From an uncultured Poribacteria bacterium (lineage in GTDB: Bacteria > Poribacteria > WGA-4E > WGA-3G), in NCBI GenBank assembly GCA_951813565.1, contig OX638351.1, positions 3,936,001 to 4,000,000 of the forward strand: a stretch of 64,000 nt of DNA. The letters are read 5' to 3'. The position numbers were made by a program, and so were the translations under genes. Positions 1 through 64,000 of this stretch are shown here, one piece after another. Numbering within the stretch: the stretch's first letter is position 1; each line of letters starts with the position of its first letter. A model generated the notes under the pieces. That model did not search any database, was not told where the DNA came from, and saw only the letters and a program-made list of their open reading frames with translations.

Positions 1-35
1 AGGCGCCATCCGTTAAACCCTCGCTAAGTTCCCGT

Positions 36-386
36 TTGTCAGATTTTACGGTGAGGCCCCTATTAATCTTACGGGAACAGAAAGTAGCCAGTATATGTAT
101 TTTTACTTTTGCTGTAATTGCTATCGCGTTTTTCGTCGGCAATCCGTTTAACCCCGCACCCACATTCGAAGCGAGTCATACCGACTCAGCGGACGCACGC
201 ATTGAACAGTATAGACATCAGGATATTCAACGAAGTATGGAGGATGTTCTAAGAAAAAAACATCTCCGTAATTCAGATGAATGGGATACAGTCAGCGATC
301 TTAATCGCGTTAAAGACCACGCACAAGGCACCAATTGGGCAAATATTGCCAAAAAACAACTGAAAAGTGTTCATTCAGAACTTTGA
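36..386 (+). CDS. hypothetical membrane-anchored protein (start uncertain, at window edge)
   Basis: ORF with one hydrophobic segment; same strand as the downstream TPR gene. Confidence 0.45.
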   Translation: MSDFTVRPLLILREQKVASICIFTFAVIAIAFFVGNPFNPAPTFEASHTDSADARIEQYRHQDIQRSMEDVLRKKHLRNSDEWDTVSDLNRVKDHAQGTNWANIAKKQLKSVHSEL

Positions 387-432
387 ACATTGGAATTCCC
401 AGGTTAGTTGTTGAGCATTAAAAGAGTTTTAC

Positions 433-2409
433 GTGGAAAATTTGCAATTTACTCCTATTATTCATCGCGCTATATCATGTATGCTACTGTTGCTGTTGAT
501 GGTTTTATCCACGGCATACGCGCAGCTTGATGAAGTTACCTCTTTACTTGAGGAACAACATTATACGGAAGCTGCCACTAAGTTGGAGAAACTCGCTAAA
601 TCTTCAAAAGATATTGAAACCCAGAGTCGCTACTACTACCAACTCGGCGAGATCTATTACAACTATACACAGCAATATCCTGAAGCACTCAAGGCTTATG
701 AAAAGATTCTTGGGATGAAATCGGACGGGCTACCGATGGCTGAAATTTTTCTCGCATATATTAAAATCGGTGATGTGTACAGTCGGATGGGAAAATATGA
801 GAAGGCTGTTCAAAATTTCCATACACTTGTCAGCATGGCGCCAGAAACCCATTTCGTACATAAAATCGGATTACGTAAAATTCGAGACATTCGAACTGCA
901 CTAAAAAACTTACAGATTCAGGAAGAGATTGTCCGTAACTATAAAGGCACACCGTTAGAGGCGGTTGCACAATTTCAGATTGCTGAACTCTACCGCACGC
1001 ATTCTCAACTCAATCAACCTGAACGTGCCATCGTAGCATATCAGGTCTTACTTGATAAACACCCCACTGACAAATTAGCTGCTGAAACACAGTGGCGGAT
1101 CGCGCACTTAAGGCATACTGTATTACACCAATTGCCGTTAGCAATTGATGCTTACCAGAAAGTGGCAGACAATTTTCCAACAAGTAACTTCGCCGCAGAG
1201 GCTCTTTTTCATATTGCTAATCTTCATCGTGAGGCGGAGAAGTACGAAAACGCACTCACCGTATACGATACTATTTTAGAAAAACATCCGAACTTCTGGA
1301 ATATGCATGCAGTTTTTTATTGGTCAGGTATCTGCCATGAAGAAATTCAGAATTATACCAAAGCATGCAATGCATTTAAAATTTACCTTAACGTTTACCT
1401 ACCAAACTTAGAGCCGGTCTATCTTGGACAGATTGCGATGTATGATAAAAGTGTTGCGGAAGTGAGCGAACTACTTCGCGCTAAAATAGTTACACTAACG
1501 CAACTCATACCAAAGCAGGAATTTGAAAGGCTCGAAAAGACTGTGGAAGACGGCCACTACGATGAAGCTTCAAAAATTGCCCGTAATTTAATCGTCACTG
1601 TCCCAAATTCACAATTTGCCAAACGGGCTGCAGCACAACTCCGTTCAATTGAACACAATGCAGCGATTCAAAAACTCTTGGCACAAATTAAGGGCGGAGG
1701 TATAAACGCTGATGAGAAAGTCAGAACTCAACTACAAATTGCTACTATTTATGAGCGCAATTTGATGGATTATTCCAAAGCGGTTGATGCGTATAGAAAA
1801 ATATTCCAAGAACATCCTAAATTGCCTTATGCAGCTGAAGCGCGCTACCGTATAGGCATTATTTATGCGGATATACTTAAAAAACCAAATTCAGCACTTC
1901 AATCTTTCAACGCTATTATAAAACAACACCCAAATACCTTGCAAGCGATGATGGCAACTTTCCAAGTAGGTGAAATCTATAGGAAACTCCAGCGATTTGA
2001 TGAGGCATTGCAAGCCTATCAAACGACTATTAGTTATCCCGAACGCGAACTTTATCTGTCCGATGGATATAAAGACAGTTATGCAGATAGAGCACAATTT
2101 CGTATCGGCAGGGTTCACTTTGAAGACCAACGTTATGCTGATGCGCGCTTCGCTTTTGAGGAGTTTATCAAAAACCGCACCGAATCGCCACGGTTCGCTG
2201 CTGCACATATCTATTTAGCAGTAATGCACCAAGAAAGTGGAGAAAATGATGCGGCAGATGAGTATTACCGTAAAGCAGAAAGAATACTGACGAATAATCC
2301 TGTCCAGATTCAAATGGTTATTGATGAAGCAGGCACTCTTGGTTTCCAAAGTCCAGATACTGTCATTAAATTCCTACAAGATCGTCAAAAACGCCTTAAG
2401 TCCGAGTAG
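433..2409 (+). CDS. secreted tetratricopeptide-repeat protein
   Basis: signal peptide (LLLLLMVLSTAYA) followed by many TPR helical pairs (e.g. AQFQIAELY, AAEARYRIG, AQFRIGRVHF). Confidence 0.85.
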   Translation: MENLQFTPIIHRAISCMLLLLLMVLSTAYAQLDEVTSLLEEQHYTEAATKLEKLAKSSKDIETQSRYYYQLGEIYYNYTQQYPEALKAYEKILGMKSDGLPMAEIFLAYIKIGDVYSRMGKYEKAVQNFHTLVSMAPETHFVHKIGLRKIRDIRTALKNLQIQEEIVRNYKGTPLEAVAQFQIAELYRTHSQLNQPERAIVAYQVLLDKHPTDKLAAETQWRIAHLRHTVLHQLPLAIDAYQKVADNFPTSNFAAEALFHIANLHREAEKYENALTVYDTILEKHPNFWNMHAVFYWSGICHEEIQNYTKACNAFKIYLNVYLPNLEPVYLGQIAMYDKSVAEVSELLRAKIVTLTQLIPKQEFERLEKTVEDGHYDEASKIARNLIVTVPNSQFAKRAAAQLRSIEHNAAIQKLLAQIKGGGINADEKVRTQLQIATIYERNLMDYSKAVDAYRKIFQEHPKLPYAAEARYRIGIIYADILKKPNSALQSFNAIIKQHPNTLQAMMATFQVGEIYRKLQRFDEALQAYQTTISYPERELYLSDGYKDSYADRAQFRIGRVHFEDQRYADARFAFEEFIKNRTESPRFAAAHIYLAVMHQESGENDAADEYYRKAERILTNNPVQIQMVIDEAGTLGFQSPDTVIKFLQDRQKRLKSE

Positions 2410-2484
2410 CGTTCAAGTTTCGGTAGGCAAGATTTCTTAACCTTGCTGGTGCAGAGTGTCCAAGTAATTCTAAAATCTACTATA

Positions 2485-2635
2485 ATCCAAGTTGCCACCT
2501 ATTTGTGAACGCTCTTGTAGGAGGGGTTTCTAACCCCGATTTATATCAGAAAACGTCAGAATCAGCGAGAAATCCTTGTTTTTCAGTAAAAAACGGTGGA
2601 TGCCTGATCGAAATCTTGTAGATAGCAACTTGGGT
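2485..2635. mobile_element. IS982-related MITE
   Basis: ends ATCCAAGTTGCCACCTAT...GCAACTTGGGT resemble the IS982 end at 37377-37394; 7-bp direct repeat TACTATA on both sides; internal GTAG REP-like hairpin. Confidence 0.65.
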
Positions 2636-2668
2636 TACTATAGCATTAATCAGCGCGAAGTAATTCTC

Positions 2669-3358
2669 TTAACTCTGGAAACCTTCCAATAAAGTCCGCT
2701 GTTGTTCTGGTGAAAGTCTTTTGAACCCTTCCAACCAAATTTGCTTCCTCCTTTCGACAGACCGTTTCTGATCTTCAGCGGTTATCCGATCAAATTCTTT
2801 TTCGGCTTCTGCTGCGCGAGCCATATCCGCTGCCAATATTTCCGCTGCTTCTTCTGAATAAGAGGCGAGATTTCGAAGTGCTTCCTCCCGGCTTAACCTG
2901 GCGTTCTTAAGAGTTCTCGTTGCTGCTTCTAAAGAGGCTGAATCGCCAGATTTCAATGCTTCAGTGAATTTACTCAAAGCGGATTTATGTTCTATCTCAG
3001 ACTTCGCGTATGCTTCAAAAGCAGCACTTGCTGCAACATCCTCAGCAGAGGGCAATTGTTGAAGTTTCTGTTTTTGCTTCTTTTTATCGTCTAAAGTAGT
3101 ATTTCCACCAGTGTCGTTAGTCTTTTCAGAGTTTGAACCTTCTTTTTTGGCTTCTATTTCCGCCGCTGTATCACCCTTACCTGTTTTCTGTGTAGACTCA
3201 GGAACAGATGATTCTTTTTGGGGCTGGTTTTCTATTTGCAAAGTGTTCTTAGATGCACCATTGAGTTCTTCTGGATCAGAACGCTGATGTCCGAAATACA
3301 AAAGAGCAGCCCCTATAAAGCAAAAAACTGGACAAGTTGGAATGATAAACTTTTTCAT
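2669..3358 (-). CDS. hypothetical membrane-anchored/secreted protein
   Basis: N-terminal hydrophobic segment, helical charged body, RBS AAGGAG upstream. Confidence 0.6.
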   Translation of the reverse strand: MKKFIIPTCPVFCFIGAALLYFGHQRSDPEELNGASKNTLQIENQPQKESSVPESTQKTGKGDTAAEIEAKKEGSNSEKTNDTGGNTTLDDKKKQKQKLQQLPSAEDVAASAAFEAYAKSEIEHKSALSKFTEALKSGDSASLEAATRTLKNARLSREEALRNLASYSEEAAEILAADMARAAEAEKEFDRITAEDQKRSVERRKQIWLEGFKRLSPEQQRTLLEGFQS

Positions 3359-3989
3359 CTTATTACTCCTTTTGACTTAGATGGCGACTATGTATAAAGA
3401 TTATATGATTGTTTTTAACATCCTGCAATATTATTCATCTTTCTTTTTAAGTGGAATGTGGAACATCCCAAGACGATTGGTTGCAATGTAAAACCTACCA
3501 TTACTAACAACAAGGTCACGTACTCTATCTGGTACTTCTTGCCAGCTCAGTTCCCATATACCTTGATTGTCTAATTTATAGATGCCTGCGTCACATACAC
3601 CATAAACCTCGGTGCTGGCGATTGCTAAACAGTCCATTACAATTCGATCCCCATTGTCATCGGTAAGTACTACCCACTTTTCACCATCATCTGAAGTTAA
3701 TACACCATTATCAGTCCCAACATAAATCGTTGAACCCGCAAAAATTATCTCATTGAAAAGGTTAAAGGAAACGGGAAGATTTGTGGTAACATCATTCCAT
3801 CTGTTTCCACCATCAAGCGATTGAAAGAGACGACCATCCCGCTTTCCGACATAGACTGTTTCATCTGAAACAGCGATTCGGAATCCTTCCCTACCGTAAG
3901 GACGTTGTTCACCGGCATCCATTAAACCTGTAGTGGACCATGTTGAGCTGCCGGGTTTCCATTTGAAAAGTTCGCGTTTATATTCTAAG

Positions 3990-5079
3990 CAGGACTTACG
4001 CATTTTTATAAAATGGTGTATACTATTCTATTATGATTACATTTTCCCACTCTCAAAAGAAGGAAAACCTATTTTCCGATTATTGTCAGTTTTTGATAGC
4101 AAGTGTCACGAATTGGACACAAACCTACTTTGCTGATCATATAGAGAAATGGAGCCACGATCAACTCAATCGTTTTTTGAGAAATGAAAACATTCCTTCC
4201 AACGAACTCTGGCAATCCGTAAAGGATGACATTGAGTATGATGATGAAGGATACATAGTTTTTGATGATTTTGTGCTTCCTAAACTCCATGCCAAAGAGA
4301 TTGAAGCCCTGCGTTCTCAATGGAGTGGTAGCGACAAAAAAGTCGTTGTAGGCATCGGTATTGTCACGTGTCTTTATGTCAATCCAAAGACGCAAGAATA
4401 TTGGATCATTGATTATCGTATTTTTGACAAAGATCATGATGGTAAAACCAAAATAGACCATTTACTGGAAATGTTGCACAATGTCTACTTGAAAAAACAA
4501 CTCCCGTTTCGGACTGTGCTCATGGATGCTTGGTATGCGTCAATGAAAGTCATCAAAGCGATTGAAAAACTTTCCAAGATTTACTATGTGCCTCTCAAGC
4601 GTAATCGTCTTGTCAATGATACGGATGGTGTTGAACAACACCAACAAGTCCAAGATTTATGTTGGACCCAAACAGAAATACGACAAGGAAAACGAGTGCA
4701 CATCAATAAGTTTCCAAATGGACATCAAGTGAAGTTGTTCCGGATAGCGTCCTCTAACGGACACACGGTATATATCGCTACAAACGATTTATCTCAATCA
4801 GATGCGGATGCCACAATCCAAGAATGTAAAGTGCGTTGGAAGATTGAGCAATTTCATCGTGAGATCAAACAAGTCACTGGTATTGGTAAATGTCAATGTC
4901 GCAAGTTGCGTGCGCAAAGAAATCATATTGCGTGTTGTTTTCAAGTATGGGTCTGTTTGACACGCACTGCCCGTGCAGTTGGTAGAACAATTTATGAGCT
5001 TAAAGATAGCTTATTGGACGATTATTTACGACATCAACTCTCAAATCCTTCAATAATCTTCAAGACTGCGTAAGTCCTG
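3990..5079 (+). mobile_element. IS701-like insertion sequence
   Basis: 13-bp perfect TIRs CAGGACTTACGCA / TGCGTAAGTCCTG; 7-bp TSD TTCTAAG (3983-3989, 5080-5086). Confidence 0.9.
4033..5073 (+). CDS. IS701-family DDE transposase
   Basis: SHDQLNRFL, IVFDD, LMDAWY and RWKIEQFHREIKQ motifs. Confidence 0.85.
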   Translation: MITFSHSQKKENLFSDYCQFLIASVTNWTQTYFADHIEKWSHDQLNRFLRNENIPSNELWQSVKDDIEYDDEGYIVFDDFVLPKLHAKEIEALRSQWSGSDKKVVVGIGIVTCLYVNPKTQEYWIIDYRIFDKDHDGKTKIDHLLEMLHNVYLKKQLPFRTVLMDAWYASMKVIKAIEKLSKIYYVPLKRNRLVNDTDGVEQHQQVQDLCWTQTEIRQGKRVHINKFPNGHQVKLFRIASSNGHTVYIATNDLSQSDADATIQECKVRWKIEQFHREIKQVTGIGKCQCRKLRAQRNHIACCFQVWVCLTRTARAVGRTIYELKDSLLDDYLRHQLSNPSIIFKTA

Positions 5080-7851
5080 TTCTAAGTAAAAATTCTCACC
5101 ACTTGCAACAAACTCCCCTAATGCAATTTCTCCTTTTTCCATAAGGTTAACGTAATCATCTAAGGCACGAGAATACTCATCCAAACTCTGTATTTGATCC
5201 TTTAACTGTTCTAAACTCTGAACATTCTCTTTAGGTGTAGGAGACAAATCTTCTCTAATATTCAGCGGTCTGTCTTTTGCATTTTCTTTTTTTTCATCTC
5301 TATCATCTGGGACATTAACATTGATATCCCCAGTAAAAGGGGGAATTCCTTCAACAAACATAAGTTTATTCTCATTGGCAAATAATCGCGCAACACGCAT
5401 ACCACTCTTTTCTGGCACGAGTGCAAAGAAGGTGTCACTTGCAATTGCTAACTTCTGACCAAAATGAGCAAAAATGTCACTCGTACCGCTTCTTTTGTTA
5501 TTGCCAAGTGTGTCCGCACTTGAATCAACATGAATTAGGTTCCACGATTCGCCACCGTCGGTTGATTTAAGAATATCCTCATTGGAGTAGCTGTAGAGTT
5601 GATTTTTATACGTAACTAAATTCCGTCTCGTGGTGCCTGGCATTCCTTTCATAAAGAGATGCCAAGATTCTCCGCCATTAATCGTTCGATAGATACCAGC
5701 ACCTTTTACTTTGTAAAAAGTATTTTCATTTACTGCAACAACAGGGTGGGAACTTAATGTGTACGACTCTGGCGCCTCTCTGAAGACCTGCCAAGTCTGC
5801 CCTCCATTTTTGGATCGGAGTCCAAAATTATTTCCTAATACAAGAAGCGTATTATCTGCAGCCAAAACCTTAATATTAGCTAAACCAATTTTGCTAAACC
5901 TGTCTTTTGGTGTTATTTCTATCCATGAATCTCCTAAATCAGGAGAATAGAAAACTCCCCACAGATAATTGTAGCCAGTCATTAATTCAACAGATTTTAC
6001 CAAATATGTTTCTGATTCCTTAGATGGATAATCGGATTTTGTGCCAACATACAAATTGTTTTCAAAGACTTCCATTGAGGTGATTTTATTTGATGGATCT
6101 ATTGATAATCTTTCCCAGGCACCCGCACTGAGGCGAAAAAGCCCTCGGTCTGTTCCAGCAAATACTGTGTTTCCAATTGAAGTTATTGCTGAAATTGTTC
6201 TGTCGTTCAAGCCATCGTTTAAAGGAAACCACTGTTTACCAACATCAGTTGAATGAAAAATCCCATTTTTGATAGCAAAGTAAAACACGTCATCTGTAAT
6301 TACTAATCCGATAGCTTGTCCTTTTGGGCGTGGACCGAGGGTATGCCACGTCACACCATCATCAGTTGAAGCATATACTTCATCCGTTGAGACAATATAG
6401 AGTATACCGTTTGCCTCTGCCATAGGCATCCGCATTCCACCAGTCGGCACGGTGTTGTTAATTAACGTCCACTGAACCGCATCCGCTGTCAATTGATAGA
6501 TACCTGTAGGGGACACAGCATAATATTTTCCTTCAGATGTAAGAAATATTTCATGTACTTTACCGCCTTGTGGACCACTCGCTTGAGTCCATTTCTGTGT
6601 TAATTTGTTAGAGGTTGCAGAATCCTCTTGGACTTCTGCAAATAAAACAGCATTGGTACCCTTTTGATTATTCTTGGGCCCTTCGCTGGAAATAGCAGCT
6701 CCTGCAACCTGATGTCGCACATCAAATATTGACAGAACATCAACAACTGGTGCATCAACGACTTCAACAGCGGTTTCTGACTGTGCTTCTAAATTATAAG
6801 GCTTCTGAAAACGGGTGAGATAACGATCACTTGCACCGAGCATCAGAATGAGCAAAACAACGGTTGAACTCAAAGCTGCCCACGGCAGCAAAGGTTTTCC
6901 AACTGAAGCAGGAACTGGTTTAGTGGTAGCAATTTGCTTCGCTATATTCTCAGTAAAGTTTGCAGGTAGTTGGACACTACCAAATGTTTTACGAATCATG
7001 GGAACCTCCGTCTTTAAACGTCTTCGGGCGCGGCTAAGACGACTCTTAATTGTATTCACTGACACACCTAAAAACCTGCTAATTGCTTCACACTTCATCT
7101 CTCCGAGGTAGTGAAGTATCATCACTGTACGTTCGCTTTCCGGCAGTTTTTCCAACAGTCTTCTGACCAGTTCTCGGCGGTATTCAGTTGCCGCTTCCTC
7201 ACGTTGTTCCGAGAGATACTGCCCATAAGCATATCTTTCTAATGTTATTCCACTGGTTGCTTCAAGCGATTGAATCTTCGGTTTCTGTTTTCGAAGCCAT
7301 GCTGTGCAAAGCCTATTAGCAATTACATAAAGCCATCCAGCAAACTGGCTCGGTTTCTTTAGTGTGGAGAGTTTCCTGTGTACTTGGAGGAAAGTATCTT
7401 GGGTAATTTCTTCTGCAATTTGGAAATCCCCTATTTTTCCCCATACTAAGGCGTGAACGCTCTTTTGGTATTTTTTTACTAAAGTCGTGAAAGCAGCTTC
7501 ATCGCCAGACAAGATACTATCAATTAGTTGAACATCATCTTTTTCCATCAGAGTCCCCGAATAAAAGTAAAATTTGATTGTTAGTGACGCGATTTAGATG
7601 AGAAAAGGTTGCACGATTGTCAAAATTCGTAAAAAAGATGAATTTATTAGGTGGTTTTAGTTTTGGATGGTTTTTCTACGGGATAAACACAGTTACTCTA
7701 CCATTATAAACGGAAATATCATTAATTCTATAGACAAAAACGAAGCTATCTGTTAAAATAAATTTATACCGAACTTAAGATTAGACAACGGACTTGTAAA
7801 TGCGTTCTATTAAATTCTTTCAAGCACTCGTAAACTGGGAGGAAAAGGCAT

Positions 7852-8682
7852 TTGTCAGCCGAAATTCTTAACGGCACTCGCCTCGCTCAGCGCATCCGTA
7901 GCCAAATTCGAAAAAAACTAAAAAAACTAAAATTTACGCCAGGACTCGCTGTCATCCAAGTTGGTGATGATCCCGCATCTACCATATATATCAAACACAA
8001 ACAACGCGATTGTGAAAAAGTACATTTCCACTCAGAAGTCCACCGACTCTCCTCCGAGATAACTCAGCAGACACTTATTCAAAAAGTTGTAGAATTAAAC
8101 ACTCGCGAAGATGTCCACGGTATTTTAGTGCAAATGCCACTGCCAGATACAATTGACGAACAAGTAGTCATAGATGCAATCGTGCCTGATAAGGATGTAG
8201 ATGGATTAACACCTTTCAATTTAGGTAATCTATTTATCAATCGGGAAGGAGTTACACCCTGCACGCCAACAGGAATCATCAAACTTATTGAATTTACTGA
8301 AGAACCAATTGAAGGTAAACAAGCGGTCTGTGTAGGTAGAAGCCATCTCGTTGGAAAACCTGTCGGCGTGATGCTTCTCAACCGGAACGCTACCGTCACA
8401 TACTGCCATTCACGCACCAAAAATCTTGCAGAGGTGACAAAAGAAGCGGATATTCTTGTTGCTGCAATTGGAAAACCTGAATTTATTACAGCGGATATGG
8501 TCAAACCGGGGGCAACTGTCATTGATGTTGGTATCAACTCCGTTGATAATCGTCTTGTCGGTGATGTCAAATTTGATGAAGTAAAAGAGGTAGCTGGGTT
8601 TATTACCCCTGTCCCAGGCGGTGTTGGGCCGCTAACACGCGCAATGCTGCTGGAAAATACGCTGAAATTAGCAAGTAGATAA
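7852..8682 (+). CDS. folD: bifunctional methylenetetrahydrofolate dehydrogenase/cyclohydrolase
   Basis: GDDPAS, GILVQMPLP, KDVDG, PCTP, ITPVPGGVGP motifs. Confidence 0.97.
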   Translation: MSAEILNGTRLAQRIRSQIRKKLKKLKFTPGLAVIQVGDDPASTIYIKHKQRDCEKVHFHSEVHRLSSEITQQTLIQKVVELNTREDVHGILVQMPLPDTIDEQVVIDAIVPDKDVDGLTPFNLGNLFINREGVTPCTPTGIIKLIEFTEEPIEGKQAVCVGRSHLVGKPVGVMLLNRNATVTYCHSRTKNLAEVTKEADILVAAIGKPEFITADMVKPGATVIDVGINSVDNRLVGDVKFDEVKEVAGFITPVPGGVGPLTRAMLLENTLKLASR

Positions 8683-8723
8683 ACAGATTCTGTTTTCGGA
8701 AAAAACCGAATAGTCTTAGACAA

Positions 8724-9500
8724 ATGGAGGATTTTATGGCATTTCCAGGATTTGAATTGAATGATAAGGTTATGTTAATTACAGGTTCCGGTAAAGGTAT
8801 CGGCAGAGGCATAGCCCTCGCCGCCTCGCAAATGGGAGCAAAGGTTATCTTGAACAGTCGAACTCGCTCCGATCTTGATGAAGTCGCGGAAGAAATTCGC
8901 GCAAATGGCGGTGAAGCAGAACCGGTTGTGTTTGATGTAAGCGACATGAAGTCTGTTGCGGAAGGCGCACAAGCTGCTATTGACGTGTGGGGAAGAGTTG
9001 ATGTCCTTGTCAATAATGCTGGAACAAATCGCCCAAAACCCGCATTGGAACTCACTGAAGAGGATTGGGATGCAATCTACGATCTTAATCTTAAAGGTCT
9101 CTTTTTCCTAACGCAAACACTTGTCAAACCGATGATTGAGCGGGAGAGCGGTAAAATTATCAATATCTCCTCTACCATGGGTTTAGTTGGCGGACCGTTA
9201 CGGACTGCTTATTCCGGTAGCAAGGGTGGGGTTGTTTTATTAACGAAAGGACTCGCCGTGGAATGGGCACCGCATAATGTTACCGTCAACGCTGTCGCTC
9301 CCGCATTCACGCGCACACCACTTGCAGATGTTCTGCTGCAGCGGAAGGAATTCTACGAGGATGTCGTCCGCCGTATTCCTATGGGACGCGTTGGTGAAGT
9401 AGACGAAGTTGTTGGTGCTGTACTATTCTTAGCTTCGGACGCAGCAAATTGGGTCACTGGACAAACCATCGCTGTTGATGGCGGTTGGGTTGCATGGTAG
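8724..9500 (+). CDS. short-chain dehydrogenase/reductase
   Basis: TGSGKGIG, NNAG, YSGSK catalytic motif, VDGG. Confidence 0.92.
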   Translation: MEDFMAFPGFELNDKVMLITGSGKGIGRGIALAASQMGAKVILNSRTRSDLDEVAEEIRANGGEAEPVVFDVSDMKSVAEGAQAAIDVWGRVDVLVNNAGTNRPKPALELTEEDWDAIYDLNLKGLFFLTQTLVKPMIERESGKIINISSTMGLVGGPLRTAYSGSKGGVVLLTKGLAVEWAPHNVTVNAVAPAFTRTPLADVLLQRKEFYEDVVRRIPMGRVGEVDEVVGAVLFLASDAANWVTGQTIAVDGGWVAW

Positions 9501-9867
9501 TTCACACTTATTCCGAATATCTTAGTGGGGCGAGTATATTACATGCCCCACGACCTCTATCTCCTTCCCTATATTAAACTACTCAATATTCCGTTCTTTT
9601 CCTTGCAAAACCATACTTTGTAGTGTATAATTTTCAAGATAGTAGATATTAAATTTGTGCTGATTATGACTACTCTAACAATTTCTATCGTAAACCTTAC
9701 AATAATGGTTAAAACCAAAACAAAGACAAACCGTTAGAAATTATCTCAAATTCGAAATAGCAGAATTTTTAGTTATAGGGTAGATTTTGATTAGCCATAT
9801 TCAATATCAATTTTAAAATTTTAGTAAATCAAATAGAATCTTTTTTAGGTTAGGAGATATATATATA

Positions 9868-11910
9868 GTGAAACGTTTTTTTGTTTTAGCTGGGATTGCC
9901 ATCGTAATTCTATGCCAGTTGAGTTGTTCATCAGATGAAGAACAAGCAAAGATTGAGAATCCAGCGATCGCCGATGCTGCAGATGGGTTTATCGCTGCAC
10001 CAGTGGTTGGTGAAATTAAACTCGAAAGCATGTATGAAGATGAGGTCCGCAGACTTGCTACAAAAACGCCTATTGAAATTATTACTGCCATTGAAGGCAC
10101 AAGTAAGATAATAGTTGAGGCAGAATTTCGCAGGGTTCAACCCTCCGGTTTTGGGTTTCCACTTTATGAATGTGTGTTGACAGACGAGGCGGTTACAGCG
10201 ATGGGCGGTCTCGCGCAAGGTATGTCTGGAAGTCCGGTTGGTACTTCTGGACGGGTATTTGGCGCACTTGCGTATGGTGAGGCGTGGGCAAAAGCACCGT
10301 ATCGGTTTTGGGTAACACCTATTGATGCGATGGAGGCTACATTGAATCACCACACATTTGGAGAATTCCTGAACCCGCCTGCCGCGCCCGGTGCGGTTGT
10401 TAACTCCACTTATGCCGCTGTGAAAACACCTATTACCTTATCTGGAGTTAGTCCAGATAGATTACAACAACTCTCTTCGCACCTCGCCGATACACAATTC
10501 AATAATGTTGAATTCTTTTCCCGAATCGGTGGTGCCCCCGCAGCCCCACCTGCCAATGCCTCGTTGAATCTTTCAGCAGGTGACATGATAGGTGTCGCTA
10601 TTGTAACGGGTGATGTTGTCAACAGTATGGGTTTTGGGACTGTGACACAGGTTTATGGTGATAAATTTGTTGCATTTGGTCATGATATGTTCCGTGACGG
10701 AAAAGCATCTTTACCAGTATACAGAGCTGTTGTCGACGGAATTGTCCCAAGTACACAGATAGCCTATAAATCCGCAACGGCTTACGGAAATCCGATCGGG
10801 ACAGTAACAAAAGACCTCAGAGCTGGAATTGTTGGCGAACTTGGTAAATTACCTCCAATGATACCTGTTACGGTTACTTATCAACCTGTCAATAGTCCCG
10901 CGCCAATTCAAACACACCACAAAGTGGCTTATGGACAAGAATGGGCAATACCAGTTGTCGCTGCTACAACCTTAGATGCAATTCGTAGTGAGATTAGTGC
11001 AGGAACTATTGAGGCAAAAGTAGCGATTAGTTTTAAAGAGACTGAAAATGTTTATACTGAATCATTCCGGAGCATTTCACCGGATCCGTTTGAAGCCGTA
11101 TTGGAAAACATGGATGTAATTGTTCAGTCATTTACAGACATACTTGCAAATGGGGCAGGTAGAGCTACAATAGATGAGATAAACATCTCTCTCATCGACA
11201 TTCCGAACATTCTCCATACAGAGATTACTGATATACATGTCATAGGGGAAGTCAAGCAGGGTGAAGAAGCTACCTTCGTGTTAGAGATGCTTCCGCACTG
11301 GAGTGCTGCAGGAAGAAACCGCAAGATGTACAGAGAAGTGAAACTTCAGATACCTGAGCATTTTGTTACCGGGCCAGCCAGCTTATCTATAGCCGCTGTG
11401 ACTGAATATGGCTTTAATCCGTTCAGTAATCCATTCGCCCCACCACCAGAAAGTTTAGATAAACTGATTGGACAACTAAAAGATACGCAGTTTGATAAAG
11501 GATTAGTCCTTGTGACGCTTGCTACATTGGAGGAGGAGCCTGAACAAATAGATCCTGCTTTAGAGGCATTTTTTGAAGAGTTCTTTGAAGCGTTTTTTAC
11601 AGATTTATTTGATACCCAACCTGAAGATGGCGATACCCAGCCTGAAGATGGAGAACTTCCGCCAGAAAATGGTGAATCTCCGCCAGAAAATGGTGAATCT
11701 CCGCCTGAAGATGGTGAGATAGTTGAAATAATTGATGAAGAAGAGTTGATGGATGATCTGGCACCAGCCCCGCGTCCGATACCTATTACTGGAACAGCAT
11801 TGCTTGTCAACCGCTTTATCGTAACAGGTGAAACAGAGGTAGAAATAGAAGTTCTCCCAGCAGTAGTTGAAGCTGAACCAGAAGCAGAGACTGATGCTGA
11901 AGTTGAGTAA
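9868..11910 (+). CDS. SpoIVB/peptidase S55-domain lipoprotein with acidic tail
   Basis: lipobox-like LSC, GMSGSPV serine motif, FVAFGH. Confidence 0.8.
   Translation: MKRFFVLAGIAIVILCQLSCSSDEEQAKIENPAIADAADGFIAAPVVGEIKLESMYEDEVRRLATKTPIEIITAIEGTSKIIVEAEFRRVQPSGFGFPLYECVLTDEAVTAMGGLAQGMSGSPVGTSGRVFGALAYGEAWAKAPYRFWVTPIDAMEATLNHHTFGEFLNPPAAPGAVVNSTYAAVKTPITLSGVSPDRLQQLSSHLADTQFNNVEFFSRIGGAPAAPPANASLNLSAGDMIGVAIVTGDVVNSMGFGTVTQVYGDKFVAFGHDMFRDGKASLPVYRAVVDGIVPSTQIAYKSATAYGNPIGTVTKDLRAGIVGELGKLPPMIPVTVTYQPVNSPAPIQTHHKVAYGQEWAIPVVAATTLDAIRSEISAGTIEAKVAISFKETENVYTESFRSISPDPFEAVLENMDVIVQSFTDILANGAGRATIDEINISLIDIPNILHTEITDIHVIGEVKQGEEATFVLEMLPHWSAAGRNRKMYREVKLQIPEHFVTGPASLSIAAVTEYGFNPFSNPFAPPPESLDKLIGQLKDTQFDKGLVLVTLATLEEEPEQIDPALEAFFEEFFEAFFTDLFDTQPEDGDTQPEDGELPPENGESPPENGESPPEDGEIVEIIDEEELMDDLAPAPRPIPITGTALLVNRFIVTGETEVEIEVLPAVVEAEPEAETDAEVE
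11611..11715 (+). repeat. 21-bp in-frame tandem repeat (~5 units; DTQPEDG/ESPPENG)
   Basis: directly visible in DNA and protein. Confidence 0.85.
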
Positions 11911-12042
11911 TCTATATTCAAATTTAGCCTATCTATGGACAGGTCTACGGATCTGTCCATATTTTTCTCTACTTTTAAATATAGAATTTTCATATAGAAA
12001 ATTTATACTTTTGTGCCCACTTCATCGTAATTCTTTTGACAT

Positions 12043-13134
12043 CTATCCGCACTTAACCGGGTACCTTTCAACATAACATTTAACAATGTTTATAATCAGT
12101 TCAATATCATCCCGCGCAGATTCAAGAGAAGTATAACACACCCCACCTTCCGTAATACATGCATGAAAATGGCGGAGTTCCCGAACAAAAGCACTCTCCC
12201 ATTCTACAGCAGGAATTTTGCTATAAGTTGTTCCATCCGCATCTATGCCGTGTATTGTAACTTCTGACAAAATTCCACGCGAAAAACCTGTAGGATACGA
12301 CACCAGTACACGTTTGTTATCTCCATAGATTTCTAATGTTTCTTTGAAGTCCCAAAGGTCAGGTAGATCCACCCAAGTCGCGACACAGCGCGCACCGTTC
12401 GGAAAACCAAAAACGATGTTTACACCTTGTCCATTAGACCACACCTCCACACTTATTACCTCACTCGGTGAACCAAGCATCACACGTAAACTGTAGATGT
12501 CATGAATCATACTACCAGAAAGTAAGAAAAATGCACGTTCCGCTTCGGGTGGGACATCACCTATTGCTTGTTTCCGTGCTGATTCACGCGCAGCATGTGC
12601 AGGCGCGAACGCATCCGCAGGCACATCTTCATAACGCTCCACGTCAAATTGGCTAAGGTGCAATCGATTGTTCGGATGTAAGTGATTTATCTGAACAAAC
12701 CGATAACTTTCCATCGTATCAACCTCGCGCTTTGCAAGTCGGAAAGCAGGATCATGCACCTTCATATAACCTGCCTGCCCGACTTTTCCTGCTTTCTTTT
12801 GCGCTGCGATCATAGAATCTATCTCTTGTATTGAAAAGCAGACAGGTTTCTCAATAAAGACATGCTTCCCTGCCTCAAACGCAGCGAGTGCCACTTCGGT
12901 TTTTGGGTCTCCATGACATAGCAGCACGGCATCAACATCACTATCTAAAAGTTGTACGTAGTCTGTTACAAATTGAGGAATATTAAATCTTTTTGTAGCA
13001 GCTTCCGCGGCACCGGGAGACAGGTCGCACACAATAGCAACTTCAAATTCTTTGTGAAGTTGCTTAAGGTTTGGTAAATGATGAACTTGTGCAATTGCAC
13101 CACATCCAATAACACCTATTTTTACACGACTCAT
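12043..13134 (-). CDS. Gfo/Idh/MocA oxidoreductase
   Basis: start MSRVKIGVIGCGAIA with GGAGG RBS; GKHVFIEKP. Confidence 0.9.
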   Translation of the reverse strand: MSRVKIGVIGCGAIAQVHHLPNLKQLHKEFEVAIVCDLSPGAAEAATKRFNIPQFVTDYVQLLDSDVDAVLLCHGDPKTEVALAAFEAGKHVFIEKPVCFSIQEIDSMIAAQKKAGKVGQAGYMKVHDPAFRLAKREVDTMESYRFVQINHLHPNNRLHLSQFDVERYEDVPADAFAPAHAARESARKQAIGDVPPEAERAFFLLSGSMIHDIYSLRVMLGSPSEVISVEVWSNGQGVNIVFGFPNGARCVATWVDLPDLWDFKETLEIYGDNKRVLVSYPTGFSRGILSEVTIHGIDADGTTYSKIPAVEWESAFVRELRHFHACITEGGVCYTSLESARDDIELIINIVKCYVERYPVKCG

Positions 13135-13328
13135 TAATTTTTTTGACCTCCAGCATTTAATTCTCCGATATGTCCTTATCGTATCATATATCAAAAATAG
13201 ATGCACTTCATTTCCCATCCATAACTGAATGCTGATAACTGATTGCGAAAACAAAATTCATTTGACACCTAAATACAGTATATGATAATCTTATGTATCA
13301 GCGTGCTACAACGTTTTAGCGTGACATA

Positions 13329-14084
13329 ATGCGAAATATTAAACTCGTGCTTGAATATGATGGCACTAATTACCACGGATGGCAGATACAACCCAACTTT
13401 CCAACAATTCAGGGAACAGTTGAGAAGGCTTTAACTCAGTTAACCAAAAAACCTATTAAAATAATCGGGGCAGGTAGAACAGATAGCGGTGTTCACGCGG
13501 AAGGGCAAGTCGCAAATTTTTATACAGATTCACATATCCCAATAGTCGCATTTCAGAAAGGGCTCAATACCTTTCTACCGCGTGATATAGTGGTTTGTTC
13601 TGCAACTGAAGCGGATGCAGATTTTCATGCACGGTTCAGCGCTACGAGTCGGCAGTATCGGTATACGATTTTAAATCGTGCGTATCCATCTGCACTTTTT
13701 CGGTCCATCGCCTATTTCTATCCTGCTCCCGTTGATGTAAAGGCAGCTGATGTAATCTGCCAAAGTATAATTGGCAAATGGGATTTTTCTTCTTTTCAAA
13801 AAACAGGAAGTGATAGATTAAACCCGGTGTGTCAGATTTTTGGGGCACGTTGCTGGAAAATAGGTGAATACGTTTACTTTGAAATTGAAGCGGATTCGTT
13901 TCTACGGGGAATGGTCCGCGCCATTGTCGGCACAATTTTGAAATGCATCAAGGTCACCTCTGGCAACGCTGATAACGCGTGTGCTCAGTTCCACCACATT
14001 TTGAATACGAAGGACAGGGCATTAGCGGGAACATCAGCCCCTGCTAATGGTTTGTCACTTATCCGTGTTGAATATAACGACTAA
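13329..14084 (+). CDS. truA: tRNA pseudouridine(38-40) synthase
   Basis: YDGTNYHGWQ, GAGRTDSGVHA, FHARFSA, FLRGMVR. Confidence 0.96.
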   Translation: MRNIKLVLEYDGTNYHGWQIQPNFPTIQGTVEKALTQLTKKPIKIIGAGRTDSGVHAEGQVANFYTDSHIPIVAFQKGLNTFLPRDIVVCSATEADADFHARFSATSRQYRYTILNRAYPSALFRSIAYFYPAPVDVKAADVICQSIIGKWDFSSFQKTGSDRLNPVCQIFGARCWKIGEYVYFEIEADSFLRGMVRAIVGTILKCIKVTSGNADNACAQFHHILNTKDRALAGTSAPANGLSLIRVEYND

Positions 14085-14099
14085 TAAAACGAGGTCTTT

Positions 14100-15119
14100 A
14101 TGAATTACGGTCAAGTTTTGAATGAATTGGAAACACTAGTCACTGAAACTTTTGGTTTATGGGAACACAACCGAGTTGGATTTCAATGGCGGCACTATAC
14201 GTGGAACCATACGATGCGCGTCCGCGCGATGAGTATGGAACTTGGCAGGCGCGAGGGCGGTGATGTCAAGCTGCTGGAAGTCGCAGGAACGCTACACGAC
14301 ATCACGAAACGTTACGACGGTGTGATACTGACTGATGACAATGGAAAACGTATCCTTGACCACAACGGATTCTGGCTAAATGAAATGCTTACGCCTGCGG
14401 GGGAAAACGTTGTCACAGAACTTTATGAAAAGCACAATCTAAACGGAAAGGTGCATCATGAATCTGGGGCAGTCATCACAGAAAACATTTTAGCGATGTA
14501 TGACTTCGAACCGGCGTTTGTGGAAGCCGCAACGTCTGTCGTTTTGGCACATCTGAAACCGATAAATCTAACTGCTGAAGATTTTAAGCTGTTGTATGGC
14601 AGTATTGAAAACCAGATTCTTTACGATGCAGATACCATGGATCCAAATGTAGGATATACTGGCTTTTTCCGCAATATCCATATTCACGCCTATTTTGCAC
14701 TTCAACGCGGCAATTTTGATTTAGAGGAGTATGTCAGAAATTTACCACGTTGGATTAATTCTAAACAGGAATTTGTAGATAAACTGCTAACCGAATCGTC
14801 CCGTGAAGTGGGGCAAATCAGACAAGATCGAAATCAACGACTCTTTGCCCAAATGGTAGATGAATTGGACGATATGGAGATCAATTGCAAATATGGATTA
14901 CTCGGCGTAATTGAGTATTTTGTCAGTGAAACAGAAGATCCGCATTTCTTAAATCAGCTCAATTATCTCCAAACCGAATGGCTTCCACAACGGCAGCAAT
15001 GGATTGCTGAAGAGGAGAAAAGTGAATCTGCACGTCAACGTGCCCAAGCTGCCGTTGATCGCGTTAACGATTTCTTGACGTTGCTTGAACAAGAAGGCAG
15101 AGGTGAATTTAAGGAGTAA
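14100..15119 (+). CDS. HD-domain protein
   Basis: H...LHDI...H...YDADTMD metal-binding pattern. Confidence 0.75.
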   Translation: MNYGQVLNELETLVTETFGLWEHNRVGFQWRHYTWNHTMRVRAMSMELGRREGGDVKLLEVAGTLHDITKRYDGVILTDDNGKRILDHNGFWLNEMLTPAGENVVTELYEKHNLNGKVHHESGAVITENILAMYDFEPAFVEAATSVVLAHLKPINLTAEDFKLLYGSIENQILYDADTMDPNVGYTGFFRNIHIHAYFALQRGNFDLEEYVRNLPRWINSKQEFVDKLLTESSREVGQIRQDRNQRLFAQMVDELDDMEINCKYGLLGVIEYFVSETEDPHFLNQLNYLQTEWLPQRQQWIAEEEKSESARQRAQAAVDRVNDFLTLLEQEGRGEFKE

Positions 15120-15124
15120 TTAAC

Positions 15125-16000
15125 ATGAATCATTTAACGACAGGCGAACCTAAAGACATCGCATCCACAACCCGACCAATTCCTTATCCTGATGAGCTGT
15201 ATCGCTTTGATACAGTAGCCAACAGCATTTCTGGCAGTTTTTCAGCAGTAACCGATACCGATATCCAATACTTTCATCAGCATGGATACCTTGTGATTGA
15301 AGATGCCTTTACCCCTGACGAAGTTCAGGATGCTATAGATGGTATGGTACATTTGATGGATGGGAAAAATCCAGACTTCCGGGCAATCCAATTTGAGCCG
15401 AAACTCGCGAAACTCAAGGATGAGATGGACACTGATGGACGCCGTGATGCGATCAGAAAAATTTTCAACTATGTAGATTATGAACCACGTCTGAACGCTA
15501 TGGCAGCGCACTCTGGACTCCTCGGTGTACTGGAACGAATTATGGATGACAAGCCTGCACTTTTTCAAGATATGGCGTTGGTAAAACCGCCACGACACGG
15601 TTCCGAAAAACCTTGGCATCAGGATTGTGCATACTTTAATTTGGAACATGGCACGACAGTTGTCGGTGTCTGGATTGCGTTAGACGAAGCAACCCCTGAA
15701 AACGGATGTATGCACATCATACCTGGGTCTCATAATGAGGGACCAATGATCCACTTCAAACGGAGAGATTGGCAGATTTGTGATACGCATGTACCGATTG
15801 CTCGCGATACAATGGTACCGCTTCCACCGGGAGGTTGTCTATTCTGGCATGGATTGACCCATCATGGGAGTCCTGTCAACCACTCATCGCAACGGCGCAG
15901 GGCACTCCAGTTGCATTATAAACCAGCGAGTTCTGAAGATATTTCGACACAAGAACGGATGGATATATACGGAAGCGAGGGAAAAGAGGTAGACTGCTAA
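15125..16000 (+). CDS. phytanoyl-CoA dioxygenase (PhyH) family Fe/2OG enzyme
   Basis: WHQD, WIALDEATPENGCM, PGSH, HGS...RRAL. Confidence 0.9.
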   Translation: MNHLTTGEPKDIASTTRPIPYPDELYRFDTVANSISGSFSAVTDTDIQYFHQHGYLVIEDAFTPDEVQDAIDGMVHLMDGKNPDFRAIQFEPKLAKLKDEMDTDGRRDAIRKIFNYVDYEPRLNAMAAHSGLLGVLERIMDDKPALFQDMALVKPPRHGSEKPWHQDCAYFNLEHGTTVVGVWIALDEATPENGCMHIIPGSHNEGPMIHFKRRDWQICDTHVPIARDTMVPLPPGGCLFWHGLTHHGSPVNHSSQRRRALQLHYKPASSEDISTQERMDIYGSEGKEVDC

Positions 16001-16174
16001 TCTAAACTTACCCAAATTCTCTGTTCCACCTACTGAAGGCGAGAATCTTGAGGGATGTCGGGTAGGTCAACATAGCCATTGCTACAAGAGTTAAGGGAAA
16101 GGTTGGAGTCATAGCACCCACAGCGTAAACGCTGGGGCTTGTGCTTCGTAGCAGTTAGCCTTTTTTCAAAGGTC

Positions 16175-17386
16175 TTACGTCTGCTCCACAAGGGGTTCTA
16201 AGCAGCCCCGAAGTATATTGATAGCAGCGTTTATATCTCTATCGTGGTGTGAACCACATTCATTGCATATCCACTGCCTATCTGCAAGAGAAAGATTATT
16301 GTTAGAATGTCCGCAGTTGCTACAAGGTTTTGTTGTAGGTGTCCACTGTCCGACCTGATGGCATACACGATTATGTTTGAAACATTTGAACTTCAAAATC
16401 TCAACGAACTGGTAAAAGCCAAGATCGGAGACTTTACGTCCCCAGAGTCTTTTCATTCCGTCAAGGTTGAGCGTTTCGGTGACGATAATGTCAAAGCGTC
16501 TGCAAAGGTCTGTAGCAAGTTTCCAGTGCCAATCTCTGCGTTGGTTGCTAACTTTGATATAGAGCCGTGTGAGTTGTCTGATAGCACGATACCAGTTGTT
16601 AGAACCCTTGACTTTGCGACTAAGGGACTTATTCAGTTTGCGAAGTTGTTTCAAAGATTGTTTATGGAACTGCGGAGACTCTATTTTTTCACCAGTGCTG
16701 ATTGTCAGAAAAGTTTTCAACCCGAAGTCTATCCCCACGTTCTCACTTGTGGCGGGCAAAACTTCTTGGGTTGTATCATCGGTGACAATATAGAGCCAGT
16801 ACTCACCCGCACTATCGCGAAGGATTTGGATATATCGGACATCTCCGTGCCAATCCCGGTGTTGGTGAAAAGAAAACCAGATTTTACCATATTTCAAGGA
16901 CTGTGTGTGCGTCCCACGATTTGAAGGAAATACGCACACGCCCATTTTCAAGTTTGTAGCCTGTTTGGAACTTATACCAAATTACCCAAAATCGTAGGGG
17001 CGGGTCTCTGTGCCCGCCCGTGTTCTCGGCAGTGAAAACAATACAAAACTCGTTAATTTGGTATTAGCAGAACGGTATCTATGTTTTCGCTTCGGTTTCG
17101 GATGACCGCCTTGACCAGCAAAGAAACGTTGGTATGCGTCATGGATACGGATAATCGCAGCGTCAAGGGTGTCACGAGGTATCCAAGCCCAATGTTTATG
17201 GGTGCGGTTCAGCAACTTGGTAAGATGCGGTTGCAACTTGTATCTACCAGCATATTTGCCGTAGATGCGGTAATATCGCTTTTCAAGACGCAGAAAGTGG
17301 TTATGCACATCACAAAGATCATCAAGCAGGTTGCCGAAGCGTTTATTCTTTGGATGGTTGCGTCCTTTGTATTTGTAGGTTCGCAT
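16175..17386 (-). pseudogene. tnpB: TnpB RNA-guided nuclease, disrupted by an 89-bp MITE and a frameshift in a (CA)n run near 16905
   Basis: RuvC motifs GIDFG, VTETL, DRDINAA; Zn finger CSNC..CNEC; N-terminal half in ORF 16982-17386. Confidence 0.88.
16975..17063. mobile_element. 89-bp REP-carrying MITE (copy 1)
   Basis: TIRs TACCAAATTA/TAATTTGGTA, TSD TTA; one mismatch to the copy at 62373-62461. Confidence 0.9.
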
Positions 17387-17598
17387 TACTTTACTCCAGC
17401 ATTACTTCCGATTCCATTCGGTTTCGGTAGAGACCACCTCATGCGAGGTGGATGGAATTCTCTACCTGTAATGCTGAGAATAGTTTAACACACTTGGCAC
17501 ATAATTGTCAAGGAAAAAAAGAACGGGCATTCCTCCCCGACCTAAAGCAACGGGGTCTCCTGCCCGAAGATTGATGAATGTTATAAAAGGAGCGGACA

Positions 17599-17957
17599 AT
17601 GAATAACGAATTTATCTCCATTATGACAGAGCGCATCGTGCGTGACTTTGACCCTTTACAGATTATCCTCTTCGGTTCACAGGCACGAGGGGACGCAGAT
17701 CAAAATAGCGACATAGATTGCTCGTCGTTTTTTCGGAACTCGCCGATAAACGGAAAATTGCTCTTGATATTCTGCGCGCCCTGGCTGACTTACCTGTGGC
17801 AAAAGACATTCTTGTCTCAACGCCTGAAGAACTGGAACGTCATCGCACGCGGATCGGATCGGTACTGCGTTACGCCCAACAAGAAAGGCAAAATACTCTG
17901 CCGGAAAGACTTGAACGCTCCTGCGCGCGGATCCGCTCAGCACCTTGTGCTGCCTAA
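17599..17957 (+). pseudogene. minimal nucleotidyltransferase (MNT), frameshifted
   Basis: ILFGSQARGDADQNSDID in one frame continues as LLVVFSE...KDILV in another frame (shift at ~17717). Confidence 0.75.
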
Positions 17958-17982
17958 CGAGAAGGGAAAGTATACTGTGCAA

Positions 17983-18399
17983 GTGAATGATCGATTTCAT
18001 AACACATCCCGCTGGCTCCGCTATGCGGATGAAGACTTGGTGACTGCCGAAACCCTTTTAAAGCAGCCACATGTGCCGCCTCGTCAAGCGTGTTGGCACG
18101 CACAACAAGCTGCAGAAAAGACACTCAAAGTGGTATTAATCTTCTTAGAGATCTATTTTTCGAGAACGCATGATTTAGATGCGCTACGGAATCTGGTGCC
18201 TGATAGTTGGCATCTTAAAACTGTGCATCTAGACCTATCGAACTTAACCCGATGGGCACTTGAAGCATGCTACCCGGAGGACATGTCAGAAACCACCAAC
18301 GCAGACGCATCCAAGGCTGTTGAACAAGCACGAACCGTTTGGACATCTGTATTTACCGCGCTCAAAGAACACGGTTATCATGTAGAGAAAGACCTATGA
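17983..18399 (+). CDS. HEPN-domain protein of an MNT-HEPN pair
   Basis: WLRYADEDL, ACWHAQQAAEKTLK, RTHDL motifs; start approximate. Confidence 0.8.
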   Translation: MNDRFHNTSRWLRYADEDLVTAETLLKQPHVPPRQACWHAQQAAEKTLKVVLIFLEIYFSRTHDLDALRNLVPDSWHLKTVHLDLSNLTRWALEACYPEDMSETTNADASKAVEQARTVWTSVFTALKEHGYHVEKDL

Positions 18400-18730
18400 T
18401 TTGTTGGAAAGAGGATGAAAAGGCGGGAATCTTGGGAGACGTCGGTTAGTGAGAATTACCTAATAGGTTCGCCGTTAGCGTTACATCTCGGATGCCTTAT
18501 ACGATCTTCACTACAGACAACCATTATTATGGTACGATTTATCATGGAAAATTCTTCATATAACATAAGTGGTTCACTCGCTAAACATTTATTACATAGA
18601 GAACGGGCGGAATAGATCCAAAAGTCCCTCCCCTCGCTTGCAGGAGGATAAAGGGTGTGAATTTAGGGATTTCAAAACATAGAATACTCAAATTACTTAC
18701 CGAGTAAACCATTTAGAAATGGTATAACAA

Positions 18731-18979
18731 TAACGTGAGTTTGATAAATCCCGTAGGGAATCAACACCGAATGCGCCTACGGCATTCGGTGGGGTAGAAC
18801 GGAAATGGACAATAAAAATAGACCCTAAAGAGAGGTTGTTGACCTATTTGAGGTCGATATTTCCGAAAAAATAAGTGAAATCCAACTCTTTAGGACTCTC
18901 AAGACGGTTGAATTGTTGGGTTTCGCTTCGCTCTACCCAACGGACATCTATATTCATTCTAATTATCAAGCTCACGTTA
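18731..18979. mobile_element. ~248-bp MITE family A (copy 1)
   Basis: TIR TAACGTGAGTTTGATAA; 4-bp flank duplication ACAA; close copy at 54028-54274. Confidence 0.8.
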
Positions 18980-19015
18980 ACAATAGGCATTTTCAGTAAC
19001 TGCCACTTTTTAATT

Positions 19016-19465
19016 TCACAGAAAAAATTCCTCGCAAACATGATACGGGTCTGAGGTATAAACACGATAAATGATCCTTCCTGAAAAATCAAGCATATCT
19101 TTCATTCGATCATAAATAATCGGATTTGATACACGTTGTAAAGCAGAATGACGTGTTACCCATTCGGTTTCCAGACTCTCGTCACTCGTAGTTAATTCAC
19201 CCCGGACATAATCTGCTAAGAAGCCAAACGCTAATTTTGTAGGAGATTTGATGTTTGAGTAAACACCAACCAGCGACCCAATTGACGCAGTAACTCCTGA
19301 CTCTTCTTTAATCTCGCGTTCCAATGCCTCAATAAGGTTTTCACCTTCTTCAACTTGACCACCGGGGAACTCCCACCCACGGCGCGGACCTCGTATGAGC
19401 AAGATTTTACCGTTAGGGTGACGGACCAATCCTGAGACAGCAACAATATGTTTCGGATGAACCAT
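19016..19465 (-). CDS. NUDIX hydrolase
   Basis: Nudix box GGQVEEGENLIEALEREIKEESG. Confidence 0.93.
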   Translation of the reverse strand: MVHPKHIVAVSGLVRHPNGKILLIRGPRRGWEFPGGQVEEGENLIEALEREIKEESGVTASIGSLVGVYSNIKSPTKLAFGFLADYVRGELTTSDESLETEWVTRHSALQRVSNPIIYDRMKDMLDFSGRIIYRVYTSDPYHVCEEFFL

Positions 19466-19467
19466 CT

Positions 19468-21087
19468 TTACACACCTATCGCGTATCCATCGCGCCGCGG
19501 GTCGGCACCGCCCATAAAACTACCTTCTTCAGAATCAAAGGCGATACCGTGACCGCCTCCGACAGTTGCTGTCCAATCGGGTAACACGTCGACCTCATGC
19601 CCGCGCGCTTCTAACGCTGCACGGACCGCAACAGGGATACGCCCTTCCATACTGACATGCTTACCGGGCTTTACCAACCGAATACGTGGTGCCTCAATTG
19701 CCGCCTGTACGTTCATACCGTGTTCAATCAGATTCAAAACCATCTGTAACGTCGTCTGAAGGATACCGTGGCTTCCCGGTGTGCCAATCGCTGCAAATGG
19801 ATTTCCGCCTTTCCAAACTTGGCACGGCGACATGCACATTTCTATCCGTTTATGCGATCCAACGGCATTCGGACTCTCTGGAATTCTGTCAAACCAGTTC
19901 ATAAAATTGTTGAGAAACATCCCCGTTGAACCGAGAATCACACCTGAGCCAAAGGGTTGTCCAAGACTCTGTGTAACTGCGACGATATTGCCCTCAGCAT
20001 CAGCCGTGTCAAAGTGAGTTGTACATTCGGTTGTCCAGTCATTTGCGAGTATCTCACCGGGGAGTTTGTCCTTTGTCCAACGTTCACCACCAGTAACTGC
20101 AGCCTGTCCGCCAATGCGTTCGCGTTGTGCCCGCGCATAGTCTTTCGATAACAACTCTTCAATCGGTGGGTTCGGACGCGGGGCGTGTTCAGCTCTATCC
20201 GCACTCGCTAACTTAATCGCTTCAATCAGTAAATGCAAGTATTCCGGTGTATTGTGTCCAAGTTCACCGAGGGCATCGTTCTCTAAAATATTCAGTGTCT
20301 CCAAATATTGAAAACCTGAACACGGTGGGGATGGACAGTAGACTTCGTAATCTTTGTAAGTAACAGAGATAGGTTCCTGCCACTCTACCTCAAAGTCAGC
20401 CAAATCCTTTTCGGTAATCAGCCCATCGGTTTCTTCAGAAAAACGGACAATCTCTTTAGCAATCTCACCTCGGTAGAACGCCTCTGCACCGCCTTCCACA
20501 ACCGTGCGGAACGTTTGGGCGAGATCCTTTTGCACCAAAAGCTCGCCAGGATGTGGCGTTCTGCCTCGCGAGGCAATAACCTCCTCAGCCCTTTCCGAAA
20601 AATAGGGACGCGCGCCTGCAATAAACTCCGCATTCTTGACCGTGACAGCGTATCCGTTTTCTGCGGACTCAATTGCTGGCGCAAAAATGTCAGCGCGATC
20701 CATGCTGCCGTAACGGTCCAAGAGGGCAAGCCATCCACCACAACCACCCGGTACCATTCCTGCGCGGATGCCAATCTGTTGACTTTCAAGTGTCGGATAG
20801 ACATCCAACGTCGCTGCGTAAGGGGATGTACCCATATAGTCAAGTACCCGCCGTGCTTTTTCTTTCGCACTATAGAGCAACATATACCCGTTGCCAGCAA
20901 TACCCGACATATAGGGTTCAACAACGTTGAGTGTCGAAGCCACAGCAACGGCAGCATCAAACGCATTGCCCCCAGCAAGTAACATGCGCGCACCAGCAAG
21001 GCTTGCAAGCGGATGAGCGCTTGTTACCATTCCGCGTGTTCCTGTTACAGTGGATCGGTGCGTTGTGCCGTGTGATGGAAAAGCCAT
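19468..21087 (-). CDS. ggt: gamma-glutamyltransferase
   Basis: GGNAFDAAVA, CTTHF nucleophile Thr, GTPGS, ADPRRDG. Confidence 0.93.
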   Translation of the reverse strand: MAFPSHGTTHRSTVTGTRGMVTSAHPLASLAGARMLLAGGNAFDAAVAVASTLNVVEPYMSGIAGNGYMLLYSAKEKARRVLDYMGTSPYAATLDVYPTLESQQIGIRAGMVPGGCGGWLALLDRYGSMDRADIFAPAIESAENGYAVTVKNAEFIAGARPYFSERAEEVIASRGRTPHPGELLVQKDLAQTFRTVVEGGAEAFYRGEIAKEIVRFSEETDGLITEKDLADFEVEWQEPISVTYKDYEVYCPSPPCSGFQYLETLNILENDALGELGHNTPEYLHLLIEAIKLASADRAEHAPRPNPPIEELLSKDYARAQRERIGGQAAVTGGERWTKDKLPGEILANDWTTECTTHFDTADAEGNIVAVTQSLGQPFGSGVILGSTGMFLNNFMNWFDRIPESPNAVGSHKRIEMCMSPCQVWKGGNPFAAIGTPGSHGILQTTLQMVLNLIEHGMNVQAAIEAPRIRLVKPGKHVSMEGRIPVAVRAALEARGHEVDVLPDWTATVGGGHGIAFDSEEGSFMGGADPRRDGYAIGV

Positions 21088-21200
21088 GCTTACCTCCTCG
21101 TTCTTTTTATAGACGACTTGCGCAAAATTGAGTTGGTATACCTATCTCTTGTGGGAAGGGTTTGTAACCCCCACTTTATACGTAAGTCTACTACGTAAGT

Positions 21201-21488
21201 TTAATTTCTAAACTTTGCTAAAAGCCTCCAAAACCGATGCAATCGCAGCTGCCACATTAACTTCCGATATGTGACACGATGCACAAAAAGTTGTTGTCCA
21301 TCCAACTCAAGTACAGGAATCAGATGCTTATATTTTGTGAATAACCCAAGATTTTTCGTGATGTCAATTTCCTCTATCGCAACAAACGATGTCTTCGCGG
21401 CGATATTTTGCAACACGACCTTTGCCTCGTCACAGAGCGGGCAATCTGGTTTTGTATAGAAATGGAGTTGCATTGGTTCGGTTTTCAA
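21201..21488 (-). CDS. glutaredoxin-like (DUF836) protein
   Basis: YTKPDCPLC, IDI, IPVL. Confidence 0.8.
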   Translation of the reverse strand: MKTEPMQLHFYTKPDCPLCDEAKVVLQNIAAKTSFVAIEEIDITKNLGLFTKYKHLIPVLELDGQQLFVHRVTYRKLMWQLRLHRFWRLLAKFRN

Positions 21489-21661
21489 CAGAGTCGTCTT
21501 GAAGCAAAATAACGATAATATTGCGAAATCTATACTTTAGAGTTTAACACAAGTCGCCAAAAATCTCACGCACTTTTTAGGTGAGCCAATATGGATTATA
21601 TGATAGAATCATGTCAGAACTTACCCGATGTTTTTGGTAATCATACTAAGGAGAAAAAGAC

Positions 21662-22651
21662 GTGAAAATGAGACTTGCACAATACGGTATTTCCCACGAT
21701 CACGCTGGGGGAAAAGCCCACGTGATGAAGGAAAGTGAAGAAATTGATTTCGCCGGTGTCTTTGAGCCATCACCAGAAGTCCGAGAGACTCTTGGTCAAA
21801 GCCTTGTCTATGAAGGAGTTCATTGGTTTGCATCTAAAGAAGAAATGCTTGATGATGAAACAATCGTTGGGATTGCGGCGCAAGGACGTGTGTCGCAGAA
21901 TCTTAGCTTTGCACGGGAGATTCTTGAACACGACAAACATGTTTGGTTTGATAAACCTGCTGGCGATAACCTTGAGACGTTCCGGGAGATTTTGGACATT
22001 GCACGAGATAGAAAGCTGCTCGTTCAACTCGGTTATATGTTCCGATACAATGCTGGCTTTCAGTTTATCCTTGATTGGGCGAACTCTGGCAAACTCGGTC
22101 ATATCTTTTCTGTTCGTGGACGCATCTCATCAGGGCGTTCAAACGATGCACATTGGCAACGCTGGGATTCGCTCGGTGAACATTCGGGTGGCATTATGTT
22201 TATCCTCGCCTGTCATCTTACCGATATTATCGTGGCATTGTTAGGACGCCCCACACAGGTGACACCATTTTCGAGGCACGACGGACATGACGTGCCATGG
22301 TATCGGAACAATACAGCGGCAGTGTTTGAATATCCCAGAGCATTGGCGATTCTTGAGTCAACGGCATTGGAGATTGATTCGGGCAAATCAAGACGATTGG
22401 AAGTATACGGAACACGCGGCAGCGCAATTCTTGAACCGCTTGAACCGCCAGCGTTGCGGTTGTGTCTTGACGAGGAGCGGGATGGGTATGCGAAAGGATG
22501 GCAGACAGTGCCCGTGAAGCCGCGACCGCGTTATGTTGAAAGTCTTCGAGCATTTGTCGCTGATATTCGGGGTGAGAAATCTCCTGATCGTTCGCTTGAC
22601 CATGAGTTCACAGTTCAGGAAACGGTGTTGCGGGCAGCGGGACTAAGATAA
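21662..22651 (+). CDS. Gfo/Idh/MocA oxidoreductase
   Basis: KHVWFDKP, GYMFRY, EVYGTRG. Confidence 0.85.
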   Translation: MKMRLAQYGISHDHAGGKAHVMKESEEIDFAGVFEPSPEVRETLGQSLVYEGVHWFASKEEMLDDETIVGIAAQGRVSQNLSFAREILEHDKHVWFDKPAGDNLETFREILDIARDRKLLVQLGYMFRYNAGFQFILDWANSGKLGHIFSVRGRISSGRSNDAHWQRWDSLGEHSGGIMFILACHLTDIIVALLGRPTQVTPFSRHDGHDVPWYRNNTAAVFEYPRALAILESTALEIDSGKSRRLEVYGTRGSAILEPLEPPALRLCLDEERDGYAKGWQTVPVKPRPRYVESLRAFVADIRGEKSPDRSLDHEFTVQETVLRAAGLR

Positions 22652-22861
22652 TTTATAGCGGATTAGAGATTTTACAATTATTGTGAAATATAAAATATAT
22701 ACACAGGGTAGCAGGCACGCTCCGCGTGCCGTCCGCACAATAGGTATTGATTTGATGCACGCTAACCACAAACTGTAGGCGCGCTTTACAAGCGCGCCTA
22801 CCAACAGATGTTTACGTAATTTTGTGTTGTCCCATAAGTTGCCATCTATTGAAAAGCGAGG

Positions 22862-23893
22862 TTACGCAAATCGAACACCTAACTTCACATTCTCACCCGG
22901 GTGCGTAGCGATCTTCGGATACTCGTCCAATAGATCGTCAAAATCGACAACAGGATAAATAACAGGTTTAGATTTCAAACTGCCATCGCTTAGTAGCCTC
23001 CAACTGATTTCAAAGAGCCTGCCTTCATTCCAATTTGGATATTCAGGATTCGGTTCGCTACAAGCACGTGAGAAGATAATTGTAGGTCGGTTGAAATGCG
23101 CTTCTGCACCAAGATCCAACCCTGCTGGATAGGTCCCGGGCCATGCACCAGCGACAACTGTTCCTAAATACGCCGCACCCCGGATAGCATGTTGAAGTGC
23201 CATGTGATGACCGCTATATTCAATGCAAACGTCAGCACCACGTTTGTTGGTAGCCTTTTTTATTTCTAAACCGGCATCATCTGTCGTAGGGTCAATGACG
23301 ACATCAGCACCACATTCAAGGGCTACATTGCGGCGCAACTCAAGTGGATCGACACCAATTAATGGGTAAGCACCTGCTAACTTCGCAAGCTGCAGTGCCA
23401 TCAGTCCAATTCCGCCGAGTCCAAAGACTGCAACGGCATCACCGATCCGCACATGACCGTCTCGCACTGCACCCAAAGCAAAATCAGTTGGATCTAAACA
23501 GACAGCTGCCTGCCAAGGAACACCATCAGGGAGTTTCCGGGTACCCGCTGCACCCCAAACATGTTCTTCACGGAACGAGCTGTGCCGAAAAACTTGCTCT
23601 CCGACCTTAACATCGGTAACGTCCGCACCGACCTCAGTTACTTCGCCAACACACATGTTCCCAAGTCCTGAAGGATAGTTCACCATTCCAGAACCGTTTG
23701 CTCGAAAGATTTTATATTCTCCATCGTAGCCACCACGTGGGCCTGCATAACCTTTATATGATGCCATCTCTGAACCGTGTTTGGCTGCACCAAACTGGCT
23801 CTTGACCCGAATTTGATTAGCTTGCAACGGTGGACTCTCATATACTCGAAAAGCAACCTGCTCCTGGGCAGGTGCAATAAGTTCTCTTGGCAT
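22862..23893 (-). CDS. medium-chain (zinc-binding family) dehydrogenase
   Basis: GEVTEVG, VAVFGLGGIG Rossmann motif, GADVCIE. Confidence 0.85.
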   Translation of the reverse strand: MPRELIAPAQEQVAFRVYESPPLQANQIRVKSQFGAAKHGSEMASYKGYAGPRGGYDGEYKIFRANGSGMVNYPSGLGNMCVGEVTEVGADVTDVKVGEQVFRHSSFREEHVWGAAGTRKLPDGVPWQAAVCLDPTDFALGAVRDGHVRIGDAVAVFGLGGIGLMALQLAKLAGAYPLIGVDPLELRRNVALECGADVVIDPTTDDAGLEIKKATNKRGADVCIEYSGHHMALQHAIRGAAYLGTVVAGAWPGTYPAGLDLGAEAHFNRPTIIFSRACSEPNPEYPNWNEGRLFEISWRLLSDGSLKSKPVIYPVVDFDDLLDEYPKIATHPGENVKLGVRFA

Positions 23894-24146
23894 ATTGGTT
23901 AATTTCCTTCCAGTGTTATATGTTGATTAGAGTTATGTGAGCGTAGTAGTTCTTCTGCTTGTCGTGTTTATTTTACCGTTTCTAAAAAATAAGATTTCAT
24001 TATGAGATTTGTAGGTTCATCCTCAAGTGAAGAATTTAAGAGGCGCAATGAATTGCGCGACTACAAACGCGTTTTTTGTTAATGAAAAGCGATCATTTAG
24101 AAATGGTATTACTTGGTTGACGGCACACGGAGTGTGCTTACTACTT

Positions 24147-25586
24147 TTAAGCTAAAATGTCGCGGACAACATGCCCATGCACATCAGTGAGACGGAAATC
24201 TCGACCTTGGAAACGGTATGTCAGTTTCTCATGGTCAATGCCGAATAGATGGAGCATTGTGGCGTGGAAGTCATGCACATGCACGATGTTTTCAACAGCA
24301 TTGTAGCCAAGTTCATCTGTATTGCCATAACTAATACCGCCTTTGACACCACCGCCTGCCATCCACATTGAAAATCCTTTGATGTGATGGTCACGTCCGC
24401 TGCCTTGCGCCATCGGTGTTCGTCCGAACTCACCACCCCAAATAACCAAAGTCTCGTCTAACATGCCGCGTTGTTTCAGATCGTTAACAAGTGCTGCCGT
24501 TGCCTTATCAACATATCCAGAAGTGGTTTTGATAGCGTTCTGAATTCCGCCGTGATGGTCCCATCCGCGATGATAGAGTTGAATGAAGCGGACACCGCGT
24601 TCTGCTAACCTTCGAGCAAGTAAGCAGTTTGATGCGTAAGATCCGTCTCCCGGCTTTGCACCGTACATATCAAGAATATCTTGAGGTTCTTTGGAGATGT
24701 CGGTCAATTCTGGCACACTCGTTTGCATGCGGAATGCCATCTCATATTGATTGATACGTGTAGCGATTGTCGGGTCATCCACCGTTTCATTCAACATGCT
24801 GTTCAAGGTTTGCACTGCGCCAACAACATCATGCTGCTGTTCCTGACTCACACCACCAGGACTTGAAACATAATGAACAGGATCACCACTTGAATGGAAC
24901 TGAACACCTTGAAATTGTCCTGGGAGAAATCCGCTATGCCACTGCCGCGTTGCGATCGGTTGGTCTTGCCCTCCACCGGAGGAAATTAGAACAACGTATC
25001 CCGGTAGATTTTCATTATCACTACCAAGCCCGTATAACAGCCACGACCCCATGCTGGGTCTGCCTGAAATAGCAGTGCCTGTATTCATAAAAGTGTGAGC
25101 GGGATCGTGATTAATCTGCTCGGTTCGCAAAGACCGCACAATGCAGATGTCATCAGCGAGACTACCGATGTGTGGAAACGCAGAACTCATCTCTTGTCCA
25201 GACTCTCCGAATTTTTTGAATTCATGCGTTGGACCAAGGCATTTGAGTGAATTTGCCTGACCCTGCAGCTGTGCGATCGGTTGTCCTTTCGTGAATGACT
25301 GCGGCATCGGTTTGCCGTGCATTTCTGCAAGTTTCGGTTTGTAATCCAAAGTCTCTAAATGTGAGGGACCGCCTGCCATACATAGGTGGATCACACACTT
25401 TGCTTTCGGTGTGACGTGCGGTTCTGTAATTATCCCGGGCCATCGCTCAATCTGTGGTGCTGCATCTAATATTGATGGTGTGAGTAGAGATGCGAGTGCA
25501 AGCGACCCGATGCCTCTCGCTGTCTTCCCTAAAAAGGTGCGCCTTGTAAGGCGAAGTTTGGTTTCTTCATTTATACCATTTAACAT
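24147..25586 (-). CDS. DUF1501 family protein (Tat substrate)
   Basis: TRRTFL Tat motif, GGPSHLETLDYKP, LLARRLAERGVRF, GEFGRTP, RFQGRDFRLTDV. Confidence 0.9.
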   Translation of the reverse strand: MLNGINEETKLRLTRRTFLGKTARGIGSLALASLLTPSILDAAPQIERWPGIITEPHVTPKAKCVIHLCMAGGPSHLETLDYKPKLAEMHGKPMPQSFTKGQPIAQLQGQANSLKCLGPTHEFKKFGESGQEMSSAFPHIGSLADDICIVRSLRTEQINHDPAHTFMNTGTAISGRPSMGSWLLYGLGSDNENLPGYVVLISSGGGQDQPIATRQWHSGFLPGQFQGVQFHSSGDPVHYVSSPGGVSQEQQHDVVGAVQTLNSMLNETVDDPTIATRINQYEMAFRMQTSVPELTDISKEPQDILDMYGAKPGDGSYASNCLLARRLAERGVRFIQLYHRGWDHHGGIQNAIKTTSGYVDKATAALVNDLKQRGMLDETLVIWGGEFGRTPMAQGSGRDHHIKGFSMWMAGGGVKGGISYGNTDELGYNAVENIVHVHDFHATMLHLFGIDHEKLTYRFQGRDFRLTDVHGHVVRDILA

Positions 25587-25637
25587 ATACCTGATGCCTC
25601 CTATTCCTAATTTTTGGAAAATGTTGGATAATTTGAG

Positions 25638-26648
25638 TTACTTCTTTTTCAGTTGTCCCCATGTTGTCGTTAGCAATTTGGATTGAGGGGAAACCGGCAA
25701 CGTATTCGCATACGCCGGATCAAACCAATCCCCGCTGGTATTCATCCCAACATGTGTCAACTGTGTCCGAGTCCCACTGTTTATATCAATTTTGAAAATT
25801 TGGGACTGCCCGTTAATTTCCTGTCTATAAAGCACTTCCTCTCCATTTGGCGATATCGCAGAAACTCCTGCGGCGGGACCCGCCTCATCAACAAGTTGTC
25901 GGAGACCTGTGCCATCGCGGTTAACGATGTAGACTGTGTATTTATCGTACCATGCGTTGTGCAGATCCCTATCTAAGATGACAGGCAACGGATGCTTGTT
26001 CCCAGAAATGGCAAGTCTGTCCCCCGCAGCGGACCAGGACGGACCTCCTTGCCATAGGAGTGCTTTATCGGGTAGCGGTTGTTCCCGCTTTCGTGTGCGG
26101 ACGTTGATAAATGTGAGTCGTTTTCCCTTGGGATGGCTTACAGAACAGCCAATTTCTTTACCATCAGGAGACCACGCAGGGGAATTTCCATACGGGAGGA
26201 GTTCGGCATCTTCTTCGCCAAATGTCCCAAGATAGAGACCGAACTTACTACGGTTCCAGTCCACGTAAGAGTAAGTAAACTGTTTGCCATCAGGAGACCA
26301 CGCCGGACTTCTTCTCTGAGCTGCTATCTTTCTTTTGAAGACGCGGCGAACATTTGTGCCATCAGCGTCCATCAAATACAGATCCCGCACACGCGTACCT
26401 TGGCGATCCGAGACGAAAAGAATCTGCTCACCAGTCGGAGACCACACAGCACCATAATCAGAGGCCCGATGCTGTGTTAAGTTCACTTGTTCACTACCAT
26501 CAGAATTCATCATGTAGACCTCATAATTGCCATCCCGACTGGAAGTAAACAAGATTTTGGGTCCTGTCGGGGCTTTGGCAAAAAGTTGATACAAAGTCCC
26601 ACACATTAACATTGAGATGATTATACAGAATATCAACACCAATCTCAT
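25638..26648 (-). CDS. TolB-like (PD40 repeat) secreted beta-propeller, paralog 1
   Basis: FTSSRDGN, repeated WSPDG; C-terminal LPVSPQSKLLTTTWGQLKK. Confidence 0.85.
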   Translation of the reverse strand: MRLVLIFCIIISMLMCGTLYQLFAKAPTGPKILFTSSRDGNYEVYMMNSDGSEQVNLTQHRASDYGAVWSPTGEQILFVSDRQGTRVRDLYLMDADGTNVRRVFKRKIAAQRRSPAWSPDGKQFTYSYVDWNRSKFGLYLGTFGEEDAELLPYGNSPAWSPDGKEIGCSVSHPKGKRLTFINVRTRKREQPLPDKALLWQGGPSWSAAGDRLAISGNKHPLPVILDRDLHNAWYDKYTVYIVNRDGTGLRQLVDEAGPAAGVSAISPNGEEVLYRQEINGQSQIFKIDINSGTRTQLTHVGMNTSGDWFDPAYANTLPVSPQSKLLTTTWGQLKKK

Positions 26649-26683
26649 GCCTATTTCTCCTATCTCAAGAGGACCTAATGATA

Positions 26684-27691
26684 CTACTCCTTTCTCAGTT
26701 CTCCCCAGGTCGTCGTTAGCAATTCCGGCTGAGGTGAAACCGGCAATGTATTCGTATACGCCGGATCAAACCAATCTCCACCAAAATTTATCCCAATATT
26801 TGTCAACAGCGTCTGAATACCGCTGTTTACATCAACTTTGAAAATTTGGGGTCCATGTGTATAGAGCACTTCCGATCCATCCGGTGATATCTCAGGAGAC
26901 CATAACTCAGGAGACCATGCAGGGCGACCGGCTTCATCAACAAGCTGCCGCAGACCCGTGCCGTCTCGGTTAACAATGTAAATCGTCTGTTTGTTCTTCC
27001 ATGCGCGGTGCAGGTCCCGATCCAAGATGACAGGCAACGGATGCTTGTTCCCAGCGAAGGCAAGTCTGTCCCCCGCAGCTGACCAGGACGACTCGAATTG
27101 AAATAGTAGGGCTTCATTGGGTAGCGGTTGTTCCACCTCGCGTGTGTGGATGTTGATAAACGTAAGCCTAGCCCCCGGTCCGTGATGGTCTGAGCAGACG
27201 ATTTCTGAATCATCGGGAGACCACTCTGGAGTATTGTACTTCGCGATGAATTCGGCATCTTCTTCGCCGAATGTCCCAAGATAGAGACCGCCCTTGACAA
27301 AGTTCCAGTCCTTGATCTGGTAAGCAAACTGTTTACTATCAGGTGACCAAGTAGGTGCTGTTCTCCAAACGTCTATTTTTTGCTTGAAGACGCGTCGGAC
27401 ATTCGAGCCATCGGCATCCATGAAATATAGGTCTCGCGTTCCCTCACGATCCGAGACGAAGAGTATCTGTTCGCCCTTCGGCGACCAAGCTGCCTCAAGA
27501 TCAATAGAAGGATGCTGCGTGAGATTCACCTGTTCGGAGCCATCCGGATTCATCATGTACACCTCCAGATTCCCATCCCGTCTGGAGGTAAATAGGATTT
27601 TCGACGCTGTCGGAGCTTTGGCAAAAACTTCACACTCCGTCCCACACATTAACATTGAGATGATTATACAAAATATCAACACTAATCTCAT
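26684..27691 (-). CDS. TolB-like (PD40 repeat) secreted beta-propeller, paralog 2
   Basis: tandem duplicate of 25638-26648, identical N-terminus MRLVLIFCIIISMLMCGT. Confidence 0.85.
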   Translation of the reverse strand: MRLVLIFCIIISMLMCGTECEVFAKAPTASKILFTSRRDGNLEVYMMNPDGSEQVNLTQHPSIDLEAAWSPKGEQILFVSDREGTRDLYFMDADGSNVRRVFKQKIDVWRTAPTWSPDSKQFAYQIKDWNFVKGGLYLGTFGEEDAEFIAKYNTPEWSPDDSEIVCSDHHGPGARLTFINIHTREVEQPLPNEALLFQFESSWSAAGDRLAFAGNKHPLPVILDRDLHRAWKNKQTIYIVNRDGTGLRQLVDEAGRPAWSPELWSPEISPDGSEVLYTHGPQIFKVDVNSGIQTLLTNIGINFGGDWFDPAYTNTLPVSPQPELLTTTWGELRKE

Positions 27692-27827
27692 GCCTATTTT
27701 TCCCACTGTCAAATTTTAGACCTTACCGTGCAGGTCTAAAGTTTGGACAATTTTTACGTATTTTATTTCCAAAAAGCAGAAAAGCAGGTATCCTTTCAGA
27801 AACAACACTTTTTGAAAGGAATGTAAA

Positions 27828-28108
27828 ATGGACCTCCTTCTCTGCTTAGATAAAATACTATCAGATTTTCGTTCTTTATTCAACCAAGAAAACTTTGTGC
27901 TTTCCCAAGCGTTTATTTTCGGTTTCATCGCAAATGGAGGTAATGGCACACTCACAAGTCTTTATCAATCAAGTTGTTCACAGACAAGATATTGGTCTTT
28001 TACGAAGTTCCTATCGCGTGGCAAATGGGATGCGGATGTGGTCGTAGCACTTATGATAAAACAACTTCAAAACACATTTGCGATCTGGGTTTATGTTTAT
28101 GATAAAAC
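27828..28108 (+). pseudogene. transposase N-terminal fragment (IS4/IS701-like)
   Basis: RYWSFTKFLSRGKW...YVYD pattern; truncated by a REP-containing insert. Confidence 0.55.
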
Positions 28109-28581
28109 TAGTGGAGTGTCTACCGAAATTTTGCGGGTAAAGGTCGCGATTCGGAGATCGCTCCTACCGATGGAACGTTTATGGTAGGAGGGAACTCCGA
28201 TTCCCGACTACTTTCAAACCCATCAATTATCACTTGACGAGGCACTAAGTTGCTCGGACAAGATTTCAAGTTAGCAAACACTGCTTTTTACTGAATAAAC
28301 AAGGCTTTTTCGCTGATTCTTATGTTTTTTGTTCTAAAATCCAAATCAACACCAAATGCGCGTTTGGCATTTGGCGGGGTTAGAAACCCCTCCTACAAGA
28401 GCATTTGCGAAATAGGTGACAACTTGGGTTATATTATAAAAATATACCACATTGCGTCACCAATTGAACCAAACCCCTCTGGTTGCGCATCTCTTTCAAA
28501 GTAGTAGAGCCCACAAGCACAAAAGAAAACCAGGGCCAGTAACATTATAACTGCCACCAAGAACTTCTGGATGATCCCATT

Positions 28582-29355
28582 TTATTTTTCATTTTCTTCA
28601 TCATTTTCTTCTTGCAGTTCTTCTTCCACCCTTGCTTCAGTAAGAACGGAAGCCAACAATCCAGAGGGAATAGCGATAAGTCCAACCCCAACTAAAGCGA
28701 CCAATGCAGTGAAAATTTTACCGCCAGGGGTTACGGGATACACATCACCATAACCAATTGTGGTTAGCGATACAATTGCCCACCACATCGAATCAGGGAT
28801 AGACCCAAATGCCTCAGGTTGTGCATCTTTTTCAAAAAAATAGATACCACATGCAGCTAAATAAACAAACATTGAAGATAGAATAACAAGTGCAAGAAGT
28901 TCCCTTCTGACTTCAGTTAGTGCGTCAATCATCCTATCCATTGCCAAGATAAATCGGGTCGCTTTGAAGATTCTGAAAACACGTAAGAATCTAAGAATAC
29001 GTAGCACACGAAACCCTGGAACTTGCCTTAATCCGGGGATAAGCACGAGAGACGGTAAAATAGCAAGCAGATCAACAATACCAAAGAAACTAAATATAAA
29101 CTCTTTTTTGACTGGTGCGGTGTAGATACGCAGAATGTATTCTGCTGTAAACAGTACGAGAAATGCCCAATCTATAATGTGAAAATGCGTTTCATACTTA
29201 TCAAAAACTTCTTCGGTTTCCAGCACGAAAGCGATAGCTGAGGCAAGAATCAGAAATTGGATGATTCCGCTAAATACAGCCCCTTCAATGATTTCCCCTA
29301 ACTTTTTTTGTAGGTCAGATTGTCCTCCGTTAACATCATTCAACATGAGTAACAT
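28582..29355 (-). CDS. voltage-gated-type potassium channel
   Basis: S4 RVLRILRFLRVFRIFK; selectivity filter TTIGYGD. Confidence 0.93.
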   Translation of the reverse strand: MLLMLNDVNGGQSDLQKKLGEIIEGAVFSGIIQFLILASAIAFVLETEEVFDKYETHFHIIDWAFLVLFTAEYILRIYTAPVKKEFIFSFFGIVDLLAILPSLVLIPGLRQVPGFRVLRILRFLRVFRIFKATRFILAMDRMIDALTEVRRELLALVILSSMFVYLAACGIYFFEKDAQPEAFGSIPDSMWWAIVSLTTIGYGDVYPVTPGGKIFTALVALVGVGLIAIPSGLLASVLTEARVEEELQEENDEENEK

Positions 29356-29446
29356 CCTATTTTACGCCTTCTTGGCGAGATAGCAATCCTCAGTTAGGAA
29401 TTGAGGATACCAGTTTGCGGCACCTCATATTTTCCATACCAGAAGG

Positions 29447-30364
29447 TTACCACCTCTTTCGCGTTCTAAGATATATCCGTAGGATAATTGCCGCAGCGTT
29501 TACAAGCAGAACACTACCGACCAACACAATTGCAGTACCATAAGGAATACCTTCTGTTACGTCCGGCACCTGTGTTGAAATCGTATAGAGGTGTAATGAA
29601 AGTGCCATACACTGGTCTGTTATATTATATGCAAAAGGATTCCTTTCCGCAATAGCTTTGTAGAATACTGCCCCGGTAAACATAATCGGTGCTGTTTCGC
29701 CTGCTGCACGAGATACCTGCAAAATAACGCCTGTTAAAATCCCACTGATTGAATTGGGTAGCACAATTCGTCGGATCGTTTGCCAGCGCGTGGCACCGAG
29801 ATTCCAACACGCCTCACGGAAAGACATCGGCACCGCTTTAAGTGCTTCAGTCGTACTTGCGATAATAACGGGGAGCGTCATGATTGCCAATGTAAGTGAA
29901 GCTGCCAAAATTGACTCACCTAAACCAGCAAATAAAACAAACGCCCCAACACCAAATAACGCATGGACGATACTTGGAACGCCTGCAAGGTTTACGACTG
30001 CTAAGTTCACAATTCGTGTGAACCAATTATCACGTGCATATTCGTTAAGATACACTGCTGCGAATACGCCGATCGGTGCTGCGACTAATAGCGAAACCAC
30101 TACCAGATAAATTGTTCCAAGAAACGGTGCCCACAGACCGCCAGCCCGCATGTTATCCTTTGGATTCGTGAACAGAAAATCAAGAGACAGCACCGGCAGT
30201 GCTTTATAGAAAAGGTATCCGATAATTAGGAGCAACGGTAGAATCATCAGGCAGGTCATTATAAAAAAGAATACTTTGAAGCCATTTTCTATAAATCTAC
30301 TCTGTCTTCCAATATCTGTTTCAGTAAACATTGTCTCTGGGGTTATGTCTGTATTGGTATTCAT
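29447..30364 (-). CDS. pstA: phosphate ABC transporter permease
   Basis: LAGVPSIVHALFG, REA..LGATRWQ, RAAGETAP. Confidence 0.93.
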   Translation of the reverse strand: MNTNTDITPETMFTETDIGRQSRFIENGFKVFFFIMTCLMILPLLLIIGYLFYKALPVLSLDFLFTNPKDNMRAGGLWAPFLGTIYLVVVSLLVAAPIGVFAAVYLNEYARDNWFTRIVNLAVVNLAGVPSIVHALFGVGAFVLFAGLGESILAASLTLAIMTLPVIIASTTEALKAVPMSFREACWNLGATRWQTIRRIVLPNSISGILTGVILQVSRAAGETAPIMFTGAVFYKAIAERNPFAYNITDQCMALSLHLYTISTQVPDVTEGIPYGTAIVLVGSVLLVNAAAIILRIYLRTRKRW

Positions 30365-30516
30365 ATAATCCTTAATGAACGTGAGTTTGACGAAAGTTGT
30401 AGTGAATCAACGTCAATCGCTCTCATGGCACTTGGCGTGTTGAACAAAGCGAGTAATGACCCACTATTTTGTTATCTGTGATGCATTTGAAATGTTGGGT
30501 TTCGCTGCGCTTTCCC

Positions 30517-30720
30517 ATAGGTGTCAATTTAGGAAACAAATCCCGTCACGACTTGTAGGGCGGGGTCTCTGTGCCTGCCATTGCTGATGTATTCAAACAA
30601 CGGACGGGCACAGAGACCCCGCCCTACGATGGAGTCGAGATGCACTGAAAGAATATCGGGCTTAGAAAGCCCTCCCACAAGAGATGATCTGGCAATTATG
30701 TTCTTAAATTGACAGCTATA
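30517..30720. mobile_element. REP-carrying MITE nested in a family-A-like repeat
   Basis: ends ATAGGTGTCAATTTAGGA / TTCTTAAATTGACAGCTAT; similar ends at ~45893-46107. Confidence 0.55.
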
Positions 30721-30790
30721 GGTTTCGCTGTGCTCTCCCAACCTATGAGAAACTGTAGTGCTATTGATACATTCGTTATGGTAGCCAATG

Positions 30791-32056
30791 TCAATTTTGA
30801 CGAATTCCTTTGATAACCAAATCAGCGATGAGGTTCACCACGAACGTAATAGTAAAAAGTAGGATGCCGATTATAAATAGCACCTGATAATGTTCACCGC
30901 CTCTTGCAACTTCACCTAATTCTGCTGCAATAGTTGCTGTGAGAGTGCGAATCCCGGAGAGTAGACTGTTCGGAATGTTAACCGAGTGTCCGGTTGCCAT
31001 CAAAACCGCCATCGTTTCACCGATGGATCGCGCCGCACCGAGTAAAACCGCTGCCAATAATCCATTTTTTGCTGCAGGTAAAAGCACACGGTATATTACT
31101 TGCCATCGCGTTGCACCGAGTGCTTCCGCCGCTTCACGGTAGGAATCTGGAACTGCCTTCAGCGCATCCTCCGCTATAGAAACGATTATCGGAACACTCA
31201 TTAATGCCAGCATGATCCCACCGTTTAGCATTGTTAAACCGATTGGCGCATTAAAAACCGCTATTATTAACTGATTCATCAATGTTAAGCCGATGAATCC
31301 CCACACGACTGATGGGATTGCAGCGAGCAATTCGATAACGATCTTAAATGTTTCTCTCAACTTTGGACTACAGAATTCCGACACAAAGATTGCTGCGCCA
31401 AGACCAAACGGAACGGCAATCAACATCGCTAACGCTGTCACACTGAATGTTCCAAGAATTAAGGCAAAAGTTCCGTATCTTTTGTTGCTAAGAGATGTAG
31501 GATACCATTCTTCACTCGTTAGAAACTCCCATAAATTTAATTTAAAGAGAAGTCCTGCCCCTTCTTTAAACACAAAAAAGAAGATACCAAAAACAAAGAT
31601 AATAGAACTAATTCCGCATAAGTTGATATACACATCAATTACGGTTTCGGAAGAAGTTTCTGAGTCCGGTCCAAACTGATTACCACCCTGTGTACCTTTA
31701 ATAAACCCCAATTCAAAGATTGCCCAGAGATTGGTGATTATTGCAATCAGATAAATTACTGTGCTCCATCCAGACGTCAACTGTGCTGACAGGAGAAAAA
31801 AGATACCAATTAATGGGATAAAATGGAGCAGCACCCACCACGTTGGCTTGTCTTTGTCGTGCAAACGTTTAGCAGTAACCGCTAAATGTACCCAAACAAG
31901 GGCTAATAATGGAATGAATCCAAGTGATATTTTGGCAGGAAAGTTATTAATAACTACGGAGATTGCAAAGATTGCAAATATCGGCAAATTCAGCAGCCAC
32001 CATGCTGCTCTGTTGATTCTCCCTTTAAACGAAAAACAGATTTGGAAAAATTTCAT
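30791..32056 (-). CDS. pstC: phosphate ABC permease with N-terminal DUF805-like domain
   Basis: C-terminal part IELLAAIPSVVWG, RSIGETMAV; N-terminal part FSFKGRINR, KRLHD, GNQFGPD. Confidence 0.9.
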   Translation of the reverse strand: MKFFQICFSFKGRINRAAWWLLNLPIFAIFAISVVINNFPAKISLGFIPLLALVWVHLAVTAKRLHDKDKPTWWVLLHFIPLIGIFFLLSAQLTSGWSTVIYLIAIITNLWAIFELGFIKGTQGGNQFGPDSETSSETVIDVYINLCGISSIIFVFGIFFFVFKEGAGLLFKLNLWEFLTSEEWYPTSLSNKRYGTFALILGTFSVTALAMLIAVPFGLGAAIFVSEFCSPKLRETFKIVIELLAAIPSVVWGFIGLTLMNQLIIAVFNAPIGLTMLNGGIMLALMSVPIIVSIAEDALKAVPDSYREAAEALGATRWQVIYRVLLPAAKNGLLAAVLLGAARSIGETMAVLMATGHSVNIPNSLLSGIRTLTATIAAELGEVARGGEHYQVLFIIGILLFTITFVVNLIADLVIKGIRQN

Positions 32057-32073
32057 TTAAGTAGGATAATCCT

Positions 32074-32985
32074 TTAGTTGCTCTCTAACGGCACAAAACC
32101 GAGTTCCTCAACAATTTTTTGCCCTTTTGGAGAAAAAATCCAATCCAGATATGCTTTCGCTTCCCCCGAAGGTTCACCGAGAGAATACATATACAAAGGA
32201 CGCGCAATTGGATAAGTTTTGGCAATAACGTTCTCAAGATTCGGTGCGTAGGACGGCTCATCAAGATCAGTTGCAACTTCTAACATCTTGACATGATCAG
32301 TTGCATATCCCATACCGCTATAGCCGATAGCACAAGGTGTTCGTCCGATAACTTCCACTACATCTTTTGAGCCGTGTAAATCCAAAGAACCGAGTTCAAA
32401 GTCCCGCGATTTACCAAGTAATGCTTCCCTAAAATAGAAGTAAGTCCCAGAGTTGGACTGACGGCTGATTCGGATTATTTTGTCACTTCGGCATCCAGAA
32501 TTTGCAATCCGAAGATGCTCCCATTTAGTTATCTTTCCATCTTCACCATAAATTTCTGCAAGTTGCGGAATAGTAATCTTGTCCAAAGGATTTTCTTTGT
32601 GAACATAAACAGCGAGTGCATCATATCCTACTATAAATTCAATCGGTTCTTTACCCGTATTTTCAATGGCTTGTTGCTTTTCCTTGTCTTTTACCTGTCG
32701 GCTACAGTTTGCAATATCTACGGTGCCATTGATCAACGCGGCAACACCTGTTCCTGATCCACCGCCTGATACTTCAACAGACACAGTATCAGAAACACCA
32801 GAATATGCTTCCGCCCAAGCCTGTGCCAAATTTACCATCGTATCAGATCCTTTATTCTTGATAATGGATTGGTTATTTGCTTGTTCTGTATCTTTATCAG
32901 ATGAACCGTTAAGGACGACAAAGCCGTATACTGAAAAGACAAGTATACTTATGATAACATAACTTATCAAACTTCTTTTTTTCAT
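32074..32985 (-). CDS. pstS: phosphate ABC transporter substrate-binding protein
   Basis: KGSDTM, GGGSGTG, SR, SRQSNSGT, YPIARPLY. Confidence 0.92.
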   Translation of the reverse strand: MKKRSLISYVIISILVFSVYGFVVLNGSSDKDTEQANNQSIIKNKGSDTMVNLAQAWAEAYSGVSDTVSVEVSGGGSGTGVAALINGTVDIANCSRQVKDKEKQQAIENTGKEPIEFIVGYDALAVYVHKENPLDKITIPQLAEIYGEDGKITKWEHLRIANSGCRSDKIIRISRQSNSGTYFYFREALLGKSRDFELGSLDLHGSKDVVEVIGRTPCAIGYSGMGYATDHVKMLEVATDLDEPSYAPNLENVIAKTYPIARPLYMYSLGEPSGEAKAYLDWIFSPKGQKIVEELGFVPLESN

Positions 32986-33096
32986 GAATCTACCCCTTTT
33001 TCTCAATCCTGTTCTACCTATTCTAATTATAACTCTCAATTGTTACAAAAATTAGACAAATTTGGGAATAGATTCTGTCATTTAATGAGATAGCTT

Positions 33097-33209
33097 ATAG
33101 TGAAACCCACAATTACCTGGACATTGGCGAGGTTAGGAAACCTCGCCAGCGCGAGTGTGTGTGGATTGTTGTTCATTGAAATGTGAACATGTTTTCGGAT
33201 TTTACTATA
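33097..33209. mobile_element. ~113-bp MITE (inverted copy at 62217-62330)
   Basis: TATAGT...ACTATA ends; shared GGCGAGGTTAGGAAACCTCGCC hairpin and CATTGAAATGTGAACAT. Confidence 0.7.
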
Positions 33210-33217
33210 AATCATTT

Positions 33218-35134
33218 CTACCGAATCGTTGTTAAATTGTCAATACTATCCAACAATTGATTGCTGTCGTTGTAAACTTCTAACCCGATTTTTTGCCCAT
33301 CAACCGAGAACAGGCAGAAATGCTTATCAATAGTGAACGCTTTTACCTTGTCCACCCACGGCACAGATTTGTCTTGAACATAATAAGGCGCACCGCAACC
33401 ACCGCTGATAATCTGCCATACAGGGAACTTAAAATCTGGATTGATTGTTGAATCTATCAAAGTTCGACTATAATTGTGTTCGTCTCCGCAAAGCACCGCT
33501 AACACTTTTGACTTGCTTGAGACGATTTTCCAAAACCTATTTCGCATATCAATCACATCACCCATTGGCACAGATTTATCGTTATAACCACCGAGTTCAC
33601 CACTGCCCGGAGTTCCCCAGTACATCGCATCTTTGACATGTCCACCGTTTGGAAATGGCGGTTCATGAAGAATAATGAACACCCAAGACACATTCAGGTC
33701 TTTTTGCGCAGCATCTAATTCTTTCTCAAGCCACTCCATCTGGTTTGGCATAACATATCCTTCTCTGTTGCCACCGAAATGCTTAAGGGCAAGATTTATT
33801 GCCGTTTTATCCTGCGATTTCTGACTGAACGTGCTTAAATTTCTATAACCCGTTGACCAATAATTTGAGTTCAGAGAGATAAAATGTACCCTGCTGTAAG
33901 TGAATGAGTAGACGTTTTCATCGTAAGAAGGTCCGACGTCAGCACCGCCCATATCAGCGCTGCCTTTCGTCTCAGGATTCGGCACGCCTAATCCGTAACG
34001 ACTACCGCGGGGATTGACAAATTCTTTTGCGAAAATCGCTTCAGCACTCTCTGGACCAACTGTGCCAGCAAATTGGATGTAGTATTCACCTTGTTTGAGA
34101 TGAGGCGCTTCAACTTTGTAATACTTTCCGACCTGCTCATGATTGCCAATTGATTCATAAAATGGAATATTCGCGCCGACTGCTTGGATCGTTCGCTTCC
34201 ATGTTTCAAGTTGCGATTCGAAATCTTTTATATCAGAGGTATAACCGTTGATTAGGTCACCGCCGAAACAGACAAAATCCGCATTTTTGTTATAGAGTTC
34301 TATAGAGAAACGCCCAAGGTCTTTGGCATTGACTCCATTCTGTGCGCGTTCTCCGCCGCCAACCCCCGCACGGGAATCTGACATAAAACCAAACTTAAAT
34401 GGCACTCTATTTCCAGGCGAAGGTGCTGTTTTGAAAGTATATGATGGCGTCCAGATACCGTAATTTACCTTATAGGAATAGACGGTGTCAGGTTTTAGTT
34501 TTGTGAGGCGGACTTCATGGCGGATGGCGGGATCCAAAGACAAAAATTCCCTATTTTGCGACAATACAGAACCTTTCGTAGGCGTATCGGTTTCCCAAGA
34601 GATAACTGCAGAATTATGGGTAACAAGATCAACAAATGGGCCTTCTGTCAAGGTAACAAGCGATGTGTAAGTGCCAGTTTTAGGTTCTCCATCCCTTTTA
34701 TAGCGCAAACGTCGGTCATAAGCGCGTGTTGTCTGGACACGCGAATCGAAAATCTCTATCCGGTAGACTATCGTGCCGCCGTTATTGGCAATCAAGCCAG
34801 TATCATAATGCACATCTTCAAGTTTGGAGATATCCATTTTGATTTGATGCCGTGTTTTGTTGTCTTCAATATGTGTTCCCTTTGCGACCTTACGGTAACG
34901 TGGTGTTGTCAAGTTGCCTTCTGTATGTGGAACGCCATAGTAAGCCACAGCTGCAGGGGTATCTATTAACGTCTCAAATTCTACAACCGCTGATGAACCT
35001 TCAAACCCCGTTACGATTGGTTCTTTTGCTAAAAGCATGTCTTCGCGGTAATCTATTGATGTGAAAGTTAATGTTTGTGCCGAAACTACTGTCGTAATTA
35101 AAAGCAGCCCGACGCATATTAAGAAATGTTTCAT
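33218..35134 (-). CDS. secreted metallophosphoesterase (purple acid phosphatase-like, FN3 + calcineurin-like domain)
   Basis: SD, GDL, GNHE, HEP, GDEHNY motifs; next to pst genes. Confidence 0.85.
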   Translation of the reverse strand: MKHFLICVGLLLITTVVSAQTLTFTSIDYREDMLLAKEPIVTGFEGSSAVVEFETLIDTPAAVAYYGVPHTEGNLTTPRYRKVAKGTHIEDNKTRHQIKMDISKLEDVHYDTGLIANNGGTIVYRIEIFDSRVQTTRAYDRRLRYKRDGEPKTGTYTSLVTLTEGPFVDLVTHNSAVISWETDTPTKGSVLSQNREFLSLDPAIRHEVRLTKLKPDTVYSYKVNYGIWTPSYTFKTAPSPGNRVPFKFGFMSDSRAGVGGGERAQNGVNAKDLGRFSIELYNKNADFVCFGGDLINGYTSDIKDFESQLETWKRTIQAVGANIPFYESIGNHEQVGKYYKVEAPHLKQGEYYIQFAGTVGPESAEAIFAKEFVNPRGSRYGLGVPNPETKGSADMGGADVGPSYDENVYSFTYSRVHFISLNSNYWSTGYRNLSTFSQKSQDKTAINLALKHFGGNREGYVMPNQMEWLEKELDAAQKDLNVSWVFIILHEPPFPNGGHVKDAMYWGTPGSGELGGYNDKSVPMGDVIDMRNRFWKIVSSKSKVLAVLCGDEHNYSRTLIDSTINPDFKFPVWQIISGGCGAPYYVQDKSVPWVDKVKAFTIDKHFCLFSVDGQKIGLEVYNDSNQLLDSIDNLTTIR

Positions 35135-35315
35135 TTTGGTTTCCTTTCGTTTGATGTATATTATGATTTTACATGAATTCTCTGAATTATACCATTTTAT
35201 TTTTCTGAATCGCGGATTACGTTGATTTTGGCAAACCTACCCTCAAATTTATCAGAATTTAATTTAACAAAAATAGGTGAAAAACGTGAAATTTCGCAAA
35301 TTTCTTAAAATAAAT

Positions 35316-35344
35316 TTGACATTTCCCGAAATCTATGTTATAAT
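35316..35344 (+). promoter_or_regulatory. consensus sigma70 promoter
   Basis: TTGACA-17 bp-TATAAT with extended -10 TG. Confidence 0.7.
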
Positions 35345-35599
35345 GCCTAACGTTAAGTCATATTTAATTTAGACGTGAAAAAGAGAAATCAAACGTCGCA
35401 ATCATGTTTTCTGATGATGGAGGTTTTATCAATGTGTAACCAATATTGAATAACCAAATTGTAAACACCACAATCCAGAAAGCGAAATCGTCTAAGCACT
35501 TGTCATCTATCCAAGTGCAATGCTTGTGGCATCATGTTAACTATCAGTTAATCCCCCCCCAGTTAAAATACGCTAATTTTTTCATATTACAAGGTCTTA

Positions 35600-35628
35600 T
35601 CGCAGGGTTTATATGCTGCGATTTTTTT
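35600..35628 (+). terminator. intrinsic terminator-like hairpin
   Basis: ATCGCAG...CTGCGAT followed by a T-run. Confidence 0.5.
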
Positions 35629-35863
35629 ATGCCCGCACGTGCTTTGTTTCAAACAAAGTGTATCGTCGCGGGTTTTGTTGTTGCATTGCGCTATTTCAGC
35701 AATTGCAATGCAACTTTTTTGTTTGATAATAACATGAGAACATGGTATTGTACGCTATGTCTCCTGTTATTATTTTGTAATAGTAAGGTGTCAAAAGACA
35801 CTATATTTTATAACGAAAATGGACTGTGGGAAATACCTAACAGTCTACTGATAATAAAGGAGA

Positions 35864-36667
35864 TTGATAATGCGTTTTAAGAATTTGACGATAACTTTAA
35901 CTCTTATGTGCTTGTCTATTGTTGCGTTGGCAGGATTGGTTCTTCTACCGATTACCAATGGGATCTGTGATTGGACAGGAGGCGCAAGTTCTAAAAGCTA
36001 TTCCGAGTCACAACTAGACGACGATGAACAAGGATGGAATCTGAGTGCAAGTTTAAATGCAAGTGCTTCCTACGCCTCTGGCTCTGTTTCACCCTCCATT
36101 CATACTGCGGGGGTTTTTACTTCAGAAACGACATACAGTGGATATGCAAATTTGAGGGCATGGCGAAGTTCTGGCCAAAAATGGGATATAGTTTATTGTT
36201 CATATGGCAATGGTTGTGAAAATTATCATAATTGCCCAGGTCATCAGCAGGCAGTGGCTTTTGAATCTGCTGAAGATCCTGAATCTAAGGTCATTTACAC
36301 AACAGTGGACATGGTGACGGTAGTACATGTTTGGGGTGAAGAAAGACACTGGATCACAAAAAAAGGTACTGGCGTTAAAGCGGAAACGACTGTGGGTATT
36401 GATGAATTTTCATCGGTAACGGTAGGTGGAGAAACGTACACGTGGGAAGAAAATGGCGTGAAATACTATGCATATAGAAGTGAGTCGAGAACTAATCCCG
36501 ATTCAGGTCCTTCTGACGGGGCATCTGCCCAAGTAAAAAATTATCCGAGTGCGAATTGCGGTGCTGAGGTAACTTTCAATTTTGAACACCCCATTGGAGG
36601 TCAAGGCGACATCAGTACTACGAATTCAGTTTCCTATACAGGCGTTCCCTTACAAGGTAGCAACTGA
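35864..36667 (+). CDS. secreted Ser/Thr-rich hypothetical protein
   Basis: signal peptide, AAGGAG RBS, Cys/His cluster CSYGNGCENYHNCPGH, N-x-S sequons. Confidence 0.65.
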   Translation: MIMRFKNLTITLTLMCLSIVALAGLVLLPITNGICDWTGGASSKSYSESQLDDDEQGWNLSASLNASASYASGSVSPSIHTAGVFTSETTYSGYANLRAWRSSGQKWDIVYCSYGNGCENYHNCPGHQQAVAFESAEDPESKVIYTTVDMVTVVHVWGEERHWITKKGTGVKAETTVGIDEFSSVTVGGETYTWEENGVKYYAYRSESRTNPDSGPSDGASAQVKNYPSANCGAEVTFNFEHPIGGQGDISTTNSVSYTGVPLQGSN

Positions 36668-37394
36668 CGCTTAAGGTTTTTCTTCCGAAGTGGTTTGAAA
36701 GTAATCCTTACTTCCTTTAGCGCATCTTCAATACCATAGTTGCAATAAGCTTTGTCCGCATATACCACAGCACCGTGAGGCAGATCAAATGGAAAATATC
36801 GCATTCCTCTGACATCGTTCCACTTACCAGGGGTGAAGAAAACTTCAACAATATGTCCACTTTCGGTGACCATTAGATGCGCTTTGAGACCATAAAAGTG
36901 GCGGCGTTTACTTGCGATTGGACCACGCCATTCTTCACCTTGATAGAGGCGACACCGACTAATCCGAATGTTGTCACACAGTAACAGGATAGGTGTCAAT
37001 CGCGTAAATACCATTCGGATTATTGGATTTAGAGACTTCAGCGAAATACTCAAAAGTATTTGAAACAAATGAGGTATCCGATGAAATGGACGATTATATC
37101 GGGAGTGTCCCAACATATTCGGGATGTATCCGTGGATTTTCAGAACACAGCAAGCTCTTTGATGATTGCCGCCAAAATATTGTGCTGCGATAATCGCAGT
37201 TGTCATCACTTCAGTATCCGTCATTTGTGCTTGTGGATGTGTTTGATAACCGAGTGAAATTAAAAGATCGTCACAAATCGTGTAAACTGCTACAATGGTT
37301 AATTCCATGGGATTTCTCCTTCTGTTTTATTGATAGAAACATTATAGGGCAAATCCCATGGATTTAGAAGTATTTTATAGGTGGCAACTTAGGT
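36660..37394 (-). mobile_element. truncated, frameshifted IS982-family element
   Basis: VYTICDDL, MTDTEV, FYGLKAHL, YADKAY; terminal ACCTAAGTTGCCACCTAT; 3' end missing. Confidence 0.8.
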
Positions 37395-37456
37395 TATTTA
37401 TGAAGAAATTCTGACGGCACCTCCTGGTTTCTGTCGGTAATACGATAAGGAGAATA

Positions 37457-39091
37457 TTGATGTCACGTAAATACATTTTCATTACGATTCCGCTTTCAGT
37501 GTTGTTGATCAGCGGTTTGTTTGTTTTCTACCGTCATTCGCGAGTTCCGAGCGAGATACCAGTTATTCCCACTACGGAGGCAGACGTCCTCTCTCCAGCA
37601 AACCGAGGATGGTCGGTGCAGCGTGGCCCACGTACCCACTTGCATCCGTTAGCTTCCGAGGCTAAACTTGCTGAGGCGAAGCAACAACCTGTCGAAACGT
37701 GGGAGGAATGGTTGGATGCAACAGTGGAAATCCTACTTGCCGAGGCGATCTTGTACGGGGAAATCAAAACGCCTTACCTCACTATGTCCTGGGTAGAAGA
37801 TAGCTCCGAGGAGGTAGCAGCATCCCGTGCTTGGCTCCGGGAATCGCTCACACGGTATAGAGAACGCCTTCAATCGCGACTGAAACCACCCCCTGAATAT
37901 CCAGGAGGCTTGCAATCTACCGTCCACTTAGACGACTATCAGGGACCTTATCCGCAGACTCCTGCTTCCCTGATCGCTGAATTTGATGCTGTCGACAAGA
38001 ACTCGAAAGCAGCAAACTTGGATGAACACTATCCGAAAGAAGCATGGCTCAAGACGCTCCTTGAGAAAGGCGCGTCCTTCAACAATTATAACGATTATCG
38101 TTTTTATCTCAAAATGCGGCAATCTCTCCTCCAGCAAAAAGAGAAACCCGAAGAGTGGATTTCTGGACAACATGGCATTCCGATCACCACCAACTTTGAA
38201 GAATATTCGGACGGTTTCATTGAGAGAAAGATCTGGGAATACAACACCGTTCAAAAGGTGCGCGAAGAAAACCCTGGTAAATCATCAACGGTTTTCTTTG
38301 ATTCCAACGACCCAGATAAATATTTCCCTAGAGTGGGAAAAATGACTTATGTTAACATAGGTGAAGGCCGCGAACGCATGAGTACGTTTGGAACTCTGTT
38401 GACAGAAGAACAGAGGAAGGATATCTTTGAAAACAATATTGAACCCAAGAATATAGAGATTGTCTATCTTGATGACGAAAACAACGTCATCTATGAGTCG
38501 CCACCTCTTGTTGACGAACGGCAACGTGATTTAGAAAACGTGATTTCGTTTGATGGAATCAAAGTCACACCGGAAAACTATGAACGTCTAATCGGGCGGT
38601 CAGCGCCGGAAAAGTGGCTTGAGTTTTATGAGATAGAACAAGCCAGCAAAACGCAAGACACTGCGCCTGCTCCAGAACTTGAAGTGATGCGTGAGGCCGC
38701 GCGCGAAGCCGCAGCCGCCGCACAGGAGGCTGCAAAAGCCGAATTTGAGAAGTTTCAAAACAACATGCGCAATCTGGCAGAGTTTGCAACCATGTCGGAT
38801 GCGGAAATAGAGAAGGCACTTGAGAGGCAATTTCGGCGGCAATTTCTGCCGGAACATCCGGCGGAACAGTTCACACCCGAACGTCTTGAAGAGGCATTAG
38901 GCACACTGTTTCAACACGGATTTGAGGAAGGATTTCGCAGGGTACGACGGGATAGTCCCGCACTCGCTGAACAGTTAGAACGGCACTTTGGACAGGGACA
39001 GAAACCGCCACCTGCCATGCAGAAGAAACCGCAAAGACCCGCTCCGCCAAAGCCACCAGAAACAGCACCGCCTGAAACTGAAGCGCCTTAA
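37457..39091 (+). CDS. hypothetical membrane-anchored protein with Pro-rich tail
   Basis: long ORF, N-terminal TM, AAGGAG RBS. Confidence 0.7.
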   Translation: MMSRKYIFITIPLSVLLISGLFVFYRHSRVPSEIPVIPTTEADVLSPANRGWSVQRGPRTHLHPLASEAKLAEAKQQPVETWEEWLDATVEILLAEAILYGEIKTPYLTMSWVEDSSEEVAASRAWLRESLTRYRERLQSRLKPPPEYPGGLQSTVHLDDYQGPYPQTPASLIAEFDAVDKNSKAANLDEHYPKEAWLKTLLEKGASFNNYNDYRFYLKMRQSLLQQKEKPEEWISGQHGIPITTNFEEYSDGFIERKIWEYNTVQKVREENPGKSSTVFFDSNDPDKYFPRVGKMTYVNIGEGRERMSTFGTLLTEEQRKDIFENNIEPKNIEIVYLDDENNVIYESPPLVDERQRDLENVISFDGIKVTPENYERLIGRSAPEKWLEFYEIEQASKTQDTAPAPELEVMREAAREAAAAAQEAAKAEFEKFQNNMRNLAEFATMSDAEIEKALERQFRRQFLPEHPAEQFTPERLEEALGTLFQHGFEEGFRRVRRDSPALAEQLERHFGQGQKPPPAMQKKPQRPAPPKPPETAPPETEAP

Positions 39092-39173
39092 GGTAGTAGG
39101 CACACGCCGTGTGCCGTAACTAAAAGCGGTGAACACGCCAGATTGATAGAGAATCTGCTTATGGTGCTTTCCA

Positions 39174-39779
39174 ATGAAAAAACAGATATTTTTGATTATC
39201 ATAGCACTTTTCATCGTTGCTGCTGCGGTGTCCTTGTATCTTCCCGCGACCTCTGTGAACGTTACCGACTCCAGTCGCAGCACGCCTGAATTACCTGCCG
39301 CGGAAAAATTCCGGTGGGCGCAGCATTGGGATGAACTTAACCTCGCCGCAATCAAAAGAGACTATCAACTGTACACCGTAGCTGAAATGCAAGAAATGTG
39401 GGAGGCAAAACTGATCGCGAAATATGGTGGTGCTGAAAGACTTAAGCAGGCGATAGGTGAAGCGGATCATGTTTATCCACAGAACACTTACCTTGCACGC
39501 ATGCTTGAATTGGGCAGACCTTTTGTTGATTTTTCGGACTATGAAGATGCCCTTACAGATCAACGGATACGGTTGTTTTCTACGTGGATGTACTGGAATA
39601 CCATGAGTACAACAGAAAAGTTCGCGTATCTTGAGCGTCGCGGGTTATCCCCAGATACAGCATGGGAAGCGTACGAGAAAGTGCTACTAAAAAATGACGT
39701 TGTGGACAGTATCAATTTTAGGCGTTCAAAAGAACTTGATCCTTACATGAAGGGATACCGTCAAAGTGTTGAGGAATAA
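39174..39779 (+). CDS. hypothetical secreted protein sharing a domain with 37457-39091
   Basis: YPQNTYLARMLELGRPFVDFSDY vs YPKEAWLKTLLEKGASFNNYNDY. Confidence 0.65.
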   Translation: MKKQIFLIIIALFIVAAAVSLYLPATSVNVTDSSRSTPELPAAEKFRWAQHWDELNLAAIKRDYQLYTVAEMQEMWEAKLIAKYGGAERLKQAIGEADHVYPQNTYLARMLELGRPFVDFSDYEDALTDQRIRLFSTWMYWNTMSTTEKFAYLERRGLSPDTAWEAYEKVLLKNDVVDSINFRRSKELDPYMKGYRQSVEE

Positions 39780-42299
39780 ATGAAACCGGACACTATTGTT
39801 AAACACGTCGGGGCCGCTGCACTGCTCCTAATCCTTCTATTTGTGGGCAGCAGGATCCGTTTGCAAGGTCTTTCCAACATTCCTACCGGCCAGTTTGCTT
39901 CTAACGACGCATTTCTCTTTTACGCGCAAGCGAGGACAATTGTCAAGGACGGAACGTTACCAGAAGTCGAGATGCACCGCTGGGTGCCGCTCGGCAGAGA
40001 TTTAAGTGAGACACTGCACGGTTACCCTTACGCTATTGCTTACGCGTCCAAGTTAATAAGATTCTTTTTTCCAAACGTCACGGTCTATCAGGTGCAGCTT
40101 CTTGCTCCAACTTTCTGCTTTCTCCTCGGCATGGTAGTACTATGCCTTTTTCTTTATATCCGTTTTGGCTTTGGTGTAGCAGCCATTGTTGGTACGCTTC
40201 TAATTATCATGCCCGGCAGTATTGAACGGAGTGCCGCAGGATTCAGCGATAGGGATGCATGGTGCTGGATGCTCGGCACCCTCGCCGTAACAACCTATCT
40301 GTGGAAGGAAGACATAACAAGTAAACGGTTCCGATACATCTGCACAGCCCTGTCCGGCTTTTTTGTGTTCCTTGGGGGGCTAAGTTGGGAAGGTTTCGGA
40401 GGCTTTGTCCTCGCGATTGTGGCGGTGGAACTCTGGCGTTTTCTTACAACGGATGCTGAAGAACGTATGTGGGAGTATGTGTTGTGGGTGCTGATGTTTG
40501 TTCCGTCACTCTACCTTCTTTCACCAGCTTATCACCGTGGCGGAGGTTTTACCAGCCACGTAGCAGCGTTTCTGCTGTTTCCACCGCTCGTCATGCTGTT
40601 GCTCCGCACGTTTCGGTCCTTTCTTACTCGTGGGCATCATTCGGTTTCTAAGTTTATCTCGGAACAGATTTCTGCCCGCGCTGTCTCACTCGTTTTTTGT
40701 GCGGTGTGTCTCCTAATTGGCATCGCGTACCTTGCACTGCAACGTGAAACGTTTGCGCAGAGTATTGTGCCTTTTAGCGGTGCCTCGGTGATGGAAGGTG
40801 TGGGTGAACTAAAATCACCACAGGATATCTTCTGGTACGGTCGTTATGGACATGTACTGCTTATTGCAAGTCTTTGTCTCATTGTGGGCTGCATCAGAAT
40901 CTGGGGTGCGAAAGCACTGCTCCTCGCTTTCACGGTTTCACTGTTCACGGCTGCAACCTTTCTCCGACAGTATTTATACTATACGTTGTCCCCCGTCATC
41001 TGTGAATATCTTTTCTACGGTGCAGTAGCGTTCACGCTGATCGCTGCGTTGGGCGTCGCTGCGCTTCGTCTTGAACCGGTCAAACATGAATATATCTATG
41101 TCGCTTTGGGATTTTGGCTGCTCCTTTGGCTTGGGCTTGCACGCGATGCGCTCCGCTACGATTTCTTTATCGGCGTGCCGCTCGCTTGTTTTGCAGCAAT
41201 AGGTGTCCAATTCACCACAACACGGCTCTGTCAACACATCGCAAGAATCAGAGAAGAGAAAAGCATGAAAGAAAACACGGCACAATCAAGTAACAAAGAA
41301 GCAGGAACGAATGGAAAGAAGCGCAACGTAGTCCCCGCATTGACACAAGTTGGTATAACCCTCGCTTGTCTGGCACTTGTTCTTTTTTGGGAACTACCCA
41401 GTAATAAGCCATTTCCAGGGCTTGCTCAAAGAGGATATGCAACGCAGATAGAACCTGAACATGTATTCCCCGGCAAAAATACTCCTATGGCAAACACATG
41501 TCAATGGATCAAAGAACATCTTTCAACAGAAAAGGTTGTTGCGGCCCCTTGGAGTTACGGTCACATGCTTAACGTGCTTGGCGGCGTCAAAACCGTCATT
41601 GACCCGGATCACTTCATTGTGCATTGGATAGACCTTTATGAAGAACACGTTTCTGCTGCAACATCCGAACAGGAGGCATTAGAATTTCTGAAAACACACC
41701 ATGTGACCCATCTGCTTATCAGCGAAGAGGATGTTTTCTACATTGCATCGCGACATGCACATTTCAATGAACTGCCTGAGCATCCACTTTATATGGCGCC
41801 TTTGATCTCTCGAGCGTCCATCGGCAGCGCACATTATCGCATGGTGCCAGCACACAAAAACACACTTATCGACTTTGTTGAGATTGATTTCCATCACGAT
41901 CCTGCTACTGTCACCGCCCGCCTCAAAGACGGTAGAACGGTTAAACTTCCGTATATCAAATATGATGGCAGCGTCCAACCATCTTGGACTGACCATGCTC
42001 ATAACCACCAAACGGAACATGACCACACAGAAGAATCCAACAACGAAAACGGTGGCATCCTCCACCTATTTGACTCAAAAACGCAGCGGGAGGTCATTCA
42101 CTACCTTTCGCCACGCAGTTGGAACAGTCTCGCAGTCAAATTATTCTTTCGAGACGAACACAGTAAGGCGTTCGTCCATGTTTATCCGGAACAGGATACC
42201 GCATCTGCTAAAGTCAAAATCTGGAAGATTAACTACCCATCCGACATAGAAGAAAATCCCAAATACCTCGCCAAGTCCGCGGAAAAAAAAGGAAAATGA
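39780..42299 (+). CDS. STT3/AglB-like oligosaccharyltransferase
   Basis: multiple TMs; ND..Y, RWVPLG, RS..GFSDRD, PWSYG (WWDYG-like) and FLK.H.VTH. Confidence 0.75.
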   Translation: MKPDTIVKHVGAAALLLILLFVGSRIRLQGLSNIPTGQFASNDAFLFYAQARTIVKDGTLPEVEMHRWVPLGRDLSETLHGYPYAIAYASKLIRFFFPNVTVYQVQLLAPTFCFLLGMVVLCLFLYIRFGFGVAAIVGTLLIIMPGSIERSAAGFSDRDAWCWMLGTLAVTTYLWKEDITSKRFRYICTALSGFFVFLGGLSWEGFGGFVLAIVAVELWRFLTTDAEERMWEYVLWVLMFVPSLYLLSPAYHRGGGFTSHVAAFLLFPPLVMLLLRTFRSFLTRGHHSVSKFISEQISARAVSLVFCAVCLLIGIAYLALQRETFAQSIVPFSGASVMEGVGELKSPQDIFWYGRYGHVLLIASLCLIVGCIRIWGAKALLLAFTVSLFTAATFLRQYLYYTLSPVICEYLFYGAVAFTLIAALGVAALRLEPVKHEYIYVALGFWLLLWLGLARDALRYDFFIGVPLACFAAIGVQFTTTRLCQHIARIREEKSMKENTAQSSNKEAGTNGKKRNVVPALTQVGITLACLALVLFWELPSNKPFPGLAQRGYATQIEPEHVFPGKNTPMANTCQWIKEHLSTEKVVAAPWSYGHMLNVLGGVKTVIDPDHFIVHWIDLYEEHVSAATSEQEALEFLKTHHVTHLLISEEDVFYIASRHAHFNELPEHPLYMAPLISRASIGSAHYRMVPAHKNTLIDFVEIDFHHDPATVTARLKDGRTVKLPYIKYDGSVQPSWTDHAHNHQTEHDHTEESNNENGGILHLFDSKTQREVIHYLSPRSWNSLAVKLFFRDEHSKAFVHVYPEQDTASAKVKIWKINYPSDIEENPKYLAKSAEKKGK

Positions 42300-42811
42300 A
42301 ACGTATTTTGAAACGCGTTTGTATCTTTGGTTCCGTACTTCTCTGCTGCCTTGCTCTCACGCACGCGACGCTGCACCGTTTTCAGAAGCCAATTCCTAAA
42401 AAAGTATATGTAGCACCCAAAATTGAACACAAAAAATCTGTCCAGAGAAATGAAAAGCTGTACGCACACCTTAAACCGAAACCCGTTGACCAAAAGGCAC
42501 TCTTTCTTCAGACAATTATTGACAATAACCTTTTTGCACCTCTTGGCTGGAAACCGAAAAAGCCTACTCCCATCTATCGCCTTATCGGCACACATATCCC
42601 GATAGGCAAGGAGATAGAGGCGACCGCTATCTTACAAGAGACAACGCAAGATGCAACTACCCGTGTTGTCTCCATTGGCACAAAACTTGGCGAAGACACT
42701 GTTGTTGCTGACATCCAACCGAAACAGGTGATACTCAAGAAAGGGAGGTTACGGATACCTCTTCGACTTGCCACACCCCAATTCCTAAAGCCATCCCGAA
42801 CGCGTAGATAG
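42296..42811 (+). CDS. GspC/PilP-like membrane-anchored protein
   Basis: TM, NNLFAPLG, YRLIGT, IGTKLG..V.DI.PKQVIL. Confidence 0.5.
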   Translation: MKRILKRVCIFGSVLLCCLALTHATLHRFQKPIPKKVYVAPKIEHKKSVQRNEKLYAHLKPKPVDQKALFLQTIIDNNLFAPLGWKPKKPTPIYRLIGTHIPIGKEIEATAILQETTQDATTRVVSIGTKLGEDTVVADIQPKQVILKKGRLRIPLRLATPQFLKPSRTRR

Positions 42812-42976
42812 TACCAAAAAACAGATTTCCACAGTCACATTTTACTATAAACGAATTCCATAACTGAAAACTGAATGTCTCTTCAATTCCAATTTGCTTT
42901 GAATACAAAACATGATTATGATAAAATGTTGGTTAAAGCGTACTATTCTAACGCCTTATTTTTTAGGAGTATTACA

Positions 42977-44485
42977 TTGCAATCCAAATTCCAAGAACTT
43001 AAAACCCGTCTGATTGAGGTAAATGATATCCAATCCGCATCTGGTCTTCTGCACTGGGATCAGTCCACATATATGCCACCAGGCGGTGCTGCCGCTCGTG
43101 CCCGGCAAACCGCGACACTTAGCCGTTTAGCACACGAAAAGTTCACTGACCCTGCCATTGGTAAACTGCTTGACGCGCTAACATCTTATGGAGAGAGCCT
43201 CGGTTACGATTCTGACGAGGCAGGTTTGCTCCGTGTCACCAGAAGAAAATATGAACGTGCGATTAAAATCCCTGCAGAATTCATGGCAGAGGTCGCAACT
43301 CACACATCAGAATCGTATCAGGTTTGGACAGTAGCACGGCATGCGAATGATTTTGAGAGAGTGCGTCCTTATCTTGAAAAGACACTTGAATATAGTCGTC
43401 AATCCGCTAATTTCTTTCCCGGATATGATCACATTGCTGATCCACTGATTGAGCCGAGAGATTACGGTATGAAAGCATCAGATGTCAGTCTCGTCTTTGG
43501 TGAGCTGCGAAAAGAACTCGTGCCTATTGCTTCTGCTATAACGTCGCAAACGCCTGCAGACGATTCATGTCTGCATAAACATTATCCAGAAGATAAACAG
43601 TTGGAATTCGGTATGGAAGTTGCAAAAAAGTTTGGATACGACCTCAATCGTGGACGTCAAGATAAAACACACCATCCATTTATGACAAAGTTTTCATTGG
43701 GAGATGTCCGAATCACGACCCGCTCAAAAGAAGATAGTTTAGGTGAGGCGCTTTTCTGCACGATGCACGAAACCGGCCACGCACTTTATGAACAGGGTAT
43801 CTGCACTGAGTTTGAAGGCACACCGCTTGCCCGCGGCATTTCTGCTGGTGTTCACGAAAGCCAATCGCGTCTCTGGGAAAACATTGTTGGAAGAAGTAAA
43901 GGATTCTGGAAGTGTTTCTATCCGCAGCTGCAAAATTTCTTCCCTGAGCAGCTCGGTTCTGTTCCCGTAGATACATTTCATCGTGCAATAAATAAGGTTG
44001 AACGTTCCCTCATCCGCACAGAAGCAGACGAAGTTACCTATAATCTACACGTGATGTTGCGTTTCTATTTTGAGTTGGCACTGTTAGAAGGTGAAATGGA
44101 AATTAAAGACCTGCCTAACGCTTGGCGTGAACGATTTGAAGCAGATTTCGGCATTGTTCCGCCAGATGACAAAGACGGTGTTATGCAAGATGTCCACTGG
44201 TATTTTGGACTCATTGGTGGTTCATTCCAAGGATATACATTGGGCAATATCTTAGGCGCACAATTTTTCTCGTCTGCACTTGAAGCACACCCAGAAATAT
44301 CTATTGAAATTGAAATGGGTGAATTTAGCACGCTGCATAATTGGTTGAAAGACAACGTTTACCAGCACGGGTCAAAATACACAGCACCTGAAATTATTGA
44401 ACGGGCAACAGGTAAACCTATGACTATTGCACCTTATATTAACTATCTTCGGACGAAATATGGTGAATTGTATACACTAAACTAA
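42977..44485 (+). CDS. carboxypeptidase, family M32
   Basis: HPF, HETGHALYEQ, HESQS, IRTEAD, QDVHW; TTG start after AGGAG. Confidence 0.93.
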   Translation: MQSKFQELKTRLIEVNDIQSASGLLHWDQSTYMPPGGAAARARQTATLSRLAHEKFTDPAIGKLLDALTSYGESLGYDSDEAGLLRVTRRKYERAIKIPAEFMAEVATHTSESYQVWTVARHANDFERVRPYLEKTLEYSRQSANFFPGYDHIADPLIEPRDYGMKASDVSLVFGELRKELVPIASAITSQTPADDSCLHKHYPEDKQLEFGMEVAKKFGYDLNRGRQDKTHHPFMTKFSLGDVRITTRSKEDSLGEALFCTMHETGHALYEQGICTEFEGTPLARGISAGVHESQSRLWENIVGRSKGFWKCFYPQLQNFFPEQLGSVPVDTFHRAINKVERSLIRTEADEVTYNLHVMLRFYFELALLEGEMEIKDLPNAWRERFEADFGIVPPDDKDGVMQDVHWYFGLIGGSFQGYTLGNILGAQFFSSALEAHPEISIEIEMGEFSTLHNWLKDNVYQHGSKYTAPEIIERATGKPMTIAPYINYLRTKYGELYTLN

Positions 44486-44500
44486 AATGGGATAACCGCT

Positions 44501-45013
44501 ATGGTATTTCGGCAAATTCTGTTTTCCTCTTTCCTATGCTGCTTTCTTGTAGGATGTGGCGCAATAAAACTTGTTGATATTCCAAAAAGCAGTTCTGCGC
44601 TTCAACTAACTGCTGAGCAGAAGAAGACAATTCAACCAAAACTGAAGCTTATCCGTGATGTAGTTGATGATTACGATTTTGAGAAGAGGCAGTTGGAAGG
44701 TAATTTGCGGGAGTATCGCGCAATGGCAAGTGATAGGAGACTTTATCGATATGATGGCGGACTGAGCACAGCACAAAGGCAACGGAGGCTTACCCAGGTT
44801 CGCACAAAAGTACGGAAATTTCTTTCACAACGAAGTACATTTCTGAAAGAAATCGAAAAACTACTCCAAGAAATTAATGCCGAACTTACTGCTGAGCAGC
44901 GAGTTGCTTTCAATGCGCTTAAAATGCCTGAATTAGAGATACCACGCTCACTACGACGCGACCCACATGCTGATTTGCGCCGTATTCCGAGGCACCTGAT
45001 AGGGGTGCAATAA
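44501..45013 (+). CDS. hypothetical lipoprotein
   Basis: lipobox LVGC. Confidence 0.6.
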   Translation: MVFRQILFSSFLCCFLVGCGAIKLVDIPKSSSALQLTAEQKKTIQPKLKLIRDVVDDYDFEKRQLEGNLREYRAMASDRRLYRYDGGLSTAQRQRRLTQVRTKVRKFLSQRSTFLKEIEKLLQEINAELTAEQRVAFNALKMPELEIPRSLRRDPHADLRRIPRHLIGVQ

Positions 45014-45127
45014 AAAAGTCGTACAAAATCGTCACCTGCGCGCTACCCAACCGACTGGCATGCTCTTATCTATTTTTCATCTTCCTCATATTCAACAAGC
45101 GGTCAGGACAGAAGGAATAAGAAAATC

Positions 45128-45730
45128 ATGAAAAACACGTTGTGTTTAATTTTGATGAAACTGTTCATAACACTTACAATCACACCAAGCACCTTCGCTC
45201 AAGATTATATCCAATGGGGTTTACCCGAAGGTGTAAAAGTGCGGCTCGGTAAAGGTGGGATAAACGAAATAGCCTACTCTCCTGATGGCGCGAAGCTTGC
45301 GGTTGCCAGCGCAATCGGTATTTGGATTTACAGGACACAGACAGGTGAAGAACTTGACCTATACACGGGGCATACGGGTGAGGTGCTCGGCGTGTCGTTT
45401 AGCCCAGATGGAAAAATTATCGCAAGTGCAAGTTATGACAACACCATCCGTCTGTGGGATGCGGACACAGGCGAACATTTACGGACACTATCGGGGCATA
45501 CAGATTGGGTCAGTAGTGTCGCGTTTAGCCGAATGGAAACATAATCGCAAGTAGCAGTGATGACAACACCATCCGTCTGTGGAACGCACACGATGGCACA
45601 CATTTCCGCACACTATTGGGACATACGAGTTGGGTCTTTTGCGTAGCGTTTAGCCGGATGGAAAAACTATCGCATGTAGCAGCAGAGGCGGCACTGTGTT
45701 GTTGTGGGATCTCACGGTTGATAATGTGGA
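45128..45730 (+). pseudogene. WD40-repeat protein, frameshifted
   Basis: GHT...FSPDG...IRLWD repeats that switch frame at ~45530 and ~45655. Confidence 0.75.
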
Positions 45731-46209
45731 TTAGGTTGCGTACCTTTCGCCTTACCCGTTCCTGGAGTTTCTTCGTAGGTCGAGAAGAGCGAAACTGTAG
45801 GTTGGGCAGAAAGGAACAGAGAAGATCACTAAAAATACAGAAACATCCCACCAAAGCAATGTCCTACATCTCAGGATAGCAGGGGTGAAAGCCATAAGTT
45901 CAATTTAAGAACAAAATTGGTGGATGCTCCTTTGTTAGAGGGTTTTGTAAGCCCGATTTTCTTCTTGTAGGAGCGACCTCCCGGTCGCGACCGGGAGGTC
46001 GCTCCTACAGAATGTAAGAGGTGCAAAAAACCATACGTGAATTTGGCATTGATTTGGCAATGAATTGCGAGATTACAAACGCGTTTTTTCTTAAGTTAGC
46101 ACCTATGGGGTAGCAGCGGTGAAACCCAGAAAATTCCAAAAGAGGCGCAATGAATTGCGCGACTACAAGTGCTACAAATCCGAAATGACGTTTTGGATTA
46201 TAGATTTGA

Positions 46210-47175
46210 TTACGAGAGTACCCGTTCAAAAAAATGGTCTAAAAACGCATCTGCATCAACCTTTATACAGACACTTGCGTTCGGCACTGAATTATGACGG
46301 TCACGCCGCAGGTCAGCAACGGTCATGCCACTCGTCAAATTGCCTTCGGTTTCAACTTGCACATACGCTTCAACGCTCTCAAAAAAGCCTGGATGTGTCA
46401 ACATACCGATAGGTAACGCATCGTGGATATGCAACCCGTAGAAACCGACGTGTTCACGATAAAATTCCATGCAAGGTTGTGTCGATTCTTTAAGAAAACA
46501 GGAAATTTTATCGCTTCGCCCTTCAATTTCAGCATCAAGTCGTTCACCAGTTAACCTAACCTGATGGGTTACATCCAATGGTGCGATGTGAACAGGCATA
46601 CCGGAATTGAACACTTCATGTGCTGCGTGTGGATCAACAAAGACATTGAATTCTGCAGTTGTGGTAACATTGCCATATTCGCTAAATACACCACCCATCA
46701 AGACGATGCTCCGAAGCCTCTGCATACATTCTGCGTCTTTTTGGATTGCTCTTGAGATATTTGTTAAGGGACCCAAAGCAACAACAACCAATTCGTCAGG
46801 AAAACGATCTACCGTCTCAAGGATTAAGTCAACACCAGAGATCGTTGAAATTTCACAGTTTGCTAATGGATAACGCGGACTTCCATCAGGATTGCGCAGC
46901 TTGCTGATATTGCCTAATCCATCTTCACCGTGCACGTGTTCTGCCATTACAAGTGGTTTAACAAGCGGTTGGGCCTCACCTTTTGCGACAATAGGATATT
47001 CAGTCAATTCAAGTAAACTTAAAATCGTCAATAAGTTCTGCGTTGCTTGTTCAACGTGCACATTTCCACTAACGGTAGTTATTGCCTCTACCTGTAATTC
47101 CGGTGATTTCATGGCGAGGAGAATCGCAAGCGCGTCGTCTACACCAGGGTCTGTATCTATTAGTATTCGATGCAT
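46210..47175 (-). CDS. nucleoside hydrolase (IUNH family)
   Basis: DTDPGVDD, HGEDGLG, GPLTN, AEFN..DP, HD. Confidence 0.94.
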   Translation of the reverse strand: MHRILIDTDPGVDDALAILLAMKSPELQVEAITTVSGNVHVEQATQNLLTILSLLELTEYPIVAKGEAQPLVKPLVMAEHVHGEDGLGNISKLRNPDGSPRYPLANCEISTISGVDLILETVDRFPDELVVVALGPLTNISRAIQKDAECMQRLRSIVLMGGVFSEYGNVTTTAEFNVFVDPHAAHEVFNSGMPVHIAPLDVTHQVRLTGERLDAEIEGRSDKISCFLKESTQPCMEFYREHVGFYGLHIHDALPIGMLTHPGFFESVEAYVQVETEGNLTSGMTVADLRRDRHNSVPNASVCIKVDADAFLDHFFERVLS

Positions 47176-47370
47176 TGTTTAAATTCCGTCTTTTGATATG
47201 CTAAAAAGTCTTTACTATTTTACATCTAAAGAACATATTTGTCCAATTTCCAGTATTTTTTCGGTGTGTAAAATTTTTGGCATGAATACTCCTTCTCTCT
47301 TGTAGGAGGGGTTTTCAACTCCGATTAATCGGGCTTACAAAGCCCTCCTACAAAAGAAAGGGCAAAGTTA

Positions 47371-48165
47371 ATGACAAAATATTCACACACTCGTATTATT
47401 TTTCATGCTGTTTTCATATCTCTTTTTTTACCCGCCTGCATCCCTGTCGTAGCGCAAGTTAATGTATTCACTGGCGAAACGATGAAAAAGATGCAGATGA
47501 ATCCGGGATGGTATAACAGCATCAACCTTGATATAGCCTATCGCAGCGGGAATACTGAACTACTCACCTTGAGAACTCGCTTCCGTTCCGACTACCTGTC
47601 CAAAACATATCACGGTTTCATTTTCGGTAGTCTTCAACAAGGCAGAAAAAACGGTATATTTTTCACGAACAAAGGTATGGTCCACGGGCGTATTATCCGA
47701 AATTTTACAGATCATATCTTGATTGAATCCTTTGTACAGAAACAATATAATGAATCAATTCTGCTAAACGACCGTAGTTTATTAGGCGGTGGGGTCCGCT
47801 TCGCTGTACGTTCACCTCAATCACGATTTAACCTCTATTTAGGCACTGGAGCAATGTGGGAACACGAACGTATTAATGACAAAATAGAAGGAGAAGTTAC
47901 AACCCGAATTGTCCGTTCAACCAACTACATTAATTGGACAGTGCAGCTGGATGAACGTATTTCCACAAGCGCGACAGCATATTATCAGGTACATGTGAGG
48001 CATGTAGCAGATTATCGTATTTTGTTTGAGGGAAGCGTTTTGTTCCGCCTGACAACGAAATTGTCATTTCCATTTCGCGTGAATTTCCGCTATGATAACG
48101 AACCACCTGCTGGAATCCAAAAACATGATATGGAAATTTTTAACGGGTTAAGTTATACTTTCTAA
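47371..48165 (+). CDS. DUF481-like outer-membrane beta-barrel
   Basis: signal peptide, amphipathic strands, C-terminal GLSYTF. Confidence 0.7.
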   Translation: MTKYSHTRIIFHAVFISLFLPACIPVVAQVNVFTGETMKKMQMNPGWYNSINLDIAYRSGNTELLTLRTRFRSDYLSKTYHGFIFGSLQQGRKNGIFFTNKGMVHGRIIRNFTDHILIESFVQKQYNESILLNDRSLLGGGVRFAVRSPQSRFNLYLGTGAMWEHERINDKIEGEVTTRIVRSTNYINWTVQLDERISTSATAYYQVHVRHVADYRILFEGSVLFRLTTKLSFPFRVNFRYDNEPPAGIQKHDMEIFNGLSYTF

Positions 48166-48200
48166 AAGACACTGACTGAATACATTGGAGGAGTTTTCTC

Positions 48201-49160
48201 ATGAAATTTTTGTGTTATATAACTGCGGTAATTGTTTGCTTAGGTTTGTGCGTTTTGACTATATCTAACATCGCTTGGACAGATGGTCATCTTCAGATTA
48301 TGGAAAAAGAAAAGAAAATCGTTTTGAAGGGACAAATATCCAAGGCACTTGGTGAATACGATTCACATCTGAAAGGAGCAGTTGAGTATCTGTTTTGTGG
48401 ACCTAATGGTAAGAAATACGAAAGTATCATCGTTATTGATGCAACTGCGAAAGAAATTTACGAAGCGATGAATAAACTCGGTGTTAAGCCCGGAAATCCT
48501 GTTGACCAAGACATGGAAACAGAGGAGAAGATTCCTGCTAAGGGCCCTACTGTTATCATCAATGTTGAATGGACAAATGGTAAAGAAACAAAAAAAGTAC
48601 GCGGTGAAGACCTATTATATAATGTAAAAACTAAGAAACCTATGAAACATGTCGCTTGGATGTACACAGGTTCACGGATGGTGTATGATCTTGATGGCGA
48701 GGATGAAGACGCAATGATTCCGTTGGCATTTTCGAGCAACGACATTGCTGCCCTTAACCATGCTGATCCGAGCACGTTGTTTATTAACCCTTTACCTGAA
48801 TCAGAAGAAGAAAATTTGTACAAAAAGAATGACGACTTATTGCCAGAACTTGGTACCGCTGTCAAACTGACGATTGAGGTCAACCGAAAAATACAGCTAT
48901 ATGTGTTAATTAGCGGTAAGGTGCAAGGAGTTGGTTTCCGTAATTTCACCCAAAGGAACGCCAAACAAATCGGAATCAACGGCTATGCCAAGAATTTAGC
49001 CAATGGTAAGGTTGAGGTTGTCGCGGAAGGTGAAAAAGTGCTGTTAGACGCATTGGTGAAAAAACTATGGCAAGGTCCCCGCGCTTCAAAGGTTGACGAC
49101 ATCAAAATTGAGGAACGCGCCTTCACCGGTGAATATAAAACTTTTGGCATCCGGTATTGA
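48201..49160 (+). CDS. YdjY-like domain fused to acylphosphatase
   Basis: C-terminal ISGKVQGVGFR..GYAKNL.NGKVE..GP; N-terminal EY..C...GKKYES..LG.KPG. Confidence 0.75.
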   Translation: MKFLCYITAVIVCLGLCVLTISNIAWTDGHLQIMEKEKKIVLKGQISKALGEYDSHLKGAVEYLFCGPNGKKYESIIVIDATAKEIYEAMNKLGVKPGNPVDQDMETEEKIPAKGPTVIINVEWTNGKETKKVRGEDLLYNVKTKKPMKHVAWMYTGSRMVYDLDGEDEDAMIPLAFSSNDIAALNHADPSTLFINPLPESEEENLYKKNDDLLPELGTAVKLTIEVNRKIQLYVLISGKVQGVGFRNFTQRNAKQIGINGYAKNLANGKVEVVAEGEKVLLDALVKKLWQGPRASKVDDIKIEERAFTGEYKTFGIRY

Positions 49161-49163
49161 GTT

Positions 49164-49802
49164 ATGATGGAAACGCCTTTACCGTTTATTTCAGGAATAC
49201 TGCTTGCCGCGGGTCTATCTACAAGGATGAGACAACCGAAACAATTGCTTCCTTTTGGCAAAAGCACAATCGTTGAAACTGTGGTTGATAATATGCTTGA
49301 TGCTAAGTATAGTGAGGTCATCGTTGTTGTTGGACATTGTGCCGAGCAAATTCAAGATTTATTAGTGGAGCGTCCGGTTAAAATCGTTTTTAATCCTGAT
49401 TATCGTGAAGGTATGTTAACTTCAGCACAGGCGGGGATCCGGTCGATCGACTTTGAAAATGCAAGGAATAAATCTGATAGAGATGCATTCTCACTCATGT
49501 TGGTTGACCAACCTTTTATTATATCTGCCTTGATTGACAAGGTGATTGATGCCTACGCGCAAACCGATAGAGGCATTGTTTTGCCGAGCTATAATTATCA
49601 ACGTGGGCATCCTGTCATTTTTCATCATGGATATGCTGATGATATTTTAGCATTAGGTGCGGAGAGCGGTGGAGTCCGTTCCTTGTTTAAATCCCACAGC
49701 GAAGATATTTATTACGTCCCTGTTGACACCGATGATGTGCTGCGGGATATTGATTACCGAGAAGATTATGAACGTGCCATTAAAAAAATCAATAATTTAT
49801 AG
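49164..49802 (+). CDS. MocA-like molybdenum cofactor nucleotidyltransferase
   Basis: LAAGLSTRM, NPDY.EG, LVDQP, GHPV, DID. Confidence 0.85.
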   Translation: MMETPLPFISGILLAAGLSTRMRQPKQLLPFGKSTIVETVVDNMLDAKYSEVIVVVGHCAEQIQDLLVERPVKIVFNPDYREGMLTSAQAGIRSIDFENARNKSDRDAFSLMLVDQPFIISALIDKVIDAYAQTDRGIVLPSYNYQRGHPVIFHHGYADDILALGAESGGVRSLFKSHSEDIYYVPVDTDDVLRDIDYREDYERAIKKINNL

Positions 49803-49827
49803 GATATGTGGTTTCTAATTCTATATT

Positions 49828-50721
49828 ATGTTTGAATCAATTGAAAACGTTCAGGCTTTATGTGAAAAACAGGCTTACATCGCAGATAAGGGTTTAGCAA
49901 CAACGCTCTATCTTGCACATCACCTCAAAAAACCGATTTTTTTAGAAGGCGAACCGGGGGTTGGCAAGACCGAGGTTGCCAAAGTCCTTGCAGATGCCAC
50001 AAGAGCAAAATTAATTCGCTTGCAGTGTTATGAAGGCTTGGATGTGAATAGCGCACTGTATGAATGGAACTACACCCGACAGATTTTGCAACTCCGTATA
50101 GATGAAGCACAGGGACGCGACAAAAAAGAGATCGGAACGGATATATTTTCCGAAAAATTTTTGCTCAAACGACCCTTGCTTGAAGCGATCCAAGGCAACG
50201 GAGATGTTCCACCCGTCTTACTGATTGACGAAGTTGATCGGAGCGATAGCGAATTTGAGGCATTTCTACTTGAAATTTTGTCTGATTTCCAAATTACAAT
50301 ACCTGAAATTGGTACGATCCGTGCCAGACAGATCCCCTACGTTGTGTTAACCTCAAATCGAACACGGGAGGTGCATGAAGCACTCAAACGACGGTGCCTT
50401 TATCAATGGATAGATTATCCGACTGTAGAGAAGGAATTGGCGATTGTACAGACAAAACTGCCACAGATCAATGAACACCTTGCACAGCAGCTATGTCAGA
50501 TGATGCAACTGTGGCGGGAAGGTGACTTCTATAAAAAACCGGGAATTGCAGAAACATTGGATTGGGGTTTAGCGATTTTAGCGCTCGGTAAAACACAATT
50601 AGATCAAGATATTGTTGCTGAAACTCTCGGATGTGTTTTTAAATATCAAGATGACATTCAACGTGCCAGTGGTGTGGAGTTAAGCGAAATAGATAAACAA
50701 ACAAATGAACCGAAGCAATAA
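49828..50721 (+). CDS. MoxR/CoxD-type AAA+ ATPase
   Basis: GEPGVGKT, RLQCYEG, LLIDEVD, TSNRTRE..EALKRRC. Confidence 0.92.
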   Translation: MFESIENVQALCEKQAYIADKGLATTLYLAHHLKKPIFLEGEPGVGKTEVAKVLADATRAKLIRLQCYEGLDVNSALYEWNYTRQILQLRIDEAQGRDKKEIGTDIFSEKFLLKRPLLEAIQGNGDVPPVLLIDEVDRSDSEFEAFLLEILSDFQITIPEIGTIRARQIPYVVLTSNRTREVHEALKRRCLYQWIDYPTVEKELAIVQTKLPQINEHLAQQLCQMMQLWREGDFYKKPGIAETLDWGLAILALGKTQLDQDIVAETLGCVFKYQDDIQRASGVELSEIDKQTNEPKQ

Positions 50722-52426
50722 ACACCGACATGTTCAAAGAAAAATCTTCATCGGTATCGGATATCCACTTCTCGTTGCTGCTGCTTTCTGCACGATGGTG
50801 CCACTTTTATGGTTATTAAGTTCATCTTTCAAGACAGCCGATGAAGTCTTTTCAGTGCCAATTCGGTGGTTTCCCAAACTTCCACCGCGTATCACATCCT
50901 CACCCTATATCGTCACCGATGCCTATCCAAAAATTAAAAAACCTCCTTCAGTTGATCCTGAGACCTGGGAGACACTGCAACCTGAGTTAGAACAAGTAAT
51001 TTGGGTAAATGTGCAGGAACATATTGCGATAAATCCGCGGCTTGTGTCTTCTGTAATATCTGAGGATATGAAAATCGAGATGACAAAAGGCGTTTGGCAG
51101 CAGCATGTTGCAACACTACCGACTGAAGTGTGGAGTGGCACAACAGAATCTATTGTCAAGGCAGTAGAGAGTTCTATTATCCCTGAAACCATCGAAACGA
51201 TCTTGAATTCAGTCTACCGACAGGTTAACTTAGGCACTATTGAAATAGAAGATATAGAATTCAACCGAATGGAGGTTGAATCTGTAAAGTGGGATGCAGA
51301 TTCAGACACATTACAGCAGATTCACGAGTTTGCAATTCCAGAACCAATTGCCGCGCTATCCTACGACTTCCAAGACGAAAGCAATGTACAATTGACAACT
51401 ACGATTTCTTCTCCTGTTCCTGTAAACCAAATTCGTCGGATCATACTTCCTGTCCGTGGAGATGCATCTTATCATCAACTCTCTTTAGCCATCTCTGTAG
51501 ATGCTACCACCTATAAATCTACACAACCTTATGTCTTGGACACTGCTTTGTGGGAAAACAGTGTGTGGCGGTTGCATGGAATCCCTGGTGAGTTAGAATC
51601 ATCACACATCTCGATGCGGCAAATTGAGGCAAAGGCTGGATTGACAAATGATGAAACTGCTAAACCTGATATGGCATTAGAAACAGACGCTGAAAACAAG
51701 TTATTCCTACAATTAACAATTCACCGACCAGCATATCTTGCAATTGTATGGAATAAACTCACCTCTAACTATCGCAATTTATGGAAGGCAGTGCCGTATA
51801 ACCGGTATTTCATCAATAGTGTTTTTATCGCGACTGCGTCAACGCTACTCACACTGTTCTTCTGTTCACTCGGTGGGTATGCGTTTGCGAAATATCAGTT
51901 TCGCGGCAAGACAATCCTATTCGGTATCCTGCTTGCTTCCATGATGGTACCGTTTCAGGTACTGCTTGTGCCGTTGTTTGGATTGATGTATGACATCGGT
52001 TGGCTTAATAGCTACAAAGCAATTATAATCCCATTTTCTGTCGGAGCGTTTGGTGTGTTTCTAATGCGTCAATTTATTGTTACTATTCCATCAGAGCTGC
52101 TTGATGCTGCACGGATTGATGGCTGTTCAGAATTCGGAATATATTATAGAATAGTTTTGCCTATTATCAAACCTGCGCTTGGTGCGTTGACTATCTATTC
52201 TTTTTTGAGTTCGTGGAACGGGTATCTTTGGCCCCTCATCGTTTTGCGCGATGAGGCAAAATATACGTTACCTATCGGTTTAGCAAATCTGATTGGCATC
52301 TATCGGCAAGATTACGGCATGTTAATGGCAGGAACGCTGCTGTCGTTGTTGCCAATAGTCATTCTCTTTTTAGCCATGCAACGCGAATTTGTGCAAGGGA
52401 TTACCCTTGGAAGTGTTAAGGAGTAA
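50705..52426 (+). CDS. carbohydrate ABC transporter permease with large extracytoplasmic insertion
   Basis: C-terminal GYAFAK, ELLDAARIDG, WNGYLWPL; ~290-aa soluble insert after TM1. Confidence 0.88.
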   Translation: MNRSNKHRHVQRKIFIGIGYPLLVAAAFCTMVPLLWLLSSSFKTADEVFSVPIRWFPKLPPRITSSPYIVTDAYPKIKKPPSVDPETWETLQPELEQVIWVNVQEHIAINPRLVSSVISEDMKIEMTKGVWQQHVATLPTEVWSGTTESIVKAVESSIIPETIETILNSVYRQVNLGTIEIEDIEFNRMEVESVKWDADSDTLQQIHEFAIPEPIAALSYDFQDESNVQLTTTISSPVPVNQIRRIILPVRGDASYHQLSLAISVDATTYKSTQPYVLDTALWENSVWRLHGIPGELESSHISMRQIEAKAGLTNDETAKPDMALETDAENKLFLQLTIHRPAYLAIVWNKLTSNYRNLWKAVPYNRYFINSVFIATASTLLTLFFCSLGGYAFAKYQFRGKTILFGILLASMMVPFQVLLVPLFGLMYDIGWLNSYKAIIIPFSVGAFGVFLMRQFIVTIPSELLDAARIDGCSEFGIYYRIVLPIIKPALGALTIYSFLSSWNGYLWPLIVLRDEAKYTLPIGLANLIGIYRQDYGMLMAGTLLSLLPIVILFLAMQREFVQGITLGSVKE

Positions 52427-52431
52427 ACACT

Positions 52432-52764
52432 ATGTCTGAATGGACAACGGTTACGAAAACGTCAGCGATTAAAGAAGGACGCGGAAAATCTTTTACCGTC
52501 AATGGAAGACGGATCGCTATTTTGAATGAAAAAGGTAAGTTCTGTGCTGTGGACAATACCTGTCCACATGCGATGGGTTCACTTGGTCGTGGAAGGATAC
52601 GGAACGGGACTGTTGTGTGTCCGGTTCATGGATACGTCTACAATACAGAAACAGGTGAATGTCAGACTGATCCGCGTCTGCGGATTAGAACCTATCCCGT
52701 TATCGTAGAAGATGAGGAAATAAAAGTTCAAACACAATTGAAAAAGTCAGAATTTACGCAATAA
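52432..52764 (+). CDS. Rieske [2Fe-2S] ferredoxin
   Basis: CPH...CPVH. Confidence 0.88.
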   Translation: MSEWTTVTKTSAIKEGRGKSFTVNGRRIAILNEKGKFCAVDNTCPHAMGSLGRGRIRNGTVVCPVHGYVYNTETGECQTDPRLRIRTYPVIVEDEEIKVQTQLKKSEFTQ

Positions 52765-52990
52765 TACCATTTCTGATATATAATACCATTTCTATAAAAT
52801 AACATACCTCTTAAGAAATAGCTGGTTCGTAGTCGCGCAATTTATTGCCAAATCAACGCAGCATGCGCCAAATCAAGAAATCAACGCTACAAATGCCATT
52901 GAGGCATTTGGCGGGTATGAATGCCTTATGGCATTCCCCGTGTGGCATGCTGCGCCTCGGACATTCTAATTCGAAAGGGAATAAATTTTC

Positions 52991-53983
52991 CTAAGCGCGA
53001 ACCAGAAAAGGTTTATATGCCGCGTCTTCACCCGTTATCACACGTGCCAAATGCCTAACCTGAAGTTCAATGGAACGAAGGTAAGTCGTTTTTTCATTGC
53101 GGGTTGGGTGCTGAAATGTTTGTTGCATCCGTCCATAATACCCTGTAAGGAATCGGTCTAATGCTTTCTTCGTAAAGCGAATGCCTTTGTTGGTCCGCTC
53201 AAAATCTGCTGGTTTTATGCGGTTATTATTAACGAGTGTAAGGACATAACCATCCACAATAATTTGGCGGAATTCCTCCATCAGATCCGAGGCTAATGCG
53301 GCATGCCCATGCTTGGGTTGGTGAAAATAACCACAGTAGGGATCGAATCCAACGACATTGATAAATGTGTATACGTGATTATGTAGAAGTGTATAACCGA
53401 GTGAAAGCATGGCGTTAATTGGGTCTGGCGGTGGACGAAATTGGCGGGTTGTAAAGCCCCAATCGTGTGCCAGAAATTGCCGGAATGCGCGATAATGCGC
53501 AGCAGCACCAACGCCTTCGTATCCAAGAAGTGATTCCAAATTATCAGCTCGTTCAAGCTTCTCTAAGGTCTGGCGTGCTGAATGAATTGCCGAATTTACA
53601 TCTGCATTTTTGGTGCGCTGCCGTTGAGCGAACCGGATAGCGTTCATGAGTTTACCACGGACGAAACATTTCGCTAATGCAAGGCACCGCAGCGGATTCT
53701 CAGCAACAGCGTACTGCTGCTTGCGAATAAGAGTATCTTTGGCATAAGGTGGTTGTAATTTGCCTTTGTATTTGCCCTGTGTAGAAAGGAAAGAGACCGG
53801 GATATTTTTATGGAGCAAGTATCCCATCGTTTGCGTTGTGATATGTCCGTTGCCGAAAATGACAACTTCGTCAAGTTGAGCAATTGGGATTTCCTGTAGA
53901 ATTTCTCGATCTTTTTTTACGACGATCTGGTTTCCAGATTTATGGAGAACTGCTCCTTGTTGGGTGATGTAGAGAATTGCCAT
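52991..53983 (-). CDS. cas1: CRISPR-associated integrase Cas1
   Basis: MAILYITQQG start after AGGAGG; GYEG, RPPPDPINAMLSLGY, H...LASDLMEEFR. Confidence 0.96.
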   Translation of the reverse strand: MAILYITQQGAVLHKSGNQIVVKKDREILQEIPIAQLDEVVIFGNGHITTQTMGYLLHKNIPVSFLSTQGKYKGKLQPPYAKDTLIRKQQYAVAENPLRCLALAKCFVRGKLMNAIRFAQRQRTKNADVNSAIHSARQTLEKLERADNLESLLGYEGVGAAAHYRAFRQFLAHDWGFTTRQFRPPPDPINAMLSLGYTLLHNHVYTFINVVGFDPYCGYFHQPKHGHAALASDLMEEFRQIIVDGYVLTLVNNNRIKPADFERTNKGIRFTKKALDRFLTGYYGRMQQTFQHPTRNEKTTYLRSIELQVRHLARVITGEDAAYKPFLVRA

Positions 53984-54027
53984 CTTGTCCCTCCTATGTG
54001 AGTTTATGGTTTTGCCCAGTTTATTTA

Positions 54028-54274
54028 TAACGTGAGTTTGATAAATCCCGTAGGGAATCAACACCGAATGCGCCTACGGCATTCGGTAGGGTAGAACGGA
54101 AATGGGCAATAAAAAACAGCCTCTAAAGAGAGGTTGTTGACCCATTTGAGGTCTACATTTCTGAAAAAATAAGTGAAACCCAACTCTTTAGAACTCTCAA
54201 GACGGTTGAATTGTTGGGTTTCGCTTCGCTCTACCCAACGGACTATATTCAATTTAATTATCAAACTCACGTTA
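54028..54274. mobile_element. MITE family A (copy 2)
   Basis: close copy of 18731-18979 with TIRs. Confidence 0.8.
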
Positions 54275-54278
54275 ATTA

Positions 54279-54650
54279 TACTATAGTTTGGACAATTTAC
54301 ATATTGTTCGAGGACTTGCTGAGAAACTGTTAGGTGTCCAAAGCAAAATATTGGACACCTGTCGCCCCGCTGGGGCTTTAGACAGCGGCAATTACCTTCT
54401 TCTATATACCTGTCGCCCCGCTGGGGCTAAGGTGTCATCTTATATTATTTATATTTTCTGCGATTTTGCTGGCTGAAAGAACTCGTCCAAAAATACCTTT
54501 TGGGCAGCCCCAGCGGGGCGACAGGTGTATAGAAACGCGGTAAACAACCCGCTTCAGCCCCAGCGGGGCGACAGGTGTCCAATATGAAAACTATATGTTT
54601 TTCTCTAACCCAACCTCACGAAAACAGCTAAAATTGTCCAAAGTATAGTA
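54279..54650. mobile_element. 372-bp MITE with inverted REP doublets
   Basis: 20-bp TIRs TACTATA(G/C)TTTGGACAATTT, TSD ATTA; internal ACCTGTCGCCCCGCTGGGGCT twice and its inverse twice. Confidence 0.8.
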
Positions 54651-54663
54651 ATTATAGGTTTTA

Positions 54664-56061
54664 CTATAATCCGTTATTTTGTTTTTTTAGTCGGTTACCG
54701 AGTTGTGCGGCGATGTTCTTTCCGCGTTGGGTTACGTGTTGTCCGGAACGTGTGACATGAACTACCCCCTGCTTCAACGTATGTTGCACTCTGTTTTGCA
54801 GAGTTTTTGTTCGGGGTGAGGGGAGCGGTTGATAACAACCATCTTTGTCAAAAACGTGTCCAAGAAATTCAATTCCGTTGTCAAAGTGTGCGATTTTCGT
54901 CTTTTTAGGGTTCAGTTGTAGATTAAGTGTTGCAAGCCGTTTTTGCGCACAATTCAGTGCTTGTCGCGCGCGCCCTTCACTTCGGCACAGCATCAGCGAG
55001 TCATCTGCGTATCGTACCATCCGTATACCAGCCCGTGTCACTGCTTTGTCAAATGCATGCAAGTAAAGGTTCGCTAACAGTGGCGAGAGTGGTGAACCTT
55101 GGATAATTCCGATTTTGCGAGGTTGGTTCAGTCGTTCTTTCACAATACCTACGACAGTAGGTGCAGCGAACGCTGCTAAAGCGAGAGGGGCAATCACAAT
55201 TAAGTTTTTAGTGGCAAGCAGCGATCCTATCCTTTTTGAGTTGGCAAGTAATAGGAGTAGTCCGTCACGACCTAAGTTAACAAGGAATTGATTAAAAGTA
55301 TATTCGCGGAGTTGACTCTGTTGGATACCAAATTCGGTGTCGTGGTCCAACCAATCGTCTGTCATTGAGGCATCACTAATCTGCCGATAGGTGTCGAGAT
55401 GGGATGAACGCTGCAGCAGCTGGTTAATCACTTGTTCAATTCCTTGTCCGATGGAGGAAGCCGTATTTTCAATGTGAGCTACCCATCTGGTGCATTTCGG
55501 AGGCTCCACAATCCCGCCCATATCAAGCCACATCTGAATGAGTCTAAGGATAGGTGTTTCTTTAATTGTAGCTCGGAGAAAACGCATCAGAATACGGTTA
55601 TCCATCGTGCCAAAGAAATTCTGGATATCCGCATCAACCACCCATTCGTACCCCTCGGCGCGGATAGCGTTTACCTGAGCAACTGCTTGTGGTACGCCTC
55701 GATTTGGACGATAACCGAAACTACAATCCAAGAATTTTGCCTCGTAAATCGGCGTGATGAGATCACAAACAGCACGTTGAACGATGCGATCTTTGAGTGC
55801 CAAAACAGAGATTTCGCGTGCGCTGCCGTTCGCTTTTTTCATCGTGAACTTTTGAACTGGCAGCGGATAGTAGCGTTCCTCGGCAAGTTCACGTGCAAGT
55901 TGCCGGAGATGCTTCACAAGGTTCACTTCAAACTGTTGGATGGTAATACCATCACTACCAGGACCGCCTTTATTCGCGCGGACTTTTCGCCACGCTGCTG
56001 CTAACGTTTCAGTTTGACATAGCTGCGTTGTGAGAGACGTTGTAGGGACATAGTTAAACAA
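54664..56061 (-). CDS. CRISPR-associated group II intron-like reverse transcriptase (stand-alone)
   Basis: RT0 NKGGPGSDG, DRIVQRA, SFGYRPNR, DADI, QGSPLSPLLAN, YADD, FLG; no maturase/En domain; lies between cas1 and the CRISPR leader. Confidence 0.92.
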   Translation of the reverse strand: MFNYVPTTSLTTQLCQTETLAAAWRKVRANKGGPGSDGITIQQFEVNLVKHLRQLARELAEERYYPLPVQKFTMKKANGSAREISVLALKDRIVQRAVCDLITPIYEAKFLDCSFGYRPNRGVPQAVAQVNAIRAEGYEWVVDADIQNFFGTMDNRILMRFLRATIKETPILRLIQMWLDMGGIVEPPKCTRWVAHIENTASSIGQGIEQVINQLLQRSSHLDTYRQISDASMTDDWLDHDTEFGIQQSQLREYTFNQFLVNLGRDGLLLLLANSKRIGSLLATKNLIVIAPLALAAFAAPTVVGIVKERLNQPRKIGIIQGSPLSPLLANLYLHAFDKAVTRAGIRMVRYADDSLMLCRSEGRARQALNCAQKRLATLNLQLNPKKTKIAHFDNGIEFLGHVFDKDGCYQPLPSPRTKTLQNRVQHTLKQGVVHVTRSGQHVTQRGKNIAAQLGNRLKKQNNGL

Positions 56062-56476
56062 TTAGAATCCTCCTTTTTTAATGGAACATACCATCTAACG
56101 TGTCTATTAGAAATAAGAGATGGGTTTGGAGTAAAGTGAAAAAGTTACGAGATTTTGACCTAACAAAATATAGAGGCATTACGAAGAAAAAGGATAGTAA
56201 TATTTAAAAATTTTGACATTTAGACAAATTTAGGGTATACTTTAATAAATACAAACGCGATTGAACGATTGATTGCTGATGGTGATTAAATTGTCCATGA
56301 ACACATAAGGCACCTTGCTTTTGGGTGTTTTTTGCGGGAAAATCGTGTTTGGTTCAGTGTTCATGCGGGTTTAGAGGGTTTTGGACGGAATTTGGGTATT
56401 AAAAAAATCCCAAAAATCTTCGCGTTTGGTTTTGGCTAATTTAGCCCGCACTGTGACAGGGTTTGGAAGGGGTGCG
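56062..56476 (+). promoter_or_regulatory. CRISPR leader with sigma70 promoter (TTGACA 56213, TATACT 56236)
   Basis: AT-rich non-coding DNA before the first perfect repeat; 17-bp promoter spacer. Confidence 0.75.
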
Positions 56477-59400
56477 GTTCGGAAAGCCTTTCCCGTTTGA
56501 AGGGAATTGAAACGCGGGCTTTAGCCGCCTTGACTAGGTTGTCATTGGGTTCGGAAAGCCTTTCCCGTTTGAAGGGAATTGAAACCAACCTTACCAAACC
56601 CGATTCTTAGGATTTGGCCTTCGTTCGGAAAGCCTTTCCCGTTTGAAGGGAATTGAAACTCATTGGTGGTTGTGACACCAAAGCCAACCTTCAACACGTT
56701 CGGAAAGCCTTTCCCGTTTGAAGGGAATTGAAACACAAACTCTTTTTTTTGGCTCTTACTCCTCCTCCCCGGTTCGGAAAGCCTTTCCCGTTTGAAGGGA
56801 ATTGAAACTACCCATACAGCCTAGAGTCGAAATCTGGAATAGGGCCGAGTTCGGAAAGCCTTTCCCGTTTGAAGGGAATTGAAACTGACTTACAGTCACG
56901 ATGTACGAATTTTCCTTGGGGAAAGTTCGGAAAGCCTTTCCCGTTTGAAGGGAATTGAAACCTCTTTTAATGCCTAAATGACTACAGCCATTCTTCTACC
57001 GTTCGGAAAGCCTTTCCCGTTTGAAGGGAATTGAAACACCTTAATGCACTTGACTTCGAAATTTTCTGCCCATGTTCGGAAAGCCTTTCCCGTTTGAAGG
57101 GAATTGAAACCTCTGGCTCTGGCTCAATCGGTGCATCATCTACCGTTCGGAAAGCCTTTCCCGTTTGAAGGGAATTGAAACTCATAGACCCCGATTGCTG
57201 GGAACAAGTGAGCGATCGCGTGTTCGGAAAGCCTTTCCCGTTTGAAGGGAATTGAAACAAATTTTGTCAGTGGTGGCCTTTTCGTCTCTCAAAAAAGTTC
57301 GGAAAGCCTTTCCCGTTTGAAGGGAATTGAAACTATCTGGAGCTCAATGCTCCGTAAGTCGTTTCCGGGTTCAGTTCGGAAAGCCTTTCCCGTTTGAAGG
57401 GAATTGAAACTCCTTTGATGTTCGGTGTTTGAAAAAACAATCTCCGTTCGGAAAGCCTTTCCCGTTTGAAGGGAATTGAAACATATACTCTTTTGAGCCA
57501 AGCCCTTCGTTTGGATTGTATAGTTCGGAAAGCCTTTCCCGTTTGAAGGGAATTGAAACCTTTCCTCTGTATCTTGTAATAACTCATTTCTGCGTTCGGA
57601 AAGCCTTTCCCGTTTGAAGGGAATTGAAACTTCGCGATACTGTCCGCTAAATCCAACATCACAATCAGTTCGGAAAGCCTTTCCCGTTTGAAGGGAATTG
57701 AAACATGATATTGAATTTCACTTCGGTCAATTTGCGACGAGTTCGGAAAGCCTTTCCCGTTTGAAGGGAATTGAAACGAAACCAGTTACGGAGCCATGCT
57801 ACCCCTAAAACTTGTTCGGAAAGCCTTTCCCGTTTGAAGGGAATTGAAACCCATTCTGCGGTCTCTACAATTTTAAATTTTATTTCGTTCGGAAAGCCTT
57901 TCCCGTTTGAAGGGAATTGAAACGCTTGCATACCCGGCGGTACCAAAGTTGTTGAATTGCGTTCGGAAAGCCTTTCCCGTTTGAAGGGAATTGAAACGGT
58001 TCACCGACAATAGCTATGGTGGTGCCATCAAACAGTTCGGAAAGCCTTTCCCGTTTGAAGGGAATTGAAACATGGTGGTGCCATCAAACAATTCTGCTGA
58101 GGCAGCTACGTTCGGAAAGCCTTTCCCGTTTGAAGGGAATTGAAACCAACGACCCTTACCGCTTTCACGGTGCCGTCTTTTTGTTCGGAAAGCCTTTCCC
58201 GTTTGAAGGGAATTGAAACATCACGACTGTAGTTCGATATTGCGTCGTCTACGTTCGTTCGGAAAGCCTTTCCCGTTTGAAGGGAATTGAAACGAGAAGA
58301 AACTATGGAAACGACTATTAGAGAAACGGTTCGGAAAGCCTTTCCCGTTTGAAGGGAATTGAAACGCAAATCATAATGAACACTATCATCAGGCCGGCAC
58401 ACAAAGTTCGGAAAGCCTTTCCCGTTTGAAGGGAATTGAAACACCTCCGTGATTTCGTGACCGACGATTACTCCATTTTTAGTTCGGAAAGCCTTTCCCG
58501 TTTGAAGGGAATTGAAACCTATAGTAACTGGTAAGGAGGCTGAGCCATTCAGCAGAAGTTCGGAAAGCCTTTCCCGTTTGAAGGGAATTGAAACTTTTCT
58601 CAGCCGTCTTTCCCAGCGCCGCTTGTTGTACGTTCGGAAAGCCTTTCCCGTTTGAAGGGAATTGAAACCGTTAAGATCAAGAGCGTAATTGTCGTTCTAA
58701 GTTTCAAGTTCGGAAAGCCTTTCCCGTTTGAAGGGAATTGAAACACTATTAAGTATCGGGGTGGGTGTGCGATTGTCTTAACTGTTCGGAAAGCCTTTCC
58801 CGTTTGAAGGGAATTGAAACACGATGGCGTCGTTAGAAGTGACTTCGTCCCCAAAACGTTCGGAAAGCCTTTCCCGTTTGAAGGGAATTGAAACTATTTG
58901 CCGACAGCTTTGCTAATACCTTCTTAGCTGACCTCGTTCGGAAAGCCTTTCCCGTTTGAAGGGAATTGAAACATTTCGTTAAGCACAGCCAAAATCAGTT
59001 CTCCTTTGGTTCGGAAAGCCTTTCCCGTTTGAAGGGAATTGAAACACACTACCATCCTAGAGCTGCCAGAGGTGTTCTCTGACTGGTTCGGAAAGCCTTT
59101 CCCGTTTGAAGGGAATTGAAACAAGAAACAATAAATTCGTATGCTGTCTTTCCCAGGCGTCGTTCGGAAAGCCTTTCCCGTTTGAAGGGAATTGAAACAA
59201 GCGTAAGTATCCATCTCTTCTCCTTATTATGTGCGTTCGGAAAGCCTTTCCCGTTTGAAGGGAATTGAAACACTTTTTCTGTCTTACCAACATTATATTT
59301 TCCTCCTGAGTTCGGAAAGCCTTTCCCGTTTGAAGGGAATTGAAACAAATCATTCTTGACACGATCACTAAGAGAGTTCTCGTTCGGAAAGCCTTTCCCG

Positions 59401-60457
59401 TTTGAAGGGAATTGAAACAATGACTGCAAGATAAGAGCAAATAACGCATTAACTCGTTCGGAAAGCCTTTCCCGTTTGAAGGGAATTGAAACGGGTTTTA
59501 TTAAACAATCACACCAACTATAGAAATCGTTCGGAAAGCCTTTCCCGTTTGAAGGGAATTGAAACCTACTCTTCATACTGGCCCAAGCCCAACACCGCTA
59601 GGATTGGTTCGGAAAGCCTTTCCCGTTTGAAGGGAATTGAAACGAATCAAAGAACCCGTCTCGGAACTCCGTCATTGGCGTTCGGAAAGCCTTTCCCGTT
59701 TGAAGGGAATTGAAACACGATAAATCGTATCGGGGTGGGTGTGTTGCGATTGTTCGGAAAGCCTTTCCCGTTTGAAGGGAATTGAAACAAAATCCAGAGC
59801 CGCAAAAAAAATGATAGTTGCCATGTTCGGAAAGCCTTTCCCGTTTGAAGGGAATTGAAACATTTGTAGTGACAACCTTCCCAAAACCAATCTTCAACAG
59901 TTCGGAAAGCCTTTCCCGTTTGAAGGGAATTGAAACAGAAACAAAAAAGAAGTCAGTAAAGTTGGATAAACAATGTTCGGAAAGCCTTTCCCGTTTGAAG
60001 GGAATTGAAACAGAAAATTCCCGGTGGCTACGGTTGCCTCTGCCCCAACGTGTTCGGAAAGCCTTTCCCGTTTGAAGGGAATTGAAACTCATGCGGCGGT
60101 CATACCGCCCGCACCGCCACCTTTGATCGTTCGGAAAGCCTTTCCCGTTTGAAGGGAATTGAAACAGCCATGTTTTCAGTGGCTAGCGAGGACAGAGTTT
60201 CGTTCGGAAAGCCTTTCCCGTTTGAAGGGAATTGAAACATGTGGCGGCCTTCACCATGACGTCATTTGTAGTGGTTCGGAAAGCCTTTCCCGTTTGAAGG
60301 GAATTGAAACCTACGACCATAGCGGTTGAACAACGCCATAATAAGTTCGGAAAGCCTTTCCCGTTTGAAGGGAATAGAAACTTGTAATCTCATCATCAAC
60401 ATATCTGTTTCAGTGACTTTGTTCGGAAAGCCTTTCCCGTTTGAAGGGAATTGATAA
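56477..60457 (+). CRISPR. CRISPR array, 54 repeats (37 bp GTTCGGAAAGCCTTTCCCGTTTGAAGGGAATTGAAAC), 53 spacers of 34-41 nt
   Basis: manual count; 3' ATTGAAAC handle and two degenerate distal repeats give + orientation. Confidence 0.98.
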
Positions 60458-60501
60458 ATTATCTCAAATTCAGGTTGTAAAACTTAGAAAGGAGGAAAGA
60501 G

Positions 60502-61455
60502 TTGATGAAAATTGTTCTTGCTGGTCCCCCTCAATCTGGTAAAAGTTGCTTACGTGAGGGATTGAAGCAGGCTATTCTTGGACTCCAGCGTAACAATTCG
60601 GATATACCATATCCTTATGTAATCACAGCGTGTCCGGATGGTGAAGGAGCATGGTTTCAAGAAACCACGAAAAAATATCCCGAGGTTGCTAAAGCCTGCA
60701 AGGAAGCCTATAAAGGCAAATTCACGCCAAAATTTGTTAAGCTTGTTGCTAAGCATGTACGTAAATGTAAGCAAACCTTGACTATGGTGGACATCGGTGG
60801 ACTTATTAGTAAGGAAAATAAAAAGATATGCAAAGGAGCAACGCATATCGTAATTCTGGCTGGCAACGATTCGGAAAGCGGCGAATGTTGGGATGTCCGG
60901 ATAGCGGAATGGAGAGGATTCGCGAAAGCGTTGGATTTGACTGTGGTGGCAGAGATATTTTCTGATTACCACAGCAAAGCAGATGTTGTTGAAAACGTTG
61001 GCTCGGATAACATCCTCCGCGGAAGTGTTCATTATCTTAAAAGAGGAGTAGACATTGTGGATCGTCCAATGGTTCAGGCATTGGCTCGGCATATTCTTAC
61101 TATAGCGGGGTATCCGCTTACGGGCGAACCTTCTGCGGAATCATCGACCTACATCATTACCCGTGATAAAAACGGTATTTTGCGGGTTGGCTTCGGCACA
61201 CCAGGTGATAACACTCAAATTGTGAAGGATGCCGCTGTGCGTTTGGACGCTATGGAAGAAGCAGGCGAGTTAAGCGGTGGTGATTTACTCAAAATCAATG
61301 GTCCCGCATCATTGCCGGTCGCTATGTTCCTGGGGCATAGGTTGTCTGACCTGTTTGAGGTGATTGCATGCTTTGATCCGAGGATGGATCAGTACGTCAT
61401 CGCAATCAGTCGTAGTTCCGACTCTAAATATGCTGTTGGAAATGTAATTGATTAG
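60502..61455 (+). CDS. csx3: P-loop ATPase fused to Csx3/Crn3 ring nuclease
   Basis: Walker A GPPQSGKS, ACPDGEG.W; C-terminal ILRVGFG..N.QIVKDA, INGPASLPVA, FDPR. Confidence 0.85.
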   Translation: MMKIVLAGPPQSGKSCLREGLKQAILGLQRNNSDIPYPYVITACPDGEGAWFQETTKKYPEVAKACKEAYKGKFTPKFVKLVAKHVRKCKQTLTMVDIGGLISKENKKICKGATHIVILAGNDSESGECWDVRIAEWRGFAKALDLTVVAEIFSDYHSKADVVENVGSDNILRGSVHYLKRGVDIVDRPMVQALARHILTIAGYPLTGEPSAESSTYIITRDKNGILRVGFGTPGDNTQIVKDAAVRLDAMEEAGELSGGDLLKINGPASLPVAMFLGHRLSDLFEVIACFDPRMDQYVIAISRSSDSKYAVGNVID

Positions 61456-61515
61456 TTCTCAATACAAATGCAGAGTGCTTTGCAAAGTAGAAAGCGATTG
61501 AACAGTGCGCTTCTG

Positions 61516-61537
61516 CTTTACCGTTTGAAGGGCATTG
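61516..61537 (+). repeat. relic CRISPR repeat fragment
   Basis: CTTTACCGTTTGAAGGGCATTG matches the array repeat at 20/22. Confidence 0.6.
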
Positions 61538-61736
61538 GTCCGGCACAGGCACCCGCTAATGCTATACGCGTTTGTCTGTCAATGAACTACACACACACAA
61601 ACAGCGATACCTGTCCATCTACGAGACAGATAAATAAAAAAGGCACGCTTCTAAAGCGCGCCTACATTCATGTTGTTTTCGCGTGGCACAGAGACCTCGC
61701 GCTACAGTGTGTATAAAATACGATTAGGATCACATA

Positions 61737-62012
61737 TTAAACGACAATTGTCTTAGGTTCCGACGTTACATCCCCGACAGCAGGCACTTCAATGCGTCCG
61801 GCGCAAGCATTACAAAGCGCGTAGTACCGCACTGAATCTTCTGAAGAATCGATAATATCCGCAACAGCATGTTTTAATTCCTCATACTGTTTTCGGTTCA
61901 GATGTGCTTCAAACACGCTGTATTGGACACGAGTACCGAATCCTTTAAGTGCTTTCGCAAGTTGACTCCGCCTTCGGTCATCCGGAATATCGTAAGAGAT
62001 AAGATAGAACAT
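61737..62012 (-). CDS. cas2: CRISPR-associated Cas2
   Basis: YLISYDI.DDRRR, RVQYSVFE, EDSVRYY.LC..C. Confidence 0.96.
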   Translation of the reverse strand: MFYLISYDIPDDRRRSQLAKALKGFGTRVQYSVFEAHLNRKQYEELKHAVADIIDSSEDSVRYYALCNACAGRIEVPAVGDVTSEPKTIVV

Positions 62013-62061
62013 CAAATTTCCCTCCATTGATTATGGCTGAATTAATCAGTTCCCACCATTT

Positions 62062-62253
62062 TTGATAATAGCCGCTATATTTGGCATATTTCTCATCATC
62101 GGTATCGCTAAGCGCGCGGTGCGCCTCTTAATCTGGGTCACTGTTATTTTTGTGATTCTCATCGGGCTTGGTATTATGAAACAATCTGAGTTACTTGGCT
62201 GGTTTGAGAATATATTTATAGTAAAATCCAATAATATGTTCACATTTCAATGA
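62062..62253 (+). CDS. small membrane protein, 3' end altered by a MITE
   Basis: two hydrophobic segments; start unclear. Confidence 0.35.
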   Translation: MIIAAIFGIFLIIGIAKRAVRLLIWVTVIFVILIGLGIMKQSELLGWFENIFIVKSNNMFTFQ

Positions 62254-62330
62254 ACAGCAATTCCCACACGCATGCGCTGGCGAGGTTTCCTAACCTCGCC
62301 AATGTAAAGGTAATTGTGAATTTTACTATA
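62217..62330. mobile_element. ~113-bp MITE (inverted copy of 33097-33209)
   Basis: sequence similarity and TATAGT/ACTATA ends. Confidence 0.7.
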
Positions 62331-62372
62331 ATATGGTGGAGTGATAGTGTAGCGGCTAACTCGGAGAAGTAA

Positions 62373-62461
62373 TACCAAATTACCCAAAATCGTAGGGGCG
62401 GGTCTCTGTGCCCGCCCGTGTTCTCGGCAGTGAAAACAATACAAAACTTGTTAATTTGGTA
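62373..62461. mobile_element. 89-bp REP-carrying MITE (copy 2)
   Basis: TIRs, TSD TAA; supplies the cas6 stop codon. Confidence 0.9.
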
Positions 62462-63413
62462 TAATGCGATACTGTCCGTGTCCGAATGCTGTGTGATGCC
62501 CGATGTGTAAATACTCGCCAAGATAGATGAACGGCAGGAACGGTGTCAACTCACCCGTAAAGCGAACCTTCCCGATAAACCCATCCATCGGAATAGAACT
62601 CTCTGCACGATAAGAGTAACGGTTGGACTTGAGCCAGCGGAAACGGGATTCGTGTGTAATAGCACGTGCAGCATCAATCAATGCATGTGCGTCCACATCT
62701 AAATCCTCTCTACAATGAAAATAACTCAAAAAACGGATACGTCTGAGAAGGTTGCGGATAAGATGTTCAAATGTTAACGCGCTTGTCCATCGACCATCAA
62801 CCTTTATACTGGTCGGTGTGAGAAATTCGAGTTCAATTGCATCGCGGTTCTGAGGTGTGCCTTCCAATACATCTGCCAACCCAAGAATAATGCCATCATC
62901 AGCGAGCATCTCAGTTTCTGCGGTGTAAATCGTCTGGCTGTTAGGGCTGCCATGCACTGAGAGGCTTTCGATCTTGTCAAGAAGACACTGCCCGCGCTTG
63001 TCTCGTATACCGATGCGCCGTTTACCTATCTCACGGAAGGTAAACGCTATCCACGGCAACAGGTTGATCGCCTCTCCAATGAGTGTCATACTGCAGACGA
63101 AGGTGTCGTCTGGTGCAAAGTCTGTTTTCTCGGTGTGCGGCGGTTGTAGGATGAACGGATGCGGCGCATAGGGCTGTCCGCGTAGGATGGGACTGTCGGG
63201 TGGAACTGGTGTTTCAAAGCATTTGGAATAGATACACCGATTTGGATGTTGACACTTTTGTTCACACGTTTGCGTTTCTCCGATGCATGCGATGTGGCGG
63301 AGCAGGTATCCGAATCGACTGCGGAAGATGTTGCCTTTGTAGCGTGACATCTTCAGTGGTTCTTGGGCGGTATAGGTGAAGCGGTAGCGGGCAAAGCGGA
63401 AGTTTTTGAGCAT
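62451..63413 (-). CDS. cas6: CRISPR RNA processing endoribonuclease Cas6
   Basis: C-terminal G-rich loop GEYLHIGHHTAFGHG, FLTP, Cys cluster. Confidence 0.9.
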   Translation of the reverse strand: MLKNFRFARYRFTYTAQEPLKMSRYKGNIFRSRFGYLLRHIACIGETQTCEQKCQHPNRCIYSKCFETPVPPDSPILRGQPYAPHPFILQPPHTEKTDFAPDDTFVCSMTLIGEAINLLPWIAFTFREIGKRRIGIRDKRGQCLLDKIESLSVHGSPNSQTIYTAETEMLADDGIILGLADVLEGTPQNRDAIELEFLTPTSIKVDGRWTSALTFEHLIRNLLRRIRFLSYFHCREDLDVDAHALIDAARAITHESRFRWLKSNRYSYRAESSIPMDGFIGKVRFTGELTPFLPFIYLGEYLHIGHHTAFGHGQYRIIPN

Positions 63414-64000
63414 TATGGAAGTGGCGCGATGAATTGATGTTGTTTGTTAAAGTCGTCAGCATCAATACATGCAATCTTTTGTGCCTTCTTGAATTGTTCT
63501 TCAACAGTTGTTTTAAAGGCTTTGAATTCTTTGCTACTGATCATACGCATACCATGTGCGTAGATACTTTGATTCCTCGTTCCCACTTGATTTTGAAACT
63601 TTCCCCAGTCCAAGCCTTGAACAATTTTATCGTCGAGAGCGTGTAATAAAAGGTATCCGTCAACCAATCCAATGGAGGCAGGAAGAGCAGATCTATCTGT
63701 GCGTTGGAAAACTTCCTTCAATTTAGCCGCATACAGATTGAAAATTTCACCCTCATCAATATTAGAATAATTCGGTTTACGAGTATCAATATTGTACCCT
63801 GCAAGACGGTGTTGTTCGATCCACTCAAGAAGCCGATAGAGAATCAGGCAGGCGGTGTTGAGTTTTCCTTGTGCTTCTCGACGGAGTGCATTGTGATAGA
63901 GCATAAACGCAAAGTGAAACCCATTAGGAGCATTGAGTGCCAGTTTTTCATTTTTGAGAAACATCAGTAAAGCTTCCAGTGCTTTTATGTGTTTTTCAAT
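63413..64000 (-). CDS. partial CRISPR accessory effector, TIGR02710/Csm6-like CARF-HEPN (5' end outside window)
   Basis: LYRLLE.I.Q..L and RNQSIYAHG (HEPN R-x-H motif); frame stays open to the window edge. Confidence 0.7.
   Translation of the reverse strand: MEKHIKALEALLMFLKNEKLALNAPNGFHFAFMLYHNALRREAQGKLNTACLILYRLLEWIEQHRLAGYNIDTRKPNYSNIDEGEIFNLYAAKLKEVFQRTDRSALPASIGLVDGYLLLHALDDKIVQGLDWGKFQNQVGTRNQSIYAHGMRMISSKEFKAFKTTVEEQFKKAQKIACIDADDFNKQHQFIAPLP

What the first reader, a model, noticed from the sequence alone, without database searches (positions are those of the whole stretch)
56514..60273. CRISPR array repeatedly targets foreign Csx3/Crn3 ring-nuclease genes: candidate invader anti-CRISPR family and host counter-defence
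Seen: reverse-complemented spacers translate into the fold encoded right behind the array (host Csx3: STYIITRDKNGILRVGFGTPGDNTQIVKDAAVRL..LKINGPASLPVAMFLGHRLSDLFEVIACFDPRMDQYVIAISR). Clear cases: sp1 (56514-56548) NDNLVKAAKAR; sp2 (56586-56622) EGQILRIGFGKV; sp3 (56660-56697) VLKVGFGVTTTN; sp6 (56886-56924) FPKENSYIVTVS; sp10 (57182-57221) AIAHLFPAIGVY; sp28 (58519-58557) LLNGSASLPVTI; sp32 (58821-58857) FGDEVTSNDAIV; sp46 (59862-59899) LKIGFGKVVTTN; sp51 (60239-60273) TTNDVMVKAAT. Weaker: sp11, sp15 (MSYYKIQRK), sp33, sp37 (RBS+MDTYA), sp38 (SGGKYNVG). Four different GFG-region variants appear, none identical to host csx3 DNA, from the oldest to the three newest spacers, all antisense to the mRNA. 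Established: Csx3/Crn3 degrades cA4, and viruses use ring nucleases (AcrIII-1) against type III immunity. Inference: mobile elements infecting this host carry diverse Csx3-family ring nucleases as anti-CRISPRs, and a ~300-bp gene draws at least 17% of the spacers because it is highly expressed early and/or silencing it is strongly selected.
Basis: partly seen in the sequence, partly recalled or inferred. Interest (0 to 1): 0.96.

Follow-up and report, generated by a model that had tools for sequence, protein, structure and literature searches.

The report
CRISPR array targets parasite's ring nuclease
About a fifth of the immune-memory spacers in this bacterium's RNA-targeting CRISPR array aim at one small foreign gene resembling the enzyme that switches CRISPR alarms off, and the closest match lies in DNA of an ultra-small parasitic bacterium (Patescibacteria) rather than a virus, which suggests such parasites send anti-immunity messages into their hosts.

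Summary
Eleven of 53 spacers match a Csx3 profile antisense (p<=0.003 each). None does so in sense, and 0 of 288 spacers from relatives do. The genome holds no protospacer. A target was found: metagenome contig LXNJ01011726.1 carries a csx3 matching sp2 33/37, sp1 29/35, sp46 31/38 and sp51 27/35 bases, with mismatches mostly at third codon positions. Its P-loop and TrmB genes are 85-86% identical to, and syntenic with, a 0.6-Mb Patescibacteria genome, so the target is a cellular episymbiont's gene, not a phage or plasmid gene. Such csx3 genes occur in about 1-2% of Patescibacteria genomes sampled, and 13 of 15 lack type III subunits. They carry strong Shine-Dalgarno sites (10 of 11, against 10% of native genes) and unusually folded coding regions; three end in a hammerhead ribozyme. 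Best reading: a parasite ring-nuclease anti-CRISPR whose RNA reaches the host and is sampled. Enzyme activity, RNA entry and the host-parasite pairing are inferred. Related csx3 genes also lie on 11 viral contigs and may explain some spacers.

The parts
52991..54064 (-). cas1
   Evidence: Pfam Cas_Cas1 E 2e-93
54664..56061 (-). Stand-alone CRISPR-associated reverse transcriptase, catalytic YADD intact, upstream of cas1 on the same strand
   Evidence: RVT_1; best PADLOC model PDLC01136 RT E 1e-95; motif
56101..56476 (+). Leader (AT-rich)
   Evidence: 36% GC; position between RT and first repeat
56477..60457 (+). CRISPR array, 54 repeats of 37 bp, 53 spacers; last two repeats degenerate
   Evidence: array and flanks present in contigs of 4 of 4 runs laid, from 2 studies
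56514..56548 (+). sp1 (newest), antisense to foreign csx3
   Evidence: profile p 0.001; 29/35 bases to L050
56586..56622 (+). sp2, antisense to foreign csx3
   Evidence: p 0.001; 33/37 to L050, all 4 mismatches at third codon positions
56660..56697 (+). sp3, antisense to another csx3 allele (one codon shorter loop)
   Evidence: p 0.001; above all 288 null spacers against L051
56886..56924 (+). sp6, antisense to csx3 C-terminal part; this allele has Phe at the catalytic Asp position
   Evidence: p 0.001; 27/39 to L050 but 28/39 to a Poribacteria-group csx3, L026
57182..57221 (+). sp10, antisense to csx3 second-histidine region
   Evidence: p 0.001; best DNA match 29/40 to the syntenic copy in L051
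57560..57593 (+). sp15, antisense to a csx3 start
   Evidence: p 0.002
58519..58557 (+). sp28, antisense to the csx3 signature motif
   Evidence: p 0.001; 25/39 to L050, not diagnostic of source
58745..58783 (+). sp31, possible csx3 C-terminus (uncertain; shares a core with sp44, 59717-59751)
   Evidence: p 0.003; no DNA match to any locus scored
58821..58857 (+). sp32, antisense to a further csx3 allele; peptide also resembles the viral branch
   Evidence: p 0.003; 24/37 to both L050 and viral L114
59199..59234 (+). sp37, antisense to a ribosome-binding site plus start codon, probably of csx3
   Evidence: not significant alone
59862..59899 (+). sp46, antisense to csx3; same allele as sp51
   Evidence: p 0.001; 31/38 to L050; overlap 10/10
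60239..60273 (+). sp51 (third oldest), antisense to csx3
   Evidence: p 0.002; 27/35 to L050
60502..61455 (+). Host P-loop NTPase-Csx3 fusion (317 aa); the Csx3 domain keeps the first His and the Asp but lacks the two other conserved His
   Evidence: PADLOC Csx3-AAA E 7e-76; Pfam Cas_csx3 18 bits, under the cut-off of 21; alignment A4
61737..62027 (-). cas2
62451..63413 (-). cas6
63413..64000 (-). 3' part of a 504-aa CARF-HEPN (Csm6/Csx1-like) effector; the type III-D operon (Csx21, RAMPs, Csx19, Csm2, Cas10 with GGDD) continues beyond the window

Best explanation
The host (Poribacteria by its nearest named homologue) has a type III-D system that makes a cyclic-oligoadenylate alarm and can take spacers from RNA through an RT beside Cas1. 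It is repeatedly attacked by strains of a Patescibacteria (CPR) episymbiont that carry a stand-alone Csx3-family gene with no CRISPR system of their own. The gene is built as a separate, very stable message with a strong Shine-Dalgarno site that the parasite's native genes do not use. Its RNA, or the transcribed DNA, reaches the host cytoplasm, where Csx3 destroys or soaks up the alarm. Being abundant and long-lived there, it is the main source of new spacers, and antisense spacers let the host cut the anti-CRISPR message; the parasite's alleles drift away. SHOWN: spacer bias, strand, foreign origin, Csx3 fold, Patescibacteria-type context of the best target, absence of type III subunits in most carriers, the ribosome-site and folding contrast. 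INFERRED: that this parasite lives on this host, that RNA enters, that spacers come from RNA, that the protein degrades cA4, and escape under selection.
For: Spacer statistics (11/53 vs 0/288, Fisher p 5e-10). DNA matches of 77-89% for four spacers to one 312-bp gene, against a maximum of 67.5% for 288 control spacers on the same contig; 22 of 37 mismatches at third positions (p 0.001). L050 P-loop 85% and TrmB 86% identical to and syntenic with G156, titled Saccharibacteria, 0.6 Mb; P-loop tree joins them at 100/100 inside a Patescibacteria branch at 100/100. In G157 the cassette lies beside infC and rplT (gene names read from the translations). Csx3 tree puts the target in a Patescibacteria-rich branch (94/96), apart from the host-group (99/96) and main viral (97/94) branches. 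No RAMP gene in 13 of 15 carriers. Shine-Dalgarno pairing in 10 of 11 stand-alone copies vs 18 of 178 G156 ORFs and 54% of 708 host ORFs. Coding-region folding z of -2.8 to -9.0 in 8 of 8 stand-alone copies vs +0.2 to -1.5 in three CRISPR-locus and -0.6 to -1.5 in three viral copies. A 30-bp 5' hairpin and a 3' type III hammerhead with compensatory changes. The two other arrays of this genome (47 and 25 spacers) do not match L050 (best 24/36). A second host, G106, without its own csx3 but with the RT and a type III operon, has an antisense csx3 spacer.
Against: No exact protospacer: the best is 89%, and only sp1, 2, 46, 51 (and weakly sp6, sp10) point to this lineage. sp28 and sp32 fit viral-branch proteins as well. 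L050 is a 3.75-kb unbinned contig, and in G156 the cassette lies beside a serine recombinase, a terminase-like fragment and tRNAs, so it may be mobile. One carrier's 16S rRNA (G691) keeps a normal anti-Shine-Dalgarno tail, so these bacteria may read such sites themselves. One P-loop segment without a ribosome site is also over-folded (z -3.3), and L052 csx3 has no ribosome site. Codon usage of L050 csx3 does not favour the host (log-ratio -0.002; spacers -0.061). The Csx3 subfamily has Lys for catalytic Arg71, sp6's allele has Phe and L052 has Cys at Asp69, and no member has been assayed here. Other spacers matched nothing convincing in 306 of about 600 kb of G156 plus 14 cassette loci. The G106 spacer lies in the conserved motif and matches host-group csx3 about as well (up to 32/45 vs up to 34/45). 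0 of 288 spacers from relatives target csx3.
Confidence: 0.55

Rival explanations
1. The targets are Patescibacteria genes, but it is parasite DNA (or a mobile island of the parasite) that enters the host. Type III adaptation favours DNA downstream of strong promoters. The protein acts in the parasite or is delivered as protein, and the spacers are a record of contact rather than of mRNA delivery.
For: Recombinase, terminase-like fragment and tRNAs flank the G156 copy. Transcription-dependent capture from DNA is published for type III-A (PMC13575424, abstract and outline seen). Spacer matches and DNA transfer between Patescibacteria and hosts are reported (10.64898/2026.09.16.751625, passages). 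One carrier keeps an anti-Shine-Dalgarno tail.
Against: DNA entry should spread spacers over the island or genome: none of 53 hits the P-loop, TrmB or other parts of L050, and the genome's two other arrays miss it. It does not explain why this gene alone has host-type start sites and a folded, ribozyme-capped message.
Confidence: 0.2
2. One reading: phages or plasmids of this host carry Csx3 anti-CRISPRs as early genes, and the match to a Patescibacteria contig reflects gene exchange among things sharing the host.
For: 11 IMG/VR contigs (12-189 kb) carry the family, in small-ORF regions; 0 of 5 tested have RAMP genes. sp32 and sp28 peptides resemble viral-branch proteins. Type III spacers favour early phage genes (PMC13575424, abstract).
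Against: Spacer DNA identity to the 10 viral loci scored is at most 25 bases, against 27-33 for five spacers on L050. The viral copies fall outside the target's branch. No phage record matches the protein or the array. Two exact spacer scans of viral contigs were empty.
Confidence: 0.17
3. The spacers come from csx3 genes of neighbouring ordinary bacteria or from an earlier copy of the host's own gene, picked up by RT-Cas1 from abundant RNA or by DNA uptake, with no anti-CRISPR role.
For: The host's csx3 fusion lies directly behind the array; it was the only one among 38 genomes of its genus in the sample with a match; sp6 and the G106 spacer match host-group csx3 about as well as parasite copies.
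Against: Host gene identity is at background (15-22 bases); host-group csx3 form their own branch; the two newest spacers are 83-89% identical to L050; four alleles with third-position changes imply many living foreign genes.
Confidence: 0.05

Closest known systems
Crn3/Csx3 ring nuclease of Archaeoglobus fulgidus (PDB 3WZG, 3WZI, 6VJG, 6YUD; PMC7371418, passages read)
   Same: Fold: model of the target (pLDDT 92.8) has AfCsx3 as the 10 top Foldseek hits, E 7e-5, TM about 0.6; Pfam Cas_csx3 31 bits, over the cut-off; His57, Asp69 and a His near 80 are kept.
   Different: 19-23% identity; Lys for Arg71; second His one residue further on; closest profile is the Csx3-AAA subfamily; lies outside CRISPR loci, in genomes without type III subunits.
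Ring-nuclease anti-CRISPRs AcrIII-1 and AcrIII-2 (PMC12751052 and PMC12409355, passages read)
   Same: An off-switch of type III signalling carried by an invader, without cas genes.
   Different: Different folds (DUF1874, SAVED) and viral carriers. PMC12409355 searched 28,114 phage genomes with profiles including Crn3 and lists only AcrIII-1, Csx20 and Csx16. Here the carrier of the best target is a cellular parasite.
Host CRISPR spacers against Patescibacteria (bioRxiv 10.64898/2026.09.16.751625, passages read) and against archaeal episymbionts (Esser et al. 2023, seen only as a reference in that preprint)
   Same: Spacers in a host, there a type III-E system, match genes of a Patescibacteria epibiont.
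   Different: There, two spacers hit ORFs of unknown function; here 10-13 of 53 spacers converge on one gene, it is a CRISPR off-switch, and several alleles are hit over the whole history of the array.
RT-associated type III-D adaptation (Vibrio vulnificus RT-Cas1; PMC6821258, passages read)
   Same: Type III-D, RT beside Cas1, antisense bias (11 of 11 csx3 spacers; 28 of 42 others by a codon test).
   Different: RT is a separate gene, not fused; RNA uptake is not shown for this locus.
Csx3-AAA / AAA-Csx3 accessory proteins (PADLOC PDLC01045, PDLC01059)
   Same: Host fusion and the parasite's P-loop plus csx3 pair both match these models.
   Different: In the parasites the pair is split and lies without CRISPR; two have a second, histidine-less csx3 beside the P-loop gene, like the host fusion domain.

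Membership tests
Crn3/Csx3 ring nuclease (target gene P0102) | Csx3 fold and family profile | tested here: met
   Pfam 31 bits vs cut-off 21; Foldseek top hits AfCsx3
Crn3/Csx3 ring nuclease (target gene P0102) | Catalytic residues H57, H60, D69, R71, H80 | tested here: inconclusive
   H57 and D69 align; second His aligns to 61, not 60; R71 is Lys; the H80 equivalent is one column off; the profile match to AfCsx3 is weak, E 0.055
Crn3/Csx3 ring nuclease (target gene P0102) | Mn-dependent cleavage of cA4 by stacked dimers | not testable with these tools
   needs an assay
Crn3/Csx3 ring nuclease (target gene P0102) | Encoded in a type III CRISPR locus | tested here: not met
   no cas gene on L050; no RAMP in 13 of 15 carrier genomes, all incomplete bins of unstated completeness
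Crn3/Csx3 ring nuclease (host fusion domain) | Histidines of the H60 face | tested here: not met
   Asp and Arg at the second and third conserved His positions; Pfam 18 bits, under cut-off
AcrIII-type ring-nuclease anti-CRISPR | Carried by an invader without its own type III system | tested here: met
   for Patescibacteria; for 5 viral records
AcrIII-type ring-nuclease anti-CRISPR | Carrier is a virus or plasmid | tested here: not met
   best target is Patescibacteria-type DNA; viral relatives exist but are not the matched ones
AcrIII-type ring-nuclease anti-CRISPR | Blocks type III immunity in cells | not testable with these tools
   needs a challenge assay
Type III-D CRISPR-Cas with cOA signalling (host locus) | Cas10 with GGDD, Csx19, Csm2, RAMPs, CARF effector, Cas6 | tested here: met
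RT-associated CRISPR adaptation (host locus) | Intact RT next to cas1 and the leader | tested here: met
RT-associated CRISPR adaptation (host locus) | Spacers taken from RNA | not testable with these tools
   no spacer spans an RNA-only junction; the antisense bias fits but does not prove it
Type III hammerhead ribozyme (RF00008) behind the target gene | Catalytic core and three stems | tested here: inconclusive
   40.7 and 44.7 bits (E about 1e-6), under the gathering score 48.5; core intact, compensatory changes in stem I between two copies; cleavage not tested

The most novel reading that the evidence does not exclude
Patescibacteria deliver finished, heavily folded mRNAs into their bacterial hosts, where host ribosomes translate them as effectors. 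One such message encodes a ring-nuclease anti-CRISPR, and this array is the host's RNA-derived record of those messages. It would also name Poribacteria as a host of a Patescibacteria lineage.
Probability: 0.38. Interest if true: 0.97.

Novelty: new variant of a known kind. Interest (0 to 1): 0.88.

Why it matters
How Patescibacteria, a large and mostly uncultured part of bacterial diversity, act on their hosts is largely open. A type III crRNA only works on RNA inside the host cell, so a fifth of an array aimed at one parasite gene argues that parasite nucleic acid gets in, and that the parasite needs to silence the host's alarm. It would extend anti-CRISPRs from viruses and plasmids to a cellular parasite, add Csx3 as an anti-CRISPR fold (also on 11 viral contigs), and give a way to pair uncultured parasites with hosts. 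The searches for Patescibacteria plus ring nuclease and candidate phyla radiation plus hammerhead ribozyme returned no paper, and the 30 of 65 titles listed show none on this; the library lacks most subscription journals.

Tried and rejected
Self-targeting: no full-length match in the 5.43-Mb genome. Exact spacer scans of viral contigs, sp46 and part of sp21: none. Host Csx3 domain and P0102 as single queries in viral contigs: none; the P-loop query reported 2 relatives but returned no locus. Array against three genomes and against phage records: nothing credible. L050 against 101 genomes of G156's genus: 3 matched, none closer than G156. Codon usage does not separate host from parasite for L050 csx3. 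A motif scan of 176 genomes of the host's phylum gave 9 matches in 8 genomes, 8 in csx3 genes and one in the G106 spacer. Arrays near csx3 loci of nine host-group genomes gave only the G106 spacer as a clear hit. BFVD fold search: no viral Csx3 model at E<=0.001. P0102 alone finds no PDB sequence. No complex prediction was run. PMC13059738 and PMC13739734 (passages) do not report this. No supplements were read; supplement S1 of PMC12409355 lists phage ring nucleases and Supplementary Table 2 of the bioRxiv preprint lists Patescibacteria protospacers, and either could bear on novelty.
Full report
1. The observation. The array spans 56477-60457 with 54 repeats and 53 spacers; + is the crRNA strand and sp1 is newest. 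I built a profile from the 58 homologues of the host Csx3 domain and scored all spacers in six frames against 1000 nulls. Eleven score >=11.6 bits antisense (sp1, 2, 3, 6, 10, 15, 28, 31, 32, 46, 51; p<=0.003 each), none in sense. In 288 spacers from related arrays of other genomes of the genus, none reached that score antisense (Fisher p 5e-10). These were only part of the spacers those genomes hold. At least four alleles cover the same region. The genome has no protospacer and one csx3 only. Ten spacers are firm, sp31 is doubtful, sp37 is probable: 10-13 of 53.

2. The host locus. Upstream of the leader lie a stand-alone reverse transcriptase with an intact active-site motif and cas1. Downstream lie a 317-aa P-loop-Csx3 fusion, cas2, cas6, a CARF-HEPN effector and a type III-D operon whose Cas10 has GGDD. 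The fused Csx3 domain lacks two of three conserved histidines, so it is probably not an active ring nuclease (inference). The nearest named homologue is from Candidatus Poribacteria (81%), which is my basis for naming the host group.

3. Finding the target. A profile seeded with nine spacer peptides returned the best 120 of 1658 proteins. One, P0102, matched the spacer peptides far better than any other of the 154 then held (summed score 436 vs 339; unchanged among 333). Its contig, LXNJ01011726.1 (L050, 3750 bp), was the only locus confirmed in the metagenome scan. DNA identity: sp2 33/37, sp1 29/35, sp46 31/38, sp51 27/35, sp6 27/39, sp28 25/39, sp32 24/37; control spacers reach at most 67.5%. 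Mismatches of the five best fall at third positions in 22 of 37 cases, as expected of natural alleles. No spacer hits any other part of the contig convincingly. The model of P0102 has the Csx3/Crn3 fold.

4. What carries it. L050 holds a P-loop NTPase, a csx3 remnant, a TrmB regulator, then a promoter-like region, a 30-bp hairpin, csx3, further hairpins and a type III hammerhead. The genome scan with the P-loop returned three loci: two bins titled Saccharibacteria (G156, 85%; G157, 60%) and one ordinary type III locus. G156 repeats the whole layout, TrmB at 86%; in G157 it sits among ribosomal-protein and initiation-factor genes. The P-loop tree joins L050 and G156 at 100/100. Two genomes drawn from G156's class carry the very proteins named Portnoybacteria and Pacebacteria/Paceibacterota, so the lineage is probably Paceibacteria rather than Saccharimonadia (inference). 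Related csx3 occurs in 6 of 401 (class), 8 of 401 (phylum) and 2 of 151 (family) genomes, G156 counted in each. Thirteen of 15 carriers have no RAMP gene (incomplete bins), and most copies sit in small islands among housekeeping genes (gene names read from translations). In the Csx3 tree (37 rows, 101 columns, many open forks) the Patescibacteria copies cluster, and the target lies apart from the host-group and main viral branches.

5. The gene looks addressed to another cell. Only 18 of 178 long ORFs in 306 kb of G156 have a Shine-Dalgarno-like site, no more than random ATGs (15%), against 54% of 708 host ORFs by the same crude start calling. Ten of 11 stand-alone Patescibacteria csx3 genes have a strong one, while TrmB, the neighbouring P-loop genes of L050-L052 and the histidine-less second copies have none. 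I left out six carriers from this count (L071, L073, L086, L091, L092, L170) because I had not fixed their starts. Coding regions of 8 of 8 stand-alone copies tested fold far more stably than synonymous shuffles (z -2.8 to -9.0; 30 shuffles each), unlike CRISPR-locus and viral copies. Against this: one P-loop segment is also over-folded, L052 lacks a ribosome site, the one 16S tail I could read keeps the anti-Shine-Dalgarno sequence, and codon usage does not favour the host. Earlier AI notes describe such cassettes; I tested the ribosome-site, folding and hammerhead claims on my own loci. A tube about 8.6 nm wide between a Patescibacteria parasite and its host has been imaged (PMC11880426, passages), so a physical route is conceivable.

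6. Viruses. An alignment search found 11 IMG/VR contigs with this family at 35-51% identity, in small-ORF regions, 0 of 5 tested with RAMP genes. They are good candidates for viral Csx3 anti-CRISPRs, which the phage survey of PMC12409355 (passages) did not list. But spacer DNA matches to the 10 scored are at background; only sp28 and sp32 fit them as well as L050.

7. Generality. G106, another genus of the host's family, lacks csx3, has the RT elsewhere and has one 45-nt antisense csx3 spacer in an array beside a type III operon. Its source cannot be assigned. The two other arrays of G000 miss L050. So the strong bias is so far seen in one genome.

8. Mechanism and odds. Most likely (0.55): a Patescibacteria episymbiont's Csx3 acts as an anti-CRISPR in the host, its RNA enters, RT-Cas1 samples it, and antisense spacers cut it. 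DNA entry with transcription-biased capture: 0.20. Mainly viral or plasmid targets: 0.17. Ordinary neighbours or self: 0.05. That the main target lineage is Patescibacteria DNA I put at about 0.75-0.8. Translation of delivered mRNA by host ribosomes is the boldest step (0.38).

9. What is known. Crn3 chemistry (PMC7371418, passages), viral ring-nuclease anti-CRISPRs (PMC12751052, passages), RT-linked antisense acquisition (PMC6821258, passages), early-gene bias of type III (PMC13575424, abstract and outline) and host type III-E spacers matching Patescibacteria ORFs (10.64898/2026.09.16.751625, passages) are published. I found no paper joining Patescibacteria with ring nucleases or with hammerheads and none on this among the titles listed. 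The target works like an AcrIII but fails the viral-carrier criterion, and its catalytic residues are only partly canonical. Verdict: real, and redirected from phage to cellular parasite; a new variant of known parts, with a categorically new reading open.

Noticed in passing
L113-L123 (IMG/VR contigs, csx3 near position 8000 in most): Eleven viral contigs of 12-189 kb carry stand-alone Csx3-family genes among small ORFs, with no RAMP genes in the 5 tested: candidate viral Csx3 anti-CRISPRs, five of six in the tree forming their own branch.
   Followed up: partly
window 60502-61455; L051:3109-3453; L090:9339-9689: Csx3 copies fused or adjacent to the P-loop gene lose the same conserved histidines in host and parasites, suggesting a non-catalytic sensor or regulator form beside the intact stand-alone form.
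   Followed up: partly
L051:1774-4464; L090:9339-11677; L050:770-1561: The genes without ribosome sites in these islands begin with similar low-complexity N-terminal extensions (Met-Glu, Pro/Gln/Glu-rich) that could be export signals, so the parasite may keep a protein-delivered and an RNA-delivered set.
   Followed up: no
L051:6565-7716; L052:9680-10042: Behind csx3 and its hammerhead lie further GC-rich orphan genes (351 aa and 120 aa, no Pfam match); the 351-aa gene has a strong ribosome site and is followed by a second hammerhead core.
   Followed up: partly
L072:8742-16419; L088:8707-13743; L092:7467-14488: In several Patescibacteria the csx3/P-loop pair heads a longer island with a MoxR-type ATPase and large unknown genes, many with strong ribosome sites; earlier notes describe it.
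   Followed up: no
window 57998-58109 (sp21, sp22) and 58745-58783, 59717-59751 (sp31, sp44): sp21 and sp22 overlap by 19 bases on one unknown target; sp31 and sp44 share a 15-base core with a 3-base indel, so a second recurrent target exists. A viral scan with part of sp21 found nothing.
   Followed up: partly
window 59272-59309 (sp38): Antisense to a strong ribosome-binding site and start codon of an unidentified gene.
   Followed up: no
L050:2764-3001: A 119-bp direct duplication (98% alike) of the promoter-like region upstream of the target csx3; the P-loop gene is truncated and the neighbouring csx3 copy is a remnant compared with G156.
   Followed up: no
G1085:C2 near 475600 and C4 near 2432060 (L175, L183): A host-group genome has two stand-alone, intact csx3 genes on different contigs; their surroundings were not examined.
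   Followed up: no
G000:C1:1198127-1201309 and 2830673-2832378: Two further CRISPR arrays with 30-bp repeats (47 and 25 spacers) in the same genome; neither matches L050.
   Followed up: partly
L091 (G807:C15): A csx3-like gene beside its own cas operon on an 8-kb contig in a Patescibacteria bin; possibly mis-binned.
   Followed up: no

What the first reader, a model, noticed from the sequence alone, without database searches (positions are those of the whole stretch)
56514..60273. Spacers overlap and tile the same target genes
Seen: sp3 and sp1 share 7 nt (TCATTGG) and join to VLKVGFGVTTTNDNLVKAAKAR. sp46 and sp51 share 10 nt (ATTTGTAGTG) and join to LKIGFGKVVTTNDVMVKAAT. Adjacent sp32 and sp33 could abut in frame (FGDEVTSNDAIV|RSAKKVLAKLSAN). 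Adjacent sp21 and sp22 (57998-58109) share 19 nt and give VAASAELFDGTTIAIVGEP. Inference: acquisition is focused on a few short, abundant transcripts, as expected for RT-assisted RNA-derived acquisition or for a priming-like process in a type III system.
Basis: partly seen in the sequence, partly recalled or inferred. Interest (0 to 1): 0.75.

Follow-up and report, generated by a model that had tools for sequence, protein, structure and literature searches.

The report
CRISPR memory of parasite's alarm-silencing mRNA
About a quarter of this sponge bacterium's RNA-targeting CRISPR memories point at one small foreign gene that destroys the CRISPR alarm signal, and the closest copy of that gene belongs to an ultra-small parasitic bacterium rather than a virus, suggesting the parasite's message gets inside its host.

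Summary
The overlaps are real, but they are not tiles of one gene. 12-13 of 53 spacers in this RT+Cas1, type III-D array (probably Poribacteria) are antisense to at least four alleles of a foreign csx3 (Crn3 ring nuclease) gene. Other arrays give 3 of 72 and 2 of 323. The best protospacer source is a metagenome contig (L044; sp2 33/37, sp46 31/38, sp1 29/35 nt), which is syntenic with a Patescibacteria locus (flanking proteins 85-86% identical). There, csx3 is a strongly promoted, hyper-folded (z -12.9), Shine-Dalgarno-led, hammerhead-terminated transcript. This layout recurs in Patescibacteria, and 0 of 10 such genomes tested carry type III genes. A second Poribacteria genus without csx3 also holds antisense csx3 spacers. 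Best reading: the epibiont's csx3 RNA is present in the host cytoplasm, works as an anti-CRISPR, and the host records and targets it. Not shown: exact protospacers, RT dependence, enzyme activity, and whether mRNA or DNA crosses. Phage-borne csx3 exists and remains a rival. The scan noted the cassette and a phage csx3 earlier on other DNA; the host-spacer link was not found in those look-ups.

The parts
52991..54064 (-). cas1
   Evidence: PF01867 E 2e-93; TIGR00287
54664..56061 (-). Stand-alone CRISPR-associated reverse transcriptase with YADD; single copy in genome; beside cas1 also in 5 related loci
   Evidence: PF00078, TIGR04416 below cut-off
56062..56476 (+). Intergenic AT-rich region, putative leader (inferred); array read on + strand
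   Evidence: repeat ends in the usual 8-nt tag and degenerate repeats lie at the far end
56477..60457 (+). CRISPR array, 54 repeats, 53 spacers
56514..56548 (+). sp1, antisense to csx3; 29/35 nt to L044
56586..56622 (+). sp2, antisense to csx3; 33/37 nt to L044
56660..56697 (+). sp3, antisense to csx3; 7-nt overlap with sp1
56886..56924 (+). sp6, antisense to csx3 C-terminal part; 27/39 nt to L044
57182..57221 (+). sp10, antisense to csx3 His-containing helix; 29/40 nt to Patescibacteria L056
57560..57593 (+). sp15, antisense to a csx3-like start region (weaker, p 0.001)
57998..58109 (+). sp21 and sp22, adjacent spacers sharing 19 nt; target not identified
58519..58557 (+). sp28, antisense to the most conserved csx3 motif
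58745..58783 (+). sp31, csx3-like C-terminal match (uncertain); shares 17 nt with sp44
58821..58935 (+). sp32 and sp33, adjacent spacers that abut in frame on a csx3 allele
59717..59751 (+). sp44, homologue of sp31; its best profile hit is on the sense strand and weak
59862..59899 (+). sp46, antisense to csx3; 31/38 nt to L044
60239..60273 (+). sp51, antisense to csx3; 27/35 nt to L044; 10-nt overlap with sp46
60502..61455 (+). Host's own P-loop NTPase + Csx3 fusion; not the target (15-22 matching nt of 34-41, background level)
61737..62027 (-). cas2
62451..63413 (-). cas6
63413..64000 (-). 3' part of TIGR02710 CARF-HEPN effector. The III-D operon (Csx19, Csx7 x2, Csx10, Cas10 with GGDD) continues beyond the window at G000:C1 4000890-4009690

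Best explanation
The array is an RNA-level immune record of a Patescibacteria (CPR) epibiont. Some Patescibacteria carry a cassette that makes a strongly promoted, densely base-paired, hammerhead-trimmed mRNA for a Csx3/Crn3-type ring nuclease. That RNA (delivered as RNA, or made from transferred DNA) is present in the host cytoplasm, where the enzyme would destroy the cyclic oligoadenylate alarm made by Cas10 and so silence the CARF-HEPN effector. The host's RT+Cas1+Cas2 samples this abundant RNA, and antisense spacers are retained because they let the III-D complex cut the message and fire before the alarm is quenched. SHOWN: spacer-to-csx3 match, orientation, non-self origin, Patescibacteria context of the nearest copy, cassette anatomy. 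INFERRED: abundance, entry into the host, ring-nuclease activity, RT dependence, benefit.
For: (1) 12 of 53 spacers exceed the 99th null percentile of a Csx3 profile, 11 of them antisense; controls give 3 of 72 (own other arrays) and 2 of 323 (related arrays). Hits run from sp1 to sp51. (2) A search seeded with spacer peptides found P0286; its contig L044 matches sp2 33/37, sp46 31/38, sp1 29/35 and sp51 27/35 nt, against at most 26, 22, 22 and 21 in any other group. Mismatches of 6 spacers fall 32/75 at codon position 3 and 5/74 at position 2. (3) L044 is syntenic with L056 of a ~0.6-Mb Patescibacteria genome: TrmB 86%, P-loop 85% aa, shared promoter and UTRs. The TrmB's nearest Atlas clusters are Minisyncoccota. 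In L087 the cassette lies beside tsf/rpsB-like genes. L044's assembly prefix is also listed for P0349, a close relative of the host's own fusion protein. (4) P0286 folds like AfCsx3 (6YUD, TM 0.59, E 3e-4). (5) The transcript folds at z -12.9. csx3 coding regions have median z -4.7 in 30 CPR loci (17 below -4), against -0.3 in 27 cyanobacterial and 7 Poribacteria loci (none below -4); 27 flanking CPR genes give -0.4. (6) A hammerhead core lies downstream in 9 of 30 CPR loci and 0 of 27 cyanobacterial loci; 97.6% of cells pair and 12 of 15 pairs show two-sided changes. (7) 0 of 10 csx3-bearing CPR genomes have RAMP genes, so the enzyme has no own type III system to reset. (8) An SD motif precedes 26 of 31 CPR csx3 genes and 19 of 25 other cassette ORFs, but only 21 of 136 other CPR ORFs. 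L073's genome lacks the anti-SD yet its csx3 has a strong SD. (9) G1098, another genus with no csx3 gene, has one strong antisense csx3 spacer (score 32.2, 1 of 14) and one moderate one (15.7, 1 of 76, in its RT array).
Against: No exact protospacer was found. The best is 89%, and for sp3, sp6, sp10, sp28, sp32 and sp33 the nucleotide match does not separate CPR from other groups. Only one sponge-derived cassette (L044, 3.75 kb, unbinned) is in hand. csx3 is rare in Patescibacteria (7 of 400 sampled) and a recombinase-like ORF lies upstream in L056, so the island may be mobile. Phage contigs also carry stand-alone csx3 (7 distinct full-length loci), two of them strongly folded (z -13.6 and -7.2), and 37 viral loci carry the same hammerhead core. 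6 of 8 CPR genomes with a 16S 3' end keep the anti-SD, and L087 lacks both anti-SD and csx3 SD, so SD enrichment may only mark high expression in the parasite. Spacers themselves are not enriched in hairpins (p 0.19). RT-linked arrays of five relatives show no csx3 focus. P0286 has Lys for Arg71 and the His60 equivalent shifted by one. The CPR genomes tested for RAMPs are incomplete MAGs.
Confidence: 0.55

Rival explanations
1. The targets are phage-borne (or plasmid-borne) csx3 anti-CRISPR genes of Poribacteria viruses, expressed early and strongly. L044 is only the nearest sequenced homologue, perhaps exchanged with those phages.
For: Stand-alone csx3 occurs on IMG/VR contigs with no cas genes recognised by eye in the ORF lists within 6 kb. 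Two are hyper-folded. Hammerheads occur in viral contigs. It needs no new biology for RNA entry.
Against: No viral contig encodes a close P0286 relative. Viral copies match sp1, sp2, sp46 and sp51 at 19-21 nt against 27-33 for L044. 0 of 37 viral hammerhead loci have csx3 within 1.5 kb. L044's other genes are Patescibacteria-like. No match in 50,697 GenBank phages. Sponge phages are poorly sampled, so these blanks are weak.
Confidence: 0.2
2. The source is Patescibacteria, but the RNA or DNA enters passively (parasite lysis, cytoplasmic contact, DNA uptake) and has no anti-CRISPR role in the host. The focus reflects abundance, stability or hairpin preference of the adaptation machinery.
For: Type III-A Cas1-Cas2 without RT prefers hairpin-forming DNA (PMC8860593, passages). 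Spacers from foreign prokaryotic genomes are common and may be undirected (PMC12612501, passages). Most CPR genomes tested keep an anti-SD and could translate the message themselves.
Against: RT-Cas1 inserts in both orientations (PMC5576922, passages), yet 11 of 12 profile hits are antisense, which implies selection for working crRNAs. Other cassette or housekeeping genes were not hit. A ring nuclease is useless in a cell without type III genes unless it acts on another signal.
Confidence: 0.15
3. The spacers defend against horizontal acquisition of CRISPR-linked csx3 genes of other sponge symbionts (Poribacteria, Entotheonella), or are relics of self-targeting of older own alleles.
For: Csx3 occurs in type III loci of other Poribacteria. 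sp6 matches such genes 28/39, as well as it matches L044.
Against: Own gene matches at background level. L044 groups with CPR copies (SH-aLRT 96, quick tree, with two long-branch rows) apart from the Poribacteria clade that holds the own gene. The distinctive N-terminal motif of sp1, sp2, sp46 and sp51 is in L044 only.
Confidence: 0.07

Closest known systems
Crn3/Csx3 ring nuclease of Archaeoglobus fulgidus (PDB 6YUD; PMC7371418, passages)
   Same: Target protein has PF09620 and the same fold; H57, D69 and H80 equivalents kept.
   Different: Not in a CRISPR locus; lies in a Patescibacteria cassette; R71 is Lys and H60 is shifted by one; activity untested.
AcrIII-1 viral ring nuclease; survey of ring nucleases in 28,114 phages (PMC12409355, passages)
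   Same: Invader-encoded enzyme that would destroy cA4 to defeat type III immunity.
   Different: Different fold. That survey lists AcrIII-1, Csx20 and Csx16 in phages, not Crn3 (supplement not read). Here the nearest carrier is a cellular parasite.
Host CRISPR spacers against episymbionts: Altiarchaeum type I-B versus its DPANN partner (Esser 2023, seen only as cited in PMC12612501 and in the preprint); Ca. Phosphoribacter type III-E versus Saccharimonadia (bioRxiv 10.64898/2026.09.16.751625, passages)
   Same: Host array matches a symbiont chromosome; in the preprint an RNA-targeting system is involved.
   Different: Those targets are spread over the genome or are two ORFs of unknown function. 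Here about a quarter of an RT-linked array hits one counter-defence gene family, antisense, across at least four alleles.
RT-Cas1 type III adaptation (Marinomonas mediterranea, PMC5576922; Arthrospira survey, PMC5513706; passages)
   Same: RT beside cas1 in a type III locus; expected bias to abundant transcripts.
   Different: RT is a separate gene. Natural sources of such spacers were described as enigmatic; here a natural source family is identified.
Type III hammerhead ribozyme (Rfam RF00008)
   Same: Core, three stems and covariation present.
   Different: L044 copy scores below the gathering cut-off (40.7 versus 48.5); it sits in the 3' UTR of a bacterial mRNA cassette.

Membership tests
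Type III-D CRISPR-Cas with RT adaptation (host locus) | Cas10 with GGDD cyclase motif, Csx10, Csx19, Cas7-type RAMPs | tested here: met
Type III-D CRISPR-Cas with RT adaptation (host locus) | RT with YADD next to cas1, cas2 present | tested here: met
Type III-D CRISPR-Cas with RT adaptation (host locus) | Spacers acquired from RNA in an RT-dependent way | not testable with these tools
   needs an intron-reporter assay
Type III-D CRISPR-Cas with RT adaptation (host locus) | crRNA antisense to target with no anti-tag pairing at the 3' flank | tested here: met
   11 of 12 hits antisense; flanks in L044 match the anti-tag at 1-4 of 8 positions (homologous target, not the exact one)
Crn3/Csx3 (target P0286) | PF09620 and Csx3 fold | tested here: met
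Crn3/Csx3 (target P0286) | Catalytic residues H57, H60, D69, R71, H80 | tested here: inconclusive
   H57, D69 and H80 align; a His lies one position after H60; R71 is Lys; profile alignment is weak (E 0.06)
Crn3/Csx3 (target P0286) | Mn-dependent cA4 cleavage | not testable with these tools
   biochemistry needed
Anti-CRISPR ring nuclease (works like AcrIII-1) | Encoded by an invader that lacks its own type III system | tested here: met
   0 of 10 csx3-bearing CPR MAGs have PF03787; MAGs incomplete
Anti-CRISPR ring nuclease (works like AcrIII-1) | DUF1874 fold (family membership) | tested here: not met
   fold is Csx3, so not a member of AcrIII-1
Anti-CRISPR ring nuclease (works like AcrIII-1) | Abolishes type III immunity in vivo | not testable with these tools
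   none
Hammerhead ribozyme type III | Conserved core, three stems, NUH triplet, covariation | tested here: met
Hammerhead ribozyme type III | Self-cleavage | not testable with these tools
   none
Patescibacteria origin of L044 | Genes and synteny shared with a Patescibacteria genome | tested here: met
Patescibacteria origin of L044 | Marker genes on the same contig | tested here: inconclusive
   the 3.75-kb contig has none; other cassette loci do (L087)
Primed adaptation | New spacers clustered near an existing target on the same molecule | tested here: inconclusive
   two adjacent pairs overlap or abut, but most hits are different alleles

The most novel reading that the evidence does not exclude
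Patescibacteria deliver 'armoured' mRNAs into the host bacterium to be translated by host ribosomes: folded end to end, capped by long hairpins and a pseudoknot, trimmed by hammerheads, and carrying Shine-Dalgarno sites their own genes do not use. One such mRNA effector encodes an anti-CRISPR ring nuclease, and RT-Cas1 type III systems act as immunity against these cell-to-cell mRNAs, which would explain part of their untraceable spacers.
Probability: 0.35. Interest if true: 0.97.

Novelty: categorically new. Interest (0 to 1): 0.86.

Why it matters
If true, a cellular parasite uses an anti-CRISPR against another bacterium, and its RNA is inside the host cell. How Patescibacteria manipulate hosts is largely unknown. 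It names a natural source for RT-linked spacers, which were reported as enigmatic (PMC5513706), and suggests why they go untraced: the target is a tiny, fast-diverging gene found only by translating spacers. It gives a purpose for the hammerhead-separated, hyper-folded CPR cassettes, a host prediction (Poribacteria) for a sponge Patescibacterium, and a general method: profile-search translated spacers for counter-defence genes. The ingredients (spacers against episymbionts, invader ring nucleases) are known; their combination was not found in the searches made. Even the phage rival would be a host array counter-targeting a Crn3-type anti-CRISPR.

Tried and rejected
Self-targeting: no spacer matches the own genome beyond 14-22-nt chance hits. 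Viral collection with the host Csx3 domain and with P0286: no relative. GenBank phages: no match. Whole array against 401 genomes of G056's order: 18 genomes with hits at E 0.001-0.01, read as chance; only 2 candidates per genome were scored. Closer P0286 relatives carrying the other alleles: none among 44 candidates, next best 60%. Assigning the other ~40 spacers to cassette ORFs or UTRs: nothing beyond chance. Spacer-level hairpin enrichment: not significant. Sequencing runs: no RNA holder listed. Contigs laid on the array showed array variants but no protospacer contig among the rows displayed (24 of 78 loose ends, 32 of 970 pieces). Csx3 in the host genus: only G000 of 40. Further arrays: 81 spacers in L209, L211 and L212 gave 1 weak hit; 145 spacers beside csx3 loci gave 4 hits, 3 of them in L071. 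The hammerhead regex was faulty (missed L044) and was redone. In one search the hammerhead locating step failed for many rows; only its Csx3 profile search (0 of 37) is used. The tree is the quick version, 100 columns, mostly unresolved. Complex prediction was not used. Supplements were not read: the Hoikkala phage ring-nuclease table, and the preprint's protospacer tables (closed), which could show whether its targets are cassette genes.
Full report
OBSERVATION. The window holds a 53-spacer array at 56477-60457. Upstream are a stand-alone RT with YADD and cas1; downstream are a P-loop+Csx3 fusion, cas2, cas6 and a TIGR02710 CARF-HEPN effector. Beyond the window lies a type III-D operon whose Cas10 keeps GGDD. 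The host is probably Poribacteria: the closest named homologue of its Csx3 domain (84%) is so labelled, and one run holding a small share of the stretch is a sponge metagenome. One 7-nt overlap alone is common by chance (383 of 1000 shuffles), but four of 7 nt or more (2 of 1000) and two of 10 nt or more (0 of 1000) are not.

WHAT THE SPACERS HIT. Antisense translations resembled the Csx3 domain of the neighbouring gene. With a profile of 173 Csx3 homologues, 12 of 53 spacers exceed the 99th percentile of 2256 shuffled spacers, and 11 are antisense. The genome's two other arrays give 3 of 72 and related arrays of the genus 2 of 323 (first pass). Hits cover the protein from start to C-terminus and the array from sp1 to sp51. 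The sp1/sp3 and sp51/sp46 joins score far above null, and sp33 is the best of 52 partners for sp32; sp21/sp22 could not be assigned. Four spacer sets cover the same residues with different sequences, so at least four alleles were met. The own gene is not the target.

THE SOURCE. An alignment seeded with spacer peptides returned P0286, which matches sp1, sp2, sp46 and sp51 at 10/11, 11/12, 11/12 and 8/11 residues. Its 3750-bp contig L044 matches sp2 33/37, sp46 31/38, sp1 29/35, sp51 27/35, sp6 27/39, sp28 25/39 and sp32 24/37 nt, all antisense, with mismatches mostly at third codon positions. L044 also encodes a P-loop NTPase of the same family as the host fusion's N-terminus and a TrmB regulator whose nearest Atlas clusters are Minisyncoccota, i.e. 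Patescibacteria. Of 80 GTDB loci kept from 111, I labelled 30 CPR, 27 cyanobacterial and 7 Poribacteria by title. L056, from a ~0.6-Mb genome, is syntenic with L044 (TrmB 86%, P-loop 85% aa; promoter and UTRs alignable). In a quick tree L044 groups with L046, L056 and L049 (support 96, with two long-branch rows), apart from the Poribacteria clade. The AlphaFold model (pLDDT 94) matches A. fulgidus Csx3 best, with partial conservation of catalytic residues (residues from PMC7371418, passages).

ANATOMY OF THE TARGET TRANSCRIPT. In L044 csx3 follows a duplicated promoter matching 11 of 12 consensus bases and is followed by a type III hammerhead (E 1e-6, below gathering) and a terminator. The 646-nt unit folds at z -12.9, with long hairpins at both ends; an H-type pseudoknot before the ribosome site is read by eye from the sequence. 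This is a group trait. csx3 coding regions fold at median z -4.7 in 30 CPR loci against -0.3 in cyanobacteria and Poribacteria. Other cassette ORFs give -3.2 (n=13, chosen by position and GC) against -0.4 for 27 flanking genes, including N-terminally extended csx3 paralogues in the same genomes. Hammerhead cores follow csx3 in 9 of 30 CPR and 0 of 27 cyanobacterial loci and covary (14 hand-picked copies). SD motifs precede 26 of 31 CPR csx3 genes and 19 of 25 cassette ORFs but 21 of 136 other ORFs (starts taken at the first ATG, so approximate). Of 8 such genomes with a readable 16S 3' end, 6 keep the anti-SD. L073 lacks it but has a strong csx3 SD; L087 lacks both. Anti-SD loss in about half of Parcubacteria is published (PMC9297842, passages). 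None of 10 csx3-bearing CPR MAGs has RAMP genes. csx3 is in 7 of 400 sampled Patescibacteria.

REPLICATION IN OTHER HOSTS. Searching 176 genomes of the host phylum with the L044 transcript found, besides G000, one hit inside an array: G1098, another genus. That 45-nt spacer is antisense to the core csx3 motif (score 32.2; 1 of 14 parsed spacers beside a III-A operon). G1098's RT-linked array has one more at 15.7 (1 of 76), and the genome has no csx3 gene. These spacers fall in conserved motifs and do not by themselves point to CPR. A Methanoregula array beside csx3 has one antisense csx3-like spacer, but it matches its own gene nearly as well. RT-linked arrays of five other relatives show no focus.

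MECHANISM. Type III crRNAs work only on RNA in the same cell, and RT-Cas1 inserts in both orientations (PMC5576922, passages). A 310-nt gene taking about a quarter of an array, almost all antisense, over many alleles and the array's whole history, is best explained by an abundant foreign transcript in the host cytoplasm whose targeting is selected. A ring nuclease in a parasite without type III genes makes sense if it acts on the host's alarm. Dense folding, terminal hairpins and a ribozyme-made end would plausibly protect a message from single-strand RNases and from crRNA pairing (inference). Whether RNA or DNA crosses is open; secretion systems and effector clusters are described for Saccharimonadia (PMC12592800, passages). 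I give 0.55 to the Patescibacteria anti-CRISPR reading and 0.35 to its boldest form, mRNA delivery for host translation. The rivals are phage-borne csx3 (0.2; such genes exist), passive sampling (0.15) and symbiont or self csx3 (0.07).

KNOWN WORK. A survey of 28,114 phages lists no Crn3 (PMC12409355, passages). Host spacers against episymbionts are known (passages). Searches for Patescibacteria+Csx3 (0 papers), Patescibacteria+hammerhead+ribozyme (1, unrelated by listing) and CPR bacteria+ring nuclease (1, on archaeal viruses by listing), showed no report of this link. PMC13739734 and PMC13059738 (passages) did not show it either. The library lacks most subscription papers. Earlier scan notes describe the CPR cassette (seen after I had found it) and a cyanophage csx3; look-ups for the host-spacer link returned nothing.

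VERDICT. Observation confirmed; interpretation partly supported and extended. Interest 0.86.

Noticed in passing
window 61147-61455: The host's own Csx3 domain has Asp and Arg where P0286 has its second and third conserved His, so it may be catalytically impaired. Only G000 of 40 genus genomes has Csx3.
   Followed up: partly
window 58745-58783 and 59717-59751: sp31 and sp44 share 17 internal nt: two alleles of one target, csx3 C-terminus or another gene.
   Followed up: partly
window 57998-58109; L029 array spacers 5 and 6: Adjacent spacers overlapping by 19-20 nt occur in two RT-linked arrays, and sp32/sp33 abut with no gap, suggesting serial capture from one molecule.
   Followed up: partly
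L056 2260-2607, L065 5600-5953, L080 2847-3251, L044 770-1561: CPR genomes carry a second, AT-rich, unfolded csx3 and a P-loop NTPase with charged N-terminal extensions beside the folded cassette; possibly a protein-secreted version of the same functions.
   Followed up: partly
L125 5001-5252, L127 5001-5282: Two large phage contigs have hyper-folded csx3 genes (z -13.6, -7.2).
   Followed up: no
L044 3087-3132: 12 of 32 listed weak BLAST hits in Poribacteria-phylum genomes fall on the cassette's ribosome-binding and start region (E 0.001-0.08, A-rich, no control).
   Followed up: no
L071 8362-8393: A Methanoregula array beside csx3, P-loop and Csx16-like genes (the last named by eye) has a csx3-like antisense spacer; methanogens are Patescibacteria hosts (recalled).
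   Followed up: partly
window 56477-60457 in runs X1-X4: Population contigs show many further spacers absent from this assembly (78 loose-end rows): a very diverse array.
   Followed up: no
window 54027-54243 and 18730-18945: A ~215-nt repeated palindromic element sits between RT and cas1 and elsewhere in the window (D8 and D13).
   Followed up: no
G000:C1 1198126-1201310 and 2830672-2832420: Two other CRISPR arrays with 30-nt repeats (47 and 25 spacers), the first beside cas1 and Csm-like genes, the second with no cas genes seen nearby.
   Followed up: partly
L173, L175, L203-L207: Phage contigs with several hammerhead cores between short genes.
   Followed up: no
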